Origin: Verrucomicrobiota bacterium
Lineage (GTDB): Bacteria > Verrucomicrobiota > Verrucomicrobiia > Limisphaerales > CANJXF01
Assembly (NCBI GenBank): GCA_038214755.1
Contig: JBBQRQ010000002.1
Span: forward strand, 1 to 64,000
Length of the DNA stretch: 64,000 nucleotides
Reading direction: 5' to 3'
Shown here: in pieces, positions 1 to 64,000 of the stretch
How the letters are laid out: every line of letters begins with the position of its first letter
How positions within the stretch are numbered: the first letter of the stretch is position 1
Position numbers and translations under genes: made by a program
Notes under the pieces: generated by a model
Told to the model about the DNA's origin: nothing
Database searches by the model: none
Seen by the model: only the letters and a program-made list of their open reading frames with translations

Positions 1-1
1 C

Positions 2-1171
2 AAACCGATTTATCTCATCTGCAACGCCGACGAATCCGAGCCGGGCACTTTCAAAGATCGCCAGATCATTTACAAAGATCCGCATCAGTTGATCGAAGGG
101 ATGATCATCTCCTGTTACGCAAACGATGTTCATCTCGCTTACATTTATATTCGTGGCGAATTTCCTGAAGGCGCGCGCATTTTGAAACGCGCTTTGGCCG
201 AAGCGAAGGCGAAAAATTTTCTCGGCAAAAATATTTTCGGCAGCGATTACGCTCTGGAAATTTATATTCATCGCGGCGCTGGCGCTTACATTTGCGGCGA
301 GGAAACCGGCCTCATCGAATCGCTTGAAGGCAAACGCGCTTATCCCCGCATCAAGCCGCCCTATTTTCCGGCGATTCTCGGCCTCTACATGTGCCCGACC
401 ATCGTCAACAACGTCGAGACGCTTTGCCACGTGAAACACATCATCACGATGGGCGGCGCCGATTACGCGAAGCTCGGCACGCCCAACAACACCGGCACCC
501 GCATCGTCAGCCTGAGCGGCCAAGTGAAAAAGCCGGGTTATTACGAAATCGAAGTCGGCAAAGTGACCATCGGCGAATTGATTAATCACGAAAATTTCGG
601 CGGTGGTTTGCTCGATGGCCGAAAATTAAAAGCCATTATTCCCGGCGGTTCTTCCGCGAAAGTTTTCAAAGCGGGCGAAAAATTTAAGCTCAAGAAAAAA
701 GGCGCGGACGGCCAGATGACCACCGTCGAAGTGGACATGCTCGATTTGCCTTACGATTTCGATTCGCTTCAAGCCGCGGGCAGCATGTCTGGTTCGAGTG
801 CGATCATTGTGATGGATGACAGCGTGGACATCGTCGAAGCCCTCGCGAACCTCAGCGAATTTTACGCGCACGAAAGTTGTGGCCAATGCACGCCCTGCCG
901 CGAAGGCTCGCTCTGGATGAGCAAAGCGCTCCATCGCATGACGCACGGCGAAGGTCGCAAGCAAGACGCCGATTATCTGATCAACATCGCGCAAAATATT
1001 CAGGGCCGAACGATTTGCGCATTCGGCGAAGCTTGCGCGTGGCCGGTGTTGAGTTTCGTGAAAAAATTCAAAGACGAATTCGAAGCCAAAGGCGTTGCTG
1101 ACGAAGCGCGTAGTCACGGAGCCGGGCCGACGCACGAAATGAAAATCGCCGCGAGTCCGAGAAGTTGCTAA
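2..1171 (+). CDS. nuoF: NADH-quinone oxidoreductase subunit F (5'-truncated by window edge)
   Basis: CNADESEPGTFKDR at the window start, GAGAYICGEETGLIESLEG, ESCGQCTPCREG and TICAFG N3-cluster motifs. Confidence 0.97.
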   Translation, partial: KPIYLICNADESEPGTFKDRQIIYKDPHQLIEGMIISCYANDVHLAYIYIRGEFPEGARILKRALAEAKAKNFLGKNIFGSDYALEIYIHRGAGAYICGEETGLIESLEGKRAYPRIKPPYFPAILGLYMCPTIVNNVETLCHVKHIITMGGADYAKLGTPNNTGTRIVSLSGQVKKPGYYEIEVGKVTIGELINHENFGGGLLDGRKLKAIIPGGSSAKVFKAGEKFKLKKKGADGQMTTVEVDMLDLPYDFDSLQAAGSMSGSSAIIVMDDSVDIVEALANLSEFYAHESCGQCTPCREGSLWMSKALHRMTHGEGRKQDADYLINIAQNIQGRTICAFGEACAWPVLSFVKKFKDEFEAKGVADEARSHGAGPTHEMKIAASPRSC

Positions 1172-1188
1172 ATTATTTTTATGAGCAC
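1136..1188 (+). repeat. Copy 1 of a direct repeat (nuoF 3' end + intergenic + ATGAGCAC); copy 2 at 2076-2128
   Basis: gaaatgaaaa(t/g)cgccgcgagtcc matches 22/23; both copies have ATGAGCAC 45 nt after the repeat start. Confidence 0.8.
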
Positions 1189-1897
1189 CGCAACGATTCA
1201 TCGAAATAAATTCGCGCACGGAAAAATATCATTCGCGAATGTCCCGCGTTTGCTGAACGGCGACCACTTGACCGTCCCGGAATTTGAGCGCCGTTACGAA
1301 GCAACGCCCGAAATTAAAAAAGCCGAACTCATCGAAGGAATCGTCATTATGCCATCGCCTACTAGCAATGATCACAGTGAATCCCATGGAACCCTGGTTT
1401 TCTTTTTGAAACATTACGCGCACGCGACGCCGGGGGTGAGTTGCGGTTTGAACGGTTCAATACGGCTCGACGGAAGAAATGAGTATCAGCCGGATGCCTT
1501 TCTGCGAATTCAATCCGAAAAACTTGGCCAGACGAAAGTCGGTAAGAAAGGCCTGCTTGACGGCGGCCCGGAATTCGTCGCCGAAATTACCGTGAGCAGC
1601 GCAGGTTACGATTTGCACGAAAAAAAATCCGTTTATCAGCGCGCGCTTGTTCCCGAATATTTTGTCTGGCAGGTGATGGATGCGCAAATCCAGTGGTTCG
1701 CCTTGGAGCAGGGCGAATACGTCGAACTGAAACCCCAGCATGACGGCGCGATTCACAGCAAAATTTTTCCCGGCCTCTGGTTGGACACGCGCGCGCTCAT
1801 CGCCGGCGACGAAGCAAAAGTTTCGCGCCTTTTGGAAGAAGGTTTGAAAAGTCCGGAGCACACGGCGTTTATCAAAAAATTGGCCGCTGCGAAATAA
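1181..1897 (+). CDS. Uma2 (DUF820) family PD-(D/E)xK endonuclease-like protein
   Basis: KAELIEGIVIMPSP, QPDA, PEFVAEITVSSAGYDLHEKKSVYQRALVPEYFVW, SKIFPGLWLD. Confidence 0.9.
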   Translation: MSTATIHRNKFAHGKISFANVPRLLNGDHLTVPEFERRYEATPEIKKAELIEGIVIMPSPTSNDHSESHGTLVFFLKHYAHATPGVSCGLNGSIRLDGRNEYQPDAFLRIQSEKLGQTKVGKKGLLDGGPEFVAEITVSSAGYDLHEKKSVYQRALVPEYFVWQVMDAQIQWFALEQGEYVELKPQHDGAIHSKIFPGLWLDTRALIAGDEAKVSRLLEEGLKSPEHTAFIKKLAAAK

Positions 1898-1950
1898 AAT
1901 TGCACAGCCTGCAATCGTGATTTTGTGCCGCACATTTTTACCAGGAAAGA

Positions 1951-2077
1951 TTTCCGCGCTTGCGCAAGGCGAATTAAAAAACAGCGCAGCCACTGGCGCT
2001 TGATCGGCGACGGCATCGGCATTCATCGGGAAGAGATTGACGAAGATGTTGAAGTGGAAAGTTTGCTCGCGACCTGA
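1951..2077 (+). pseudogene. DUF2442-family C-terminal fragment
   Basis: FPRLRKAN* then frameshifted KQRSHWRLIGDGIGIHREEIDEDVEVESLL; no N-terminus. Confidence 0.7.
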
Positions 2078-2128
2078 AATGAAAAGCGCCGCGAGTCCTG
2101 ATTCGTGATTTAATTTATTTATGAGCAC
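2076..2128 (+). repeat. Copy 2 of the nuoF 3'-end direct repeat
   Basis: Reads EMKSAASPDS* versus the nuoF end EMKIAASPRSC*. Confidence 0.8.
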
Positions 2129-2354
2129 AACAGCCCTTAAAATATGTGTCAAAGCACTGAGCCTTCCTCGCGAAAACCGCGCGGAAATTGCGCACCGCTT
2201 GCTGGTTAGCCTGGAGGACGACAAGCCTAATCCCCGGGCTGAACGATTATGGAAAGCTGAGATTCGCCGACGAAGACGGGAAATTCAGGAAGGCAAGGCA
2301 AAGTTAATTCCCGCCGATGAAGTGATGCGCAAAGCGCTCCTCGCCGTGTCGTGA
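2121..2354 (+). CDS. Addiction module antitoxin (TIGR02574-like)
   Basis: ALSLPRENRAEIAHRLLVSLE...WKAEIRRR...GKAKLIPADEV; overlaps the toxin start (GTGA). Confidence 0.85.
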   Translation: MSTTALKICVKALSLPRENRAEIAHRLLVSLEDDKPNPRAERLWKAEIRRRRREIQEGKAKLIPADEVMRKALLAVS

Positions 2355-2647
2355 AACCAGTTGCTTATCATTGTGAAGCCGATGTCGAAGTTGTCGCCAC
2401 TGCAAAATATTACCGATGCCAGCGCGATGACTTGGGAATCAAATTCCTTCATGCGCTGCATGCAGTCCTTGCTGAAATTCAAGAATCGCCCAGCCGTTTT
2501 CCCTATTACGAGCGACCGATGCGGGCGCGACGAATCTTCGGTTTTCCATATCGTGTCGTCTATGAAGAGACGGGAGACTGCATCTACGTTATTTCCGTAA
2601 TGCATTTGAGTCGTGATCCCAGCTATTTGAAAAATCGACTGAGTTGA
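2351..2647 (+). CDS. RelE/ParE family toxin
   Basis: YHCEADVEV...YY...LGIKF...FPYRVVYE...VISVMHLSRDPSY. Confidence 0.85.
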   Translation: MKPVAYHCEADVEVVATAKYYRCQRDDLGIKFLHALHAVLAEIQESPSRFPYYERPMRARRIFGFPYRVVYEETGDCIYVISVMHLSRDPSYLKNRLS

Positions 2648-2668
2648 CGTGGAACACATCAAGAATTT

Positions 2669-2902
2669 ATGAGCGCCATTACTGAACAAGTTTTTATCGA
2701 AGCCCTTTCACTTCCAACGAAAACCCGCGCCGAACTCGCGCACAAACTTCTGACCAGTTTGAAGCGAGAAGCTGGCTCGCCGGAAATTGAAGCCGCCTGG
2801 AAACAAGAAGCACTTGATCGCTGCAATGCATTTGATGAAGGAAAACTTTCTGAACGCGATGCGACGGATGTTTTGCGCGATCCCTGCAAAAAAGTGAAGT
2901 AA
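2669..2902 (+). CDS. Second addiction module antitoxin (TIGR02574-like), orphaned
   Basis: ALSLPTKTRAELAHKLLTSL...IEAAWKQEALDR; paralog of 2121-2354. Confidence 0.8.
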   Translation: MSAITEQVFIEALSLPTKTRAELAHKLLTSLKREAGSPEIEAAWKQEALDRCNAFDEGKLSERDATDVLRDPCKKVK

Positions 2903-2910
2903 AAGGAACT

Positions 2911-2967
2911 TATGTGGCTGTGATGCACACGAGCTGACATCCCGATTATTGGAAAGATCGAATTTAA
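2911..2967 (+). pseudogene. C-terminal relic of a RelE/ParE toxin
   Basis: YVAVMHTS*HPDYWKDRI*, aligns with YVISVMHLSRDPSYLKNRLS of 2351-2647. Confidence 0.7.
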
Positions 2968-2968
2968 A

Positions 2969-4681
2969 ATGTCCACCGCGACAACAACCGAAACAAAACC
3001 TGCGCCGCCGCCAGTCGATAAGATCAAAATCAAAATCGATGGGCGCGAGATCGAAGCGCCGAAAATGATGCCGGATTGGCAGGGCAAACCGCAACCCACG
3101 ACCATGCTCCAGGCATGCGCGCTCGCCGGTTTCGACGTGCCGCATTATTGTTACCATCCGAAACTTCCCATCGCCGGAAATTGCCGCATGTGCCTTGTCG
3201 AATTCGGCACGCCTGCAATGGGACCGGATCGCAAACCCGTTCTCAACGAAGACGGCTCGCCGAAGATTGCCAAATCCGTTTTGCCTTACGAACCAACTTC
3301 GGCGCGCGGCGCGATTGCCTGTGCGACGCCCATTTCGCCCGGAATGGAAATTTATCCGAACTCACCCGCGACAAAACAAATGCGCGAAGCAGTTCTGGAA
3401 TCGCTGCTCATCAATCATCCGCTCGACTGCCCGATCTGCGACCAAGCTGGCGAATGCAAGTTGCAGGAATATTCCGTCGATCACGGAAATGCGGCGAGCC
3501 GCTTTGTCGAAGAAAAAGTTCACAAACCCAAACACGTTGATCTTGGCCCGCGCATTGTGCTTGACGACGAACGTTGCATTCTCTGCTCGCGCTGCGTTCG
3601 TTTCACGAAAGATATTGTCGGCGACGACGCGCTCGGTTTCGCGCAACGCGGCAGCCAAAACACGCTCACGAATTTTCCCGGCAAAACGTTCGACAACAAT
3701 TACACGCTCAACACCGTGGACATTTGTCCGGTCGGCGCGCTGACCTCAAAAGATTTTCGTTTCAAAATGCGCGTTTGGTTTTTGAAGGAAACCAAGAGCG
3801 TCTGCACGAGTTGCGCGACGGGCTGCAACGTGATTGTCGGTTCGCGCGAAGGAAAAGTTTATCGCTACGAACCGCGCGAAAACGACGCGGTTAATTCCTG
3901 CTGGATGTGCGATTACGGGCGACTGAATTACAAATGGATCAATCACGAAGATAGGCTTGTAGAAGTTCAAGGTTCAAAGCTCAAAGTTCAAAGTTGGCCG
4001 GCAGTGCTCAAAGAAATTTCCGAGATTTTGCGCAAAGCTACGTCCCATTCCGTCGCATTCGTCGCATCAGCCCGACAAAGCAACGAAGAACTTTACCTGC
4101 TGAAAAAACTCGCCGCCAAATCCAACGCGATTACGGATTCCATTCCACGCGCGGGCGAGTGCGACAAACTTTTGCTGAACACAGATCGCAATCCAAACAG
4201 CAACGGCGCAAAACTTATCGGCATTTCTCCCGCAGAAATGGGTTCCAATTTACCGAAGATCGCCGACGGCATTCGCAACGGCACCATTAAAACTTTAATC
4301 GTGTTCGGCGAAGATGTAACGAAGCACGGCATTGGAGCAGATTTACTCGGCAAACTCGATCATTTGATTGTCTCCGACATTTTGCCGAACAAAACGACGG
4401 AGCTTGCGCACTACCTTTTGCCCGGCTGCGCGCACGTCGAGAAGCGCGGCAGTTTTGTGAACACCAAAGGTCGCGTGCAACGTTTTCTCCAGGCGATTCA
4501 GCCGAAAGGCGACGCGCGGCCCGAATGGGAATTTTTGCACGAACTCGTTTTCAACGTCACCGGCCAAAATGGTTTCGCGAGCATTGAAGGTTTGTTCAAC
4601 CAAATGGCGCAGGAAGTTCCCGCGTTCAACGGCGTGACTTGGGCCGCTCTCGGCGATACCGGCGTAACGATTCAAATTTGA
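2969..4681 (+). CDS. nuoG: NADH-quinone oxidoreductase subunit G (short 570-aa form)
   Basis: CYHPKLPIAGNCRMC, HPLDCPICDQAGEC, CILCSRC, CPVGAL, CTSCATGC motifs. Confidence 0.96.
   Translation: MSTATTTETKPAPPPVDKIKIKIDGREIEAPKMMPDWQGKPQPTTMLQACALAGFDVPHYCYHPKLPIAGNCRMCLVEFGTPAMGPDRKPVLNEDGSPKIAKSVLPYEPTSARGAIACATPISPGMEIYPNSPATKQMREAVLESLLINHPLDCPICDQAGECKLQEYSVDHGNAASRFVEEKVHKPKHVDLGPRIVLDDERCILCSRCVRFTKDIVGDDALGFAQRGSQNTLTNFPGKTFDNNYTLNTVDICPVGALTSKDFRFKMRVWFLKETKSVCTSCATGCNVIVGSREGKVYRYEPRENDAVNSCWMCDYGRLNYKWINHEDRLVEVQGSKLKVQSWPAVLKEISEILRKATSHSVAFVASARQSNEELYLLKKLAAKSNAITDSIPRAGECDKLLLNTDRNPNSNGAKLIGISPAEMGSNLPKIADGIRNGTIKTLIVFGEDVTKHGIGADLLGKLDHLIVSDILPNKTTELAHYLLPGCAHVEKRGSFVNTKGRVQRFLQAIQPKGDARPEWEFLHELVFNVTGQNGFASIEGLFNQMAQEVPAFNGVTWAALGDTGVTIQI
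3965..3992 (+). repeat. 4 x heptamer GTTCAAR tandem repeat within nuoG
   Basis: gttcaag gttcaaa gctcaaa gttcaaa, translated VQGSKLKVQS. Confidence 0.75.
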
Positions 4682-4682
4682 A

Positions 4683-4922
4683 ATGAAACTAACATACGAT
4701 CCGCGACATAACGTTGCCTACATCCGATTACTGGAAAAAAAGGCAGAAGTGGAAACGCTGCAAATCAGCGATGAACTCAATATCGATATCGCACCAGATG
4801 GCCGTGTTTACGGCATCGAATTGCTAAACGCCAATGCCCAACTCGGCGGTGAAGACAATGGCAATCTGGTAATTCGCAACGAAGCCGCGGCGAAGGAACA
4901 ATCCATCACGCTGACAAATTAA
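4683..4922 (+). CDS. DUF2283 family protein (orphan antitoxin-like)
   Basis: MKLTYDPRHNVAYIRL...NIDIAPDGRVYGIELLNA. Confidence 0.85.
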   Translation: MKLTYDPRHNVAYIRLLEKKAEVETLQISDELNIDIAPDGRVYGIELLNANAQLGGEDNGNLVIRNEAAAKEQSITLTN

Positions 4923-5986
4923 TGGACTGGCCCTTCATCCTATTTAGCGTCTTAAAAATCGCCTGTGTTCTCGCGGTAGTGCTGACGTTATTTGCTTATG
5001 GTGTGCTCGCTGAGAGAAAAATTTCTGCGCTGATTCAGGATCGTGTTGGCCCCAATCGCGCCGCACTTCCGCTTATCGGAAGCATTCCGATCGTCGGACC
5101 CTTTTTGACACGCCTTGGTTTTTGGCAACCGCTCGCCGACGGTTTGAAATCTTTTTTGAAAGAAGATTTTACGCCGAACTATGTGCGCAAAGTTTATTTC
5201 TGGCTCGCGCCCGCCATTACTTTGATTCCCTCATTTCTCACCGTTGCAGTCATTCCGTTCGGCTCGACGCTCGGCAGCCAGAAAATGGTCATCGCCGATT
5301 TGAATGTCGGGATTCTCTACACGTTCGGCATCGTTTCGCTCGGCGTTTACGGAATCGTGCTCGCCGGTTACGCATCGAATTCCAAATATCCATTTCTCGG
5401 CGGCATTCGTTCCAGCGCGCAAATGATCTCCTACGAAATCGCGATGGGCATGTCGGTCATTCCGGTTTTCATGATCATCGGCGACTTGAATCTCAGCCAG
5501 GTCATCGCTCACCAGGCGCAACACGGCTGGCTGATTCTCTACGCGCCGATTTCGTTCGTGATTTTTCTCGTGTCTGCGTTTGCGGAAACCAATCGTCTCC
5601 CGTTCGATTTGCCCGAATCCGAAACCGAACTTGTTGCCGGCTACAACACCGAATACAGCTCGATGAAATTCGCGCTCTTTTTCATGGCCGAATACGCGAA
5701 CATGATCGCCGGTTCCGCCATGATGGTCGTTCTCTTTTTTGGCGGCTGGACGTTGCCGTTCGGCGATCTCGACCAACAGGCGACCAGCATCCTGATGGGT
5801 CTGGCGCACATCGGAATTTTCATCGGCAAAATGCTCGTCTTCATGGTGACTTTCATCTGGATTCGCTGGATGCTCCCGCGCTTTCGCTATGACCAATTGA
5901 TGGATTTGGGTTGGAAAAAATTTATCCCGCTGGCGCTGGTGAATATTTTAATTACCGCAGTGGTTTTGTGGTGGAGAAGCGTATGA
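4922..5986 (+). CDS. nuoH: NADH-quinone oxidoreductase subunit H
   Basis: ERKISALIQDRVGPNR, QPLADGLK, AETNRLPFDLPESETELVAGY, PRFRYDQLM. Confidence 0.97.
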   Translation: MDWPFILFSVLKIACVLAVVLTLFAYGVLAERKISALIQDRVGPNRAALPLIGSIPIVGPFLTRLGFWQPLADGLKSFLKEDFTPNYVRKVYFWLAPAITLIPSFLTVAVIPFGSTLGSQKMVIADLNVGILYTFGIVSLGVYGIVLAGYASNSKYPFLGGIRSSAQMISYEIAMGMSVIPVFMIIGDLNLSQVIAHQAQHGWLILYAPISFVIFLVSAFAETNRLPFDLPESETELVAGYNTEYSSMKFALFFMAEYANMIAGSAMMVVLFFGGWTLPFGDLDQQATSILMGLAHIGIFIGKMLVFMVTFIWIRWMLPRFRYDQLMDLGWKKFIPLALVNILITAVVLWWRSV

Positions 5987-6000
5987 GCATCTACAAAGAA

Positions 6001-6111
6001 ATCTCATTAGCGCCTGGTTTTCAAAGAGCGTCGAACTCCGACATCTCATTAGCACCCGGTTTTAACCGGGTGTGGGCGTTCCGTAAAATAAAAAACCGTT
6101 TCAACGGTTTT
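6001..6111 (+). repeat. TTAG-type REP units left of the transposase (partial copy + full bipartite copy)
   Basis: ctcattagcacccggttttaaccgggtgtg followed by hairpin aaaccgtttcaacggttt. Confidence 0.85.
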
Positions 6112-6142
6112 TTCGGTGCGTTATCCGAGTCACATTTTTAAT

Positions 6143-6595
6143 ATGGCCTTGCATTCTTATTGTCGTTGCTGGCTGCATCTCGTTTGGGCGACATACGAGC
6201 GCAGACCGCTTTTGACCAAAGCCGCCGCCGCAAAACTTTCCGGTTATTTCAGCAGCTACGCGAAAGAAAAAGGCATTTACATGAGAATCAATTACGTGAA
6301 TCCCGATCACGTCCATGCGCTCATCGATTTGCCGGTTAACAAACCCATCGAAGAGTCGCTTCAGCTTCTCAAAGGCAGTTCATCGCATTGGATAAACGAG
6401 AATAATCTCGTTGCGGGCAAGTTCGGCTGGCAACGAGGCTACGGTGCGTTCTCCGTCTCCCATTCCAATATTGAAGAAGTTGGAGGCTACATTGCGAATC
6501 AGGAAGAACATCATCGGAAAAGAACTTTTGCGGAAGAATTGAAATTGTTGGTCGAGAAATATGGATTGCAATGGCACGAGGAGGAAAACCGTTGA
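6143..6595 (+). mobile_element. tnpA: IS200/IS605-superfamily Y1 (HUH) transposase, REP-associated (RAYT-like)
   Basis: HLVWAT, PDHVHAL HUH motif, FGWQRGYGAFSVS...YIANQEEHH; flanked by REP hairpins. Confidence 0.9.
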
Positions 6596-6767
6596 AACGG
6601 TTCTTCCCTCTTGCGCACACATCACACCCGGTTGAAACCGAGTGCTAATAAGAGGTGCCAGATTTTCGCCAAACAAAATGTGCCGATGAAGAAATGTTTC
6701 TCTCATTAGCACCCGGTTTTAACCGGGTGTGATGAGCGATGGCGAAACGAAACCGTTTTAACGGTTT
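6586..6767. repeat. Two TTAG-type REP units right of the transposase (inverted 6586-6652, direct 6701-6767)
   Basis: aaaccgttgaaacggtt...cacacccggttgaaaccgagtgctaat; tctcattagcacccggttttaaccgggtgtg...aaaccgttttaacggttt. Confidence 0.85.
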
Positions 6768-6788
6768 CACGGATCGAGAATTTTCAAA

Positions 6789-7352
6789 ATGATCGTTAAT
6801 CGAAAAAAATTGAGTTTTTGGGAACGGCTTTATCTGCCTGCGATTCTAGGCGGACTCAAAGTCACCGCGCGCCATTTTGGACGCACCCTGTTCAAAGGTA
6901 AAACTGTCGCGAAAGAATTGTCTGGCGGATTTTATCCTGAGAAAAAATGGACTGTGGCCGAAGGTTATCGCGGCGCGCCGTATCTCGTCAAAGACCCCGA
7001 AGGCAACACGAAATGCGTCTCCTGCCAGCTTTGCGAATTCGTTTGCCCGCCCAAAGCTATCAAAATTGTTCCACCCGGCCCGGACGGCACAGCCGATCGG
7101 CCCAACGCCGAAAAAATGCCGAAGGAATTTGAGATCAATATGCTTCGCTGCATTTTCTGCGGCTTTTGCCAGGAGGTTTGTCCCGAAGAAGCGATTTTTC
7201 TGCAAAAAGATTATTCGCTCAACGGTCTGAGCCGCAGCGAAATGATTTACAACAAAGAAAAACTTCTTGCACTCGGCGGCGTCAACGACAGCCCGATCTT
7301 TAAGTGGAAACAGAAAGCGGAAGAAGCGAAGGCGCAGGGCATTGCTCCTTGA
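6789..7352 (+). CDS. nuoI: NADH-quinone oxidoreductase subunit I
   Basis: CVSCQLCEFVCP and CIFCGFCQEVCP ferredoxin motifs; operon position. Confidence 0.96.
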   Translation: MIVNRKKLSFWERLYLPAILGGLKVTARHFGRTLFKGKTVAKELSGGFYPEKKWTVAEGYRGAPYLVKDPEGNTKCVSCQLCEFVCPPKAIKIVPPGPDGTADRPNAEKMPKEFEINMLRCIFCGFCQEVCPEEAIFLQKDYSLNGLSRSEMIYNKEKLLALGGVNDSPIFKWKQKAEEAKAQGIAP

Positions 7353-7362
7353 AATGTAACCG

Positions 7363-7872
7363 ATGAACATCCAGGACATTTTCTTTTACTTGTTCGCCGC
7401 GCTGACCGTGATTTGCGCCATCATGGTCGTCGCAAATCCGTTCAGCCGAAATCCGGTGACGAGTGCCATGTTTCTCGTCCTAACGATTGTCTGCATGGCC
7501 GGACTTTTCGTTTTGCTTCACGCTTTCTTTTTGGCGGCGGTGCAAATCTTGGTTTACGCCGGAGCCGTGATGGTGCTGTTCCTTTTCGTCATCATGTTGC
7601 TCGATTTGAAAGTCGAGGAGCGGCGCAAAATCAAAATGGTTGGCGCAGGTCTTGGTACTATTGCCGTTGGCGCAATCGCATTTCTTCTTATTCGAACCGC
7701 CTGGCATTTTCCAAAAACAACCTCTGTCGCGAAAACTGAACTCGAAGGCTCAACCACTTTACTCGGCTCACTGCTTTTCAAAAATTACGTTCTGCCATTT
7801 GAAATTGTTTCGCTACTGCTGCTCGTCGCAATGGTCGGCGTCATTCTCCTGAGCAAAAAGGATCTGAAATGA
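7363..7872 (+). CDS. nuoJ: NADH-quinone oxidoreductase subunit J
   Basis: NPVTSA, QILVYAGAVMVLFLFVIMLL, PFEIVSLLLLVAMVG. Confidence 0.96.
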   Translation: MNIQDIFFYLFAALTVICAIMVVANPFSRNPVTSAMFLVLTIVCMAGLFVLLHAFFLAAVQILVYAGAVMVLFLFVIMLLDLKVEERRKIKMVGAGLGTIAVGAIAFLLIRTAWHFPKTTSVAKTELEGSTTLLGSLLFKNYVLPFEIVSLLLLVAMVGVILLSKKDLK

Positions 7873-8177
7873 CACACGTTGGACTCGAACATTATCTCGT
7901 CGTCAGCGTGCTGCTCTTTTGCCTCGGCCTCTGGGGCGTGATCGTGCGGCGCAATCTGCTCATTATGTATATGTCGCTTGAGTTGATGCTCAACGCTGCG
8001 AACCTCGCGCTCGTCTCTTTTTCGCGGTTCAACGAAAAACTCGACGGCCAAATCATGGTGTTCTTCATCATCACCGTCGCCGCAGCGGAAGTCTCGGTTG
8101 GTTTGGCGCTGATCGTCGCGCTCTATCGCAAAAAACAAACCGCGCACGTCGAAGATTTGGCGACGATGAAATTATGA
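7869..8177 (+). CDS. nuoK: NADH-quinone oxidoreductase subunit K
   Basis: RRNLL..MSLELMLNAANL, VAAAEVSVGLAL. Confidence 0.96.
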   Translation: MTHVGLEHYLVVSVLLFCLGLWGVIVRRNLLIMYMSLELMLNAANLALVSFSRFNEKLDGQIMVFFIITVAAAEVSVGLALIVALYRKKQTAHVEDLATMKL

Positions 8178-8191
8178 CGACCCGAAAACAG

Positions 8192-8389
8192 CTACCACAC
8201 AATATTCGAGTCTTTGGAAATTCGGTTCGCCAAACCGGGTTTCAATGTCTGATTTCCATGAACTGGTACAGTAATGATTTTGATCTCGCCCGATTTGCCA
8301 AAGATGTGGTGACTCCCCCGAATACGTTTCAAAATCCAGCCATCTTGCTGAAGCAACCGGCACATTTCCTTGCCGGTAATGGGTTTCAT
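8192..8389 (-). CDS. hicA: HicA family toxin
   Basis: LLQQDGWILKRIRGSHHIF...VPVHGNQTLKPG. Confidence 0.9.
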   Translation of the reverse strand: MKPITGKEMCRLLQQDGWILKRIRGSHHIFGKSGEIKIITVPVHGNQTLKPGLANRISKDSNIVW

Positions 8390-8592
8390 ACCGACAGTTC
8401 GGCCACTTGGATTTCCGGCTGCGGCTCGCGGCCCTCTTCACGCATTACCTCAAGGTAACCCAATGCCGCTTCACGCAAATTATCCAGTAATTGTGCAACG
8501 GTGTCGCCTTGCGAATAACAACCAGGGAGGGAGGGGACTTCGCCCCAAAAACCGCCGACTGGCTCAGGATGAACAACCGCTTTGAATGTCAT
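8386..8592 (-). CDS. hicB: HicB family antitoxin (short)
   Basis: GGFWGEVPSLPGCYSQGDT...NLREA. Confidence 0.9.
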   Translation of the reverse strand: MTFKAVVHPEPVGGFWGEVPSLPGCYSQGDTVAQLLDNLREAALGYLEVMREEGREPQPEIQVAELSV

Positions 8593-8637
8593 GACCAAAC
8601 ATTGCAAGAAAATCTTCTCTAACGCAAGACGACTCGA

Positions 8638-10503
8638 ATGAACTTGGAATTGATACCATGGATTGTTTTGTTCCTTCCGCTTCTTTCAGCGGCGATGATT
8701 ACATTTTTCACCCAAACGAATCGCCCATTGAGCGCGGGCATTTCCATCGGCGCAATTGTCATTTCGTTTATCGCCAGCGCCGTGCTGTTTTTTAACTATC
8801 GCAACGCAGCACAAATTCCCGACGCAACTCTCTCGTGGCTTTCGGTCGGCAATCTCCAGATCGACATCGGCATCAAGCTCGATTCCCTCAGCCTCTTGAT
8901 GCTGCTCGTCGTGACCGGCGTGGGCGGCGCGATTCATATTTATTCCTGGGGCTACATGCACGAAGACCGCGACGTTTCGCGTTACTTCGCGAGCCTCAGC
9001 CTGTTCACGTTTTCCATGCTCGGCATCGTGCTCGCCAGCAACTTCGTCCAGATGTTTATTTTCTGGGAACTGGTCGGCGTCTCCAGCTACCTCCTCATCG
9101 GTTTTTGGTATGAACGCGATTCCGCTGCGGACGCCGCAAAAAAAGCGTTCATCACCAATCGTCTCGGCGACTTCGGATTTCTCCTCGGCATCATCATGGT
9201 GTGGGCGTTGGCTGGCTCTCTCGATTTCACCGCGCTGCAACAAACTTTCAAATCCAATCCGCAAATTCTCGGCGCGTCCGCCACGCTCGCGGGCTTTTTG
9301 ATTTTCTGCGGCGCGATGGGAAAATCCGCGCAATTCCCGCTGCACGTCTGGCTTCCCGACGCAATGGAAGGCCCCACTCCCGTCAGCGCATTAATCCACG
9401 CCGCGACGATGGTCGCCGCTGGTGTTTACATGCTGTGTCGCGTTTTCTTTCTCTTTAATTTGCCCGTGCTTGAAATTGTTTCCTGGATTGGTGGATTCAC
9501 CTCGTTGCTCGCCGCCGTCATCGCCGTGCAACAAAACGACATCAAACGCATTCTCGCTTATTCGACTCTGTCGCAACTCGGCTACATGGTGATGGCTGTG
9601 GGTTTGCAAGGCCCGGCTGCCGCGATGTTTCATCTGACCACGCACGCATTTTTCAAAGCGCTGTTGTTCCTCGGTGCGGGATCAGTGATTCACGCGCTCC
9701 ATCACGAGCAAGACATCTGGAAAATGGGCGCATTGAAAAAGAAAATGCCCATCACCTTCTGGACATTTTTGATCGGAACACTCGCGCTCGCGGGCGTTCC
9801 ACCATTCAGCGGATTTTACAGCAAAGACGAAATTCTCGCGGCCGCTTACCATCACAACATCGCGCTCTTCATCGTCGCCACCATCGTAGCCGCGCTCACC
9901 GCGTTTTACATGTTCCGCCTTTTCTTCGTGGCGTTTCTCGGCGCATCAAAATCCGAAGCAAGCGATCACGCGCACGAATCTCCCGCCGTCATGACGTTGC
10001 CGTTGCAATTTTTAGCGGCTCTGTCCCTCATCGGCGGATTGATCGGGATCGACACGTTCATTGGGAAATTCTTTGAACCCGAAGTTCACGCGCTTTCGTT
10101 TGGAGAACGAATCTTCGCTCCATTCGGCCATGCGCCATTGCCCGCCTTCTTCGGAATTTTTGCCGCCGTCGTCGGCTTCAGCCTCGCCTGGTCGCTCTAC
10201 GCCAAAGCGCCGCGCGATCCGTTACCGGAAAAACTTGGCGCGCTCGCGACCTTGATGCGCAACAAATTTTATTTCGACGAAATTTATCGCAGCCTCATCG
10301 CCATCACGCACGAAGCGATTGCAAAATTAGTGGACGCGATTGATCGCTGGATTATCGCTGGGTTCATCGTCCGAGGCGCGCACGGCACCACCGAACTTTT
10401 CGGTCGCGGCCTGCGACTCATGCAAACCGGCAACCTGCAAACCTACGCGTTCCTGTTCGTCGCTGGCGTGGCGGTGGTGCTGTGGTTCGTGCTTTGGAAA
10501 TGA
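8638..10503 (+). CDS. nuoL: NADH-quinone oxidoreductase subunit L
   Basis: GKSAQFPLHVWLPDAMEGPTPVSALIHAATMV, DIKRILAYST, HAFFKALLFL. Confidence 0.97.
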   Translation: MNLELIPWIVLFLPLLSAAMITFFTQTNRPLSAGISIGAIVISFIASAVLFFNYRNAAQIPDATLSWLSVGNLQIDIGIKLDSLSLLMLLVVTGVGGAIHIYSWGYMHEDRDVSRYFASLSLFTFSMLGIVLASNFVQMFIFWELVGVSSYLLIGFWYERDSAADAAKKAFITNRLGDFGFLLGIIMVWALAGSLDFTALQQTFKSNPQILGASATLAGFLIFCGAMGKSAQFPLHVWLPDAMEGPTPVSALIHAATMVAAGVYMLCRVFFLFNLPVLEIVSWIGGFTSLLAAVIAVQQNDIKRILAYSTLSQLGYMVMAVGLQGPAAAMFHLTTHAFFKALLFLGAGSVIHALHHEQDIWKMGALKKKMPITFWTFLIGTLALAGVPPFSGFYSKDEILAAAYHHNIALFIVATIVAALTAFYMFRLFFVAFLGASKSEASDHAHESPAVMTLPLQFLAALSLIGGLIGIDTFIGKFFEPEVHALSFGERIFAPFGHAPLPAFFGIFAAVVGFSLAWSLYAKAPRDPLPEKLGALATLMRNKFYFDEIYRSLIAITHEAIAKLVDAIDRWIIAGFIVRGAHGTTELFGRGLRLMQTGNLQTYAFLFVAGVAVVLWFVLWK

Positions 10504-11618
10504 AACCCAAACCCGCCAACAAAAAATCTTTGAGCAAGGCGAGTCTCGCCTCGCCGAAGATTGTGTCCGCACTGCGGACGCAATCGGTGCATAGCGCCAC
10601 ACCCAAGGTTTTGCTGACAGATGTGCGCGAATTGATCGTCACGGCTCGCGGTCAAGTCGCGCAGGTCGTTAACGCCGGTTTGACGATGCTCTATTGGCAG
10701 ATTGGCCAGCGCATTCGGCAAGATATTCTTAAAGAGCAGCGCGCGGAGTATGGAGAAAAGATTGTCGTATCCCTGTCACGACAATTGGAAAACGAGTTTG
10801 GACGAGGTTTTGCAGAAAAGAATTTGCGACGAATGGTGCAGTTCGCGGAAGTTTTCCCAGACCAAAAGATTGTCGTATCATTGATACGACAATTAAGTTG
10901 GACGCATTTTCTTCCCCTTATTCCAATTGATGATCCGCTTAAACGCGACTTCTATTCTGAGATGTGCCGCATTGAAAAATGGAATGTGCGGACATTGCGA
11001 AAGAAAATCAGCGGAATGCTTTTTGAACGCACCGCGCTCTCAAAGAAGCCCGACAAACTCATCCGTCAGGAATTGTCCGCGCTCCGCGAAGAAGACAAAC
11101 TCACGCCCGACCTCATTTTCCGCGACCCCTACGTTCTGGATTTTCTCAAACTGAAAGACACTTACGGCGAGAGCGACATCGAAGCCGCGATTCTGCGCGA
11201 GATCGAGTCGTTCATTCTGGAACTGGGCGCGGGCTTTTGCTTCGTCGAACGCCAGAAGCGGATGCAGATTGACGACCGCGACTACCATCTCGATCTCCTT
11301 TTTTATCACCGCAAACTCCGCCGATTGGTCGCGATGGAATTAAAGCTCGGGGAGTTTGATGCCGCCGACAAAGGCCAGATGGAACTCTATCTCAACTGGC
11401 TCAAGAAACACGAACAAGGCGCAGACGAACAACCGCCGCTCGGAATGATCCTATGCGCGGGCAAAAGTCAGGAACACGTCGAACTTCTGGAAATGGAGCG
11501 CAGCGGCATCCACGTCGCGAGCTATCTGACGAAGATCATTCCGAAAAAGCGATTGGAACAAAAGCTTCACGAAGCAGTTCGTCTGGCGCGGGCGCGATTG
11601 GAAGGGAGAAAACTGTGA
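10500..11618 (+). CDS. YhcG / DUF1016 family PD-(D/E)xK nuclease
   Basis: LYWQIG, FGRGF..KNLRRM.QF, LSWTH, DPYVLDFL, ELGAGFCFVERQ, DLLFYHRKL, ELK; ATGA overlap with the nuoL stop. Confidence 0.9.
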   Translation: MKPKPANKKSLSKASLASPKIVSALRTQSVHSATPKVLLTDVRELIVTARGQVAQVVNAGLTMLYWQIGQRIRQDILKEQRAEYGEKIVVSLSRQLENEFGRGFAEKNLRRMVQFAEVFPDQKIVVSLIRQLSWTHFLPLIPIDDPLKRDFYSEMCRIEKWNVRTLRKKISGMLFERTALSKKPDKLIRQELSALREEDKLTPDLIFRDPYVLDFLKLKDTYGESDIEAAILREIESFILELGAGFCFVERQKRMQIDDRDYHLDLLFYHRKLRRLVAMELKLGEFDAADKGQMELYLNWLKKHEQGADEQPPLGMILCAGKSQEHVELLEMERSGIHVASYLTKIIPKKRLEQKLHEAVRLARARLEGRKL

Positions 11619-11620
11619 CC

Positions 11621-12000
11621 GTGAAACGCATCAATTATCGAAAGATTGCGTTCGCGCAATATCTCCAGTTTGTGCGCATTGCGGATTCGGCATTCCTGAC
11701 GTCTTGGAGGTTTGTCATCTCGATTGTCAACGCAGTAACAACGATATTGGCAATCTTGTGATTCTGTGTCCCACGTGTCACAAGATGCACGACTTGGATT
11801 TAATCTCTACCGAGACCATTTGCACGATGCGTGATCGCCCAAAGGAAGTGCGGTGGGCCAAACGTATGAAGGACGCGGGCAAGAAAGCGGCGTTAAGTCG
11901 GAAAAAAAGTGCATCAACGTTTCGTCGCAAATGGCGGATTGCAGGGTTGAAAGCCGCCGCAACACGGCTACGCAATAAGAGCCAAATGACACAAACTTAA
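11621..12000 (+). pseudogene. HNH endonuclease, frameshifted near 11665
   Basis: MKRINYRKIAFAQY in one frame; CAHCGFGIPDVLEVCHLD...NNDIGNLVILCPTCHKMHD in another. Confidence 0.75.
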
Positions 12001-12006
12001 TTTTAG

Positions 12007-12138
12007 ATGTCCACTCTGAACTACATCTTCCTGCTCCCGCTTTTTGCCGCGACTGTGTTGGCCTTTGTTCCACGCAATTTCGCCATCAAAATTTCAAACC
12101 GAGATTGGTGCAGCCCGATTTCTGTATTTCATTTTTGA
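12007..12138 (+). pseudogene. Divergent nuoM 5' fragment
   Basis: MSTLNYIFLLPLFAATVLAFVPRN versus NuoM MSILTSIIACPLLAAFLVLFIPRN (12 identities in 24 aa, ungapped), then unrelated sequence. Confidence 0.7.
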
Positions 12139-12155
12139 GCCTTAAATATTTTTAT

Positions 12156-12476
12156 ATGAAAACAATTCCTCCAGAATTATTAAAAGAAGCCGTGGATCGG
12201 TTGAAAAAAGAATTTCAACCGGAAGAAATTTATCTATTCGGTTCACACGCCTGGGGCACACCGAACGACGATAGCGACGTGGATTTGATGGTGATTGTTC
12301 CTGACAGCCAGGAGACAAGTGTGCGACGAATGCAGCGCGCTCATCGGTGCTTGGGGGGGATGGGTTTCTCTAAAGACGTGCTGGTGCCGACGCGCAAGTT
12401 TGTCGATCGCTACAAGCATTTGCGCGCGTCCTTGTTTCATCAGGTTTTAACGAAGGGGCGAAAACTCTATGGATGA
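12156..12476 (+). CDS. Minimal nucleotidyltransferase (MNT) antitoxin
   Basis: IYLFGSHAWG...DSDVDLMVI. Confidence 0.9.
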   Translation: MKTIPPELLKEAVDRLKKEFQPEEIYLFGSHAWGTPNDDSDVDLMVIVPDSQETSVRRMQRAHRCLGGMGFSKDVLVPTRKFVDRYKHLRASLFHQVLTKGRKLYG

Positions 12477-12888
12477 GGCGAACATCGAAGCGGTTCGGGA
12501 TTGGTTGACCCGCGCCAATCACGACTTGCTGGCTGCAAGAACCCTCGAGTCGTTTCGCTCCCAGTTCGATACCGCGATTTATCACTGCCAGCAGGCCGGT
12601 GAAAAAGCGGTGAAGGCGTGGCTGCATTCACAGAATGAAGTTTTCGCCAAGACGCACGACGTTGAACAACTGGTGGAACAGGCGATGAAAATGAACGCCG
12701 GTTTCGCTCAGTTCAAAAACGCGGCGCAGATTCTAACCCCATACGCGGCGGCATTCCGTTATCCGGGTGGATCGGAAGAACCGATGCCCACTCGTGAACA
12801 ATTCGCGGAAGCTTTGCAACACGCGCAAAAAATTTATGACTTCGTGGTTGATCTTTTGCCGGGCGAAGCCAGACCCACCCAAAATTAA
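12469..12888 (+). CDS. HEPN domain protein (MNT-HEPN pair)
   Basis: WLTRANHDL, YHCQQAGEKAVKA, KTHDV, LTPYA..FRYPG. Confidence 0.9.
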   Translation: MDEANIEAVRDWLTRANHDLLAARTLESFRSQFDTAIYHCQQAGEKAVKAWLHSQNEVFAKTHDVEQLVEQAMKMNAGFAQFKNAAQILTPYAAAFRYPGGSEEPMPTREQFAEALQHAQKIYDFVVDLLPGEARPTQN

Positions 12889-14472
12889 ATGTCCATTCTC
12901 ACTTCCATCATCGCTTGTCCCCTGCTCGCGGCGTTCCTGGTTCTTTTCATTCCGCGCAATTACCGCTTCGTCATCCGCACCGTCTCGCTCATCGCCACCG
13001 CCGTTTCGATGGTGCTTGCGATTTACATGTTTTTTTTCAAATTCGTCATCATCGGAAATGGTCGTGAACAGTTGACCCAAAAAGTCGAATGGGTGAAGTC
13101 ACTTGGAATTAGCTATCACGTTGCGGTTGATGGCTTGAACATTGGGTTGATTCTGATGGGAACCATCGTGGCGTTCGCGGCTGTCTGCGTTTCCCGCAAT
13201 ATCAAAACTTACGAGAAAGAGTTTTATATTTTGCTGCTCGTGATGACGGGCGGAATCCTCGGCGCGTTTGCTTCGTTCGATTTGTTCTTCTTTTACTTCT
13301 TCCACGAACTCGCGCTTGTGCCGACCTTCATCATGATTGGCGTCTGGGGTCGCGGCGAAAATAAAAACTACGCCACTTTTCAAATCACGCTTTACCTCAG
13401 CATCGGTGCTTTGTTGGCGCTGGTCGGTTTGATCGCTCTTTATCTGCAACTCCCGGTCGGCAGCCGCACGTTCAACATTGTTGAACTCACAAAATATTTC
13501 AAAGCGCAGCCGATGAATCTCGCTGCGCAACAATTCATCTTTCCCCTGCTCCTGTTCGGCTTTGGAATTTTAGTTTCGCTTTGGCCGTTTCACACTTGGG
13601 CGCCGCTTGGCTACGGTTCCGCGCCCACCGCTACCGCGATGCTCCACGCTGGCGTTTTGAAAAAATTCGGCCTGTACGGTTTGATTCGCATCGCGCTTCC
13701 GCTCATGCCCGACGCCGCGCAAAGCTGGATGCACATTCTCGCCTTCCTCTGCTTGGGCAACATCGTTTACTGCGGATTCGTCGCGATGCGCCAACGCGAT
13801 TTGAATTTCCTCATCGGCAATTCCAGCGTCGCGCACATGGGCTTTTGTTTTCTCGGCATCGCCAGCCTCAGTTTGATCGGCGTCACCGGCGCAGTCGTGG
13901 TGATGATCGCGCACGGGCTTCTCGCCGCGCTCACCTTCGCGCTGAGCGGCTACATTTATCAACAAACCGGTACGCTCGACATGGACAAAATGGGCGGACT
14001 ACTGCGACAACTTCCATTCATCGGTGCGGCGCTGGTCATGGCGGCAATGGCGGGTTGTGGACTTCCCGGTTTCGCGAATTTCCCCGGCGAAGCGCTCGTG
14101 TTGTTCGGCTCATGGAAAGCATTTCCGCTCGTCACCACCCTCGCCGTTTGGGGCGCGCTCGTCATCGGCGCGATCTACATGCTGCGCGCCGTAAGAAATA
14201 TTTTGCACGGACCACTTGTTGAAACTCCGAATCAACCTCGCGACGCCGTTTCTCTCTGGCGAAAATTTCCTTACGCGCTGCTCCTCGCCAGCTTGCTCCT
14301 GTTCGGCTTTGTCCCGTCGCTGTTGACCGACAAAATTAAACCGACTGCGCAAGCCATTGTGGAAGCGATCAATGTGCTGCCGAGTTCCACTCGGCAAAAA
14401 GTTGCGGTGGATAGAGACGCACCAACTGCCGAGAGAATCTCGGCAGCACGTTTGAAAGCTGCGGTGAAATAA
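12889..14472 (+). CDS. nuoM: NADH-quinone oxidoreductase subunit M
   Basis: FFHELALVP, PFHTWAP..YGSAPT, GVLKKFGLYG, SSVAHMG, GLPGFANF.GE; C-terminus extended by a REP doublet. Confidence 0.96.
   Translation: MSILTSIIACPLLAAFLVLFIPRNYRFVIRTVSLIATAVSMVLAIYMFFFKFVIIGNGREQLTQKVEWVKSLGISYHVAVDGLNIGLILMGTIVAFAAVCVSRNIKTYEKEFYILLLVMTGGILGAFASFDLFFFYFFHELALVPTFIMIGVWGRGENKNYATFQITLYLSIGALLALVGLIALYLQLPVGSRTFNIVELTKYFKAQPMNLAAQQFIFPLLLFGFGILVSLWPFHTWAPLGYGSAPTATAMLHAGVLKKFGLYGLIRIALPLMPDAAQSWMHILAFLCLGNIVYCGFVAMRQRDLNFLIGNSSVAHMGFCFLGIASLSLIGVTGAVVVMIAHGLLAALTFALSGYIYQQTGTLDMDKMGGLLRQLPFIGAALVMAAMAGCGLPGFANFPGEALVLFGSWKAFPLVTTLAVWGALVIGAIYMLRAVRNILHGPLVETPNQPRDAVSLWRKFPYALLLASLLLFGFVPSLLTDKIKPTAQAIVEAINVLPSSTRQKVAVDRDAPTAERISAARLKAAVK
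14371..14453. repeat. REP doublet (REPIN-like) inside the nuoM 3' end
   Basis: aatgtgctgccgagttccactcggca ... ctgccgagagaatctcggcagcacgttt; inverted, each arm a hairpin. Confidence 0.75.
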
Positions 14473-14474
14473 AA

Positions 14475-15962
14475 ATGAATCTCATCACCCTCGAAATCGC
14501 CGTCGTCATTCTGGCCATTGCCGTTTTGCTCGGCGACCTCTGGACGCCGACCGCGCAAAAGCGGAATCTCGGTTGCGCAGCGGCAGGCGGTCTTATCCTC
14601 ATTTTCATTTACAGTTTTTTCGCCCCCCCTCCATTCGATTTGGCGTTCAACAAAATGTTGGTCGTCGATCCACTGGCCCTTTTCTTCAAACGCTTTTTCC
14701 TCGTCGCGGGCATCATTGTTATCTTCATCGCCATCCAATTTGCTGAACGCATTGAAACCGGCATCGCAGAGTTTTATTCACTCATCCTGTTCGCGCTCAC
14801 CGGGATGATGTTCGCCGCGTCAGCCAACGACTTCGTGCTCGTCTTCGTTTCGCTGGAACTGATTTCCGTCACGTTTTACGTGCTGAATAGTTTCCAGCGC
14901 AATCGCCTCATCTCGTTGGAGGCGGGAATAAAATATCTGATTCTCAGCGCGCTCTCCGCAGCGTTTCTCGTTTTCGGCATCGCGTTTATTTTCGGCACGA
15001 CGACGTTCACCAATTTCTTCGAGATACGAAGCCTTCTCGCCCGCAGTCCCGAATTCATCACGCAACCCGCTTTTCTCCTCGGCATTTTGTTTGTGATGGT
15101 CGGACTCGGATTTAAAATTGCCGCGTTCCCGTTTCAGATTTGGGCACCGGACGTTTATCAAGGTTCGCCTGCGCCTGCGACCGCGTTCCTCGCCGTCGGT
15201 TCCAAAGCCGCAGGAATTGTTCTGCTGCTCCGCGTTCTCTTTACCGCCGTGCCGCAGGTCGCCTTGCACTGGGATAAATTGCTCATCGCGATTTCCGCCA
15301 TCACAATTCTCTACGGAAACCTCTGCGCGATTCCGCAGCGCAATCTCAAACGCCTCCTCGGTTATTCCAGCATCGCCAACGCAGGTTACCTTTTGCTCGG
15401 CTTCGCTGCGCTGAACCAATCCGGCTTCTCCGCCATTCTCTATTATTTGTGCGGCTACCTGTTTACCGTGCTCGCCGCGTTCATGGTCATCACTCTCGTC
15501 ACCCGCGGACGCGACACCGACGACATCTCCGTGCTGGCCGGATTGAACCAACGCTCTCCCCTGCTCGCCGCGTGCATGACGTTGGCGATGGTTTCGCTCG
15601 CGGGCATACCGCCACTGGCCGGATTCTTCGGGAAATTTCTGTTGTTAAAAGCGGTCGTTGAACAAGGCGCAAACAACTCCGCCTACTACTGGCTGGTCGG
15701 CATCGCCATCCTCGGCGTGGTCATATCGCTCTACTATTATTTCGGAGTCATCCGCGCGATCTATTGGTCCAAAGACCCGGCCGATCTCTCGCCCGTCATC
15801 GTTTCCTTATCCGCCAAAGCCGTGCTCATCGTCTGCGCCGTCGGGATGCTCTACCTTGGCCTGTTCCCCAACCGCGCCGTGCAACAAACCCAACTCGCCG
15901 TGCAAGTTCTCAGAATCAATCTGCCGGTCGCCGAAATCCAAAAAGAAGCGCGCCATCCGTGA
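14475..15962 (+). CDS. nuoN: NADH-quinone oxidoreductase subunit N
   Basis: EAGIKYLI, FKIAAFPFQIWAPDVYQGSP, KRLLGYSSIANAGY, SLAGIPPLAGFFGK. Confidence 0.97.
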   Translation: MNLITLEIAVVILAIAVLLGDLWTPTAQKRNLGCAAAGGLILIFIYSFFAPPPFDLAFNKMLVVDPLALFFKRFFLVAGIIVIFIAIQFAERIETGIAEFYSLILFALTGMMFAASANDFVLVFVSLELISVTFYVLNSFQRNRLISLEAGIKYLILSALSAAFLVFGIAFIFGTTTFTNFFEIRSLLARSPEFITQPAFLLGILFVMVGLGFKIAAFPFQIWAPDVYQGSPAPATAFLAVGSKAAGIVLLLRVLFTAVPQVALHWDKLLIAISAITILYGNLCAIPQRNLKRLLGYSSIANAGYLLLGFAALNQSGFSAILYYLCGYLFTVLAAFMVITLVTRGRDTDDISVLAGLNQRSPLLAACMTLAMVSLAGIPPLAGFFGKFLLLKAVVEQGANNSAYYWLVGIAILGVVISLYYYFGVIRAIYWSKDPADLSPVIVSLSAKAVLIVCAVGMLYLGLFPNRAVQQTQLAVQVLRINLPVAEIQKEARHP

Positions 15963-16073
15963 GGGCGTTCGGTCAAAAAAATCTAAAGTGGAACCTTTCA
16001 CGACCGGAAACGTGACGTGATCGACGACGCTGAAATGGCCGAAGCGTTTGGTCAAGTTTTTGCAATGGATCAT
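15963..16073 (-). pseudogene. ABC transporter ATP-binding protein N-terminal relic
   Basis: MIHCKNLTKRFGHFSVVDHVTF..VKGS then a degraded, frameshifted FGFLGPNG-like segment (FRFF*PNA). Confidence 0.6.
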
Positions 16074-16101
16074 GAGGGTCGGGCATAAAGTGATCCACGA
16101 T

Positions 16102-16455
16102 TTAGTCTCCGACGCCGAGCTTTTCCTTGAGGTAGTCTTTTAAGAGACTTTCCAAAATCGAAATCGTCACCCCGCCTCCCTGCTTTTGAACCTTCGCAAG
16201 AACCTTCTTCCATCCCTTTTCATCTCGAGCTGCATCGAGAAACTCGTGTCCAGCCCAAGTGAGTCTCTGCATGATTGCTGTCTTCAACTCACCGTGGGCG
16301 TCAGAAATGGCCTCCCCTTTGATCAAGCTTGCCTCAATCAGTAAAGCCGCGTGATAGACTTGTTGCATTTCAGAATACTTGCTGAGATCCGGCTTTGGAG
16401 GTTCTTCTTCAACCTCTAGGAGAAGAAGCCGGATCAGGTTCATGTCACGTTTCAT
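16102..16455 (-). CDS. DUF2513 family winged-helix protein
   Basis: MKRDMNLIRLLLLEVE...YHAALL.EA.LI...RLTWAGHEFLDAARD. Confidence 0.85.
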   Translation of the reverse strand: MKRDMNLIRLLLLEVEEEPPKPDLSKYSEMQQVYHAALLIEASLIKGEAISDAHGELKTAIMQRLTWAGHEFLDAARDEKGWKKVLAKVQKQGGGVTISILESLLKDYLKEKLGVGD

Positions 16456-16504
16456 ATTTCAACTGGATGCTTGTTACTCGCTCTGCTCTCACTTCCTTTT
16501 GAAA

Positions 16505-17014
16505 TCAGGAAGCATTGCTTCCACTAATCTCAATTTCGTCGATTAGTTCAGACGCCTCACCATGCGTAATTGATGGTTCGAACTCCGCTTCGAGCGCTTT
16601 AAGATGTCCAATTTGCTCGGCACTTGCCGGCTGATTTTGCCAGTCCCTCTCGAGATCGGGATAAAGCCTTGAACACTCGGTTAAGGCGTCGCTGGCTTGA
16701 CCCTTGGTAATACCCTCATCCCATGAGCAACCAAAGTGGCACAGCTTCGCCTTCTGCTTTTCGGTCGCTGGCTGATCCCGCCAGTTAAGATTATAATCCG
16801 TAGCTTCTTCCGGGGCGGCCTCGGCGGGTTGTGAATCGAGTTGGGCTTGAGGATCATGTCCCAGATACTTCCAGATCGGCAGCCACAACCCGTGCCCCTC
16901 GACGCAGCAGAGCGTTTCCCCGGAAATTTGTCCGCTTTTCAGCAAAGCGTCTACTTGGCTTGGCTCGTAGGGACCAAACACCTGATCCTGAATTTTCAAA
17001 TGGATTTGAGTCAT
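16505..17014 (-). CDS. GYF-like (DUF4339) domain protein with two PA(T/S)xxQ...IT(K/H)GxAS repeats
   Basis: FGPYEPSQVDALLKSGQIS.ETL...EG...WLP; WRDQPATEKQ / WQNQPASAEQ repeats. Confidence 0.65.
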   Translation of the reverse strand: MTQIHLKIQDQVFGPYEPSQVDALLKSGQISGETLCCVEGHGLWLPIWKYLGHDPQAQLDSQPAEAAPEEATDYNLNWRDQPATEKQKAKLCHFGCSWDEGITKGQASDALTECSRLYPDLERDWQNQPASAEQIGHLKALEAEFEPSITHGEASELIDEIEISGSNAS

Positions 17015-17188
17015 AAAGTGTGATTTGTCTGAATGCGCGTGTTCATTTTGGCGAAAGGTCAAACTTCACTTTCACCAGTTTCAATTCGTTGACTCGGCCT
17101 TGTCCACTGCAACGCGAAACTAGCAGGCGTATCATCTCTACGGCGAGAAAACATTGCGCATCCACTTCCCACATTTTAACTTTGCCGC

Positions 17189-17440
17189 ATGAACATTTCT
17201 CTCACCAAAGACCTCGAAAAGCTGATTGAGAAAAAAGTCAAAAGCGGTCTTTATCAAAATCCAGGCGACGTCGTCCGCGATGCCTTGCGCCATTTGGAAG
17301 AAAATTCTGAACCGGACTGGTTGGAACAAAAGATTCAAGAGGGATTAAAGGGACCTTTCACGCCAATGACAAAAAAAGATTGGCAAAACATCCGCCAACG
17401 TGGGATGGCCAGATTGAAACTCCTGCAGAAAAAGAAATGA
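17189..17440 (+). CDS. ParD-like antitoxin (CC2985 family)
   Basis: MNISLT.DLEKLIEKKVKSGLYQNPGDVVRDALR. Confidence 0.88.
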   Translation: MNISLTKDLEKLIEKKVKSGLYQNPGDVVRDALRHLEENSEPDWLEQKIQEGLKGPFTPMTKKDWQNIRQRGMARLKLLQKKK

Positions 17441-17742
17441 TGCCGTTGGATAAATCGCGGCGTGCAGAGGAAGACCTCTCCGATATTTTCGCGTGGATTG
17501 CTCAGGACAACATTGAAATGGCGGAACAGTTTTTGGAAACAGCCGAAAGCACTTTTCAATTTATTGTCCGCAATCCCGGAATTGGCCGCGAACGGTTTAA
17601 TTACAGCGGGCTGCGTTCATGGAGAGTTCCAAACTTTGAAAATTATTTGGTTTTTTATCGCGTGCAAAATGAAGTTTTGCAAATTGTTCGCGTCCTTCAC
17701 GGCGCGCGGGATTTGGAAAAGGAATTTAACTCAAATCCTTAA
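17437..17742 (+). CDS. RelE/ParE family toxin
   Basis: AEEDLSDI..WIAQDN..AEQF...NPGIG...LRSW.V..F.NYLVFY...IVRVLHGARD. Confidence 0.9.
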   Translation: MMPLDKSRRAEEDLSDIFAWIAQDNIEMAEQFLETAESTFQFIVRNPGIGRERFNYSGLRSWRVPNFENYLVFYRVQNEVLQIVRVLHGARDLEKEFNSNP

Positions 17743-17760
17743 CCTCTATTCATTGGCAAA

Positions 17761-17835
17761 TGTAGCGGCGCGTCTGTGACCGCCGCTAATTTTCTCAGGC
17801 TCTATTTCACCGGCGCTCACAGAGACGCCGCTACA
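17761..17835. repeat. GTAG REP doublet between convergent parE and pyk
   Basis: tgtagcggcgcgtctgtgaccgccg ... cggcgctcacagagacgccgctaca. Confidence 0.8.
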
Positions 17836-17836
17836 A

Positions 17837-19240
17837 TTACACTTCCCGCATTTGCACGGCTTTAACGGTCTGCCCATCGACGTCGATTGAACTGATGACA
17901 ACCACCGTGTTTCCTTTGCCCAACAATTTCTGCTCAACCAATTTTTCAATCGAGTGAGAAATAGTTTTCTCACGATTGCTGTGGTCGAACGAAATGACAA
18001 TCGGACGCACACCCCAGTTCAACGTGAGCGAATCGGCGACGGGTTGCGTATCGCAGATCGCGTAAATCGGCGAGTGGCGCGGGCGCATCCAACTGGCGTA
18101 ACGCGCCGAAGTTCCGCTCAAAGTAAAAACAAGAATTGCCGCCGCTTTCAATTCGTCGGCCATCACCACGGCGCTCTTCACTAACTTTTCGCGCGGGTTA
18201 GTCAGTTCGGCGCGTTCCTGAAAATTGGCGCCCCCGCTGCGTTCAATTCGTTCCGCCACGCGATTCATCACTTCCAAACATTTCAACGGATATTTTCCCA
18301 CGGTCGTTTCGCCGCTCAACATGATGGCGTCGGCTTGTTCATAGACGGCGTTCGCCACATCGGTCACTTCGGCGCGAGTGGGAATGGGATTTTCCATCAT
18401 GCTTTCGAGCATGTGCGTGGCGACGATCACCGGCTTGCCGATGCGCAAAGAATATTTCACGGCGCGCCGCTGGATGATCGGCAATTCTTCATACGGAACT
18501 TCGATTCCCAAATCGCCGCGCGCGATCATCAGCCCGTCCGCCTCCTGAATAATTTCCTTCAAATTTTCGACGGCTTGCTGATCTTCGAGTTTCGCGATGA
18601 TGAGTGGCTTGTCTTTCGCATTGGCAATCACCGCTCTGAGTTGCCGAATATCTTTCGCTTCGCGCACAAACGAGAGCGCGAGGTAATCCACGCCCAGTTC
18701 CAATCCGAGCGCAACATCCTGCAAATCTTTTTCGGTAAGCGCGGGCAAACTGACCCGCACGCCCGGCAAATTGATATGACGGCGGCTTCCCAATTTTCCC
18801 GGCGTCAAGACTTCGCACTCAATTTTGTTGGCGAACTTTTGCAGAACCTTCATTTGAATTTCGCCGTTATCCAGCATCACCACGTCGCCCACGCTGATGT
18901 CATTGACGAAATTCTCGTAGTTCACGTCCACGGAAGATTCTTCCTCACTTTTTTCGCCGCGAACGGTGAGGGTAAATTTTTGGCCGGGTTTTAAATCAAG
19001 CGCGGTCTTCAATTCGCCGGTGCGAATGGCCGGCCCTTGCGTGTCCATGAGAATTCCCAAAGAAATTTTCCGGGAGGCCGCCGCGGCGCGAATATCTTTC
19101 ACCACGCGACGCACCCAATCATGCGGAGCGTGCGACATGTTGAGCCGCGCCACATTCATCCCGGCGTCAATCATGCGCCCGATCATTTCCGGGGAATCTG
19201 TGGCGGGGCCGAGCGTGGCGATGATTTTGGTTTTTCTCAT
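17837..19240 (-). CDS. pyk: Pyruvate kinase
   Basis: KTKIIATLGPA, ARLNMSH, IARGDLGIE, ATHMLESM, PTRAEVTDVANA, MLSGET. Confidence 0.97.
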   Translation of the reverse strand: MRKTKIIATLGPATDSPEMIGRMIDAGMNVARLNMSHAPHDWVRRVVKDIRAAAASRKISLGILMDTQGPAIRTGELKTALDLKPGQKFTLTVRGEKSEEESSVDVNYENFVNDISVGDVVMLDNGEIQMKVLQKFANKIECEVLTPGKLGSRRHINLPGVRVSLPALTEKDLQDVALGLELGVDYLALSFVREAKDIRQLRAVIANAKDKPLIIAKLEDQQAVENLKEIIQEADGLMIARGDLGIEVPYEELPIIQRRAVKYSLRIGKPVIVATHMLESMMENPIPTRAEVTDVANAVYEQADAIMLSGETTVGKYPLKCLEVMNRVAERIERSGGANFQERAELTNPREKLVKSAVVMADELKAAAILVFTLSGTSARYASWMRPRHSPIYAICDTQPVADSLTLNWGVRPIVISFDHSNREKTISHSIEKLVEQKLLGKGNTVVVISSIDVDGQTVKAVQMREV

Positions 19241-19312
19241 CGCCGAATTTTTGTCGGCGCGGCGGGAAAATGCGAATTAAACTTTGGGGCAAAAGAAAAT
19301 CGGATGGTGAAG

Positions 19313-19555
19313 TTAAGCAACTTTGGATTTATTGCTCTTCATCTGTTCGACGCGCGTAATGTGGTCAAAAAGACAAATCACGAAGCCCGCACCATCGATC
19401 TCATGGCCCGGCCCATTGCTGATAATAATCGCGCCATCTGCCACAAACCCAAAATCAGGATGGGAGACGGTGTAGCTTTTTCCGTCGTCCATGCTGATCC
19501 GAACGGGCTTCAAATGGGATTCGCGGATCAAAACTCGCAGGTCACTTTCCTTCAT
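19313..19555 (-). CDS. Small hypothetical protein (MDDGKSYTVSHPD motif)
   Basis: 80-aa ORF co-oriented between the esterase and pyk; beta-rich pattern. Confidence 0.6.
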   Translation of the reverse strand: MKESDLRVLIRESHLKPVRISMDDGKSYTVSHPDFGFVADGAIIISNGPGHEIDGAGFVICLFDHITRVEQMKSNKSKVA

Positions 19556-19623
19556 GTTCAAAACGTGCCTAAAACGATTCTGCCTGTCAAATGGGTGATT
19601 GGATGGAAAGAAAGACAGGTCTA

Positions 19624-20886
19624 TTATTTCGGTCTCCCAAAATGTTTGTCCGCGAAATCGAGAAAGATTTTCCAATCGTCTTTGGTCATCGAATGTTTTC
19701 CCGGTCGAATGGAGTAACCCAAATTGCTGTCCATGAGATTGCCGACCTCGGGCATTTTTTCCGACGCAATCCCTTCAGCGCCGACGAGCCGATAAACTTT
19801 GTCCGCCGCTTTCAACATTTCAAATTGCCCTGCCGGATTTGCCCACGTGTCTTCCGTCGCGTTGGAGAGCAGAACCGGACGCGGCGCGCACAACGCGATC
19901 AAGCAATGTTGATCAAACGGCAATCGCTCCGGCTCCTCATTGAACTTTTTGAACTCGTCGCAAAACCAATGGGGAAAATGTTCGTTGATTCGTTTTACCG
20001 ACTCGCCGATTTTTCCCCGCGCAGGCGACGTTCCCCCGCAGCCGGCTTGTAGTGGGATCACGAGTGCAATCCGTTCATCAAACGCTCCGGCAAGCATCGC
20101 CGCTTTTCCCAAACGCGAATGCCCAACGACCGCAATTTTGTTTCGGTCGATGGCCTGGTCTGTTTCGAGATAGTCCACCGCGCGATGCAAACCCCACGCC
20201 CACGCGGCAATCGTCCCCCAGTCGTCTTCAGGATTTTTTGAGCCGTGAAAAGCTTCGCGAACTCCAGCGGTCGCATTGGTTCGGTCGGGCTGAATGTCGT
20301 CGCAAAAAATTGTTGCCACTGCGTAACCGCGATCAATCGATTGTTCGATGGCCCAGACATCAATCGATTTTCCACGACCGGCTTCCGTCGCGCGGTTATT
20401 CGTCGCGCCAGCAATTTTCGCGTTCATCCAACCAGTCGGCATTGGCACAAACGAATTAGTGACGAGTGCATAATTACCGGAAAAATTCAGTCCAAAAAAA
20501 ACGGGCGCGGGATTTTTTCGGTGGTTGGGCACTACGAGCATGAGATGAATTTGCGGCGCGTTCGTCGGCTCGAATGAAATGTTGACCAGCTTCAAAGTCG
20601 CTTTGCCGTCGAAACAATTTTTATCGACTGCTTGAACTTTGGCTTTGATTTTCGCGGGCGGCGGGAACCAGCCGTATTCGTAATGTTGAAAAAGCGCTTT
20701 CAATTCCGGGCGGCGTTTGGTGAACCAATTTTTTTTGTTCGTGACCGGTTTGCCGTCGAACATGACCAGCGGATCAGGCGGCTCGGCGATGATGGGCAGT
20801 TGCGAAACAGGCGGAAATTTCTCAATGGCGCGCGCGACGCCACAAAACAAAATTGCCAAAATAAAAATTCGGAAAACGATTTTCAT
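19624..20886 (-). CDS. CE15-type glucuronoyl/acetylxylan esterase, secreted
   Basis: Signal peptide; WAWG...DYL; GHSRLGK nucleophile motif; DQHCLIAL.APRP; HSMT. Confidence 0.85.
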   Translation of the reverse strand: MKIVFRIFILAILFCGVARAIEKFPPVSQLPIIAEPPDPLVMFDGKPVTNKKNWFTKRRPELKALFQHYEYGWFPPPAKIKAKVQAVDKNCFDGKATLKLVNISFEPTNAPQIHLMLVVPNHRKNPAPVFFGLNFSGNYALVTNSFVPMPTGWMNAKIAGATNNRATEAGRGKSIDVWAIEQSIDRGYAVATIFCDDIQPDRTNATAGVREAFHGSKNPEDDWGTIAAWAWGLHRAVDYLETDQAIDRNKIAVVGHSRLGKAAMLAGAFDERIALVIPLQAGCGGTSPARGKIGESVKRINEHFPHWFCDEFKKFNEEPERLPFDQHCLIALCAPRPVLLSNATEDTWANPAGQFEMLKAADKVYRLVGAEGIASEKMPEVGNLMDSNLGYSIRPGKHSMTKDDWKIFLDFADKHFGRPK

Positions 20887-20955
20887 TTCTGAGTTTCGTC
20901 AAGTTCCGGGGCGCGGGCAAGCCGCCAAAATTTTCACGCAGAGAAAAATGTCCGA

Positions 20956-21029
20956 TGGAGCCGCCGAGGTGAGGAGGCGGATTCCGATTGAGAAAACCAT
21001 GAATCCGCCTCCTCACGTCGGCGGCTACA
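20956..21029. repeat. REP doublet
   Basis: ggagccgccgaggtgaggaggcggatt ... aatccgcctcctcacgtcggcggctac. Confidence 0.8.
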
Positions 21030-21108
21030 ATTTGGCAGGCGGCTTCCCGAAAAAAGTTGCCGCGAAAAATTTGCGGTCGCTAGAATTGACACACCAAGGA
21101 AACACCTA

Positions 21109-22110
21109 ATGTCGTTGCGAATTATTTTCATGGGAACCGCTCCGCTCGCTTGCCCCAGTTTGCAAACGCTGGCGAGCCTTCGCGGGTTCGAAGTCGTGGC
21201 CGTCGTCACGCAGCCTGATAAACCGAAGGGTCGCGAATTAAAAACGCAACCTTCCGCCGTCAAACAACTCGCGCAAAAATTAAATCTGCCGATCCTCCAA
21301 CCCGCCAAAGCGCGCGACGAAAGTTTTGTCAGCGCCTTGCGGGAATTAAAACCGGACCTGATCGTCGTCGTCGCCTACGGACAAATCCTGTCGCAGGCCA
21401 TTTTGGATTTGCCGAAATTTGGCTGTTTGAATGTTCACACTTCGTTGCTCCCGAAATATCGCGGAGCGGCTCCCATCCAATGGGCGATCCTCGACGACCA
21501 GCCGGAAACCGGCGTCACGATTATGAAAATGGACGCCGGCCTCGACACGGGCGACATCCTTGCGCAAACGAAGACGCCGATTCACGCGCATGACACTTCC
21601 CAAACTCTGCATGATCGCCTCGCCATTTTGGGCGCGGAATTGTTGGCCGGGACGATTCCAGATTTTGTGGAAGGAAAAATTATTCCGCAAAAGCAAGCGA
21701 AGGAAGGCGGCAGTTATGCGCGAAAAATTTCCAAGGAAGACGGTCGATTGAATTGGACTGAGCCCGCTCGAAAGTTGTGGAACCGGATTCGCGCTTTGAC
21801 GCCGTGGCCTGGCGCATTCACTTTTCAGGTTAGCGAAACTCGAAAGTCCCGCGAACCGGCAGACTGGAAAGTCTGCCCTACGCGCGGCGGTGAAATTCAG
21901 CGGCTGTTGAAAATCTGGCAGGCCGAAATTGTGGAGTGGCCGGTGAGTGAGCCGGGGAAAATTCTGCAAGCCGACAAAAATGGAATTGTCGTTGGCTGCG
22001 GAGAAAATGCGTTGCGCATTGTCGGTTTGCAACGAGAAGGAGGACGCCGCCTGACCGCTCAAGAATTTCTGGCGGGCAACGTTTTATCGGTTGGGGAGAA
22101 ATTAGGTTAG
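21109..22110 (+). CDS. fmt: Methionyl-tRNA formyltransferase (with in-frame REP insertion)
   Basis: IIFMGT, VTQPDKPKGR, NVHTSLLPKYRGAAPIQ, MDAGLDTGD, PWPGAF. Confidence 0.97.
   Translation: MSLRIIFMGTAPLACPSLQTLASLRGFEVVAVVTQPDKPKGRELKTQPSAVKQLAQKLNLPILQPAKARDESFVSALRELKPDLIVVVAYGQILSQAILDLPKFGCLNVHTSLLPKYRGAAPIQWAILDDQPETGVTIMKMDAGLDTGDILAQTKTPIHAHDTSQTLHDRLAILGAELLAGTIPDFVEGKIIPQKQAKEGGSYARKISKEDGRLNWTEPARKLWNRIRALTPWPGAFTFQVSETRKSREPADWKVCPTRGGEIQRLLKIWQAEIVEWPVSEPGKILQADKNGIVVGCGENALRIVGLQREGGRRLTAQEFLAGNVLSVGEKLG
21835..21881 (-). repeat. GTAG REP inside the fmt coding sequence
   Basis: Minus strand gtagg-gcagact-ttcc-agtctgc-cggttcgcgggactttcgagt; same layout as intergenic REPs at 32180-32226 and 55161-55209. 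Confidence 0.8.
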
Positions 22111-22136
22111 AGCGAGCGCGGGATTTTTTTTCGGAT

Positions 22137-22210
22137 GGGAGCGCCGATTTCCAAATCAGCACAGGTTGGACGCTCAATGGCGAAGAGCCGAACCGGAGTT
22201 CGGCGTTCCG
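22137..22210. repeat. Degenerate GGAG/GGAA-type REP doublet
   Basis: gggagcgccgatttccaaatcagc ... gccgaaccggagttcggcgttcc. Confidence 0.55.
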
Positions 22211-22355
22211 TTTGCGAGAGGCCTTTTCCAGAAATTTTTTTGGGCAATCAGTTTTAGAAATCGTTTTTTTGCAGTTGTGCAAAAAAATCCAGAGGAAGAT
22301 TGGAAAAGCAATCGCTGGCTTTACAGCGGCCAAACGAGATGTTTAATCTCTCAAC

Positions 22356-23024
22356 ATGCCTACGGAATTTGATGCATCGGATTTTGTGGATAGCGATTTT
22401 CAACCGTCTCGAAAAACGGGATACCCCAGCACTATGATTTCTCCAAGCAGCGGATCAGATCGGCCTCCCACGCGCGAAGAAGTGGAGTCGCGCGTGAGTG
22501 AAACGCACAACAAAATTTCTGAACTCAAACGCGCCCAGGAAGAATTGGAGCGGGAACGCGCCGGCCTCGAGGAATTGCGCCGACGCCAGATGGAATTTCA
22601 AACCGGGCGCGAAGAGATGTTGCAGAATCTCACGCGCGGAGTGGGCTTGTTGGCGGAAGCGGAGTTTGCCGCGCGCCGCGACGCCGAACAAATGGCCAAA
22701 GTGGTTTCCGATTTGAAAGACGCTTTGCAAAAAGTGCAAAGCATCAATGACCAAACCTGGAGCAAAGAAAACTTCAACGTCGAACTCACTCGCGCCCTGA
22801 CTCTGATCGAAAATGGCCGGATGGAATGGAATTCCGCGCGGATGAAATTTCCCGTTCTTTCCGGCGCGCCCCTGACGGAGAAAGAAAATCCAACCTCCAA
22901 TTTCGGTCCATCACTTTTCGCCCCGCAAAGTTTGGGACAACTTTTTAAACTAGGCCTCGCTCTGACCTGGCCGCTGGTCCTGGTCGGACTGGGAATTTTT
23001 TTACTGCTGCTCTTGCGGCGCTAG
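22356..23024 (+). CDS. Hypothetical coiled-coil protein with C-terminal TM anchor
   Basis: Heptad-rich ELKRAQEELERERAGLEEL; hydrophobic C-terminus. Confidence 0.75.
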   Translation: MPTEFDASDFVDSDFQPSRKTGYPSTMISPSSGSDRPPTREEVESRVSETHNKISELKRAQEELERERAGLEELRRRQMEFQTGREEMLQNLTRGVGLLAEAEFAARRDAEQMAKVVSDLKDALQKVQSINDQTWSKENFNVELTRALTLIENGRMEWNSARMKFPVLSGAPLTEKENPTSNFGPSLFAPQSLGQLFKLGLALTWPLVLVGLGIFLLLLLRR

Positions 23025-23034
23025 GTTGACTCGC

Positions 23035-23538
23035 ATGGGACTGTTCAAAAAAAAAACCGATCCCATCTCTGAACGCGCCAAGGCGCTCCAGACGGAAATC
23101 GCCGCCGTGGAAGCAGAGATAAAAAAGTTGCACGCCCAACCCCAACCAATTTTTTCTCATCCACGCGTTCGTTCCACTGCCTTGCCGCACGGCCCGACTG
23201 TTCCCCTGCCGACGGTCCCTCCCCGAGAACCGATCTTCGAGAAAGTGGAACAAGTCCGTTTGCAGGCCAAGGACCCACCCGCCGTGCCGGAACAGTTCAA
23301 TCAACTCGGAATTAAAAAATATGATCTGCTCGGATTTTTCGGGCGGATGAAAAATAATTTTCGCGCTCGTCCCGCCGCCAATCCGAAACTGGTTAGCTAT
23401 TTGGTCGCGGGAAGTATTCAAGGGTTGCGTCCGCTTCGTTACGAAAAGCGCGTCGCGCGAAATCGTTTCATCGTTCTGACGATTGTCCTTTTGCTCCTGC
23501 TTTGGGGAATCATCACGATGTTCTTGCGTCATCGTTGA
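23035..23538 (+). CDS. Hypothetical protein with C-terminal TM anchor
   Basis: Co-oriented ORF; C-terminal GLRPLRYEKRVARNRFIVL...LLLLWG. Confidence 0.75.
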   Translation: MGLFKKKTDPISERAKALQTEIAAVEAEIKKLHAQPQPIFSHPRVRSTALPHGPTVPLPTVPPREPIFEKVEQVRLQAKDPPAVPEQFNQLGIKKYDLLGFFGRMKNNFRARPAANPKLVSYLVAGSIQGLRPLRYEKRVARNRFIVLTIVLLLLLWGIITMFLRHR

Positions 23539-23548
23539 GCGGCGCGAC

Positions 23549-24064
23549 ATGAAATCAATCCATCGTTTGCCCGTCGCCTCGCTCCCGATCGAAACAGCCG
23601 AGGGAACGTTTTTGGCGCACTATTCGGCGAAGGGATTAATGCGGTTGGATTTTCCGTCACGAAAAAAACCCGCGGGCGGCTGGGTGGATATTCCTGGTGT
23701 GCGCGCCCGGATTTCCCGCTGGCACAAACTGACGACGCGCGCTTTGAAAGCAATTCTCGCGGGAAAACCGTTCTCGAAATTGCCGCCGTTTGATTTGAGC
23801 GAGACGACTGTTTTTCAAAGAAAAGTTTGGTCAGCGTTGGAAAAAATTCCGGCAGGCCAGACTAAAACTTATGGCGAACTGGCGCGGGAACTGGGCAATC
23901 CCAAAGCCATGCGCGCGGTGGGGCGCGGGTGCGGGACGAATCCAATTCCCATTTTGATTCCGTGTCATCGTCTCGTCGCCGCGCGCGGAAAGATCGGCGG
24001 TTTTTCCGGCGGATTGAAATGGAAGGAAGCGCTGCTCAAACGAGAAGGCGTTCTTTTCCTTTGA
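23549..24064 (+). CDS. ogt: Methylated-DNA--protein-cysteine methyltransferase
   Basis: FQRKVW..L..IPAG.T.TYGELA...RAVG...NP..ILIPCHR. Confidence 0.93.
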   Translation: MKSIHRLPVASLPIETAEGTFLAHYSAKGLMRLDFPSRKKPAGGWVDIPGVRARISRWHKLTTRALKAILAGKPFSKLPPFDLSETTVFQRKVWSALEKIPAGQTKTYGELARELGNPKAMRAVGRGCGTNPIPILIPCHRLVAARGKIGGFSGGLKWKEALLKREGVLFL

Positions 24065-24073
24065 GATGGCGTC

Positions 24074-24364
24074 GGAGCGCGGACGTTCTTCGTCCGCCAG
24101 TGGCGATGTTGCGTAGGGAATCTCATTTTCTTGCAAAAATAACGGAACGTCGATCTCCTGATCGGCTCGCGGAAAATGTGGACGTTCCAAGGCCGATCAG
24201 GAGATCGGCGTTCCGTTGCCGCCTCTTTCCGAAGGTTTGAAACCTGCAATTTAGTGAGATGCGCCCCATCTCGTGGTGAAAATAGGTTGATACTTGCGAC
24301 GAGGAACGAGACCAGCGTTCATATCAATTTTCGGAAACTCGCGGACGGAGAACGTCCGCGCTCC
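24074..24364. repeat. Nested REP doublets (outer GGAG-type, inner GGAA-type at 24141-24217)
   Basis: Outer ggagcgcggacgttc..cgtccgc / gcggacggagaacgtccgcgctcc; inner aacggaacgtcgatctcctgatcggc / gccgatcaggagatcggcgttccgtt. Confidence 0.8.
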
Positions 24365-24382
24365 TTTTTTTCTCGAGCTAAA

Positions 24383-25873
24383 TTATTTTTTCGCCGCAGT
24401 GCTCATCGGGAAATTGTCCGTGCGAAATGGACTAGCGGGTAAACCTTCTTTGTTCCAAAAATTCACCACCGGAAAATCCGCCCAGCCAAAACGGACCGCG
24501 ATCGGGTTGCGCACCTCGGGACTGCTGACGACGACCGTTTTTCCCACGATCTCGGCGTTGGCCAAAACGAATTTTTTGTCCGGCCCGCAAATGGAAAAAC
24601 CTTTCAACGCTCCATCGCGCGCTTCAAGTCCGCCGCCGACATTGTCGAAACTTAAAATCGCTTGGTCTCCTTTGACCTTCATTCTTTTGAAAGTGGGTCC
24701 CGAATAAACAATTTTTTGGCCGTAGGCGATTCCGCGCGCCGCAATAGCCAGCCGTTGACCAACCGGCGCTTTTTTCGTCGGATGAATGTCGGTTTGATCA
24801 CCCACGTCCGTGATCACAGCCATCCCAACGTTCGGCAAAATTTTGGTCGTGTTCAGTTGCGCCTCGCGAAGTTCAGCCCAGGCACTTTCAGCCGGCTGTT
24901 TTTTTATGGCCATGAACGGCGCGAGTTGCACCGCCAGAAATGGGAAATTGCCCTGGCCCCAATCGTTGCGCCAATTGCGGATCATGTCGGGAAAGAGGGT
25001 TCGATATTGTTCGGCGCGTCCGGCGTTGGACTCGCCTTGATACCAGATCGCTCCCTTGATCGTGTAGGGGATCAACGGGGCGATCATGCCATTGTAAAGT
25101 TCGGCGGGTTTCCAGGGCGAGCGGGGCGCTGGCTTCTTCATCGCGTCGCTCCCTTTTTCTTTTGGCAGTTCGGCCAGGGATTTCTGATATTGTTTTTCAC
25201 TCTCAAGATAACCTTCCAAAATTTCTTTTTTGTAACGCGGATTGTTTTCCAAAACTTTTTCACTCATCCAGACTTCCGCGGGCGAACCGCCCCAGTCGCT
25301 TTGAATCAACCCGACCGGAACGGCGAGAGCTTTTTGCAAGTCGCGTCCGAAGTAATACGCGACAGCGGAAAATCCTGAGGACGTTTCGGGATTGGAAACG
25401 CGCCAATTTGATTTCACATCGTGGAGAGGTTCGTTGGATTTGACTCGCGGCACGACGAACAAATGAAGCTGCGGACTGCTCGAGGCGGCAATATCGTCCT
25501 GCGCATTGAAGGAACTTTTCAGAGGGAATTGCATGTTCGATTGCCCGCTGCACAGCCACACCTCGCCGACCAGAACGTTGGTAAGCTCAATCGAGTTTTC
25601 GCCCGCGACTCGAAAGATATCGGGACCGCCCGCTTTCAACGAGGAGAGTTTCACCGACCATTTTCCACCTCTGGCGACGGTGGATTTTTTTTGATTGCGA
25701 AAAGTGACGGTGACCTTTTCACCGTCGTCGGCCCAGCCCCAGACGCGGACGGTCGTGCCGCGTTGCAAAACCATGTTGTCGGAAAAAAGGGCGGGAAGCC
25801 GGACGGTGGCGGACGCGGTGAGAGCCGCGAGAAAAAAAACTGCCGGAAAAAGGAAACGAATTGTTTTTTGCAT
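24383..25873 (-). CDS. Sialate O-acetylesterase family protein
   Basis: LPALFSDNMVLQR, GEVWLCSGQSNM, WYQGESN, DIHP. Confidence 0.92.
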   Translation of the reverse strand: MQKTIRFLFPAVFFLAALTASATVRLPALFSDNMVLQRGTTVRVWGWADDGEKVTVTFRNQKKSTVARGGKWSVKLSSLKAGGPDIFRVAGENSIELTNVLVGEVWLCSGQSNMQFPLKSSFNAQDDIAASSSPQLHLFVVPRVKSNEPLHDVKSNWRVSNPETSSGFSAVAYYFGRDLQKALAVPVGLIQSDWGGSPAEVWMSEKVLENNPRYKKEILEGYLESEKQYQKSLAELPKEKGSDAMKKPAPRSPWKPAELYNGMIAPLIPYTIKGAIWYQGESNAGRAEQYRTLFPDMIRNWRNDWGQGNFPFLAVQLAPFMAIKKQPAESAWAELREAQLNTTKILPNVGMAVITDVGDQTDIHPTKKAPVGQRLAIAARGIAYGQKIVYSGPTFKRMKVKGDQAILSFDNVGGGLEARDGALKGFSICGPDKKFVLANAEIVGKTVVVSSPEVRNPIAVRFGWADFPVVNFWNKEGLPASPFRTDNFPMSTAAKK

Positions 25874-26003
25874 GGCGGTAGTGCAACGCAACGAGGGAAA
25901 TGGGTCAAGCGCAGGAAACATTAATTGCCATCACCGAGGGAAAACGGCCGATCCATTTCGCTCGAATGGGAAGCATCTGCCTCCGGCGGGCGCGGAAAAC
26001 CAA

Positions 26004-26182
26004 TCGATGTTCAGCGTTCGAGGTTGGATGTTGGATGGAAATTAAGGCCAATACCGAACATCGAACATCGAACACCGAACATCGAACATCCAACATCGAA
26101 CACCGAACATCGAACATCCAACATCGAACACCGAACATCGAACACCGAACATCGAACACCGAACATCGAACATCCAACATCG
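26004..26182. repeat. Heptamer microsatellite: 19 x AACA(T/C)C(G/C) at 26050-26182, preceded by inverted degenerate units
   Basis: aacatcg/aacaccg/aacatcc units counted directly; tcgatgttcagcgttcgaggttggatgttggatg at 26004-26037. Confidence 0.95.
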
Positions 26183-26249
26183 AATTAAGAAACGGCATCC
26201 TGGTGCACGGCGGGAGGAAAATTAATCGATGCGGACGACTACGGCGCCT

Positions 26250-27557
26250 TCAAGTCTCGATTCCGTAAACTTTGATCTTGTTGTAGAGCGTCTGGCGTCC
26301 GATGCCGAGGCGCTTGGCCGTTTCCAATTTGTTGCCGCCCGTTTCTTTGAGAATTTTTTCGATGGTGTTGCGCTCCATCGCCTCCATCAGCGTGAGGTCT
26401 TCGACTTCATTCTGACTCATTACAGTGGTGATGGAGAGGTCTTGCACATCGATCACATTGTTCTCGCACATCAGCACGGTGCGCTGAATTTCATTTTGAA
26501 GCTGGCGAATATTTCCCGGCCAATCAAAAGTGCGCAACATCTCCGCCGCTGGAGTGGTGAAGCCGCTGATATTACGATCGGCTTGCGCCGCGTAACGTTT
26601 CAGGAACGTGGTGGCCAGCGGCAAAATGTCCTCGCGCCGTTCGCGCAGCGGCGCCAGGTGGACCGAGATCGCGCTGATGCGATAAAATAAATCCTCCCGC
26701 AGTTTTCCTTCTTTGATCGCCACTTCCGTCGGGCGATTCGTCGCGGCGATAATTCGGCAATCGCTCTTGTAGCTGACTTTCCCACCGACGGGGCGCACTT
26801 CTTTTTCCTGCAAGACGCGGAGTAATTTGCTTTGGGTATCAATCGGCATCTCAGAAATTTCATCGAGAAAAAGCGAGCCGCTTTCTGCTTGTCGAAACAA
26901 CCCATCCCGGTCGGCGTTCGCTCCGGTGTAAGCGCCTTTGACCGACCCAAACAATTCGCTCTCGATCAGTTCGCGCGGCAGGGCGGCGCAATTGATTTTG
27001 ATGAGGGGCCCTTTGCTGCGTGGACTTAATTTGTGAATCAAATCCGCGATGACTTCCTTGCCCGTGCCGCTTTCGCCGGTGATCAATATGGAAACATCAC
27101 TCGGCGCCACTCGTTCGATGGTGCGGACCGTATTGCGCATGGAGGCGCTTTGGAAGATGGGGAAAATCGCTTCGCGCCGTTCCAACAAAATTTGCCGGTG
27201 CTCCAGCGCTTTCTCCACCGTGAATAAAAGTATTTTGGTGTCGAAAGGCTTGGGTTGAAAAGAATACGCGCCGCGCTTGGTCGCTTCGACCGCCGTGTCG
27301 AAATCCGCCTGCCCGGTCAGAATAATCACTTGGGTGTCCGGCCAATGTTTTTTGATTAGCGGCAGAAGCTCCATGCCATTGCCGTCGGGCAACGCCAGGT
27401 CCAGCAGGATCGCGTCCGGTTCCGGGCCGGAAAAAGAAGCCTTCAGTTCCGCCGCGGCGCTTTTTAAAAGGGTGTCGTAACCGCCCGATTTTAAAATCGA
27501 ATTTAACACGTCGCGAATCTCGGTCGTGTCCTCAACCACCATCACTTTATGTTTCAT
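26250..27557 (-). CDS. Sigma-54-dependent response regulator (NtrC family)
   Basis: Receiver domain; GESGTGKE; ESELFGSVKGAYTGA; WPGNIRQL; C-terminal HTH. Confidence 0.95.
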   Translation of the reverse strand: MKHKVMVVEDTTEIRDVLNSILKSGGYDTLLKSAAAELKASFSGPEPDAILLDLALPDGNGMELLPLIKKHWPDTQVIILTGQADFDTAVEATKRGAYSFQPKPFDTKILLFTVEKALEHRQILLERREAIFPIFQSASMRNTVRTIERVAPSDVSILITGESGTGKEVIADLIHKLSPRSKGPLIKINCAALPRELIESELFGSVKGAYTGANADRDGLFRQAESGSLFLDEISEMPIDTQSKLLRVLQEKEVRPVGGKVSYKSDCRIIAATNRPTEVAIKEGKLREDLFYRISAISVHLAPLRERREDILPLATTFLKRYAAQADRNISGFTTPAAEMLRTFDWPGNIRQLQNEIQRTVLMCENNVIDVQDLSITTVMSQNEVEDLTLMEAMERNTIEKILKETGGNKLETAKRLGIGRQTLYNKIKVYGIET

Positions 27558-28315
27558 ATTTTTTTCGCGGTTGCGGCAACGCAAGCGCTGACAAAACTTT
27601 TAAATAATTGCCCAAACTCCTGGAACCGATCCGCCAGCCGTTCCGGGTGAAATTGCACCGCTAATAAATACGGCAACAAGCCGGGTCTTTTCAACTCCAT
27701 TGCTTCGATAATCCCGTCGGAACTTTGGGCCGTGACTCGCAACGGCCCGGCCACGCGACCGACGGATTGATGATGCGTGCTGTTGACTCCCAGCGTGCGC
27801 GCGCCGGTGACTTTGGCCAAAATAGAATCCGCCGTCAATTTCACTTCATGCACTTTCTCGCCCTTCAAATCAGTGCGGCGATGATTCATGGCCGTGGGAA
27901 CTTGCGTGGGAATATCGACAATTAAATCTCCGCCGAGCGCGATATTCAAAAGCTGATGCCCCCGGCAAATGGCCAGCAGCGGTTTTTTTTGGCGGAAAAT
28001 TTCATCGATCATCATCAACTCCAAAGCATCCCGTTCCGGCTCGACTGGCCCGACGGTTTTCGCAAGCGCATCCGATAATTTTGGCGAATAAAGTTTCGGT
28101 TGCACGTCATCGCCGCCCGTCAACAAAACCCCATCGCTACGACGAACATATTCCGAAACCAATTCCTTCGACCCAGTGCAGGGAATGATGACAGGAACGC
28201 CGCCTGCGTCGATGATCGCTTGAGTGTAACGATTGGAGAGGCTGATGGACGCGTCGGCGAATTCCGCGCCCTGCCGTTGCGTGCTGGGGGAAACTAGAAT
28301 CAAGGGCCTGTTCAT
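27554..28315 (-). CDS. Gamma-glutamyl-gamma-aminobutyrate hydrolase family (peptidase C26)
   Basis: LLTGGDDV.P..Y, AICRGHQLLN, VNSTHHQ, VQFHPE. Confidence 0.92.
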   Translation of the reverse strand: MNRPLILVSPSTQRQGAEFADASISLSNRYTQAIIDAGGVPVIIPCTGSKELVSEYVRRSDGVLLTGGDDVQPKLYSPKLSDALAKTVGPVEPERDALELMMIDEIFRQKKPLLAICRGHQLLNIALGGDLIVDIPTQVPTAMNHRRTDLKGEKVHEVKLTADSILAKVTGARTLGVNSTHHQSVGRVAGPLRVTAQSSDGIIEAMELKRPGLLPYLLAVQFHPERLADRFQEFGQLFKSFVSACVAATAKKI

Positions 28316-28317
28316 AA

Positions 28318-28373
28318 AATGACGAATGACGAATGACGAATGACGAAAGAATGACTAAATCCCAATGACGAAT
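28318..28373 (+). repeat. Left inverted-repeat arm built of AATGACG heptamers
   Basis: (aatgacg)4 aaag aatgact aaatccc aatgacg aat. Confidence 0.9.
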
Positions 28374-28746
28374 TCATTTTCTCCAGATTGCGGCAAAGAT
28401 CAAATGAAGCTCCTTGGCCTCCTGCCAGAGGATGCGCGCTGCTCCTTTTTCCCCGGGTTCAGCGGTCGCGATCATTCGCAACCAATATTTCGTTTCACGG
28501 GCTTCCTTCTTACAAGTCCCAATTTTATGACGAAGCTCTTTCTTCGAAACGGCGTCATCTGCTTCGCAATAATTGGCGCCAACACTTGTGCCTGCTCGAA
28601 CGATTTGTCCGATCAAGGGAATATTGACCGGGTTCAGTGGAATTTCTTTTGCGAAGCTGATTATCTTCTCTCCAAAACCAGCCGTCCTTTTCCTCCAAAT
28701 CGTATTTCGGCTTTTCTGGGTCAGGAAGGTTATCGCCATTCGTCAT
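28374..28746 (-). pseudogene. Four-helix-bundle protein (TIGR02436 / 23S-IVS / Avd-like), one extra base near 28690
   Basis: QIVRAGTSVGANYCEA...S.KE.RHKI..CKKEARETKYWL...EAKEL..IF; the native N-terminus KYDLEE-RTAGF needs one A removed from gaaaagg. Confidence 0.85.
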
Positions 28747-28786
28747 TAGGAATTCGTCATTCTTTCGTCATTCGTCATTCGTCATT
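28738..28786 (-). repeat. Right inverted-repeat arm of AATGACG heptamers
   Basis: Reverse complement (aatgacg)3 aaag aatgacg aattcct aatgacg aat, collinear with the left arm. Confidence 0.9.
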
Positions 28787-29050
28787 TCCCCAATCAGGAA
28801 ATCTTTCTCGAATCGCTTTCTTAATCCGGTCCTCTTCTTCCGGACGCAAGAGTCTCCGATTGATCCGCCTCTGGGCCGAGTCGAGCAACTCCAGCCAATC
28901 TTCCAAGGGCGGATTTTTTATCGACTCCCATTGGTCGTAACGTTTTCCGCGACTAAAAAACTTCCACTGATCTCCGACGTGCTGCGCATAGACCTGAATT
29001 TTCTCTCCATCGCCGGTCGTGCGCCGCCAACTGATTTCTGCTTTGGCCAT
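28775..29050 (-). CDS. Hypothetical protein
   Basis: MAKAEISWRR...PPLEDWLELLD..RR; directly follows ispF; stop lies in the repeat arm. Confidence 0.7.
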   Translation of the reverse strand: MAKAEISWRRTTGDGEKIQVYAQHVGDQWKFFSRGKRYDQWESIKNPPLEDWLELLDSAQRRINRRLLRPEEEDRIKKAIRERFPDWGNDE

Positions 29051-29051
29051 T

Positions 29052-29534
29052 TTATTTTTCCGGCAAATCCACGCACGCCACCGCCATCGCGGCGATGCCT
29101 TCGCCCCGGCCAATGGATCCCAAACCTTCATTAGTCGTGGCCTTGATTCCGATTCGAGTGGGATTGATTCCGAGCGCCTGGGCGATGCCAATTTTCATCT
29201 CATGCACGTGGGGCATCAGCTTGGGTTCCTCGGCGATGATCGTTGCGTCCACGTTGATGATTTTTCCCTCCCGGAAACCGACCTGTCGCGCGGCCTCCTG
29301 CAAAAATGTTTTGCTCGCCGCTCCACGCCAGCGCGGGTCCGTGTTGGGAAAAAATTTGCCGATATCGCCTTCGCCCATCGCGCCAAAAATCGCGTCGCAA
29401 ATGGCGTGCATCAAAACGTCGGCATCGGAATGTCCCTCCAAACCTTTGCTGTGCGGAATTTCCACCCCGCCAAGAATAAGTTTTCGGTCAGCCACCAACG
29501 GGTGAATATCGTAACCAATTCCAACGTGAATCAT
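29052..29534 (-). CDS. ispF: 2-C-methyl-D-erythritol 2,4-cyclodiphosphate synthase
   Basis: GIGYDIH, GHSDADVLMHA, DIG..FP, KATTNEGLG..GRGEGIAA. Confidence 0.96.
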   Translation of the reverse strand: MIHVGIGYDIHPLVADRKLILGGVEIPHSKGLEGHSDADVLMHAICDAIFGAMGEGDIGKFFPNTDPRWRGAASKTFLQEAARQVGFREGKIINVDATIIAEEPKLMPHVHEMKIGIAQALGINPTRIGIKATTNEGLGSIGRGEGIAAMAVACVDLPEK

Positions 29535-29739
29535 CGCCGAGAAATTACCGTCAGCGGCGTGACGATACCAAGCAATTTCGTTTTGGCGTAGAGAGGATTG
29601 ACCCCGCACTAAAAAATATCGATGGCTTGAATGAGAGCGATGGGGAGCTTTTGGCGGGAAGGTGCAAGAAGGCGGAGACTCATTGAAGACCTGCTCGTCA
29701 CGCCTTGGGAGGGGGCGTTCTCCTTTCCGGGGTTCTGAT

Positions 29740-30429
29740 TTAAGGATTGTTGTTGATCAAATTCGTCGAGCGCCACCGGACGGCGCTAAAGGGCCCAGCC
29801 TGGCCAGGGTAGTAGATCCACGTGCCCGTGTAAGTATTGGGCCAAAGGGTGCCGCTTAACTGGATGTTGTAGTCGATAATGTTCGTCGGCCACCAGATAT
29901 ACATATCGGCATATCCAACATTCAAGCTACCACCCAAGGAACCTGTGCCGATTTGGGGGCCAAGCCACCCAAGCTGATTTGTCGCTGGCCCGGCGTACTG
30001 AAGATTCCACGACCCATGAATTCCATAAACAGGATTGGCAGGATTGGTTGACAGAACAGTTGTCGAAGAGATGTTCAGATGCCCCGTGATGACGAGCGTC
30101 CCTTGGGCATCGTAGCCGTGATAATCCCACACGCCGATCGGATCGGGCGGAATCCACGCGACTCGGTAGAACATCGGGGAGTTTGAAAGCGGCACCTGAG
30201 CCGTGACGCGGTTGGTGTTCGCTAAAATCAAATTCAAATTCGTCAGGTCGGCGAACGGCTTCCACAGACCGGTCACTGAATCCCTCGACTCAACGCGATA
30301 CGCGCCGACTCTCGCGAAATTGGTGAAGGTGAGTTGGCCGCCGGAATTGAAGGAGGTAATGCGCAATTGCGCGAAGGCTGCCGCCCCAAGAAGCACCGCA
30401 GCCGCCACCAGAACGAATCTCTTTTTCAT
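29740..30429 (-). CDS. Secreted hypothetical protein
   Basis: Signal peptide; YRVES...W...MFYRV beta-sandwich-like segment; Asn/Thr/Trp rich. Confidence 0.7.
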   Translation of the reverse strand: MKKRFVLVAAAVLLGAAAFAQLRITSFNSGGQLTFTNFARVGAYRVESRDSVTGLWKPFADLTNLNLILANTNRVTAQVPLSNSPMFYRVAWIPPDPIGVWDYHGYDAQGTLVITGHLNISSTTVLSTNPANPVYGIHGSWNLQYAGPATNQLGWLGPQIGTGSLGGSLNVGYADMYIWWPTNIIDYNIQLSGTLWPNTYTGTWIYYPGQAGPFSAVRWRSTNLINNNP

Positions 30430-30499
30430 ACTGCTCGGGTTGTTACGACATCGCGCATCATGGGCGCGCCGCAGACAAATGGAAGAATAAATTCAAAAT

Positions 30500-30596
30500 G
30501 TAGTGGGGCAGGCTTCCAGCCTGTCTAAGCGGGCATCCTGCCCGCGAATGCTGGGGCTGGAAGCCCAGATGGCAGACAAGATGTCTGCCCCACTAC
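30500..30596. repeat. GTAG REP doublet (GTAGTGGGGCA family)
   Basis: gtagtggggcaggcttccagcctg ... cagacaagatgtctgccccactac; sibling at 50851-50940. Confidence 0.8.
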
Positions 30597-30707
30597 TTTG
30601 GTGGTGGTGTCAAGCTGCGCTCCCGCCACCGCAATCTTCGTTTTGCCACGGACGATGAGGAATTTTTCTGAAACTGTTTGGAGTGTGACAGCGTCATTTC
30701 AACAAAC

Positions 30708-32045
30708 ATGAAATTATTTTCGCGCCTCTTTGTTTCGTCGCTGCTGGTCAGCTTTTGTTGGACCGATTTCCTTATTCCGCAATCTTCCGCCGCGGAAAAA
30801 CAAAAACCGAACATCATTTTTATTCTGGCCGATGATCTCGGTTACGCCGACGTGGGCTGCTATGGACAGAAACTCATCAAGACGCCGAACATCGACGCGC
30901 TCGCCAAACAAGGAACGCGCTTCACGCAGTTCTACGCGGGCAGCACCGTTTGCGCGCCATCGCGCTGCGCATTGATGACTGGCTTTCACACCGGGCACGG
31001 TCGCATTCGCGGCAACGGAAAAAAGATTGAAGGCAGCACCCTCCAATCGGATGACGTCACGGTCGCGAGAATTTTGCAGCAAGCCGGATACACGACGGGC
31101 TTGATCGGCAAGTGGGGATTGGGAAACGAAAACACCAGCGGCGAACCGAAGCAGCAAGGTTTTGATTATTCGTTCGGCTACCTCGACCAAACGCACGCTC
31201 ACGAATATTGGACCGATCATTTGTTTCGCAACGGAGAGCGTGTTGAAATTCCTCCGAAAACTTATTCGCACGATTTGTTCGCGCAGGAAGCGTTGGACTT
31301 CGTCAAGCGCGAACACGAAAAACCATTCTTCCTTTATCTCGCGTTCACCATTCCCCATGCGAATTTCGATCCGCCCAGCGACGCCCCGTATTCGAAGGAG
31401 AAATGGCCGCAACCGGAAAAAAATATCGCCGCCATGGTGACGCGGATGGACAAGGACATCGGAAAACTAATGGCGCTGTTGCGAGAATTGAATCTGGAAA
31501 ATGACACGGTCATATTTTTCACGAGCGACAACGGCCCGCGCGAACAAGGCGCGAAATTTTTTAACAGCGCCGGGCCGTTGCGCGGAATCAAACGCGATCT
31601 TTACGAAGGCGGCATCCGCGTGCCGATGATCGTGCGCTGGCCGGGAAAAATAAAAGCGGATTCCATCAACCAACACGTCGGGGCCTTCTGGGATTTTCTC
31701 CCCACTGCTGCTGAAATCACCGGAGCAGACGCGCCAAAAAACATCGATGGAATTTCCCTGCTGCCGGCGCTGTTGGGCAAACCGCAAAAGAGCCGCGATC
31801 TGCTTTATTGGGAATTTTTTGAACGCGGCTTTCAACAAGCTATTCACATGGGCGATTGGAAAGCCCTGCGCCTCGCGCCTGGAAAAATCGAGCTCTACAA
31901 TTTGAAAACGGATTTGGGCGAACAGCAAGACCTGGCCGACCAGAATCCAGACCAAGTAAAAAAATTTGAAACGCTGTTTCAAACCGCTCGCACCGATTCC
32001 AAAGAGTGGCCAGTGAATTTTCAGAAGAAGAAAAAGAAAAAATAA
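30708..32045 (+). CDS. Arylsulfatase (Cys-type)
   Basis: PNIIFILADDLG, CAPSRCALMTG, GKWGLG, SDNG, KRDLYEGGIRVP. Confidence 0.95.
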   Translation: MKLFSRLFVSSLLVSFCWTDFLIPQSSAAEKQKPNIIFILADDLGYADVGCYGQKLIKTPNIDALAKQGTRFTQFYAGSTVCAPSRCALMTGFHTGHGRIRGNGKKIEGSTLQSDDVTVARILQQAGYTTGLIGKWGLGNENTSGEPKQQGFDYSFGYLDQTHAHEYWTDHLFRNGERVEIPPKTYSHDLFAQEALDFVKREHEKPFFLYLAFTIPHANFDPPSDAPYSKEKWPQPEKNIAAMVTRMDKDIGKLMALLRELNLENDTVIFFTSDNGPREQGAKFFNSAGPLRGIKRDLYEGGIRVPMIVRWPGKIKADSINQHVGAFWDFLPTAAEITGADAPKNIDGISLLPALLGKPQKSRDLLYWEFFERGFQQAIHMGDWKALRLAPGKIELYNLKTDLGEQQDLADQNPDQVKKFETLFQTARTDSKEWPVNFQKKKKKK

Positions 32046-32091
32046 TTCGCTTTTTTTTTGGGAAAAATTTCTTCCGGCGATTGGATGTCGG

Positions 32092-32227
32092 CGTAGCGCA
32101 GATTTCCAACCTGCTCTAACGTCGCGCTTCCAGCCTGCATCGGGTGGAATATCTTGGATTCAGAGGTGATTACACACCCGGCCGACTGGAAATCTTCGTT
32201 ACAGCAGATTGGAAAACCTGCGCTACG
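32092..32227. repeat. GTAG REP doublet
   Basis: cgtagcgcagatttccaacctgct ... agcagattggaaaacctgcgctacg. Confidence 0.8.
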
Positions 32228-32302
32228 AGTATCGTGACCGCTACTTGAAATCGCCTCTTGTCGGAACTTTACCACCTCAAACTATTTGTTAGCATCGCGG
32301 CC

Positions 32303-32917
32303 ATGCATTCAAAAGTCCATCGGGTCCGCCGCGCCACGACCGACGACGTGCCGGGATTGATTGCTCTCTGGAAATCCGCGCATCTGCCCGCCGACGAACT
32401 GGACAAACGTTTTACTGAATTTCAAATCGTCGAAACCGCTGATGGAAAATTGTTGGGCGCGATTGGCCTGCAAATTGTTGGCGCGGAAGGGAAAATTCAT
32501 AGCGAAGCCTACTCTGATTTCGGATTGACTGATCAATTGCGCCCCTTGCTTTGGGAACGACTTCTCAATGTCGCGACCAACCACGGATTATTTCGATTGT
32601 GGACAAATGAATCGGCGCCGTTTTGGAAAAAAGATTGCGGATTCATCTCTCCGCCGGTCGAAGCGCTCGCGAAATTGCCGCCGCAATTTGGAAAAGCCGC
32701 CGCGATGTTGCAACTCAAGGAAGACCGCGCCGCGCCCGCCGCGCTCGAAGCGGAATTCGCGCGCTTCAGAGCAGAAGAAGGCGCTCGTTCCCAAAAAATG
32801 TTTCGGCAAGCGCGCCTTTTCAAAGGCCTCGCCTGGGGTCTGTCGGTCCTGCTGTTTATTTTTGTGGCGATTGGCGTTGTTTATTTGTTGCGAGCGCGAT
32901 CGACTTTGCCGCATTAA
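32303..32917 (+). CDS. GNAT-like protein with C-terminal TM helix
   Basis: VRRATTDDV..L..L, G.IGL, FWKKDCGF; hydrophobic tail. Confidence 0.6.
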   Translation: MHSKVHRVRRATTDDVPGLIALWKSAHLPADELDKRFTEFQIVETADGKLLGAIGLQIVGAEGKIHSEAYSDFGLTDQLRPLLWERLLNVATNHGLFRLWTNESAPFWKKDCGFISPPVEALAKLPPQFGKAAAMLQLKEDRAAPAALEAEFARFRAEEGARSQKMFRQARLFKGLAWGLSVLLFIFVAIGVVYLLRARSTLPH

Positions 32918-33009
32918 AATTTTGTTCACGCCAGTAATTCTTTCACAAGTGCCCAGCATTTTTTCGTGACTTGTTTGCACAGAACGCAGGGACTACGATA
33001 AAATCGGCA

Positions 33010-33237
33010 ATGAAGAAACAAATTGCAGTTCGCCCACAAATTCATTTCGGCAAGCCGTGTGTCGCAGGCACGCGCATCCCGGTGCAGGATGTGTTGGAAC
33101 TTGTGCAGGAAGGACTGTCCTTCGCGGAGATCACGAAAGATTATTATCCTGATCTGACAGCGGATGACATCCGAGGCTGTATTCAATTCGCTCGGGAAGT
33201 CATCGCCGCGGAAGACCTCCATGTCGCTGCGTCGTGA
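33010..33237 (+). CDS. DUF433 antitoxin
   Basis: GKPCVAGTRIPVQDVLE...G.S..EI...YPDLT..DI. Confidence 0.92.
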   Translation: MKKQIAVRPQIHFGKPCVAGTRIPVQDVLELVQEGLSFAEITKDYYPDLTADDIRGCIQFAREVIAAEDLHVAAS

Positions 33238-33608
33238 GGTTTCTTCTCGATCAAGATGTCTATGCCGTGACGGCGCGGCATCTTCAAAAACTCGGCCACG
33301 ACGTTGTCACCGCCAAGTCCTTGGGGATGTCGCAAGCAGACGATGCTGACTTATTGACAACAGCCGGCGTGGAATTGCGCATCGTCGTCTCTCGAGATCG
33401 CGATTTTGGCGGATTGGTTTTTGTGGAAAGAAAGGGAAGCGGCGTGATTTATCTTCGCATCAGACCTGCGACGGTGCATGCGGTTCATGCGGAATTGGAA
33501 AATGTCTTGCGGCGCTATTCGGAAGACCAATTGAGGAAAGCTTTTGTTGTAGTTGAACCTGGACGCCATCGTTTCCGCCAACCGCCTGAGGCGAATTTAC
33601 GCCAGTAA
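33234..33608 (+). CDS. DUF5615 PIN-like toxin
   Basis: MRFLLDQDV...LGHDV...DD...RIVVSRDRDFG. Confidence 0.9.
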   Translation: MRFLLDQDVYAVTARHLQKLGHDVVTAKSLGMSQADDADLLTTAGVELRIVVSRDRDFGGLVFVERKGSGVIYLRIRPATVHAVHAELENVLRRYSEDQLRKAFVVVEPGRHRFRQPPEANLRQ

Positions 33609-35021
33609 TTCTTTGATCACCGTTCCACCCACCTGACTCAATTGTTTAAATCGCCCGGCGTGAAAATAATTCAGCTTGTTGTCATCGAGGCCGAGCAAAT
33701 GCAGAATCGTGCAGTGAACATCTTTGAGCGGATGCACCACTTCAACGGCTTCGTTGCCAAGTTCATCCGTCGCGCCGATGACTTGTCCGGCTTTCACGCC
33801 GCCACCCGCGAACCAGAGCGTCATCGCTTTCGCGTTGTGGTCGCGACCGAATTGCACACTGCCGCTGCGAATTCCGTTGTCGGGTGAGCGGCCAAATTCT
33901 CCGCCCCAAATCACGAGCGTGCTGTCGAGTAATCCGCGACGTTTCAAATCTTTCAGCAAACCGGCGATTGGTTTGTCCACGGCGCGAATCCGGGCACTGT
34001 GCGCGCGTTCGATGAAATCATGCGAATCCCAACCGCCGGAATAAACCTGCACAAAACGCACGCCTTGTTCGACCAGTCGCCGCGCCAGCAAACAGCGACG
34101 GCCAAAATCGTCGGTGTCTTTTTCGCCGACGCCGTAAAGCGATTTCGTTTCGTCGTTTTCCTTTTTCAAATCGATGATGCCGGGAATCTCGCTCTGCATT
34201 CGGAACGCGAGTTCGTAGGAATCGAGTCGTGCGGGCAACTCCTCGTGGCCGGGATATTTTTGCTGATGCAAACGATTCAGTTCCGCCATCAAATCCAAAT
34301 TCTTCCGCTGCTCATCGCGCGTGACTCCGGCGGGCGGATTCAAATCGAGAATCGGCGAACCGGTCGGACGCAATGGCGTTCCTTGAAAATGCGCGGGCAG
34401 AAAACCGTTCGACCAATTGGCCGAGCCACCTTGCGGATAAGCCGATTCGGGCAAGACAACGAACGCCGGAAGATTTTCATTCACCGTTCCCAAACCGTAA
34501 GTCGCCCACGCGCCCATCGCCGGATCGCCGCCGAATTGATTTCCCGTGTTGAGATGATAGAGCGCCGTCGGATGATTGACGCTTTGGGCAACGGCGCCTT
34601 TGTATATGCAAAGATCATCCACACATTCCGCGAGATGAGAAAAATTTTCGCAAATGTCGATGCCCGCTTTTCCTGCTCTGCGAAACTTAAACGGACTTTG
34701 CACGTAATAGCGTTTCCCACTGGACATCGCCGAAGCGAATTTGTCTTCCCGCACAAATTCCCTCATATGCATTTCCGCGAGTTTCGGTTTCGGATCAAAC
34801 GTGTCGATGTGACTCGGCCCGCCTTCCATCAAAAGAAAAATGCAGGATTTTACTTTTGTCGGAACCATCGGCTTCTTCGCCGCGAGCACGCCCGCGCGCG
34901 CTTGCTCCTGCGCCAGCAACGACGTAAACGCGAGTCCGCCCAAGCCATATCCAAGCCGATACATGAACGCGCGCCGATTGAGCGCCAACGCTTCACGATG
35001 AGAAAGCATGTGCGGGTTCAT
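33597..35021 (-). CDS. DUF1501 family protein (Tat signal)
   Basis: NRRAF, MEGGPSHIDTFDPKP, LARRLVEQGVRFVQ, WDSH, GEFGRSP, GRDH. Confidence 0.93.
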   Translation of the reverse strand: MNPHMLSHREALALNRRAFMYRLGYGLGGLAFTSLLAQEQARAGVLAAKKPMVPTKVKSCIFLLMEGGPSHIDTFDPKPKLAEMHMREFVREDKFASAMSSGKRYYVQSPFKFRRAGKAGIDICENFSHLAECVDDLCIYKGAVAQSVNHPTALYHLNTGNQFGGDPAMGAWATYGLGTVNENLPAFVVLPESAYPQGGSANWSNGFLPAHFQGTPLRPTGSPILDLNPPAGVTRDEQRKNLDLMAELNRLHQQKYPGHEELPARLDSYELAFRMQSEIPGIIDLKKENDETKSLYGVGEKDTDDFGRRCLLARRLVEQGVRFVQVYSGGWDSHDFIERAHSARIRAVDKPIAGLLKDLKRRGLLDSTLVIWGGEFGRSPDNGIRSGSVQFGRDHNAKAMTLWFAGGGVKAGQVIGATDELGNEAVEVVHPLKDVHCTILHLLGLDDNKLNYFHAGRFKQLSQVGGTVIKELLA

Positions 35022-35024
35022 GGC

Positions 35025-37754
35025 TCAATAAATGTAAACAAATTCATTTGCGTTCAAAATCACCAAACACAAATCGGCCAGCGCGCGTGTCTCCGGTGAA
35101 ACTTCGCTCGGTCGCAGATTGTATTCGTAGTTCGACATATCCCAATCTTCCTGGAAAGCAAACGGCTCGCCGCTCAATTCTTCGACCATCGTTCGCACGA
35201 CTTCTTTCGGAAATTCAAAATCAACCGGCCTGATTTTCCGATGATGCGCGGCCAGTTGTTCAACATGTTTCAGGCAAATTTGTTTTTCGCTGGCGTTCGG
35301 AGTTCGTCCGTAAGCGAGCGCGAAAATAGTTTCAATTTGCTCGCCTCGATTGGCCGACAATTTTTCCGAACGTGCCGCCATCGAAAGTGCGGCATCGTAA
35401 GCGCATTGGCTGTTGAATAACGCGAACGCTTGCGGCGTGATCGTCGTCGCGTCGCGTCGTTCGCACGAGTTTTCCGTCGGCGCGGCGTTGAACACTTCCA
35501 ACATCGGATTCAGCAGACTCCGAATTTGAAAGGTGTAAATCGTGCGGCGATTTCGCTGCGCGCGCTTCGGCGAAGGAATGTAAGGCGGCGCGGTGCTGCC
35601 CATGATGTGGCGCGGTTGCAACGCCGCTTCCAAATTGATTTCAGGAAAAACTCCCGGCCCGCCCATTTCAAAATTCAAATCGCCGGAAACGAGCAAAATG
35701 CTGTCGCGCAATTCTTCGGCGGTCAGCCGGCGTGGAATGAAATGGGAATACAAATTTTCCTCGGGATCGTTTTTCCTGGTCAACTCTGCATCAATCGCCG
35801 TCGCGCTCTGCTGATAAACCGCCGACTTCATAATCAGCCGATGCATTTCTTTCATGCTCCATTGGTGTTCGACAAAATAATTCGCGAGCCAGTCGAGCAG
35901 TTCAGGATGCGTCGGGCGTTTGCCCATTTTTCCAAAGTTGTTGGGTGTGGCGACGATTCCTTTGCCGAAATGATATTGCCAGATGCGATTGACCATCACG
36001 CGAGCGGTCAGCGGATTTTCCGCGCTGGCAATCCACTTTGCCAATTTCAAACGGCGTCCTTCATCGGTCTGCGGAACTGTATTCCAATCGGTAGGGTTTT
36101 TTGAATCGTCGGAATTGTAAACGACACTGAGCAGACCGGGCGTGACCGCTTCCCCCGGGGATTCCAAAGCGCCGCCGACCAAAATATTTATCACCGGCGT
36201 CGCAGCTTTCTTTTCCAAACCGCCACTGGAAACGCTGAACGCCTTTGCCTGAAACCGATCGAGTTCACGCTCGTAGTATTCGATTCGTTTTTGCAGTGCT
36301 TTTTGTTGTCCTTGCTCGTTTGTGGTGAGACCGAAGTCTTTTTGCGGCCGATCTTTCTCCGGCAAATCTTTCAAATCTTTGACACCTTTTTCTTTTAAAA
36401 ATTCCTGAACAGCGATATTCCGTTTCTGCCGAATCGTCTTCAACTTTTCCTTGGTAGATTTCATCGCGACATTGACGCGCTCGATTTCTTTTGCAAAACC
36501 TTTGGTGTTTTCAGTCGGAAGAAAATCCACTTTGCGCGACTCAAATTTTGTCGGCGCGAAAATACTTTGCAGCCGGTAATAATCCTTGGTCGGTATCGGA
36601 TCAAATTTGTGGTCGTGACATTTCGCGCAGCCGGTCGTGACTCCGAGATAAGTCGCGCCGATGCTTGCCGTCACGTCATCGAGAAAAAGTTGGCGCGTCA
36701 CGGCAGCCACGCTCATCCCGGTCTGTTCCCAAGGACCCATGCGCAACATGCCGGTCGCGATAAAAAGTTCCGCGTTCTGAGTTCCGAGTTCCAAGTTAGC
36801 CAGCTCGTCCCCGGCAATTTGTTCTGCGACAAATTGGTCGTAAGGTTTATCGGAATTGAAACTGCGGATGACGTAATCGCGATAACGCCACGCATTCGGC
36901 CGTTCGTAATCGTTGGAAAATCCATCCGTGTCTGCGTAGCGAACCACGTCCAGCCAATGTCGCGCCCACTGTTCTCCGTAATGGGGCGAAGCGAGCAATC
37001 GCTCAATAACTTTGTCAAAAGCGTCAGCCGACTTGTCCGAAAGAAAATCCTCAATTTCTTTCGGCGTCGGGGGCAAGCCAGTCAGATCAAAAGTGGCGCG
37101 GCGAATCAAAGTGATTTTGTCGGCGCGGGGAGCGGGAGATAAATTTTTCTCCACAAGCTTTTCGGCAATGAAAGAGTCGATGGGATTTTGGATTGGCGAT
37201 TTTCGATTTTCGATTTTCGATTTGGAATTCGGGATGGATAAGCGATTGGCTGTTTCGGGAACTGAAACTTTTTTCACCGGTTGAAACGCCCAAATATCTT
37301 CGGGCTTGTAACTCCACTTTGGTTTCGGTGCCGCATTGGTTGGAGCGGTTGCCCAAGGCGCGCCCGCCAAAATCCACTGGCGAAAAATTTCGATTTCAGT
37401 TTGCGAGAGCGCGTTGCGATCTTTCGGCGGCATTTTGAGCTTTTTGTCCTGACGCAGAACGGCGCGAAACATCGGACTTTTTTCCGGCCGGCCGGGGACG
37501 AGCGCCGGTTTGCGACTTTCGCCGCCGTGCAACAAGCCTTCGCGAGTGCGCATATCCAGTTCGCCTTCGATATTTTTTTCGTCATCGCCGTGACAGCCGA
37601 GGCATTTGTCCTGCAAAAGCGGGCGGACTTTTTGGAGGAAAAATTCTTTGGCCTTGCCCCCGGACATCCCGGGGTCAACTTCGCCGGCCAGCAAATGGAA
37701 ATGGAACAACATTCCGAGAGCAGGTAGCGCGAACGTGGGCCAATGGAATTTCAT
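35025..37754 (-). CDS. Planctomycete cytochrome c + DUF1549 + DUF1553 protein
   Basis: CLGCH, RRATFDLTGLPP, YGEQWARHWLDVVRYADT, CAKCHDHKFDP, NPLTARVMVNRIWQ, NEFVY. Confidence 0.93.
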   Translation of the reverse strand: MKFHWPTFALPALGMLFHFHLLAGEVDPGMSGGKAKEFFLQKVRPLLQDKCLGCHGDDEKNIEGELDMRTREGLLHGGESRKPALVPGRPEKSPMFRAVLRQDKKLKMPPKDRNALSQTEIEIFRQWILAGAPWATAPTNAAPKPKWSYKPEDIWAFQPVKKVSVPETANRLSIPNSKSKIENRKSPIQNPIDSFIAEKLVEKNLSPAPRADKITLIRRATFDLTGLPPTPKEIEDFLSDKSADAFDKVIERLLASPHYGEQWARHWLDVVRYADTDGFSNDYERPNAWRYRDYVIRSFNSDKPYDQFVAEQIAGDELANLELGTQNAELFIATGMLRMGPWEQTGMSVAAVTRQLFLDDVTASIGATYLGVTTGCAKCHDHKFDPIPTKDYYRLQSIFAPTKFESRKVDFLPTENTKGFAKEIERVNVAMKSTKEKLKTIRQKRNIAVQEFLKEKGVKDLKDLPEKDRPQKDFGLTTNEQGQQKALQKRIEYYERELDRFQAKAFSVSSGGLEKKAATPVINILVGGALESPGEAVTPGLLSVVYNSDDSKNPTDWNTVPQTDEGRRLKLAKWIASAENPLTARVMVNRIWQYHFGKGIVATPNNFGKMGKRPTHPELLDWLANYFVEHQWSMKEMHRLIMKSAVYQQSATAIDAELTRKNDPEENLYSHFIPRRLTAEELRDSILLVSGDLNFEMGGPGVFPEINLEAALQPRHIMGSTAPPYIPSPKRAQRNRRTIYTFQIRSLLNPMLEVFNAAPTENSCERRDATTITPQAFALFNSQCAYDAALSMAARSEKLSANRGEQIETIFALAYGRTPNASEKQICLKHVEQLAAHHRKIRPVDFEFPKEVVRTMVEELSGEPFAFQEDWDMSNYEYNLRPSEVSPETRALADLCLVILNANEFVYIY
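36767..36797 (-). repeat. 4 x heptamer in frame in the DUF1553 gene
   Basis: gttccgc gttctga gttccga gttccaa, translated NLELGTQNAE. Confidence 0.65.
37184..37232 (-). repeat. 6-7 x heptamer GATTTTC-like in frame in the DUF1553 gene
   Basis: gattttg gattggc gattttc gattttc gattttc gatttgg, translated NSKSKIENRKSPIQN. Confidence 0.8.
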
Positions 37755-37860
37755 GAGATCCCGAAAAGTCTCACATTTGGCCGCGTTGGACAATCCAACG
37801 GTTACAAGTGTTTTGAATTTGGGGTGTGATTAAAAGTGGTGAGGCTGGATTTGGTTTTGC

Positions 37861-37985
37861 TTGGACTGCGGCGGCAGGACGCCGCTTTTCCTGCACGTTA
37901 CGCGATGGAGGAAGTGCTCAACATGAAGAACCGTCCCGGCTTTCCACAGTGCAGCCAAAGCGGGGACGTGTCCCCGCAGTCCCAA
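37861..37985. repeat. GGACTGCG-type REP doublet
   Basis: ttggactgcggcggcaggacgccgcttt ... aaagcggggacgtgtccccgcagtcccaa. Confidence 0.7.
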
Positions 37986-38117
37986 ATAAGACCGGTTCCA
38001 AGTCGAGGACGACACAGCCGCGTTCCGCCCATTTCAGATTAGGCCTCTACCCGTTCCAAAAGAGCGCGGCGAAATTATTTTGTTTGCAGAGCGGACTTGC
38101 GTCTAATCTCGCGCGGA

Positions 38118-39863
38118 ATGAAAAACCTGCTGCGCGCTCTGAAATATTTTCGGGCGGATTCGCCGCGCCTGGCGGTGGTTTTTTTGCTGATGATCGCGAG
38201 CATCGGCTTGAACGTCCTCAAGCCGTGGCCGCTGGCGATCATTGTCGATTCAGTTCTGGGCGATAAACCGTTCCCCTTTTTCAGTGGCAAAAATCCAGGC
38301 GCCAAATACGAACTGCTGCCGCTCCTGGCGCTCGCGATTTTTCTTTTGCACCTTGGACAAGGCGGACTTTTCGCCACGCAAAATTTTCTTTCGATAAAAA
38401 TCGGTTTGCGCGGGCTGACGCGAGTGCGCAATGAAATTTTCGGCAAGTTGCAAAGGCTTTCGTTGCGCTTTCATCAAGGCGCATCAGCCGGCGATTTGAT
38501 TTATCGCGCCTCGTGGGACACCTACGCTTTCCAGACTCTCTTTCAACAAGGACTAGTGACGTTCGTCACCGCATTTCTCTCGCTCATGCTGATGGTTTTT
38601 GTCATGGCTCAATTAAACGTCCGCTTGGCGCTCATCGCGTTGGCGCTGGTTCCCTTTCTCCTGCTGACGATCAAATTATTTGGAAAAAAAATGAGCGGAC
38701 GCGCGGCGGCGGCGCAACAGGCGGACAGCCGGGTCACGTCACTGGTGCAACAGAACATTGCCGCGATGCCATTGATCCAGAGCTACACGCACGAGTGGTT
38801 TGAAAAAAAACATTTTGGCGACGAGGTGTCCGTCGCGGAGCGGCGTCGGATTTCGCAACATGGTTTCGAGCTTTTGTATTGGTTGATGCTGGCCATTCTT
38901 TTCGGCGCGGGAACAACGCTGGTCGGCTGGCTGGGCGCGAAAGAAGTTTTGGCGGGACGTTTGAGTGTCGGACAGCTTTTGATTTTCATCGCGTATCTGG
39001 CGCAACTTTATGAGCCGCTCAATCAACTCTCGCATGTGGGCGCCACGGTGTCGGGCGCGGCCGCTGGAACCCGGCGTGTCTTTGAAATTTTGGACGCGAC
39101 AGAAGAAGTCAAAGACTCTGGAACCCCGAATGAGAAGTCGAAGGTCAAAGGCCAAATCGAATTTCAAAATGTTTCTTTCGGCTACGAATCCAATCGGGAA
39201 ATTTTGCACGGGATCAGTTTCACGCTGGAGGCCGGGAAATGCGCCGCGCTCATCGGACCCAGCGGGTCGGGCAAGACGACCCTGTTGAATTTACTCCCGC
39301 GCTTTTTTGATCCAACCACCGGCTCGATAAAATTGGACGGAGTTGATTTGCGAGATTTCCTTTTGAAAAATTTGCGGCAACAGATCGCGCTGGTTTTGCA
39401 ACAGCCGATTATTCTTCCCGCGACCATTGCCGAAAATATTTCGTACGGAAAACCGGGCGCAACCTTTGCCGAAATCCAACGGGCGGCGGGCCAAGCCAAC
39501 GCCGACGCCTTCATCGAATGTTTGCCGAATAAATATGAGACGGTGGTCGGCGATGGCGCGGCGCGGTTGAGCGTGGGCGAGCAACAGCGCATCAATTTGG
39601 CGCGCGCCTTTTTGAAAAATGCGCCGATCCTTCTGCTCGACGAACCGACCAGCGCGTTGGATGCGGAAAGCGAGTCGCTGATTTTGAAAAGTTTGCAGGA
39701 CTTGATGCGCGACCGAACGACGTTGCTGGTGGCCCATCGGCTCAACACCATTCGGCAAATGGACAAAATTCTAGTCCTCGAAAACGGGCGACTCTCCGAA
39801 ATGGACGCATCCGAAACACAGTCGAAAGGCGGCGATTATTTTGCGCGTCTCATGACGCGTTAA
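38118..39863 (+). CDS. ABC transporter, fused permease/ATPase (MsbA-like exporter)
   Basis: TM domain; GPSGSGKTT; LSVGEQQR; LLLDEPTSALD; AHRL. Confidence 0.95.
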   Translation: MKNLLRALKYFRADSPRLAVVFLLMIASIGLNVLKPWPLAIIVDSVLGDKPFPFFSGKNPGAKYELLPLLALAIFLLHLGQGGLFATQNFLSIKIGLRGLTRVRNEIFGKLQRLSLRFHQGASAGDLIYRASWDTYAFQTLFQQGLVTFVTAFLSLMLMVFVMAQLNVRLALIALALVPFLLLTIKLFGKKMSGRAAAAQQADSRVTSLVQQNIAAMPLIQSYTHEWFEKKHFGDEVSVAERRRISQHGFELLYWLMLAILFGAGTTLVGWLGAKEVLAGRLSVGQLLIFIAYLAQLYEPLNQLSHVGATVSGAAAGTRRVFEILDATEEVKDSGTPNEKSKVKGQIEFQNVSFGYESNREILHGISFTLEAGKCAALIGPSGSGKTTLLNLLPRFFDPTTGSIKLDGVDLRDFLLKNLRQQIALVLQQPIILPATIAENISYGKPGATFAEIQRAAGQANADAFIECLPNKYETVVGDGAARLSVGEQQRINLARAFLKNAPILLLDEPTSALDAESESLILKSLQDLMRDRTTLLVAHRLNTIRQMDKILVLENGRLSEMDASETQSKGGDYFARLMTR

Positions 39864-39962
39864 GTCGGGTGGTTTTGTCAGCGAGCGTCAATTCCTGAAA
39901 ACTGGAGCGAGGTTTTTTGTTGCTCGCACTTGGAGGGTCGTCCGCTAAATTCCGCTCCGCCA

Positions 39963-41162
39963 ATGAAAACGCCCTTTGATTCCATCGAATCCGTTATCGC
40001 CGATTTGCGCAAAGGCAAACTCGTGATCGTCGTGGATGACGCTGACCGCGAGAACGAAGGCGATTTGATTATGGCCGCGGAAAAAGTAACGCCGCAGGCC
40101 ATTAATTTTATGGCGAAATTCGGTCGAGGTTTGATTTGCGTTCCGACCACTTCCGAGCGGTTGAAACAATTGGGCATCGAGCAAATGGTCGTGCAAAACC
40201 GCGATAGTTTTAAAACCGATTTTCAAGTCAGCGTGGATGCCGCAAAAAATATTTCCACCGGAATCAGCGCGGCCGATCGCGCGCACACGATCAAAGTCAT
40301 GGCGAATCCCACAGCGGTGGCGAATGACTTGTTGCAGCCGGGTCACATCTTTCCGTTGCGCGCAAAACCGGGCGGAGTTTTGCAACGCGCCGGTCATACG
40401 GAGGCGGCGGTTGATCTGGTGCAGCTCGCCGGGTTCCGTCAGATCGGCGTGATTTGCGAGGTCATGAATGACAGCGGCGAGATGGCGCGCCTGCCCGAAC
40501 TGCGAAAATTCGCGCGACGACATTACCTGAAAATTTGTTCCATTGAAGCGCTCATCAAGTATCGCCGCACCCGCGAAAAACTGGTTGAAAAAATTGAAGT
40601 CGTAAAAATGCCGACCGACTTCGGCGATTTTGATTTGCATTTATATCGCTCGCATCTCGACGGCCAGCATCATCTCGCGTTGGTGCGCGGGGAGGTCGCT
40701 GGGAAAAAAAATGTTTTGGTGCGCGTTCACAGCGAATGTTTGACCGGCGATGTTTTTGGTTCCCGCCGCTGCGATTGTGGCCCGCAACTGCATCAAGCGA
40801 TGCGGCAAATCGCCAAGGAAGGTCGCGGTGTGATTGTTTACATGCGGCAGGAAGGTCGCGGCATCGGTCTCGCGCCAAAAATCCAAGCCTATAAATTGCA
40901 GGAAAGCGGCTACGACACCGTCGAGGCAAATCTAAAACTCGGTTACAAAATGGACCTCCGCGAATATGGCCTGGGCGCACAAATTCTCGTTGACCTCGGT
41001 TTGAAAACCATTCGCTTGCTGACGAACAATCCCAAAAAAGTTGTCGGGTTGGACGGTTATGGTTTGGAAATTGTCGAACAAGTTCCGATTCGCGTGAAAT
41101 CAAATCCGCACAACGAAAGTTATTTGAAAACAAAACGGGAAAAGTTGGGGCATTTGTTGTGA
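39963..41162 (+). CDS. ribBA: Bifunctional DHBP synthase / GTP cyclohydrolase II
   Basis: DDADRENEGD, RAGHTEA, RVHSECLTGD...RCDCG, QEGRGIGL, LLTNNP. Confidence 0.97.
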   Translation: MKTPFDSIESVIADLRKGKLVIVVDDADRENEGDLIMAAEKVTPQAINFMAKFGRGLICVPTTSERLKQLGIEQMVVQNRDSFKTDFQVSVDAAKNISTGISAADRAHTIKVMANPTAVANDLLQPGHIFPLRAKPGGVLQRAGHTEAAVDLVQLAGFRQIGVICEVMNDSGEMARLPELRKFARRHYLKICSIEALIKYRRTREKLVEKIEVVKMPTDFGDFDLHLYRSHLDGQHHLALVRGEVAGKKNVLVRVHSECLTGDVFGSRRCDCGPQLHQAMRQIAKEGRGVIVYMRQEGRGIGLAPKIQAYKLQESGYDTVEANLKLGYKMDLREYGLGAQILVDLGLKTIRLLTNNPKKVVGLDGYGLEIVEQVPIRVKSNPHNESYLKTKREKLGHLL

Positions 41163-41225
41163 AGCTAGTAATTCGTTGAAAAACGGCTCGCATCCGCCGT
41201 AACCAAAACGTAAATTAGCCGCGTT

Positions 41226-41495
41226 ATGGAAATTGATTACACCGTCCAAATCTGGCGCGAAGGGGGACAGTTTATCGCCCACGCCATGCCGCCGGATGTG
41301 GCGAGTTCCGGGCCGACCCAGCAAGCCGCGCGCACCGCGTTGGACGAGACGGTAAAACTTTTTCTCAAAACGGCGGAAGAGCACGGCACCCTGGCTGAAG
41401 TTTTGGAAGACGCAGGATACGAGCACGACGGCTCGCGCTGGCGCAGTCCAGATTGGGTTTGCTTCGAGCGTCATTCCGCGCCGATGGTGGCTTGA
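41226..41495 (+). CDS. hicB: HicB family antitoxin
   Basis: VQIWREG.QFIA....DVASSG.T...AR.AL.E...LFL. Confidence 0.8.
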   Translation: MEIDYTVQIWREGGQFIAHAMPPDVASSGPTQQAARTALDETVKLFLKTAEEHGTLAEVLEDAGYEHDGSRWRSPDWVCFERHSAPMVA

Positions 41496-41501
41496 GCGCT
41501 C

Positions 41502-41736
41502 ATGCCAAAATTCGCGCCAGTTGATTGGCGGACGCTTGAGAAAATTTTTCTGGCGACAGGTTTTCGCTTCGCACGGCAGGAAGGAAGTCACCGCTCTTAC
41601 TTGAAACAAGGCATTGCGCGTCCGGTCGTGATTCCCACCTATCGCGAAGTTCCGGTTTTCGTCATTCGTAACAATTTGAAAAACGGCCGGAATTTCCCGC
41701 TACGAATACTTCCGCCTTTTGGAGCAATGCCGTTAG
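41502..41736 (+). pseudogene. hicA: HicA family toxin with an extra A in the run at 41679-41683
   Basis: GF.FARQEGSH..Y...VVIP; removing one A restores the typical tail NLKTAGISRYEYFRLLEQCR*. Confidence 0.75.
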
Positions 41737-41745
41737 AGTTGAATC

Positions 41746-42213
41746 GTGTTAAAACCCGTCAAAACTAAAACCTCTCGCGTCAGGGGCAGCACGTTCGCCA
41801 TCGTCGCCTCGCGTTACAACGAGCGGTATGTGGATGCGATGTTGCGCGCGGCGAGAGCGGAATTTTCCCGCGCAAAAGCGAAAGTAAAAATCATCCGTGT
41901 GCCCGGAGCGTATGAAATCCCGGTGGTCGCTGCAAAATTGGCGAGTAATCCATCTCAAGAGTTATCCGGCATTATTTGCCTCGGAGTTATTTTTCGTGGG
42001 GCGACGACTCACGCTGAACACATCGGGGAAGCGGTCAGCCACGCGTTGGCGCAAATCCAAATTGATTTTCAAATTCCCATCATCCATGGAGTCTTGCTTT
42101 TGGAAAATGAACAACAAGCCAAAGTGCGTTGCCTGACCAACACCCACAATCGCGGGACGGAGGCGGCGCAAACCGCCATGGAGATGGCGCGCGTGATGAA
42201 ATCGCTGAAATAA
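41746..42213 (+). CDS. ribH: 6,7-dimethyl-8-ribityllumazine synthase
   Basis: AIVASRYN, VPGAYEIP, LGVIFRGATTH, PIIHGVL, NRG.EAA. Confidence 0.93.
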   Translation: MLKPVKTKTSRVRGSTFAIVASRYNERYVDAMLRAARAEFSRAKAKVKIIRVPGAYEIPVVAAKLASNPSQELSGIICLGVIFRGATTHAEHIGEAVSHALAQIQIDFQIPIIHGVLLLENEQQAKVRCLTNTHNRGTEAAQTAMEMARVMKSLK

Positions 42214-42421
42214 TTTCCGACGGGCAAATTCGCAAACGGCGGTCCCTTTCATATTCTGAACTAAATCGCGCGGATGGCGGCGACGGCTTGACGGAGAGAC
42301 TGTTCCTGATCGACGACAATTCCTTCAAAGCCGAGATACTTTTTTTGGAGCCGATTTGCCGTAGAATTTTACAAGCCTCCTGCTTGGTTCCCTGATGTTT
42401 TTCCGAGGCAGAACCGAGGTT

Positions 42422-42622
42422 GATCAACAGCACGCGCACCAGAAGGGCGTCATCCATCGCGACATCAAGCCCTCGAAATTCTCGTCACGGAACAGGACGG
42501 CGCGCCGACGCCCAGAATTATTGACTTCGGCATTGCCAAAGCCACGACCGACCAGCGGCTCATGGACAAAACTCTCTTCACCGCCTTCGAACAATTCATC
42601 GGCACGCCCGCTGACATGAGCC
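42422..42622 (+). pseudogene. Ser/Thr protein kinase internal fragment (frameshifted)
   Basis: QHAHQKGVIHRDIKPS / ILVTEQDG..PRIIDFGIAKA...FIGTP. Confidence 0.8.
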
Positions 42623-42779
42623 AGGCATCTCCTTGACTGGATACATCACGCCCGCCTGTCCGTAGATTTAAAGGTGATGACGCGCCAGTAATGTGGCTCC
42701 AGACGTTTTATGCTTCGAAGGCCTTTGTTGCTGAAATTTCCTGCCCGGTAACAACCTGAAACATTCTAGTTGGGCTGGC

Positions 42780-45700
42780 TCACTTTTCCCTTCCAAACAA
42801 ACCACCGATATGGGGCGCCGCTGGAGTTTCCGTGGCGGTATAGGCTTGTTTGACCAGATCGGCCAGCACTTCATCACGCTGCGAGAACTGCGGAATGGAA
42901 CTGGATTTCCACGAGTAAATCCATTCGACGACACGCTGGCCGAGGGCGCGGTAACTTTCGAACTGGGTCTCGCCAAACCATTGGTCACTGGTGGATTCAT
43001 GGGGAAATTCTTCGCTGCACCTGGAATAATTGTAGATGTCTCGCGGCTCATTTCCGAGTAACGCCGGCTTGAGGTAAATGAGCGTCCCCTTTTTTCCGTC
43101 GGTGTCAGCCGAGCCATAATCAATTTCCCCGACCGCGCAATATTTGCCGATCTTTTTTCCTTCCGCATCGGCTCGGGAAAAAATTTCAAATTTGTTGATG
43201 TCGATTTTCACTCCCAGGTCCACGCGAATTTTCCGAATAGCGTTGCCCAGGTCTTCCAGACTACAACCCGAATCACAACCGGCATCGCTGACGACGATGA
43301 GCCGGCAGCGGCGCAGGACCATTTCGTATAAGCCGAGATTTTCGAAGTGGCCGCCGTCGGAAAGATAAACATACGGATTAGTGCTATCGGTCAAGCCCAG
43401 CCCTTCTTTGACCATGTAGTGAACAGGGGAATCAGGAGAGGAATCGTGAAAGGTATCGTGGCCCATGGCGCCGGGATTGCCGAGCCACCAGCCGAGGCGC
43501 ACGTTAAAAAATGTCATGAGCAACGCCACCATCGGCGAGGAGTGGTAGCCTTGATTGGGGCTGGCCGCCGCGCCCGAAATAGCGACGGCTGTGCCGAGAG
43601 AAATCCCATGTTTGGGTTGACCGCCTTTTCCGGAATTTTGCGCGTAATGTTTGGTGAAGCGATAGCCCAGCCGAAAGTTGCCGCAATGAAGTGTGCTGGC
43701 CGTAAAGGTCTCTGCTTTGCGTTGTTGCCACGCGAGGTTTTCGCCGGTGACAAGGTTCAACGCCATGTTGACGATGTGCAGCGGCCGTTGCGGCAACGTG
43801 GGATTGATTGGATCACGCAGGTCTTGCATCGGCAAGTTATCGGCCGGGTCAAAGCCGGTAAAAGGATTTGGATCTCGCCTTGGATTGGACGCGCCCAGAT
43901 AAGCGCGCACGAGGCGATTGCGGTAAATGGCGTGGAGAGAGAATTTGTTGACGTTGATGAAACGCGAGAGTCCCCATCCAAAAAAAGCGCACACACCAAA
44001 GAACGCGCCGGTCAACCACCAGGGCGCATCACTCACCATCCACCAGAAATCTTCCGTCGGTTTGAGTTGGGAATAATTTTCCAAACCGGCCAGCCATGGA
44101 TTTAGTTTTTTCGCGGCTACGCTCAGGAGCAAACCTGTGGCGAGTGAAAGACTGGCGACCAGGGCCGCGAGTGAAAGTGGCGCAGCGAGCGTCAATGCCT
44201 TATCGAGGACGAAGGCGAACAGGTTGTCCTTGGCTTTCCGCTCTTTATTTGCCGCAGTGCCGGAACTGTGTCCGACGATCAACGTGAACAATCCGGTGAG
44301 ACTTCCGAGCGAGCCTAGAATTTTCGGCATGGCCAGCAATCCGGCCGCTCCAAATAAAACAAGCCCGCTAAACACGCTCCATCCGCCAATCGCGATGAGC
44401 AGCCAGGCGCCCATTCGCGCCCACCATTCCCGATCTTCGTCTGAAGTCACATCGCTGGAGACGCCGATGAAAATGGTCGCGGCGACCAGGAACAAACTGA
44501 GAAACACCGGCGCGGCGAAGCATCCGTAAAGCGCCAGACCAACGGCGGAATTGACCGTTCGGATATTCATCGCCGCGGCGCACCAAAGAAAAATTCCGCC
44601 GACTGCGCCCGTGATGATCGCGAGAAAAAACTCCAGCACCAGCGTGGACGCTTTGCCGCTGCGCCAGCGTTTCAAAAAAAATTCTGAGATGGACCAGCCG
44701 GTCAAATGCATGGCCGCGCCGATCCAACAATAATTATAAATTTTGGGAGGCGCCGCTGAAACGCCGGGCGCGGAGGGAGTGCCGGAGATGATTTCCAAAA
44801 ACCATTTTAACAAAAAATTTTCTGTGATAATGGGTTTTCCGCTCTGGGTCCACGCCCACGCGGTTGTGGCACAAATGGCTCCGCCGCACAACGGCAGGAG
44901 GCACCAGAGCAGAAAATCATTTTGATCGCGGCGAAAAAACCAGGGGCCGCCATTGGCTTTCAAGTCGTCTTGCACGGCGGGGCGGTTCATTGCGCTGTAG
45001 GCCATTCCCCCGGCGATCAGCAGAAACGCGAGTAAAAATCCGGAGGCGACGACCCAGGCTGGAGGAGCCAGGTTGAGCAGGGAAGCATGCACGCGCGGCA
45101 CGGCAAACAGCGCGAGTAAAATCGGGATGAAGACCAGCCAGTTCAACAGCAGGTTGCGCAAATAAATCGCAGCCAGCACCCAGGTATCCGCCGAGAACAA
45201 ACCAAGTTTGGGCGTGAGGTAATTGCTGTATTTGCGCAGATGGCTCACCGGCCCCGGTTCCGGTTCTGTGACGGACTCCGCTTTGCCGCCTTTGAGTTTT
45301 TCGAAAACGCTCTCCGCATTTCCAGCGTGATGAATCCACGAACTGAGCCAACTCCCGATGTAGCCGCCGCCCGAAACCGTCGAGAGATAATCAAAATGCC
45401 TCAGCACTCCGCGCCGGGCCAGTCCCTGGGTGACGCCGAGCGCAAACGTCGCGCTACGAATACCGCCGCCGGAAAAACAGAGCGCGGAACTGCCTTCGCC
45501 GGCGTGGATGCGGCGATAGATTTGATCCAGATAAATATCGGAATTTTTTTTGAGATATTCAGGAAATGCTTCCTCCAACAACAAACGGTTTAACCGCGCC
45601 ACCTCGGTTGGATCAAGGTCCAGCCCGGTCATGGCGATGGTTTCTTTTTTCAAACCGGCCCTGGGAAAATCTGCATGGCAATATAAACAGCCCGGAAAGT

Positions 45701-45962
45701 GCAGCAGTTTGTTTAGCCCATGAGCCAGTTCTTCTTTCGTGGCGCTTTCGAAGACCGCGAGAGGTTCGTCGGGCGGGAGCAGGAGTTTTATTTTTTCAAG
45801 AAGCCCGTCGGCCGGGTCCTTCAAATGGTCCGCCGCGAAATCCCAGGAGAAAACCATCCTCGCCCCGCCGTGGAGCGCGGCCTGTTCCTGCTCCAACACT
45901 TCGAAGAACGGAACAGGCAGCTTTCTCTTATAGCTGGCGGTGTGGAAAATTTTTGAGAACAC
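42780..45962 (-). CDS. Patatin/cPLA2-like phospholipase, multi-TM
   Basis: ALCFSGGGIRSA, YLSTVSGGGYIG, LSDGGHFENLG; many TM segments. Confidence 0.85.
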   Translation of the reverse strand: MFSKIFHTASYKRKLPVPFFEVLEQEQAALHGGARMVFSWDFAADHLKDPADGLLEKIKLLLPPDEPLAVFESATKEELAHGLNKLLHFPGCLYCHADFPRAGLKKETIAMTGLDLDPTEVARLNRLLLEEAFPEYLKKNSDIYLDQIYRRIHAGEGSSALCFSGGGIRSATFALGVTQGLARRGVLRHFDYLSTVSGGGYIGSWLSSWIHHAGNAESVFEKLKGGKAESVTEPEPGPVSHLRKYSNYLTPKLGLFSADTWVLAAIYLRNLLLNWLVFIPILLALFAVPRVHASLLNLAPPAWVVASGFLLAFLLIAGGMAYSAMNRPAVQDDLKANGGPWFFRRDQNDFLLWCLLPLCGGAICATTAWAWTQSGKPIITENFLLKWFLEIISGTPSAPGVSAAPPKIYNYCWIGAAMHLTGWSISEFFLKRWRSGKASTLVLEFFLAIITGAVGGIFLWCAAAMNIRTVNSAVGLALYGCFAAPVFLSLFLVAATIFIGVSSDVTSDEDREWWARMGAWLLIAIGGWSVFSGLVLFGAAGLLAMPKILGSLGSLTGLFTLIVGHSSGTAANKERKAKDNLFAFVLDKALTLAAPLSLAALVASLSLATGLLLSVAAKKLNPWLAGLENYSQLKPTEDFWWMVSDAPWWLTGAFFGVCAFFGWGLSRFINVNKFSLHAIYRNRLVRAYLGASNPRRDPNPFTGFDPADNLPMQDLRDPINPTLPQRPLHIVNMALNLVTGENLAWQQRKAETFTASTLHCGNFRLGYRFTKHYAQNSGKGGQPKHGISLGTAVAISGAAASPNQGYHSSPMVALLMTFFNVRLGWWLGNPGAMGHDTFHDSSPDSPVHYMVKEGLGLTDSTNPYVYLSDGGHFENLGLYEMVLRRCRLIVVSDAGCDSGCSLEDLGNAIRKIRVDLGVKIDINKFEIFSRADAEGKKIGKYCAVGEIDYGSADTDGKKGTLIYLKPALLGNEPRDIYNYSRCSEEFPHESTSDQWFGETQFESYRALGQRVVEWIYSWKSSSIPQFSQRDEVLADLVKQAYTATETPAAPHIGGLFGREK

Positions 45963-45982
45963 GGGCTAAAAGTTTTTCAAGA

Positions 45983-46061
45983 TTTTCGTAGCCGCTGAAG
46001 TGATGAGGCGGATTTTCGTAAAACCTCCAAATCCGCTTCCTTACGTCAGCGGCTACGAAAA
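45983..46061. repeat. GTAG REP doublet
   Basis: ttttcgtagccgctgaagtgatgaggcggattt ... aaatccgcttccttacgtcagcggctacgaaaa; family of 20956. Confidence 0.8.
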
Positions 46062-46112
46062 TATTCGAGCCATCTTCACGCCAATAACCCCGTTAATTTT
46101 TTCCCAAAAAAA

Positions 46113-46197
46113 TGGTGCGCTTAGCAGGACTTGAACCTGCACGGGTTACCCCACTACCACCTCAAAGTAGCGTGTCTGCCAATTCCACCATAAGCGC
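46113..46197 (-). tRNA. tRNA-Leu (GAG)
   Basis: gcgcttatggtggaattggcagacac-gctac-t-ttGAGgt-ggtag...ggttcaagtcc-tgctaagcgc-acca; long variable arm; encoded CCA. Confidence 0.95.
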
Positions 46198-46283
46198 AGC
46201 GCCGTCAATGAAGCAGCAGGATGCGGAGTCTGCAAGCGCATTTTCCACCTCGGTCCGCAACCGCGCACGGGTCGCGACCAGCC

Positions 46284-46369
46284 GGGTAGCATCTGCCTCC
46301 GGCGGGTGCGAAAATTTTTCAATTCGATGCTCGAAAAAACAACTCAACGTCGAACACCCAACATCGAAA
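46284..46369 (+). repeat. GGGTAGCATCTGCCTCCGGCGGGTGCGA REP followed by degenerate AACATCG heptamers
   Basis: Same REP at 25968, 56195, 60480; caacgtcgaacacccaacatcgaa follows. Confidence 0.75.
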
Positions 46370-46434
46370 TGGATTTGTATTCCGGTTCTGGATTTCCAGT
46401 AGATTTCTTTTTTTGATTCCATTAAACTTTTTTT

Positions 46435-47829
46435 ATGCCAGAGAAAAGTAAGGATCAAGTTTCGCGCGCCCTGCGGGAACAATACGAAAAAGGCGTCACC
46501 AATTTTCAACGTCAGAATTTTGATTACGCCATCGCCATTTTGAATCAGGTCTTGACGCAAGAACCCGGTTTTTACGAATGCCGCCAGGCGTTGCGCGTCA
46601 CCCAATTCAAAAAGGCCGGAGCGACTTCGGGTTTTTTTAAAAAAGTTTTTAGCGGCGCAAGCTCTTCCCCGCTCGTCGCCAAAGGGCAACTCGCCTTGCG
46701 CAATAATCCGCTGCAAGCGATCACCATTGCCGAACAAATTCTCAACACCGATCCCAACAGCGGTTCGGCTCACAAGCTTATTGCTGATGCCGCGCTCGCT
46801 GCCGATTTCCCCAAGACGGCCATTTTATCTTTGGAAATTCTGGTCAAGGCCGCGCCCAAAGATCGCGCGCTGAACGAGGAATTGGCTGAGGCTTACGCGC
46901 GCTCCGGCCAAAACGCCAAAGCGCAGGCGATTTACAGCGACTTGATTCGTCTCTATCCGAACGACCCGAATCTCTTTCAGGCGTTGAAAAATATTTCCGC
47001 CCAACAAACCATGAGCGAGGGCGGTTACGAAACTCTGGCTGACGGCGGCGGCTCTTATCGCGACATTTTGAAAAACAAAGATGAAGCGGTTTCTCTCGAG
47101 CAGGAAAATCGGCAGGTGAAAACGGGGGACGTGGCGGACAAATTGATTCGCGATTATGAAACGCGCATCGAAGCCGACCCGAAAAATTTAAAGCTGCTCC
47201 GCTCGGTGGCCGAACTCTACGCGCAAAAAAAAGAATTTGATAAGGCGCTGAATTATTATCAGAAAATCGTGGCAACAGAAGGCACGACGGATTCTTCCCT
47301 GGAAAAAGCGATCATCGACACCACCATCAAAAAACTCGATCACGCGTTGTCGCAACTCGATCCGCAAACGACGGATTACGCGGAACAAACCGAGCGACTC
47401 AAAGCAGAACGCGACAAGTTTTTCCTCGAAGAATGCAAACGTCGCGCCGAAAAATATCCGAACGATTTGCAAATCCGTTTTGAGCTTGGGCAACTTTATT
47501 TCAAGACGGGAAAATTCGGCGAAGCGATTCAGGAATTGCAAAAAGCGCAGGCCAATCCGCATCGCAAGTTGGCGGCGATGGGTTTGCTCGGCCAATGTTT
47601 TTCCAAACGCGGCATGAACGACATGGCCGCCCGCAAATTGCAGGACGCGCTGAAAGAAAAACTCACCTTCGACGACGAGAAGAAGGAACTCATCTACGCG
47701 CTCGGTTCTGTCCTGGAAAAAATGGGCAAAGCCGACGAAGCGATTGAGCAATTCAAACAAATCTACGAAGTGGACATCGGCTACAAAGACGTCGCGGCGA
47801 AGGTCGATGCGTATTACGGGGGGAAATAA
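46435..47829 (+). CDS. Tetratricopeptide repeat protein
   Basis: Repeated A/LG..Y...G....A helical TPR pattern; YEVDIGYKDV tail. Confidence 0.88.
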   Translation: MPEKSKDQVSRALREQYEKGVTNFQRQNFDYAIAILNQVLTQEPGFYECRQALRVTQFKKAGATSGFFKKVFSGASSSPLVAKGQLALRNNPLQAITIAEQILNTDPNSGSAHKLIADAALAADFPKTAILSLEILVKAAPKDRALNEELAEAYARSGQNAKAQAIYSDLIRLYPNDPNLFQALKNISAQQTMSEGGYETLADGGGSYRDILKNKDEAVSLEQENRQVKTGDVADKLIRDYETRIEADPKNLKLLRSVAELYAQKKEFDKALNYYQKIVATEGTTDSSLEKAIIDTTIKKLDHALSQLDPQTTDYAEQTERLKAERDKFFLEECKRRAEKYPNDLQIRFELGQLYFKTGKFGEAIQELQKAQANPHRKLAAMGLLGQCFSKRGMNDMAARKLQDALKEKLTFDDEKKELIYALGSVLEKMGKADEAIEQFKQIYEVDIGYKDVAAKVDAYYGGK

Positions 47830-47878
47830 ATCTCGATCTGGCTCGCGCGGTTTGACAGGAAGCGGTATCCCTTTTCCG

Positions 47879-48019
47879 ATGAAAAATTCATGGTTGAACG
47901 AATTGCTGGAAACGGTGGAAACGCTGGAAATTGTTTCGGACGCAAACGCGATGAAGGCCATTCAGGACGCCGAGGCTGGCCGTGGAAAAGTATATGACGT
48001 AAAGGATTTGCCGGAGTGA
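47879..48019 (+). CDS. Short Phd/YefM-like antitoxin (C-terminal domain only)
   Basis: LLETVETLEIVSDANAMKAIQDAEAGRGKVY; GTGA overlap with a following truncated ORF. Confidence 0.55.
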   Translation: MKNSWLNELLETVETLEIVSDANAMKAIQDAEAGRGKVYDVKDLPE

Positions 48020-48103
48020 ATTACCGGGTCAAAGTTTGGGAGCAGGTCTGGGAATTTGGTTCTTCGACATTTTCAGTGGAACAGAGTCCGGTTGTTCCCA
48101 AAA

Positions 48104-48201
48104 AGCGGTGGAGGGCCACCGCAGTCCAAGACGCTCTCGCGCGATTGATGCGCCATCGAAATTCGCGCGAGCGTCTTGGACTGCGGTGGCCCTCCACCGC
48201 T
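48104..48201. repeat. Near-perfect GGACTGCG-type REP inverted pair
   Basis: agcggtggagggccaccgcagtccaagacgctc ... gagcgtcttggactgcggtggccctccaccgct. Confidence 0.85.
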
Positions 48202-48290
48202 CTGGCCACGACGACCGCAAAGCTCCGCCGACCTAACCTTTGGATCATTGAGCAAAGGCTCGGGACTCTTTTTCAGAGGCGCACACGGAG

Positions 48291-48899
48291 ATGATTTCCG
48301 AAACGGAATTAATCAGGCGCTGCCGGCAAGGAGAGTCAGCGGCGTGGGATGAATTGTTTGATCGGCATTACGCCGCAACCGCGCGGTTTATTTTCCAGTT
48401 GTCTCCTGATGTTTCGCGCGAAGACGCCGAAGAAATTTGTCAGGAAGTTTTTTTGTCCGTCATAAAAAATCTCGCGACCTTTCATGGCGGGAGCCAATTG
48501 CAAACCTGGATTTTTCGCATCGCGTCGAACAAAACGCGGGACTTTCGCGAGAAACAGCGAGCGGCTAAAAGAGGCGGAGGCGTCGCGCCCATTTCGTTGC
48601 AGGCCGAAAATATTGAAACAGGATTAACGCTTGATCCGGCAAGTTTGTTGCCCGGCCCCGATGAAATTTTGTCGAGCGCCGAACAAGCGCGACAGGTCAC
48701 CGCCGCTCTGGAAAAGCTGGAGCAACCTTGCCACGAAATTATTCATCTGCGTTACTTCGCCGACTTGAGCTACCAGGAGATTTCCTGCGAGTTGAAGTTG
48801 AACGAAAAAACGGTCAGCTCGCGTTTGAGCAAGTGCCTTGATCAATTGGAAAAAATTCTTCTCTCCAGCGAGGAGAGGAAAACCAGTTTTCCCGTCTAA
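48291..48899 (+). CDS. ECF sigma-70 factor
   Basis: DAEEICQEVF, TWIFRIASN, LSYQEI..L.....TVSSRL. Confidence 0.93.
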   Translation: MISETELIRRCRQGESAAWDELFDRHYAATARFIFQLSPDVSREDAEEICQEVFLSVIKNLATFHGGSQLQTWIFRIASNKTRDFREKQRAAKRGGGVAPISLQAENIETGLTLDPASLLPGPDEILSSAEQARQVTAALEKLEQPCHEIIHLRYFADLSYQEISCELKLNEKTVSSRLSKCLDQLEKILLSSEERKTSFPV

Positions 48900-48905
48900 C
48901 TTGAT

Positions 48906-50009
48906 ATGCCAGAGGAGCCGAACAAAAAAATGGAGGAGTTGCTCAAGCGCCACGCGCAGGAGCTTCGCGAAAAAGCGACGGCTGATTTCGAGTTGCATCC
49001 GGCGACGCGCAGAATTTTGCAGGACGAAGCGTCGCGAGTTTATCCGAGCGAGATCGCGAAACCTTCGCGAAAAAATTTCGTTTGGTTCTGGCCGCGGCTC
49101 GCTGTCGCCGGTGTTTTTACCGCTTTGTTTGCGGTGATGTTGCTGCAATTGAACTCGCCCAGAAATCGTTCGCTCCCATCCGTTTCTTCAATGCGAAAGG
49201 CAAAGGATTTCTCCGGTGCGCCCGTACTGGAACAGCCAGGAGAAGGGCCAAAAAGGTTTTTCTCTGCGGCTGCCGATAAAGCGGAATTGTCACAGATTTC
49301 TCCCGCGACTCCTCCGTCAAGTTCTTTAGCCACGCGTCGGGAATTTGGCGCAGTCGGGGGTGTCAGCGGATTGGCCACGGAGGCGAATCAGGCGAAGCAA
49401 TCGTCGGATGATGCGAATCGCTCAATTACTGCCTCTAGCGAACTTGACACTTTGGCCGCAACCAAATCTGTCCCACGCGGAGACACAGCGGAAAATTCTT
49501 CGCTCCCAGCGCCCGCGTCCACGATAAATCCAAGGCAGGCGGCCCCGGACAAGTCTGACACCAATGCTTTGTTGCCTAATCGACGCCAATTTGTGCGCCA
49601 GGATCTGCGCGCCAGCTATCGACAAAATCTTTTGTCCCCAGCGCAACCAAAAATTCTGGAGACGTTTGAACTGGCGCAAGCGGGAAATAAAATTCAATTG
49701 ATCGACAGTGACGGTTCGGTTTACGAGGGAGAAATCGTTGACGCGAGCGCAGACGTTTCATCCGGCAGCGAGTTGAAAAGAAAGGAACCCTCGCGATTCG
49801 GCTTTCGAGTTTCTGGAAAAAACCTTCATCTCAATCAGACGGTGACTTTCAGTGGGAGGCTTGAGGAAACAACCAAGGCTTCGACGAAAGACAGATCGAA
49901 AATTTCAGAGGAATTTAAAACAGGACAAACAAATAGAACGCTTCACGGAAAGATTTCTATTGGCGGAACAAACGAGTTTGAAATCCAGGCTATCGAATTG
50001 CCGCGATGA
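48906..50009 (+). CDS. Putative anti-sigma factor (single TM)
   Basis: Directly follows the ECF; N-terminal helical domain, TM helix, low-complexity periplasmic part. Confidence 0.7.
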   Translation: MPEEPNKKMEELLKRHAQELREKATADFELHPATRRILQDEASRVYPSEIAKPSRKNFVWFWPRLAVAGVFTALFAVMLLQLNSPRNRSLPSVSSMRKAKDFSGAPVLEQPGEGPKRFFSAAADKAELSQISPATPPSSSLATRREFGAVGGVSGLATEANQAKQSSDDANRSITASSELDTLAATKSVPRGDTAENSSLPAPASTINPRQAAPDKSDTNALLPNRRQFVRQDLRASYRQNLLSPAQPKILETFELAQAGNKIQLIDSDGSVYEGEIVDASADVSSGSELKRKEPSRFGFRVSGKNLHLNQTVTFSGRLEETTKASTKDRSKISEEFKTGQTNRTLHGKISIGGTNEFEIQAIELPR

Positions 50010-50029
50010 CTTGCAGACATTCCGAGCGA

Positions 50030-50104
50030 GGTAGGGCGGGCCAGTCCTCTGCCCGCCGCTATTTTAAGGCGAGACAAGGCGGCAGAGGACTGACCCGCCC
50101 TACC
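50030..50104. repeat. GTAG REP doublet
   Basis: ggtagggcgggccagtcctctgcccgcc ... ggcggcagaggactgacccgccctacc. Confidence 0.82.
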
Positions 50105-50162
50105 TTTTGGTTTGCAAAAAATGGTTTGCCTCACCAGCGGTTCAGTTGGAAAATATTTTCCC

Positions 50163-50837
50163 ATGGCGAAGCTTCTAAAAATTCCGCGACGATTTCGTTT
50201 CGAGCATGGCCTGTTGCAAAATGGCATCACACAAATCGCCGGCATCGACGAAGCGGGCCGCGGGCCACTGGCCGGGCCAGTGGTGGCGGCGGCGGTTCTT
50301 CTGCCGGTGGATTGGATTCTTGGCGGCCTTCCGAAGAAGTTGAAAAAGACCAACGACTCCAAACAACTCAATCATCAGGAGCGTGAAAATCTTTTCGCCG
50401 AACTCACGGCGCATTCTGCGATTCGCTACGGCGTCGGGCATGTTGATGAACGGATGATCGATCAAATCAATATTTTGCAAGCGACCCATCGCGCCATGAA
50501 TTTCGCGCTGGCGCAACTCGATCCTTTTCCGCAGCACGCGCTGGTCGATGGCTTGCCCGTCAAAACTCTCTGTTGTCCGCAAACGGCGATTGTCGATGGC
50601 GATTGCCTCAGCTACTCCATCGCGGCGGCGAGCATCATCGCGAAAGTCACGCGCGACCGGATGATGATCGCGTATCACGAAGCTTTTCCGCTCTACGGTT
50701 TTCACGAGCACAAAGGGTATGGGACGCCGGAGCATGTCGCCGCTCTCAAACAGCACGGGCCATGTCCGATTCATCGAATGACATTTTCTCCAATTCGACC
50801 GGAGCAAACGGAATTTTACGGGCAGAACGAAATCTGA
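50163..50837 (+). CDS. rnhB: Ribonuclease HII
   Basis: GIDEAGRGPLAGPV, DSKQL, INILQA, SIAAASIIAKVTRD, HKGYGT. Confidence 0.97.
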   Translation: MAKLLKIPRRFRFEHGLLQNGITQIAGIDEAGRGPLAGPVVAAAVLLPVDWILGGLPKKLKKTNDSKQLNHQERENLFAELTAHSAIRYGVGHVDERMIDQINILQATHRAMNFALAQLDPFPQHALVDGLPVKTLCCPQTAIVDGDCLSYSIAAASIIAKVTRDRMMIAYHEAFPLYGFHEHKGYGTPEHVAALKQHGPCPIHRMTFSPIRPEQTEFYGQNEI

Positions 50838-50850
50838 TTCGAGGGAAGGA

Positions 50851-50940
50851 GTAGTGGGGCAGTGCTTCCAGCCTGCCATCTTTAAAAATTTTTGGTCAGG
50901 TCACAAAACAAAAGTCAGGCTGGAAGCTCTGCCCCACTAC
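50851..50940. repeat. GTAG REP doublet
   Basis: gtagtggggcagtgcttccagcctg ... caggctggaagctctgccccactac. Confidence 0.82.
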
Positions 50941-50948
50941 TTTCTTCC

Positions 50949-51377
50949 ATGAATTTTCTCCAACAAATGAAATCGTTGTTCGCCGGAAAAATTTTGCCGG
51001 AACATTTGCGGCGTGGCGCGCTCGGCGAAAAGGCGGCAAAAAAATATTTGCAGAAAAACGGATTGAAATTTCTTTGCGCCAATTACCGCTCCGCTCGCGG
51101 CGAAATGGATTTGGTTTTTCGCGAAGGCGATTGCCTGGTGTTCGTCGAAGTAAAAACTCGTTCCTCAGAAGGTTGGACCCGCCCCGCTGCCGCCGTGAAC
51201 GCGCGTAAGCGAAAACTTCTTTCCGGCTGCGCGCTGGATTATTTGCAACTGCTGAAAAATCCCGAGCTGAAATTGCGTTTCGACATTGTGGAAGTTTTGT
51301 TGAGCGACGGCGCGGTGCGCGAGATTCGCCATTTGCCGAATACGTTCACGCTCTCAAAACCGTATCGTTACGGATAA
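50949..51377 (+). CDS. yraN: YraN (UPF0102) family protein
   Basis: GALGE..A..YL, GEMDLV...LVFVEVKTR, RFDIV; follows rnhB. Confidence 0.92.
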   Translation: MNFLQQMKSLFAGKILPEHLRRGALGEKAAKKYLQKNGLKFLCANYRSARGEMDLVFREGDCLVFVEVKTRSSEGWTRPAAAVNARKRKLLSGCALDYLQLLKNPELKLRFDIVEVLLSDGAVREIRHLPNTFTLSKPYRYG

Positions 51378-51401
51378 AAATCTTAAAAACATCTTCACCT
51401 T

Positions 51402-51487
51402 GTAGGAGACGACGTGAGGAGTCTCTGACTAAAATTGGCCGATCCTGCGCTTCGTAAAAATCAGAGTCTTTTCACGTCGTCTCCTAC
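51402..51487. repeat. GTAG REP doublet
   Basis: gtaggagacgacgtgaggagtctctga ... tcagagtcttttcacgtcgtctcctac. Confidence 0.82.
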
Positions 51488-51554
51488 GGTGAGAAATTCG
51501 GGATCGTTGAAAATAGAAATAGGCGCGGAAGAGCATGATGCTACGATGCCAGCC

Positions 51555-54002
51555 ATGAAACCTTTCCCCAATAAAGTTACGCTCCTGCTATTTACCTTTG
51601 TCCTGCTCCTGACGGGCGGCGCGGAAGCGGTGCGCGGGCAATCCGCCCTCGACGGTTTCGACCCGAACGCCAACGGCGAGGTCCGCGTCGTCGTCGTCCA
51701 ACCGGACGGCAAGATTCTTCTCGGCGGCGATTTTACCACCCTCTCACCAAACGGCGGGGCGGCGGTCACGCGCAACCGCATCGCGCGTTTCAACCCGGAC
51801 GGAACGCTCGACACGGCTTTTAACCCGAACGCGAGCAATAATGTCTATTCAATCGCGTTGCAGTCGGACGGCAAGATTCTGGTCGGCGGCTTATTCGGCG
51901 GCGCGAACAGCATCGGCGGGGCGACGCGCAATTATATCGCGCGACTCAATGCGACAACCGGATTGGCTGATTCGTTTAACCCGAACGCGAACAATTCTGT
52001 CAATTCAATCGTGGTGCAGTCGGACGGGAAGATTCTGGTCGGCGGCGCATTCGGCGGCGCAAACGGCATCGGCGGGGCGACGCGCAATCGTATCGCGCGA
52101 CTCAGTGCCACAACCGGATTGGCTGATTCGTTTGACCCGAACGCGAACAATGTTGTCAATTCAATCGCGGTGCAGTCGGACGGCAAGATTCTAGCGGGCG
52201 GCAATTTCTTCGGCGCAAACAGCATCGGTGGGGCGACGCGCAATCGTATCGCGCGACTCGATGCGGTGACCGGGTTGGCTGATTCGTTTGACCCGAACGC
52301 GAACAGCACTGTCAATTCAATCGCGTTGCAGTCGGACGGGAAGATTCTCGTTGGCGGCTTTTTCAACGGCGCAAACAGCATCGGCGGGGAAGCGCGCAAT
52401 CGTATCGCGCGACTCAGTGCGACAACCGGATTGGCTGATTCGTTTGACCCGAACGCGAACAATGCTGTCGAATCAATCACGGTGCAGTCGGACGGGAAGA
52501 TTCTCGTCGGCGGCTTTTTCATCGGCGCAAACAGCATCGGCGGGGCGACGCGCAATCGTATCGCGCGACTCGATGCGACAACCGGATTGGCAGATTCGTT
52601 TGACCCGAACGCGAACAGTGTTGTCTATTCAATCGCGGTGCAGTCGGACGGCAAGATTCTGGTCGGCGGCTTATTCGTCGGCGCAAACGGCATCGGCGGA
52701 GCAACGCGTAATTATATCGCCCGACTCGAACGCGACGGTACGCTCGACAAGACGCTCGATCCGAATACGGTCGGCACTTTTGTTACCGCCACCGCCGTTC
52801 AGCCGGACGGCAAAGTCATCATCGGCGGCGATTTTACAAGCGTTCTCGGACAACCGCGCAATCGCATCGCCCGTTTGAACGCCGACGGAACGCTCGACAC
52901 GGTTTTCAACCCGAACGCGAACAGTTCTGTCAATTCAATCGCGGTGCAGTCGGACGGCAAGATTCTGGTCGGGGGTACTTTCAGCGGCGCAAACAGCATC
53001 GGCGGAGCGACGCGCAATTATATCGCGCGACTCAGTGCGACAACCGGATTGGCTGATTCGTTTAACCCGAACGCGAACGACACTGTCTATTCAATCGCGG
53101 TGCAGTCGGACGGCAAGATTCTGGTCGGCGGCGTATTCGTCGGCGCAAACAGCATCGGCGGGGCGACGCGCAATCGTATCGCGCGAATAGATGCGGTGAC
53201 CGGGTTGGCTGATTCGTTTGACCCGAACGCGAACGGCGTTGTCATATCAATCGCGGTGCAGTCGGACGGCAAGATTTTAGTGGGCGGCTTATTCAACGGC
53301 GCAAACGGCATCGGCGGAGCAACGCGCAATCGTATCGCGCGAATAGATGCGACAACCGGATTGGCTGATTCGTTTGACCCGAACGCGAACGCCATTGTCT
53401 ATTCAATCGCGTTGCAGTCGGACGGCAAGATTCTGGCGGGCGGCGAATTCACCAACATCGGCGGACAGACGCGCAGCCTTTTCGCACGTTTGAGTAACGA
53501 CACCGCCGCGCTGCAAAACCTCGCCGTGACCCAAACCACCATTACCTGGACGCGCGGCGGCTCCAGCCCGAAATTCGCGCGGGTTACCTTTGAGTATTCA
53601 ACCGACAATGTGAACTACACTCCCTTGGGCAACGGCACGGCAGCCGGGAGCAACTGGACCCTGACAGGTTTGAGCCTCTCCACCGGACAGAACATCTACC
53701 TCCGCGCGCGCGGTTATTATCGCAGCGGCTACCTCAACGGCTCGGAGAGCATCACGGAATCGGTGCGGAATGCGTTTCTGAGCGCGACGCTACAGCCGCT
53801 CTTGAATATCCAACGCAGCGCGAACACGAATGTCGTGCTGTCGTGGGCGACGAACTTCACCGGCTTCACCCTGGAGTCCAACACCAACCTCAACACGAAT
53901 GTCTGGAGCGTCGTCTCGCCCGCGCCCACTGTCAGCGGCACGAACAACGTTGTGACGAATGCCATCGGCGGATCGACGCGCTTCTACCGCTTGCGCCAAT
54001 GA
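51555..54002 (+). CDS. Secreted delta-60 repeat beta-propeller protein
   Basis: Signal peptide; repeated SIAVQSDGKILVGG.F...RNRIARL...DSFDPNAN; C-terminal VVLSW...FTLES...W...RFYRL domain. Confidence 0.9.
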   Translation: MKPFPNKVTLLLFTFVLLLTGGAEAVRGQSALDGFDPNANGEVRVVVVQPDGKILLGGDFTTLSPNGGAAVTRNRIARFNPDGTLDTAFNPNASNNVYSIALQSDGKILVGGLFGGANSIGGATRNYIARLNATTGLADSFNPNANNSVNSIVVQSDGKILVGGAFGGANGIGGATRNRIARLSATTGLADSFDPNANNVVNSIAVQSDGKILAGGNFFGANSIGGATRNRIARLDAVTGLADSFDPNANSTVNSIALQSDGKILVGGFFNGANSIGGEARNRIARLSATTGLADSFDPNANNAVESITVQSDGKILVGGFFIGANSIGGATRNRIARLDATTGLADSFDPNANSVVYSIAVQSDGKILVGGLFVGANGIGGATRNYIARLERDGTLDKTLDPNTVGTFVTATAVQPDGKVIIGGDFTSVLGQPRNRIARLNADGTLDTVFNPNANSSVNSIAVQSDGKILVGGTFSGANSIGGATRNYIARLSATTGLADSFNPNANDTVYSIAVQSDGKILVGGVFVGANSIGGATRNRIARIDAVTGLADSFDPNANGVVISIAVQSDGKILVGGLFNGANGIGGATRNRIARIDATTGLADSFDPNANAIVYSIALQSDGKILAGGEFTNIGGQTRSLFARLSNDTAALQNLAVTQTTITWTRGGSSPKFARVTFEYSTDNVNYTPLGNGTAAGSNWTLTGLSLSTGQNIYLRARGYYRSGYLNGSESITESVRNAFLSATLQPLLNIQRSANTNVVLSWATNFTGFTLESNTNLNTNVWSVVSPAPTVSGTNNVVTNAIGGSTRFYRLRQ
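51822..53460 (+). repeat. Ten near-identical 156-bp (52-aa) intragenic repeats in two blocks
   Basis: Unit starts at 51822, 51978, 52134, 52290, 52446, 52602 and 52908, 53064, 53220, 53376. Confidence 0.92.
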
Positions 54003-54108
54003 AAAGTAGGGCAGCGCGTCTCGCCTGCCCAGCTGAACGCGTCAGCGTGAGCGTAATGAAATTTTGTTTCCCACATGGGAAGGCAGGCTGGAAGCACTGC
54101 CCTACTTT
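54003..54108. repeat. GTAG REP doublet between convergent genes
   Basis: aaagtagggcagcgcgtctcgcctgcc ... ggcaggctggaagcactgccctacttt. Confidence 0.78.
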
Positions 54109-55147
54109 ACAAATGTTCCCCCGCCATCACGTCAGTTTCTTTTAATGCGAGTGCGAATGGTTCCAATGGCATTGGCTCATCGTGCTCTAAAAACTTTTTG
54201 CAGAGTTGGAAAAAATCGCGCTCCGTGGTCACGCGGCGAATCGCGTGGAGAAATTCTCCGGTTGGCTCGATTCCCATGCCGATGTAGTTCATGTATTTTT
54301 TCATTTTCTGGACGTGCGCGTTCTCGCTGATTTGCGGCGGACGAACCGTTTCAAATAAGTCGCGCAAATAATTTAGAACCTCAAAACCTTTCGGAACAAA
54401 CAGCGCTTCGCCCTTTTGCTGTTGCCGAATTTGTCGAAACAACCACGGATTGCGAATTGCCCCCCGCCCAATCATCAGACCGCGCGCGCCGGTGTTTTTT
54501 AAAACTTCATCCGCCTTTTTTGCGGAATAAATATTTCCATTCGCGAGCACCGGGAATGGCAGTTCTGCCACGGCGCGCGCGATAAAATCGTAATGCACTT
54601 CGCTGCGATACATTTCCTTCACCGTGCGTCCATGCACCGTCAGCAAATCAATTTTGTGTTTCGCAAAAATCGGGAGCAACTCGTCGAACACGTCGGATGA
54701 ATCAAATCCGAGCCGTGTCTTGACCGTGAACTTGATGGAAATCGCCTCGCGCAATGCGCCGAGAATTGAATCGACTTTTTGTGGTTCGCGCAACAAACCG
54801 CCGCCCGCGCATTTCCGATAAACCACTGGCGCGGGACAACCGAGATTCAAATCAATCGCCGCGATGGGATATTGCTGGAGTTCTTTCACCGTGCGAATGA
54901 GCGACGGAATATCATTGCCAATCATTTGTGCTACGACCGGTTTGCCCGTGGGATTTCTTGTGATCGATTCGAGAATCCATTTCTCAAGATTGGAAGTTGG
55001 ATGAACGCGAAAATATTCTGTGTAATAAACATCCGCGCCACCATAGCGCGTCATCAATTTCCAGAACGGCAAATCGGTCACGTCCTGCATCGGCGCGAGC
55101 GCGAGGATCGGCGCGGGATTTTTTAGAATGGAATCGAAATTATTCAT
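54107..55147 (-). CDS. dus: tRNA-dihydrouridine synthase family
   Basis: LAPMQDVTD, DLNLGCP, GGGLL, TVHGRT, ANGNI, MIGRGA..NPWLF. Confidence 0.92.
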   Translation of the reverse strand: MNNFDSILKNPAPILALAPMQDVTDLPFWKLMTRYGGADVYYTEYFRVHPTSNLEKWILESITRNPTGKPVVAQMIGNDIPSLIRTVKELQQYPIAAIDLNLGCPAPVVYRKCAGGGLLREPQKVDSILGALREAISIKFTVKTRLGFDSSDVFDELLPIFAKHKIDLLTVHGRTVKEMYRSEVHYDFIARAVAELPFPVLANGNIYSAKKADEVLKNTGARGLMIGRGAIRNPWLFRQIRQQQKGEALFVPKGFEVLNYLRDLFETVRPPQISENAHVQKMKKYMNYIGMGIEPTGEFLHAIRRVTTERDFFQLCKKFLEHDEPMPLEPFALALKETDVMAGEHL

Positions 55148-55160
55148 CGGGATTTCTTAA

Positions 55161-55263
55161 ACTGGACTCTGGAAGAGTCCGCAACCTGCACGCAAGATGC
55201 GTGCGCTACGTTGGTAGCGCAGGCTTCCCAGCCTGCAGGTTGCGGGGGCTTCCAGCCGCCAGT
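55161..55263. repeat. Back-to-back GTAG REP pair
   Basis: ...gcaacctgcacgcaagatgcgtgcgctac gttg gtagcgcaggcttcccagcctgcaggttgc... Confidence 0.72.
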
Positions 55264-55276
55264 GAAAAAAAGTTTC

Positions 55277-56140
55277 TCAGAATTGCGGATGACTTTGCAA
55301 CTTCTCCCACGTTTCCTCCGACAATGGCGCTTGCCGATAAATCGCTGTCCGCATTGGTTCAGCGCTAGTCGAATTTCGCACCCGCTCCAGCCATTTTTTT
55401 TCAAGTGGTTCTTCAATCAATTCCATTGTGTTCGCGGCAATCGTGGTTTCTTCTTTTTCGCCAGTGGCGTGACCGACACCGACAAAAAATCCGGCGAGCA
55501 GTAAAGTCACTCGCAACATGGTCGCGCGCGAATACGTCGGCATCGCGCACGGTTTTTGTGGATCGAGCAGACGAAATAAATTTGTGAAAAGCGGCAGTGT
55601 CCACATCGCCGGATTTTTCGCGGGAGAAAAAGCGTCGAACAAAATCGCGTGGGGCGCGGGGAAAGAGCGAGTGGGTAAGTGAGAAAGTGCGCGGGTGAGA
55701 AGCGAAGGAAAATTGGCGAGATGAAATTCCCAGATCACGAGTTGTTTTTCATTGCTGAAATTAATTCGTCCATGCTCGATCAATGCTCTCACCTTCGTCT
55801 CATAATCGGCAAGGTAGCCGAGGTCTTCCGCATGATTCATCGCAAATTCCAGAGGAGAAAGGGTGTAATCAAAACTCACAATCCGAACCGTCGATGGAAC
55901 ATTTTTTGTTTCGCGTAAAACGGTCAGCACATTCGCCGCCGCACCGAGGCCAACGTCCCAAATGACAAATTCGCCGATGTGTTTCGCGAGGCGTTCGCGT
56001 AATTGGAGTTGCCTGACGTAAAGCGCTTCAGCTTCGGCGACCGGGCCGATGACGGGATGAAACGTTTCCCGTTCAGCGAGCGAATGGATGCTGTAAGTTC
56101 CATTCGCCAGTTGCACGATCTTGTAGTCGCCAGATTGCAC
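55277..56140 (-). CDS. MnmD/MnmC N-terminal-like SAM-dependent tRNA methyltransferase
   Basis: ETFHP..G...EA..LY, DVGLGAAAN, FDAFSP.KNP.MW, TYS. Confidence 0.75.
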   Translation of the reverse strand: MQSGDYKIVQLANGTYSIHSLAERETFHPVIGPVAEAEALYVRQLQLRERLAKHIGEFVIWDVGLGAAANVLTVLRETKNVPSTVRIVSFDYTLSPLEFAMNHAEDLGYLADYETKVRALIEHGRINFSNEKQLVIWEFHLANFPSLLTRALSHLPTRSFPAPHAILFDAFSPAKNPAMWTLPLFTNLFRLLDPQKPCAMPTYSRATMLRVTLLLAGFFVGVGHATGEKEETTIAANTMELIEEPLEKKWLERVRNSTSAEPMRTAIYRQAPLSEETWEKLQSHPQF

Positions 56141-56194
56141 CGCCAATTCTTGCCACAAAAAAAAGAAAAAAACACAGAGAGGAAAACGAAAGCC

Positions 56195-56263
56195 GGGTAG
56201 CATCGGCCTCCGGCGGGTGCGAAGTGACGATGATTTTTTCGCACCCGCCGGAGGCCGATGCTA
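56195..56263. repeat. GGGTAGCATC REP doublet
   Basis: gggtagcatcggcctccggcgggtgcgaa ... ttcgcacccgccggaggccgatgctac. Confidence 0.85.
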
Positions 56264-56319
56264 CTCCACGCCTGGTTATTTTCTTTGTGCCTTTGTGCCT
56301 CAGTGGTAAAAACTCCGGG

Positions 56320-56799
56320 ATGGATCCGCTCTTAAAACTTTTGCATGACAACGCCGCGCTCAAACCGGCGCAACTCGCGTCGATGTTGAATCAGTCCGAA
56401 GCCGAAGTGGCCGCAAAAATAAAAACGTATGAAGCCGACCACGTCATTCTCGGCTACCGCACGGTTTTGAATGAAGAAAAAATTGGCGTGGACATCGTGC
56501 GCGCTGTGATCGAAGTGAAAATTACGCCCGAACGCGGTGGCGGTTTCGATCGGCTGGCAGAGCGCATCGCAAAATATTCCGAAGTTCGTTCCTGTTATTT
56601 GATGTCTGGCGGCTACGATTTACTCGTCATCGTTGAAGGCAATAACCTTCGCGAAGTGGCGGCGTTCGTCTCCGAAAAGCTGGCGACCATTCAAGGCGTC
56701 GTTTCGACGGCCACGCATTTCATGCTTAAGCCTTACAAAGAGCAGGGTGTCCTGATGCAGCGCGAAAAGAATGAGGAACGGCTGGCGATTTCGCCGTGA
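56320..56799 (+). CDS. Lrp/AsnC family transcriptional regulator
   Basis: N-terminal HTH; EV.SCYLMSGGYDL; GV.STATHF. Confidence 0.92.
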   Translation: MDPLLKLLHDNAALKPAQLASMLNQSEAEVAAKIKTYEADHVILGYRTVLNEEKIGVDIVRAVIEVKITPERGGGFDRLAERIAKYSEVRSCYLMSGGYDLLVIVEGNNLREVAAFVSEKLATIQGVVSTATHFMLKPYKEQGVLMQREKNEERLAISP

Positions 56800-56889
56800 G
56801 GGGAGCGGGGCCAACTGCCGGTGGGTAAGAAATATCTCGTGTTGAGGAATATTCCGACCCGTCAAATTCACCAGCAAACTGGCGCGAAA

Positions 56890-58014
56890 TCAAATCAGCT
56901 TCTTGTACCTTTTATCTTCGGACATTTTTTTCACCAGCTCTTTGACTTTTTGCGCCTGACTTTTGTGCGCGAGCAAAACGGCGTCGTCGGTTTGCACCAG
57001 GATTGAATCGCGCAAACCGACCACCGCTATCGGCGTGCGATTTTTGGTGCGCGCGTCGAAAATAATATTTCGCGCAGCATCGACGTGGATAAAATCGCCC
57101 ACGGCGCAGTTGCCTTCCGCATCGGATTTCAAGTGGCGGGCGAGGGCGTTCCAGGAACCGAGGTCGTCCCACTCAAAACTGCCATCGGCGACGACGACGT
57201 TTTGCGCCTGCTCCATCAGCGCGAAGTCGATGGAGATTTTTTTTATTTCGGGATATTCCTTCGCCAAAACTTTTTCGAGTTTCGGTGTCCCCGCCGCTTT
57301 GAACCAACGTTGACACGCCTCCGCCATTTCAGGCTGATGTTTTTCCAGACCTTGCGTGATGGTGACGAACGACCAGATAAACATCCCGGCGTTCCAGCGA
57401 TAATTTCCGCTGTTCACATATTCGACGGCGCGGTCGTGATACGGTTTCTCGACGAACTGTTCCGCTTTGAAAAAAGTTGTCTTGTAAGGTTTGACTCCGC
57501 TCGGAGGCGGCAATGCGTTGCCCGTCCGAATGTAGCCGTAACCGGTCGCAGGTTCGGTCGGTTTGATTCCAAGCGTGACGATGACTCGTCCGCGACTGGC
57601 GAGATCAAAAGCATCGGCGAGAACCTGCTGAAATTTTTTCTCATCGGGAATGACGTGATCGGCGGGCAAGACGGCCATGACCGCATTCGTCGAACGTTGT
57701 CCAACCATCGCCGCGCCGAGCGTGACTGCGGCGCAAGTGTCGCGGCCAATCGGCTCACCAATGACATTTTCTTTTGGCAATTTGGGAATCTGTTTTCGCA
57801 CGGCATCCGCCTGCACCGTGTTGGTGATGATGAAAATATTTTTGAGCGGCACGAGCGGCAAAACACGTTCGACCGCCTGTTGTAAAAAAGATTTTCCGCC
57901 GAACAAGGTGATGAGTTGCTTCGGCATTTTCTCGCGGCTCACCGGCCAGAAACGTTCGCCTTTTCCACCGGCCATGATGATGACGAAACGATTTTTAGTG
58001 TCCTTTGAAGTCAT
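56890..58014 (-). CDS. manC: Mannose-1-phosphate guanylyltransferase
   Basis: IMAGGKGERFWP.SR...PKQ, EP.GRDT, PADH, TGYGYI, FVEKP, WNAGMF, WDDLGSW. Confidence 0.94.
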   Translation of the reverse strand: MTSKDTKNRFVIIMAGGKGERFWPVSREKMPKQLITLFGGKSFLQQAVERVLPLVPLKNIFIITNTVQADAVRKQIPKLPKENVIGEPIGRDTCAAVTLGAAMVGQRSTNAVMAVLPADHVIPDEKKFQQVLADAFDLASRGRVIVTLGIKPTEPATGYGYIRTGNALPPPSGVKPYKTTFFKAEQFVEKPYHDRAVEYVNSGNYRWNAGMFIWSFVTITQGLEKHQPEMAEACQRWFKAAGTPKLEKVLAKEYPEIKKISIDFALMEQAQNVVVADGSFEWDDLGSWNALARHLKSDAEGNCAVGDFIHVDAARNIIFDARTKNRTPIAVVGLRDSILVQTDDAVLLAHKSQAQKVKELVKKMSEDKRYKKLI

Positions 58015-58259
58015 AAAGTTTTTTGCGTTGCAAAGTGGTCGGGGCTTTTAAACAACATCATAGCGAGACGAAATTAAAGGTTTTGTCGGGAAGCGCGTCT
58101 CAGCATTGCCCAACCTTACTACTGCGGGCCTTGGCACTTTGACTCTTACTTGCTCGCTCAGGAAATGAATCTAAGTGAACCGCTTGCGAGGTCAAAACAA
58201 AGATATCCGGACGGTGCGGAACTTGACCCCTCGAAGCAAGGCGGGCAAGGTAGCGAGGC

Positions 58260-58502
58260 TTGAGACGGCCCACGAAATTCCATGATACGGCTCACGCAGA
58301 AAAACGGAGAGGGGAGCGCGGGTTGTCAGTGGTGGGAATGCAGGAGGTTGTTTGCCAGGCCGACCGCTGGATCCAGCATCGGCGTGGCGAGCATGGCGGA
58401 TTTGTTTATGAATTTATTCAACGGCGCGGCGACATCACCGTGACCGTAATCGCCGAAATAAAAAAATTAGACTGTTGGCTCATTACCGGCTGGAGCGAGT
58501 GA
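58260..58502 (+). CDS. DUF4258-like (RelE-fold) toxin candidate
   Basis: TAHAEKRRGERG.S...V..V ... LITGW; directly upstream of DUF2283; start uncertain. Confidence 0.55.
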   Translation: MRRPTKFHDTAHAEKRRGERGLSVVGMQEVVCQADRWIQHRRGEHGGFVYEFIQRRGDITVTVIAEIKKLDCWLITGWSE

Positions 58503-58503
58503 T

Positions 58504-58818
58504 ATGAAAACCCATCACACCGAAATCATCGTAGTGAAGTGCAAGACACCGCCAACGGTCGAGATAGATACCGAGGCCTCGGCTGCTTACGTGCGCTTCA
58601 AGCGCGCGAGGGTCGCCAGGACAGAGCGGCATCGTGTGAAATGGCCAATCGTTACGCTCGACTTCGACAGTCATGGTGAAGTTATCGGGATCGAGTTCGT
58701 CGGAGTCAAAAAATTTAATTTGGGCTGGCTGCTCAAACAAGTGCCGCTCAAAGCGTCGTCCCGCGCTATTGACAAGGCCAATTACGTTTCAGCGGAAGCG
58801 AATGGCGTCGCAGCTTGA
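58504..58818 (+). CDS. DUF2283 family protein
   Basis: DTEASAAYVRF...VART...TLDFDSHGEVIGIEF. Confidence 0.75.
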   Translation: MKTHHTEIIVVKCKTPPTVEIDTEASAAYVRFKRARVARTERHRVKWPIVTLDFDSHGEVIGIEFVGVKKFNLGWLLKQVPLKASSRAIDKANYVSAEANGVAA

Positions 58819-58838
58819 AGAAAGATTTAGATATTCCT

Positions 58839-59033
58839 TCACTTTGCTAGACTATTGACTCGAAAGGCTTCTGGATTTTCGCTTAGGCGGCCGTGTGGCG
58901 TTCCTAAAGTGTAAGCTTCGAAACAAGCTTCACAAAATTTCCGGATAGAATCCGCGGGGCGCGCAACCGAAACCGCTACTCGCTTAACGGCTTCGTTGTC
59001 GCAGAACTGGTTGTCGCAAAATGTTGTTTTCAT
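58839..59033 (-). CDS. Small Cys-rich (putative Zn-binding) hypothetical protein
   Basis: CDNQFC ... CEAC; upstream AGAAGG SD-like. Confidence 0.45.
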   Translation of the reverse strand: MKTTFCDNQFCDNEAVKRVAVSVARPADSIRKFCEACFEAYTLGTPHGRLSENPEAFRVNSLAK

Positions 59034-59098
59034 TTTTTCCTTCTACGTAAATATCCCTTTCAGCAATTTTTCGAGCCGCGCTGGAGTCACCCTCGAAG

Positions 59099-59413
59099 TC
59101 AGGTAATTCGGATTTCATAAGAGACCAGCCAAATATCGAGTTGCCGGAATCGTTGTTTCAAAGTGGATTTGAAGTTCGCGAAGAATTCAGCGTTTTCCGG
59201 CGTGTCCTCCACGTCCACGAAGAAGCGGACATTTTCCTCTTCGTAACGCTTTGCTTCGTGATGCCAGATGCCGCGAAGGATTTCCGGTTGCCAGGTGATT
59301 GCCCCAAATCGTGCGACGATTTCTTCCGCCGTTTCCCAATATTTCGACGGCTCGATTGGAGCACCGTCGTTATACCGAGTGGGCAAGGTTATCTCGTAGC
59401 GCCTGAACGACAT
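59099..59413 (-). CDS. Hypothetical protein (RRYEITLPTRYNDG family)
   Basis: 104-aa ORF ending F...LKQRFRQLDIWLVSY.I. Confidence 0.7.
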   Translation of the reverse strand: MSFRRYEITLPTRYNDGAPIEPSKYWETAEEIVARFGAITWQPEILRGIWHHEAKRYEEENVRFFVDVEDTPENAEFFANFKSTLKQRFRQLDIWLVSYEIRIT

Positions 59414-59597
59414 CGTCCTGATGGAGTGTTTGCTGAAGTGTGTAGGACAAATCTTGAGAGTCCAGCCATTCGAGCGCCGCCGCAGGAACGATGAACACCT
59501 GGTCACGCAGGACTGTGACGCGGCCGCGCTGCATCATTCCCCGCAACGCGCGAGCACAGTCATCGGAGGATTCGATTCTGATTTTGGCAAACTTCAT
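59370..59597 (-). CDS. Small hypothetical protein, partner of 59099-59413
   Basis: 75 aa; overlaps the downstream gene; follows trpA. Confidence 0.55.
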   Translation of the reverse strand: MKFAKIRIESSDDCARALRGMMQRGRVTVLRDQVFIVPAAALEWLDSQDLSYTLQQTLHQDDVVQALRDNLAHSV

Positions 59598-59637
59598 CGC
59601 GCGAATTAAAGTAGTTATGCCGAAGTAAGCGGTCAAA

Positions 59638-60435
59638 CTATGATTTAATCGCAAGCCCAAGCGACTTCACGAATTCACTGACGCGCTTCACAAGCTCCGG
59701 CGATTTTTCATGCTCCGCAATTTGATTCACGATTGCGCTGCCCACGACCACCGCATCGCCGTAGGTCGCAATCGTCTTCGCCTGCTCCGGCGTTGAAACA
59801 CCGAACCCGATGGCAATCGGCAGGTTCGTGTGCGCGCGGATCTTCGCTGTCATCGACGAAATGGTGTCGGAAATTTTTTGCTGCATTCCGGTGACACCTT
59901 CGCGCGAGACGTAATAAATAAATCCAGTGCCGCGTTTGACGATGAGTTCGATTCGATCATCGGGCGTCGTCGGAGCAACGAGATAAATTACGCAGAGGCG
60001 AGCATCGGCCATGAGCGTTTCGTAATTTTCAGATTCTTCGGGCGGCAAATCCAGAACCAGCAAACCATCCACACCCGATTGCGCGGCGTCTTGAATAAAT
60101 TTTTTCAATCCGTAGCGATGTATCAGATTGAAATAAATGTAGAGCACGATGGGAATTTGCGATTCACGACGAATGGTCGCGACCGTGTCCAAAACTTTCG
60201 CTGGCGTTGTGCCAGAGGCCAGTCCGCGTTGCGCTGCCAGTTGATTGACCAATCCATCGGCCAGCGGATCGCTGAAGGGAACGCCGAGTTCGAGAATATC
60301 CACGCCCGCTTTTTCGAAAGCCAAAGCAAGTTCCCGCGTCGATTTTAAATCCGGATCACCCGCGCCGATGTAAACGATGAAGCCTTTTTGCGAATTTTTT
60401 TTGAGTTGGGCGAAGCGTTCGCTGATGCGGTTCAT
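59638..60435 (-). CDS. trpA: Tryptophan synthase alpha chain
   Basis: AGDP, ELGVPFSDPLADG, DLPPEE, LVAPTT, SREGVTG, GFGVS, VVGSA. Confidence 0.97.
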   Translation of the reverse strand: MNRISERFAQLKKNSQKGFIVYIGAGDPDLKSTRELALAFEKAGVDILELGVPFSDPLADGLVNQLAAQRGLASGTTPAKVLDTVATIRRESQIPIVLYIYFNLIHRYGLKKFIQDAAQSGVDGLLVLDLPPEESENYETLMADARLCVIYLVAPTTPDDRIELIVKRGTGFIYYVSREGVTGMQQKISDTISSMTAKIRAHTNLPIAIGFGVSTPEQAKTIATYGDAVVVGSAIVNQIAEHEKSPELVKRVSEFVKSLGLAIKS

Positions 60436-60478
60436 TGGCAAACGAGGATGCGGACAAATAATGTTGGAGTTCAAGCTC

Positions 60479-60615
60479 CGGGTAGCATCTGCCTCCGGCG
60501 GGTGCGAGGCATCTTCACTTCATCCGCCATGCATCCAAACTATCCACCAATCCAATCATCCAACCATTCAATCTCGGATTGTGAACTCGCACCCGCCGGA
60601 GGCAGATGCTACCCG
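60479..60615. repeat. GGGTAGCATC REP doublet with octamer repeats in its spacer; its GTAG provides the dop stop codon
   Basis: cgggtagcatctgcctccggcgggtgcgag ...(catccaaa/tatccacc/aatccaat/catccaac/cattcaat)... ctcgcacccgccggaggcagatgctacccg. Confidence 0.85.
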
Positions 60616-62117
60616 ACCGCCAGCACGCGCAAATCTTCCGGCGTTTGAGCGCGGTCGATGATCTGCGCGTAATGTGAAATTTGCATGGGAGAAAATAAAT
60701 CCAGCAGAGAAATTTTTATCGGCCCCAACTCTCCCGTGAGCGTCACGTGATCCCATTGCGCGGAAATAATCGCATCGCAAAATTTTTGCACGCACTTGCC
60801 GCGAATCAACGCGCGCGTGGTCAAGGGCGGACCGCAAATCGCCGCGCGCACCGCTCCCTCGGCCGGCACATTTTCAAAAGCGCCGGATTGTTCCAAGCCG
60901 AAATAGAGTCCTTCGTTTCGGTCGAGCCGGTGATATTCCAAGTCGAGACTTTGCAGCCACGGATCGTCGTCCCCTACATTTTGCGCGGCTTGAAATTCAC
61001 GGATGAGCGCAAGTTTCGCCACCCAGTCGAGCCGGTTTCGACAGCGGAGATAATCCGTTTCCAAATCGTCGAGCACCGTTTCCCAATGGGCGACCACTTG
61101 CGCTTTGGACGAATCGGACAAATCGCAAACTTCCCGGACCGCTTGCAAATATTTTCGCTGAACTTCGACGGCGGTGGACCTTTGCGAATTTTGCAAAATC
61201 AGTTCCCAACGACATTTCGGGTCGCGCGAAATGGCCGGCAGCGCGCCGAGCGGGTCGCTCAAAATTGGATAAACTCGCTGCGGAAATCGCGTCAACGCCT
61301 CCAGCACGAGCGCCGTGGTGCCGACTTTCAACCGCGTGGCAAAGGGCGACATGTTCGCGTCGCCGATGATGACGTGAAACCGCCGATACAAATTAGGATT
61401 GGCGTGCGGTTCGTCTCGAGTGTTGACGAGCGGACGCCGCTGCATCGTGTCCACACTTTGCAGTTCGCTGAAAAAATCGCTGCGTTGAGCAATCTGAAAT
61501 CCGGGCGAAACAAATTTGTCCTCGGCCTCGATGGCAAATTTCCCCGCGCCCGCGAAAATTTGCCGCGTGACCAAAAAAGCCTGGATGCTTTGCGCGAGTT
61601 TTTCCCAGGGCAAGGAGCGCGGCAGTAAATAATTTTCATGGCAACCGTAACTGTGTCCGCGAAAGTCGGTGTTGTTTTTGTAGAGGCGGACCGTCTCGCC
61701 GCGTTGCTCAGAAAGCTTGCGCGCGCAGCGCATCAAAATTCTTTCGCCGGCCCGATCTTGCGCGACGAGTTCATCGAGCGTGCTGCATTCCGGCGTGCAA
61801 TATTCGGGATGAGCGTGGTCATTGTAAAAGCGCGCGCCGTTGCCGAGGATGAGGTCGCTTTTTATTTCGACGAAAGTCAATTCGCGTTGCGCGTCCTGGG
61901 CAAAATAATTTGCTTCATCCGTATCCTGCCGAAGTTCCTCGACGTGAAAACCGCGCATGTCGGCATGTGGATCTTCGCTTTCATAATCCCAGCGCATCCA
62001 GACGCCGGGTTCCGTCGCGCTGCGCACCAGCGCGATGGATTCGGCGACGACGTCGAGTTGCTCCACGTTGTCTCGCGCGATGCCGAATTCTGTTTCGATG
62101 CCGAATTGGATGTTCAT
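60609..62117 (-). CDS. dop: Depupylase/deamidase Dop (PafA/Dop family)
   Basis: GIETEFGI, Dop-loop WDYESEDP..D.RGF, NGARFYNDHAHPEY, KNNTD..G.SYGCHENY, NTRDEPHA, RRFHVIIGDAN. Confidence 0.88.
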   Translation of the reverse strand: MNIQFGIETEFGIARDNVEQLDVVAESIALVRSATEPGVWMRWDYESEDPHADMRGFHVEELRQDTDEANYFAQDAQRELTFVEIKSDLILGNGARFYNDHAHPEYCTPECSTLDELVAQDRAGERILMRCARKLSEQRGETVRLYKNNTDFRGHSYGCHENYLLPRSLPWEKLAQSIQAFLVTRQIFAGAGKFAIEAEDKFVSPGFQIAQRSDFFSELQSVDTMQRRPLVNTRDEPHANPNLYRRFHVIIGDANMSPFATRLKVGTTALVLEALTRFPQRVYPILSDPLGALPAISRDPKCRWELILQNSQRSTAVEVQRKYLQAVREVCDLSDSSKAQVVAHWETVLDDLETDYLRCRNRLDWVAKLALIREFQAAQNVGDDDPWLQSLDLEYHRLDRNEGLYFGLEQSGAFENVPAEGAVRAAICGPPLTTRALIRGKCVQKFCDAIISAQWDHVTLTGELGPIKISLLDLFSPMQISHYAQIIDRAQTPEDLRVLAVG

Positions 62118-62129
62118 TTCAGATTTGAA

Positions 62130-62286
62130 GGGTAGCACAGGCCACTGGCCTGTTCCGTCCGGCGACCCAACGGACGGAATGGTGAGAATGTCACACTGTC
62201 TAAAAAGATTTTTTTGTTCCGCGACGCCCTTCCCATTCCGCTCGGCGGGGTCGCCGAGCGGGACGGGCGAGTCGCCCGTGCTACCC
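62130..62286. repeat. GTAG REP doublet between arc and dop
   Basis: gggtagcacaggccactggcctgttccg ... cgggacgggcgagtcgcccgtgctaccc. Confidence 0.8.
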
Positions 62287-62301
62287 GTTAATTCGGCGAC
62301 G

Positions 62302-63999
62302 TCAAACAATTCCTTTGCCGAACGAATCGTCTTTTCTGGGGCGAATCGGGCCGAGCTTGATCACATTCTCTGGATCGAAGTCCGTCAGCTTGAGCCAATC
62401 TTCCGTGATGTCGGTTGGCGGAAACAGGTCGTTTTCTTCGTACTCCTTTTTCAAGCCGTTCAATAAATCTTCACGCGTCAGTTGCGTTTCCTGGTTCGTT
62501 TCAATGGTGCGTTTGATGGCAAGGCTTTTCGCCCGCTCGACCACCGCCGCGATGATGGCGCCGCTGGCCAGATCGCCTCGATGCAGAAAATCTTTTTTCC
62601 CGCTGCGATAGACAATTTCCAAAAATTGATTTTCCGGCGTGCGCGCAAAATGCGCTTCGGTGATGGCTTGCGCCAAATCTTTTTTCGGTTCGGCCAGTGG
62701 CAACGAGTCGCGCAAATAAATTTCGTAAATATTTTGCGCGCCAGTTTTGTCCGGGCGATTGACTTTTATTTTTCGATCAATGCGGCCGGGACGCAAAATC
62801 GCCGGGTCAATCAAGTCCGCGCGGTTCGAGGCGAGAATTACGACGACGTTGTGCAGCGGCTCCAATCCGTCCATCTCGGTGCAAAACATCGGGACGAGCG
62901 TGCTCAAAATGCTGGAGTAACGCCCCGCGCGCCGCGTGCCGAGAATGGATTCCGCCTCGTCGATGAAGAGAAATGCGAGAGCGCCGTCGCTGGCCCGTTC
63001 GCGGCATTGGGAAAAAAGATCGCGCACCTGCCGTTCGGATTCGCCGACCCACATGTTCAAAATTTCCGGGCCTTTGACGTGCAGAAAAAATTCGGGGTGA
63101 TCGACACCGGTTTGATTTTTAATTTGTTGACGCAGGTTGAACGCGGTCGCTTTGCCCAAAAGAGTTTTTCCGCAGCCGGGCGGGCCATGCAAAAGAAAAC
63201 CTTTCGGGACGGTGTGCTGAAAACGTTTGAACAAATCACGGTGCAAGAAAGGAAGTTCGATGGTGTCGCGAATCGCTTGCACCGCTTCTTCCTGACCGCC
63301 GACGGCAGCCCAGGGAAGTTCATCCACTTTTTCCAGCGAGCGTTCGATGCGTTTGCCGACGCCGATGACTTCGAGAGCGACACGCTGATTGGCGTCGAGG
63401 CGAATATCCATTCCCGGCTTCAACTTTTCTTTGGCGAGCAAGGAGGAACGAAGAAGGACGAGCGGCGAAAAGCCGGATTCCTGCCCGATGCGCAGACGTC
63501 CGTCGGAAAGCAATTCGTCGATGCGAACAATCGGGCCGTTGCGATCAAAGCCAAGTCCCTGCACGACGGCGAAAGCTTCGTTGCACAAAACGCGCTGGCC
63601 GATTTGCAAACTGGCCAGCGGGATTTGCGGGTCGAGCCGGCAAACGTAATCTGAGCCACCGACGCACACGTGCGCTTTGTCCGGATCAATCGGCATGAGA
63701 AAAGTGCCCACGCGAAAGGCGGGCGAGCGGAGTTTTTCGACAATCGCGTCGAGCTTTTCAATGGCTTGACGCGCTTGCTCATTGATTTCTTCCATCTCAG
63801 AAATGCGGTCGCGCAAATAAATCAAATCGAGGATGGAGGTGTGGCGTGGAGGAAGTTTTTGGGCGATGAGATCGACGAGTTGCAGCGTGGAAAGGGAATC
63901 CAATTGCTCGCGGGAAAGGAAATCTCCGAGCGGCGCAACCGGCTCGGGTTTTTCGCGCGGTGTTTCCGTTGGAGGTCGGGGCGCGGGCTTTTTTTTCGG
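62302..63999 (-). CDS. arc: Proteasomal AAA ATPase ARC/Mpa-like (5' end beyond window)
   Basis: N-terminal coiled coil + OB domains, GPPGCGKT, KGPEILNMWVGESERQVR, FIDEAES, SNRADLIDPAILRPGRID, SGAIIAAVVERAK; frame open to the window end. Confidence 0.9.
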   Translation of the reverse strand, partial: PKKKPAPRPPTETPREKPEPVAPLGDFLSREQLDSLSTLQLVDLIAQKLPPRHTSILDLIYLRDRISEMEEINEQARQAIEKLDAIVEKLRSPAFRVGTFLMPIDPDKAHVCVGGSDYVCRLDPQIPLASLQIGQRVLCNEAFAVVQGLGFDRNGPIVRIDELLSDGRLRIGQESGFSPLVLLRSSLLAKEKLKPGMDIRLDANQRVALEVIGVGKRIERSLEKVDELPWAAVGGQEEAVQAIRDTIELPFLHRDLFKRFQHTVPKGFLLHGPPGCGKTLLGKATAFNLRQQIKNQTGVDHPEFFLHVKGPEILNMWVGESERQVRDLFSQCRERASDGALAFLFIDEAESILGTRRAGRYSSILSTLVPMFCTEMDGLEPLHNVVVILASNRADLIDPAILRPGRIDRKIKVNRPDKTGAQNIYEIYLRDSLPLAEPKKDLAQAITEAHFARTPENQFLEIVYRSGKKDFLHRGDLASGAIIAAVVERAKSLAIKRTIETNQETQLTREDLLNGLKKEYEENDLFPPTDITEDWLKLTDFDPENVIKLGPIRPRKDDSFGKGIV

Positions 64000-64000
64000 T

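Follow-up and report, generated by a model that had tools for sequence, protein, structure and literature searches.

The helix-turn-helix proteins of the ParB-parS, KorB-OB and SopB-sopC systems bind short palindromes as dimers. The cognate sites of ParB-type proteins are short palindromes that are sometimes arrayed and sometimes lie in or beside the protein's own gene, as does the parS inside B. subtilis spo0J. Palindromes can also be translated: the palindromic elements of Rickettsia are found within proteins, where they are tolerated in loops or linkers, and are dispersed over many unrelated genes. These in-frame elements lose repeat identity with time, according to a 2019 account of coding palindromes in Nematomorpha (PMC6649704), which describes inverted repeats in protein-coding sequence with both arms translated, and proposes arm-to-arm conversion by template switching as the force maintaining them. 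Template switching at quasi-palindromes is described as an established mutational route with hotspots in E. coli in PMC7202029 and PMC6357072. The YhcG/DUF1016 family is treated, in PMC4316617 and PMC9881135, as an uncharacterised predicted nuclease present on mobile elements and in restriction loci. No link of YhcG, DUF1016, COG4804 or PDC-S02 to an internal palindrome was found in the literature searched, which comprised papers outside subscription journals.

YhcG/DUF1016 is among the commonest of the uncharacterised nuclease families; its members occur in E. coli K-12, restriction operons and defence islands, and in 156 of 401 sampled genomes of Verrucomicrobiota. The DNA analysed here (the window, a stretch of 64,000 nucleotides) contains a yhcG-family gene at positions 10500–11618 of the + strand (ORF list; 372 aa). 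Its product has a DUF1016_N domain at residues 41–177 (coding region 10620–11030, + strand; Pfam 9.9e-47, 158.9 bits, cut-off 32.8) and a YhcG_C PD-(D/E)XK nuclease domain at residues 206–356 (coding region 11115–11567, + strand; Pfam 1.1e-45, 155.8 bits), and matches the PADLOC candidate defence family PDC-S02 (4.6e-129). Among the PD-(D/E)XK residues, D265 and K282 are invariant in alignments and E280 is nearly so. The gene is a full YhcG/DUF1016 member (PF17761 + PF06250; PADLOC PDC-S02). As set out below, the palindromes it contains are local copies of a 25-bp dyad-symmetric element present at fixed sites in nearly every YhcG/DUF1016 gene, and what is conserved is the Watson-Crick complementarity of the DNA arms, while the encoded peptide varies.

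An earlier note on this gene had claimed three palindromes of common length and frame, the coordinates and scores of which were reproduced by script. Site 0 (10560–10584) pairs at 11 of 12 positions and encodes IVSALRTQ(S); site A (10761–10785) pairs at 9 of 12 and encodes IVVSLSRQ(L); and site B (10869–10893) pairs at 12 of 12 and encodes IVVSLIRQ(L). All three, which have no assigned strand, have a 12+1+12 layout and lie in frame 0 of the ORF. A repeat search of the window returned inverted repeats at the same sites (I4, I6), and a direct repeat of 31 nt is present at 10756–10786 and 10864–10894 (87% identity, spacing 108 nt). Pfam puts site B immediately 5′ of the LSWTH of DUF1016_N, the location that had been given for the third copy. 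The three palindromes are beyond chance, since positions pairing at 11/12 or better number just 111 in the 5.1-Mb genome, four of them inside DUF1016 genes. When the site B peptide was subjected to synonymous-codon resampling, none of 500 sequences reached 12/12 (null mean 5.19, maximum 9). Sites of the canonical form pairing at 9/12 or better number 12 in the same genome, three in DUF1016 genes and nine elsewhere; no shared sequence was seen among the latter nine. By eye, many of the genomic sites of at least 11/12 outside DUF1016 genes looked like repeat families or chance.

Site A encodes part of the helix formed by residues 83–100, and site B the helix 122–129. Site 0 lies in the N-terminal tail, residues 1–30 of which are predicted to be disordered; if translation starts at GTG 10587 instead of ATG 10500, site 0 is a non-coding element of the 5′ leader. 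It is palindromic in the closest relatives too (11/12 in L171; about 9/12 in L172, hand count on the alignment), and the same 28 nt constitute the pre-LGWTH site of another DUF1016 gene (contigs of run X3). A further short palindrome (ATTGCG-TTCG-CGCAAT, 11645–11660, no strand assigned) lies 26 nt past the stop codon and overlaps inverted repeat I14. Either decay of a flank copy or chance may account for it; 6-bp arms often arise by chance.

The test named in advance as capable of refuting the earlier note was a comparison of palindromicity with synonymous-codon controls, and the homologues proved far more palindromic than these. At site B, mean pairing among 111 homologues was 9.86/12, against 5.09 under synonymous-codon resampling, and a replicate set of 77 further metagenome genes gave 11.18 against a null of 5.34; pairing was at least 9/12 in 94 of the 111 homologues and in 76 of the 77 metagenome genes. 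In-frame units of at least 10/12 were present in 98 of the 111 genes, when 1.2 were expected under the synonymous null, and 108 retained a unit of at least 9/12. Scanning pairing along the whole gene revealed two peaks only, at −30 and −138 nt from the W codon of SW.H (background 3.1, sd 0.57). The main family peak is site B, which starts 30 nt 5′ of this codon; the second is site A, 138 nt 5′ of it and 108 nt upstream of site B. Mean pairing at site A was 6.76 in the 111 homologues and 9.55 in the metagenome set (null 4.54), with at least 9/12 in 43% of the former and 59 of the 77 genes in the latter. The homologues with palindromes span bacteria and one archaeon.

That the symmetry is a by-product of a repeated peptide motif and codon usage, with no constraint at the nucleotide level, is refuted by these values (5.1/12 expected and 9.9 observed). 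The motif I-V-x-x-L-x-R-Q-L does by itself fix some pairs (null pairing reaches 82% at 4/22 and 68% at 7/19), but in 8 of the 12 pairs a third codon position faces a second, and copies that are not translated are palindromic too. The palindrome is also kept against strong codon bias, as seen in the ATT, GCA and AGA codons of Burkholderia L096 and L101 (read by eye).

One and the same 25-mer is inherited across lineages at just 60–70% protein identity, which speaks against the earlier suggestion of a hairpin-templated hypervariable cassette that switches specificity. So does the finding of no variant at the palindrome sites in the Logan contigs of X1, the likely source sample (a result for contigs, not raw reads). 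The X1 contigs carry the window sequence, and the joints listed there correspond to DUF1016 genes of other organisms at 85% likeness.

The arms differ widely among homologues but covary. In an alignment of 90 sequences, 82.0% of cells were paired, compared with 66.2% after shuffling (none of 500 shuffles reached the observed value) and 28–49% with slid partners; both-side changes were recorded at 21 of 24 pairs, and one-side-changed cells at the variable pairs of helix 2 numbered 0–2. The compensatory change beyond protein selection and the dual use of the stretch, both claimed from the window gene, are thus seen across the family: arm complementarity forms a nucleotide-level constraint superimposed on coding. 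There is no wobble excess, since outside pair 12/14 the mismatches G.T and T.G numbered 12 and A.C and C.A 18. Pair 11/15, the innermost but one, was paired in 99%, while the innermost, 12/14, was the least conserved (71%). The pairing is strictly Watson-Crick and reaches the innermost pair but one; the symmetry therefore operates at the level of DNA rather than RNA.

This bears on whether the element acts as a functional single-stranded hairpin, either in the mRNA (pausing, decay barrier, 3′-end protection) or as ssDNA (priming or recognition in transfer or replication). Such a role would match the fact that complementarity itself is what is kept. DNA hairpins are predicted at sites 0, A and B with −12.3, −6.4 and −9.7 kcal/mol, the loops being of 3 nt at 10560 and 10869 while the stem at 10761 is shorter (8 bp); the weak conservation of pair 12/14 is what a loop position would show; the site B hairpin emerges from RNAalifold on the 90 sequences; and E. 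coli has non-coding copies 16 nt past the stop codons of gltD and yhcG, the usual place of 3′-end hairpins. However, the stem shows no G.U tolerance, which argues against RNA, no Rfam family matched (one chance hit at E 0.99), RNAalifold found no further conserved helices in the same sequences, and the two fixed codon positions are left without explanation. A functional hairpin therefore appears improbable. A larger RNA structure was rejected on the same RNAalifold and Rfam results. An antisense overlapping gene was rejected too: the same-register antisense frame runs open through A..B in 34 of 109 genes, when 27.6 were expected.

In 26 of 39 genes, sites A and B differ from each other at three pair positions or more, each remaining self-complementary, and the five E. 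coli copies have three different outer triplets; a single sequence-specific reader therefore fails to account for the symmetry. The earlier proposal of an intragenic operator bound by the protein that it partly encodes is affected accordingly: it is a possible reading that draws on the ParB/KorB fold matches of the N-terminal domain model (at middling Z), and on the genes with non-coding copies near the start or stop, but one sequence-specific reader does not explain the A/B differences. Within a gene, the arms of A and B have 5.79 of 8 bases in common, compared with 4.55 when permuted (0/2000), and neither site is identical in the window gene and an 86%-identical relative, which suggests copying between units of one gene. 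The A/B region and the putative recognition helix are the most diverged part between these two genes. In pairwise identities along the gene, only the fast-evolving N-terminal helix stands out, and the idea that diverged homologues recombined at the palindromes was rejected, since segment identities and eight sliding-window comparisons revealed no break at A or B. When arm sequence was compared with protein windows, the top co-variation was with the neighbours of site B (partial r 0.24–0.29), and nothing stood out for site A; this peak is also explicable by local linkage.

In more divergent homologues, a frame-independent finder located one to three tandem units, encoding P/G-rich, non-helical peptides. 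In E. coli K-12, yhcG contains three units in tandem; two further copies are non-coding and share no homology beyond the 25 nt. To judge from these sequences, the DNA element takes precedence over the peptide. The unit region occurs in 3962 E. coli genomes. Changes recorded among strains of the species comprise an in-frame unit indel of 78 nt, units 1 and 2 fused to form a 12-nt palindrome, a gene truncated precisely where unit 3 ends, and a deletion, linked to IS1, that has an end point within unit 3; the units are thus deletion end points or break points in this species. In E. coli S10 a small 'transposase' replaces the 3′ part of yhcG; no Pfam family was found for it. Upstream copies were picked out by hand in 5 or 6 of the 111 genes, and the four examined are all non-coding and lie 40–105 nt before the start codon.

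The break points recall a recombination or mobility site, at which palindromes would be crossed over or cleaved to move, invert or exchange modules or the entire gene. The window gene is itself a guest, placed precisely between nuoL and nuoM, judging from the comparison of gene order: its ATG overlaps the nuoL stop codon (ATGA), and in five genomes of the same genus the arrangement is nuoL-ATGA-nuoM with nothing intervening. The 2.4-kb island (10504–12888, + strand) consists of yhcG, an HNH remnant (11704–12000), a nucleotidyltransferase (12105–12476) and a HEPN gene (12469–12888) (ORF list and Pfam). A mobility role would fit this insertion, the palindrome copies on the flanks of some genes, the identity of window site 0 with site B of another lineage, and the enrichment of DUF1016 genes beside programmed-inversion targets (odds ratio 17.4 in Table 2 of PMC9881135). 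However, the nuoL/nuoM junctions showed neither a target duplication nor a palindrome, flank copies of the gene's own arm were found in just 9 of 81 genes (5.4 in the control), and a Pfam scan of the neighbouring ORFs revealed no recombinase. Together with the unbroken identity of the eight diverged gene pairs at A and B, and the finding that, save for the matches to other organisms' genes, the source-sample contigs have no joints at the sites, this makes a mobility site very doubtful.

A different account needs no function for the gene or its host. An ancestral quasi-palindrome would have been trapped in coding sequence, where its deletion would damage the gene, and arm-to-arm template switching would keep repairing it; the same argument has been made for the Nematomorpha palindromes in PMC6649704. 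Such a purely self-perpetuating ('parasitic') palindrome accounts for a symmetry that is strictly Watson-Crick and independent of sequence, for tandem duplication, break points and the likeness of units within one gene, and for the scarcity of flank copies. A decayed site could not return, however, so many losses would be expected without selection, yet almost all of the 111 homologues keep a unit of at least 9/12, as do all but one of the metagenome genes at site B, and they span bacteria and one archaeon. The element burdens the gene with disruptive rearrangements, as seen in E. coli, the palindrome is kept in Burkholderia against codon bias, and the tie to one gene family is left without explanation. 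We therefore consider a purely parasitic element unlikely, though less so than either a functional hairpin or a mobility site.

The explanation we favour, with a probability of roughly 0.38, has two layers: hairpin-templated copying would keep the arms alike, and a use in cis, most likely as a site bound by the protein itself, would make the element persist. In the first layer, a switch of template within the quasi-palindrome, in the course of replication or repair, would cause any change in one arm to be either reverted or copied to the other. Copying of this kind, which we infer from the sequence pattern, would lead to a symmetry that is sequence-independent and strictly Watson-Crick, and to units prone to duplication, loss and breakage. 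The correction would not be very efficient, since some mismatches persist across several lineages (e.g. T9.C17 in the IVVTLSRQL and IVVPLARQL groups). Copying alone gives no reason for the element to be in the YhcG family. A use in cis, the second layer, would explain its survival in nearly every lineage of a host-hopping gene, and the most plausible one is as a putative binding site for the N-terminal domain. Self-binding of this type would keep tethered, or self-limited, a nuclease that is potentially harmful and that arrives in foreign operons bringing no promoter. Neither layer predicts the purine bias of position 12, which is nearly always A or G (A 61, G 24, C 1, T 1; expected 21, 20, 28 and 17.5).

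The binding role is suggested by the predicted structure of the N-terminal domain (AF2 model, pLDDT 86), among the top VIA-align fold matches of which the helix-turn-helix DNA-binding domains of ParB, Spo0J, KorB, SopB and VirB recur. The Z values were 7.5 for 6s6h_B (102 aligned, rmsd 4.3), which is middling for a helical domain, values below about 13 possibly reflecting a mere common helical arrangement; 7.2 for 1vz0_A (91 aligned, rmsd 2.8); and 5.7, 5.1 and 4.8 for 1r71_A, 3mkw_B and 3vwb_A. KorB, SopB, VirB and P1 ParB fell between 4.1 and 5.7. The non-coding copies 40–105 nt before the start of four genes are also in keeping with binding. Against it count the rarity of such promoter-side copies, the middling Z and the lack of a ParB match by sequence: sequence and profile searches of the PDB found no relative, and the profile search no ParB. 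For the nuclease domain, the best structural match was the NucS nuclease domain (2vld_B, Z 8.9); a Foldseek search against the PDB gave weak PD-(D/E)XK matches only, none at E ≤0.001.

A bolder version of self-binding is that YhcG proteins bind palindromes encoding part of their own DNA-binding domain, site and reader being one stretch of DNA that diversifies as a unit. The divergence of the A/B region and putative recognition helix from the 86%-identical relative allows for this, and the NucS-like nuclease domain might even cleave mismatched arm positions once the hairpin is extruded, so policing the symmetry; we regard it as a long shot. If true, self-binding would mean that every mobile nuclease gene carries, in its own DNA, an address private to it. 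The palindrome units provide a direct experimental handle on what YhcG recognises, and a natural system in which hairpin-templated sequence correction and palindrome fragility could be measured in vivo. They are also a rare case in which a nucleotide-level constraint at fixed codons overrides codon choice and shapes amino-acid sequence in bacteria and archaea, and a warning to annotators that YhcG helices and linkers are constrained by DNA and not by protein function alone.

With respect to the systems described above, the Nematomorpha repeats are alike in that both arms of a near-perfect repeat are translated and codon degeneracy preserves the symmetry. However, as PMC6649704 describes them, they reach 284 bp and are scattered, with gains and losses from species to species inside a single organelle genome, whereas the YhcG element measures 25 bp and sits at codon positions that are constant for one protein family throughout bacteria and archaea. 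It further consists of discrete units with ATT...AAT ends, with non-coding copies beside the gene, and only the extra units vary, the two positions being fixed family-wide. Unlike Rickettsia palindromic elements, the units are tied to one gene family and remain symmetric; and unlike dispersed repeats such as REP and RPE, the canonical form is scarce, with a dozen sites in 5.1 Mb, a quarter of them in DUF1016 genes. The quasi-palindrome hotspots share with the YhcG element the perfecting of imperfect inverted repeats by copying one arm during replication but, in PMC7202029 and PMC6357072, are described for reporter genes and not as a force that keeps a conserved family element. As for the ParB-type systems, the DNA-binding domains of ParB, KorB and SopB are the best and most recurrent fold matches of the modelled N domain, albeit at middling Z. 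YhcG differs from ParB in having no sequence-level similarity to it and no N-terminal CTPase domain (ParB/Srx), Pfam hits at E up to 0.01 being DUF1016_N and YhcG_C alone. In addition, parS and OB keep one sequence, while the YhcG units vary even within a single gene.

The yhcG-family ORF of the window (372 aa; 10500–11618, forward strand) carries, according to Pfam, a DUF1016_N domain (residues 41–177, 9.9e-47) and a YhcG PD-(D/E)XK nuclease domain (residues 206–356, 1.1e-45); it is assigned to the PADLOC candidate defence family PDC-S02 (4.6e-129). The three 25-nt palindromes (12+1+12) that the earlier note had described in it are indeed present: site 0 (10560–10584), site A (10761–10785) and site B (10869–10893) have 11, 9 and 12 of their 12 arm positions paired. 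All are read in frame 0, as IVSALRTQS, IVVSLSRQL and IVVSLIRQL, and sites A and B form direct repeats (31 nt, 87%, 108 nt apart). In AlphaFold models (whole-protein pLDDT 83; N domain, 86) the site A and site B peptides lie within helices 83–100 and 122–129, respectively, and site 0 falls in a tail of predicted disorder. Site 0 is still palindromic in the two closest relatives of the gene, with different arms in each, and its 28 nt recur immediately before LGWTH in a different DUF1016 gene, on a soil metagenome contig. The whole 5.1-Mb assembly contains only 111 positions with palindromes of at least 11/12, four of them within its DUF1016 genes. The two other DUF1016 paralogues of the assembly have their own in-frame palindromes at the equivalent place with different arm sequences, and in one paralogue the outer pairs have changed with compensation, turning V..Q into L..E. 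One paralogue, outside the window (contig C2, ∼81150–81770), bears three tandem in-frame units (IVAQPVRQL, IVAQLVRQL and ILSQAVREF; 11, 11 and 10 of 12) spaced 69 and 75 nt within a low-complexity linker.

The gene belongs to a 2.4-kb guest island (10504–12888) that fills the space from the nuoL stop to the nuoM start exactly and also contains an HNH remnant and a gene pair for a nucleotidyltransferase and a HEPN protein. In five same-genus genomes (the unpublished genome G409 was excluded) nuoL and nuoM overlap as ATGA without an insert; the yhcG ATG now sits in such an overlap with the nuoL stop, where the nuoM ATG had been. The HNH endonuclease motif (11704–12000) is probably a decayed gene, since it scores under Pfam cut-offs (best E 0.0028) and the frame upstream appears broken. 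A 6+4+6 palindrome, ATTGCG-TTCG-CGCAAT (11645–11660), lies 26 nt past the yhcG stop; its end letters are those of site 0, and it may represent either a flank copy that has decayed or a chance occurrence.

Palindromicity was measured across the family using 30 homologues with available DNA from the phylum (drawn from 401 genomes, 156 of which contain the domain) and 80 from a sample across many phyla, one genome per species, including Methanothrix, Wolbachia, Bacteroidota and Burkholderia. The 116 ORFs were reduced to 114 by removal of duplicates and to 111 by exclusion of three with no W.[HN] motif near the aligned column. As a null model, every codon was redrawn from the synonymous usage of the same gene. 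Site B, defined as the 25-nt window beginning 30 nt upstream of the W codon in SW.H, showed a mean pairing of 9.86/12 against 5.09 in the null; 94 of the 111 genes reached at least 9/12 and 23 were perfect. A scan of all offsets in all frames gave only two peaks, site B and, 138 nt upstream of the W codon, site A (mean 6.76; 43% of genes at 9 or more), over a background of 3.1 (sd 0.57) and a next best offset of 4.98. An in-frame unit of at least 10/12 was present within 140 codons upstream of the W in 98 of the 111 genes, versus 1.2 expected. For 77 metagenome genes analysed as a separate set (from 80 loci, three of which had no gene model), the means were 11.18 versus 5.34 at site B, with 76 genes at 9 or more, and 9.55 versus 4.54 at site A. 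Among 40 more divergent phylum genes, a non-random sample picked by long N-domain matches, 31 carried one or more in-frame units scoring 10/12 or higher in the 80 codons upstream of W.[HKN], and many had two or three. The excess over the synonymous null is large and was replicated. Because pairing at sites B and A is far above that of codon-redrawn controls, the earlier note's contention that protein selection alone does not explain the palindromes holds, and the proposal that they are a by-product of the encoded peptide is hardly conceivable.

What is conserved is the symmetry and not the sequence. The 99 site B sequences scoring at least 8/12 include 83 distinct ones. In an alignment of 90 of the 111 windows, changes occurred on both sides at 21 of 24 pairs; 82.0% of cells were paired, versus 66.2% when partners were shuffled (none of 500 shuffles was as high) and 28–49% when partners were slid by one to three columns. 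In the codon register of the unit, eight of the 12 pairs join a third to a second codon position, so symmetry fixes synonymous sites; the remaining four are first-to-first, so that amino-acid changes there must be correlated. The units of divergent subfamilies are tandem, lie inside a variable-length linker and encode P/G-rich peptides such as IRHPSGGEF; what stays constant is therefore the symmetry of the DNA rather than a helix-forming peptide. Across the YhcG family, a DNA-level, sequence-independent symmetry is maintained at fixed codons. Within a gene, sites A and B resemble each other (5.79 of 8 arm bases, versus 4.55 across genes; 0/2000 permutations) and in 13 of 39 genes they are at least 22/25 identical. 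In 26 of the 39, nevertheless, at least three pair positions differ between the two sites, each of which is still symmetric, so a single sequence-specific reader is not the cause of the symmetry. Between the window gene and a relative 86% identical to it, both sites differ, with arms of GTATC type in the window gene and of GCCGC type in the relative, and the A–B region is the most diverged part (63–80%, versus 87–100% elsewhere).

A function as a single-strand hairpin would account for paired arms, and RNAalifold found the site B hairpin alone. However, the stem shows no wobble tolerance: unpaired site B cells outside the innermost pair (12 G.T + T.G, 18 A.C + C.A) are near null proportions, and at variable pairs one-side-changed (G.U-type) cells number 0–2, versus 26–43 sequences with both sides changed. 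Pair 11/15 is 99% Watson-Crick, and pair 12/14, which can form in no hairpin, is so in 71% (null, 25%). There was no Rfam match, and the same-register antisense frame was not unusually open (34 of 109 genes versus 27.6). We take the constraint to act at the DNA level, as a symmetric duplex, a hairpin or cruciform, or through copying; a single-strand role is unlikely. Position 12 is a purine in nearly all cases (A 61, G 24, C 1, T 1; expected 21, 20, 28, 17.5), as in 53/53 units of the divergent set, which none of the explanations considered predicts.

The units also occur outside the reading frame. In four genes a non-coding copy lies 40–105 nt upstream of the start codon, matching the gene's own site B at 23/25 positions in two Burkholderiaceae genes; most genes, however, have no further copy of their own arm (9/81 genes have one, versus 5.4 in the control). 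In Escherichia coli K-12, yhcG contains three in-frame units in tandem (11, 10 and 11 of 12; 39-nt period), and non-coding copies follow 16 nt past the stops of gltD and yhcG (2633–2657 and 10971–10995 of locus L114), the latter perfect. Each matches one internal unit at 22/25 positions, and homology ends at the 25 nt. Both have a G rather than a C at the centre, as do six of eight non-coding copies compared by eye, which would be the orientation opposite to that of coding units. At another locus (L014, ∼2270–2490), the second gene, downstream of a DUF1016 gene, has a tandem array of four units (12, 12, 11 and 11 of 12), each with its own arm sequence, spaced 69, 45 and 78 nt.

The unit region is present in 3962 of 5426 E. 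coli genomes (at least 80% covered in 2707), and four variants were retrieved. O157:H7 has only one unit, perfect, with a 78-nt in-frame difference from K-12; in 18KM2445, units 1 and 2 are fused to give a 12-nt palindrome and the frame is shifted; in S10, yhcG breaks off precisely where unit 3 ends on its 3′ side, and other DNA (1654–2125 of locus L168) replaces the 3′ two-thirds of the gene together with its 3′ flank palindrome (7/40 rows of a spread sample share this end point); and in EF7-18-51 an IS1-linked deletion ends 3 nt inside unit 3. The S10 replacement includes a 101-aa ORF annotated 'transposase' that matched no Pfam family. The units are therefore rearrangement end points, as expected for DNA folding back on itself: discrete 25-bp elements prone to duplication and breakage. 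Such end points and flanking copies might suggest a recombination or mobility site, which we consider very unlikely.

Other palindromes were seen in the assembly. Two GC-rich families, GCCGTCCGGCCACTGGCCGGACGGA-like and TCCGAGCGGCGAGTCGCCGCTCGGC-like, on dozens of contigs and often ∼84 nt apart (e.g. C4:21972, C4:22056, C5:4158, C12:18558), look like REP-type elements. Clustered 25-nt palindromes of the form TTGANNTCNCAAATTGNGANNTCAA (C10:30840–31116, C52:29753–30114, C17:19839–20156, C6:8329–8384), one of which also lies upstream of a metagenome yhcG (L239, −457), could be arrays of operators for a regulator. The palindrome ATTTCCGAATCACTGATTCGGGAAT at C80:2927–2951 (11/12) conforms to the canonical unit; no DUF1016_N-matching gene is present there, and stops occur nearby in all six frames.

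The reading we favour, with a probability of about 0.38, combines hairpin-templated copying, which would keep both arms alike, with use of the unit in cis, likeliest by the protein's own N domain. A purely self-perpetuating palindrome would need the copying only, and is doubtful: a decayed palindrome cannot return, yet 97% of genes keep one, which argues that lineages losing the unit are removed and that the element is in use. YhcG's own N domain would be the most plausible user because of its possibly ParB/KorB-like fold. Its top structural matches are a ParB-parS complex (Z 7.5) and Spo0J (7.2), followed by KorB (5.7, 5.5), SopB (5.1, 4.9), VirB (4.8) and P1 ParB (4.1); that a single superfamily recurs is suggestive, but these Z scores are middling for a helical domain. 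The C domain best matches the NucS nuclease domain (Z 8.9). No link between the N domain and ParB-type proteins was found at the sequence level, and Pfam found no ParB CTPase domain in the window YhcG. Use of the unit by the N domain could serve self-limitation or tethering of a nuclease landing in foreign operons, and a protein bound there could itself promote template switching.

The searchable literature, subscription journals being outside its scope, held no description of an internal palindrome in YhcG/DUF1016. There the family figures simply as a predicted, uncharacterised nuclease found on mobile elements and beside phase-variable restriction systems (PMC4316617, PMC9881135). Mutation by template switching at quasi-palindromes is well established (PMC7202029), is reported to be stimulated by DNA-protein crosslinks (PMC6357072) and has been proposed for the coding palindromes of Nematomorpha (PMC6649704).
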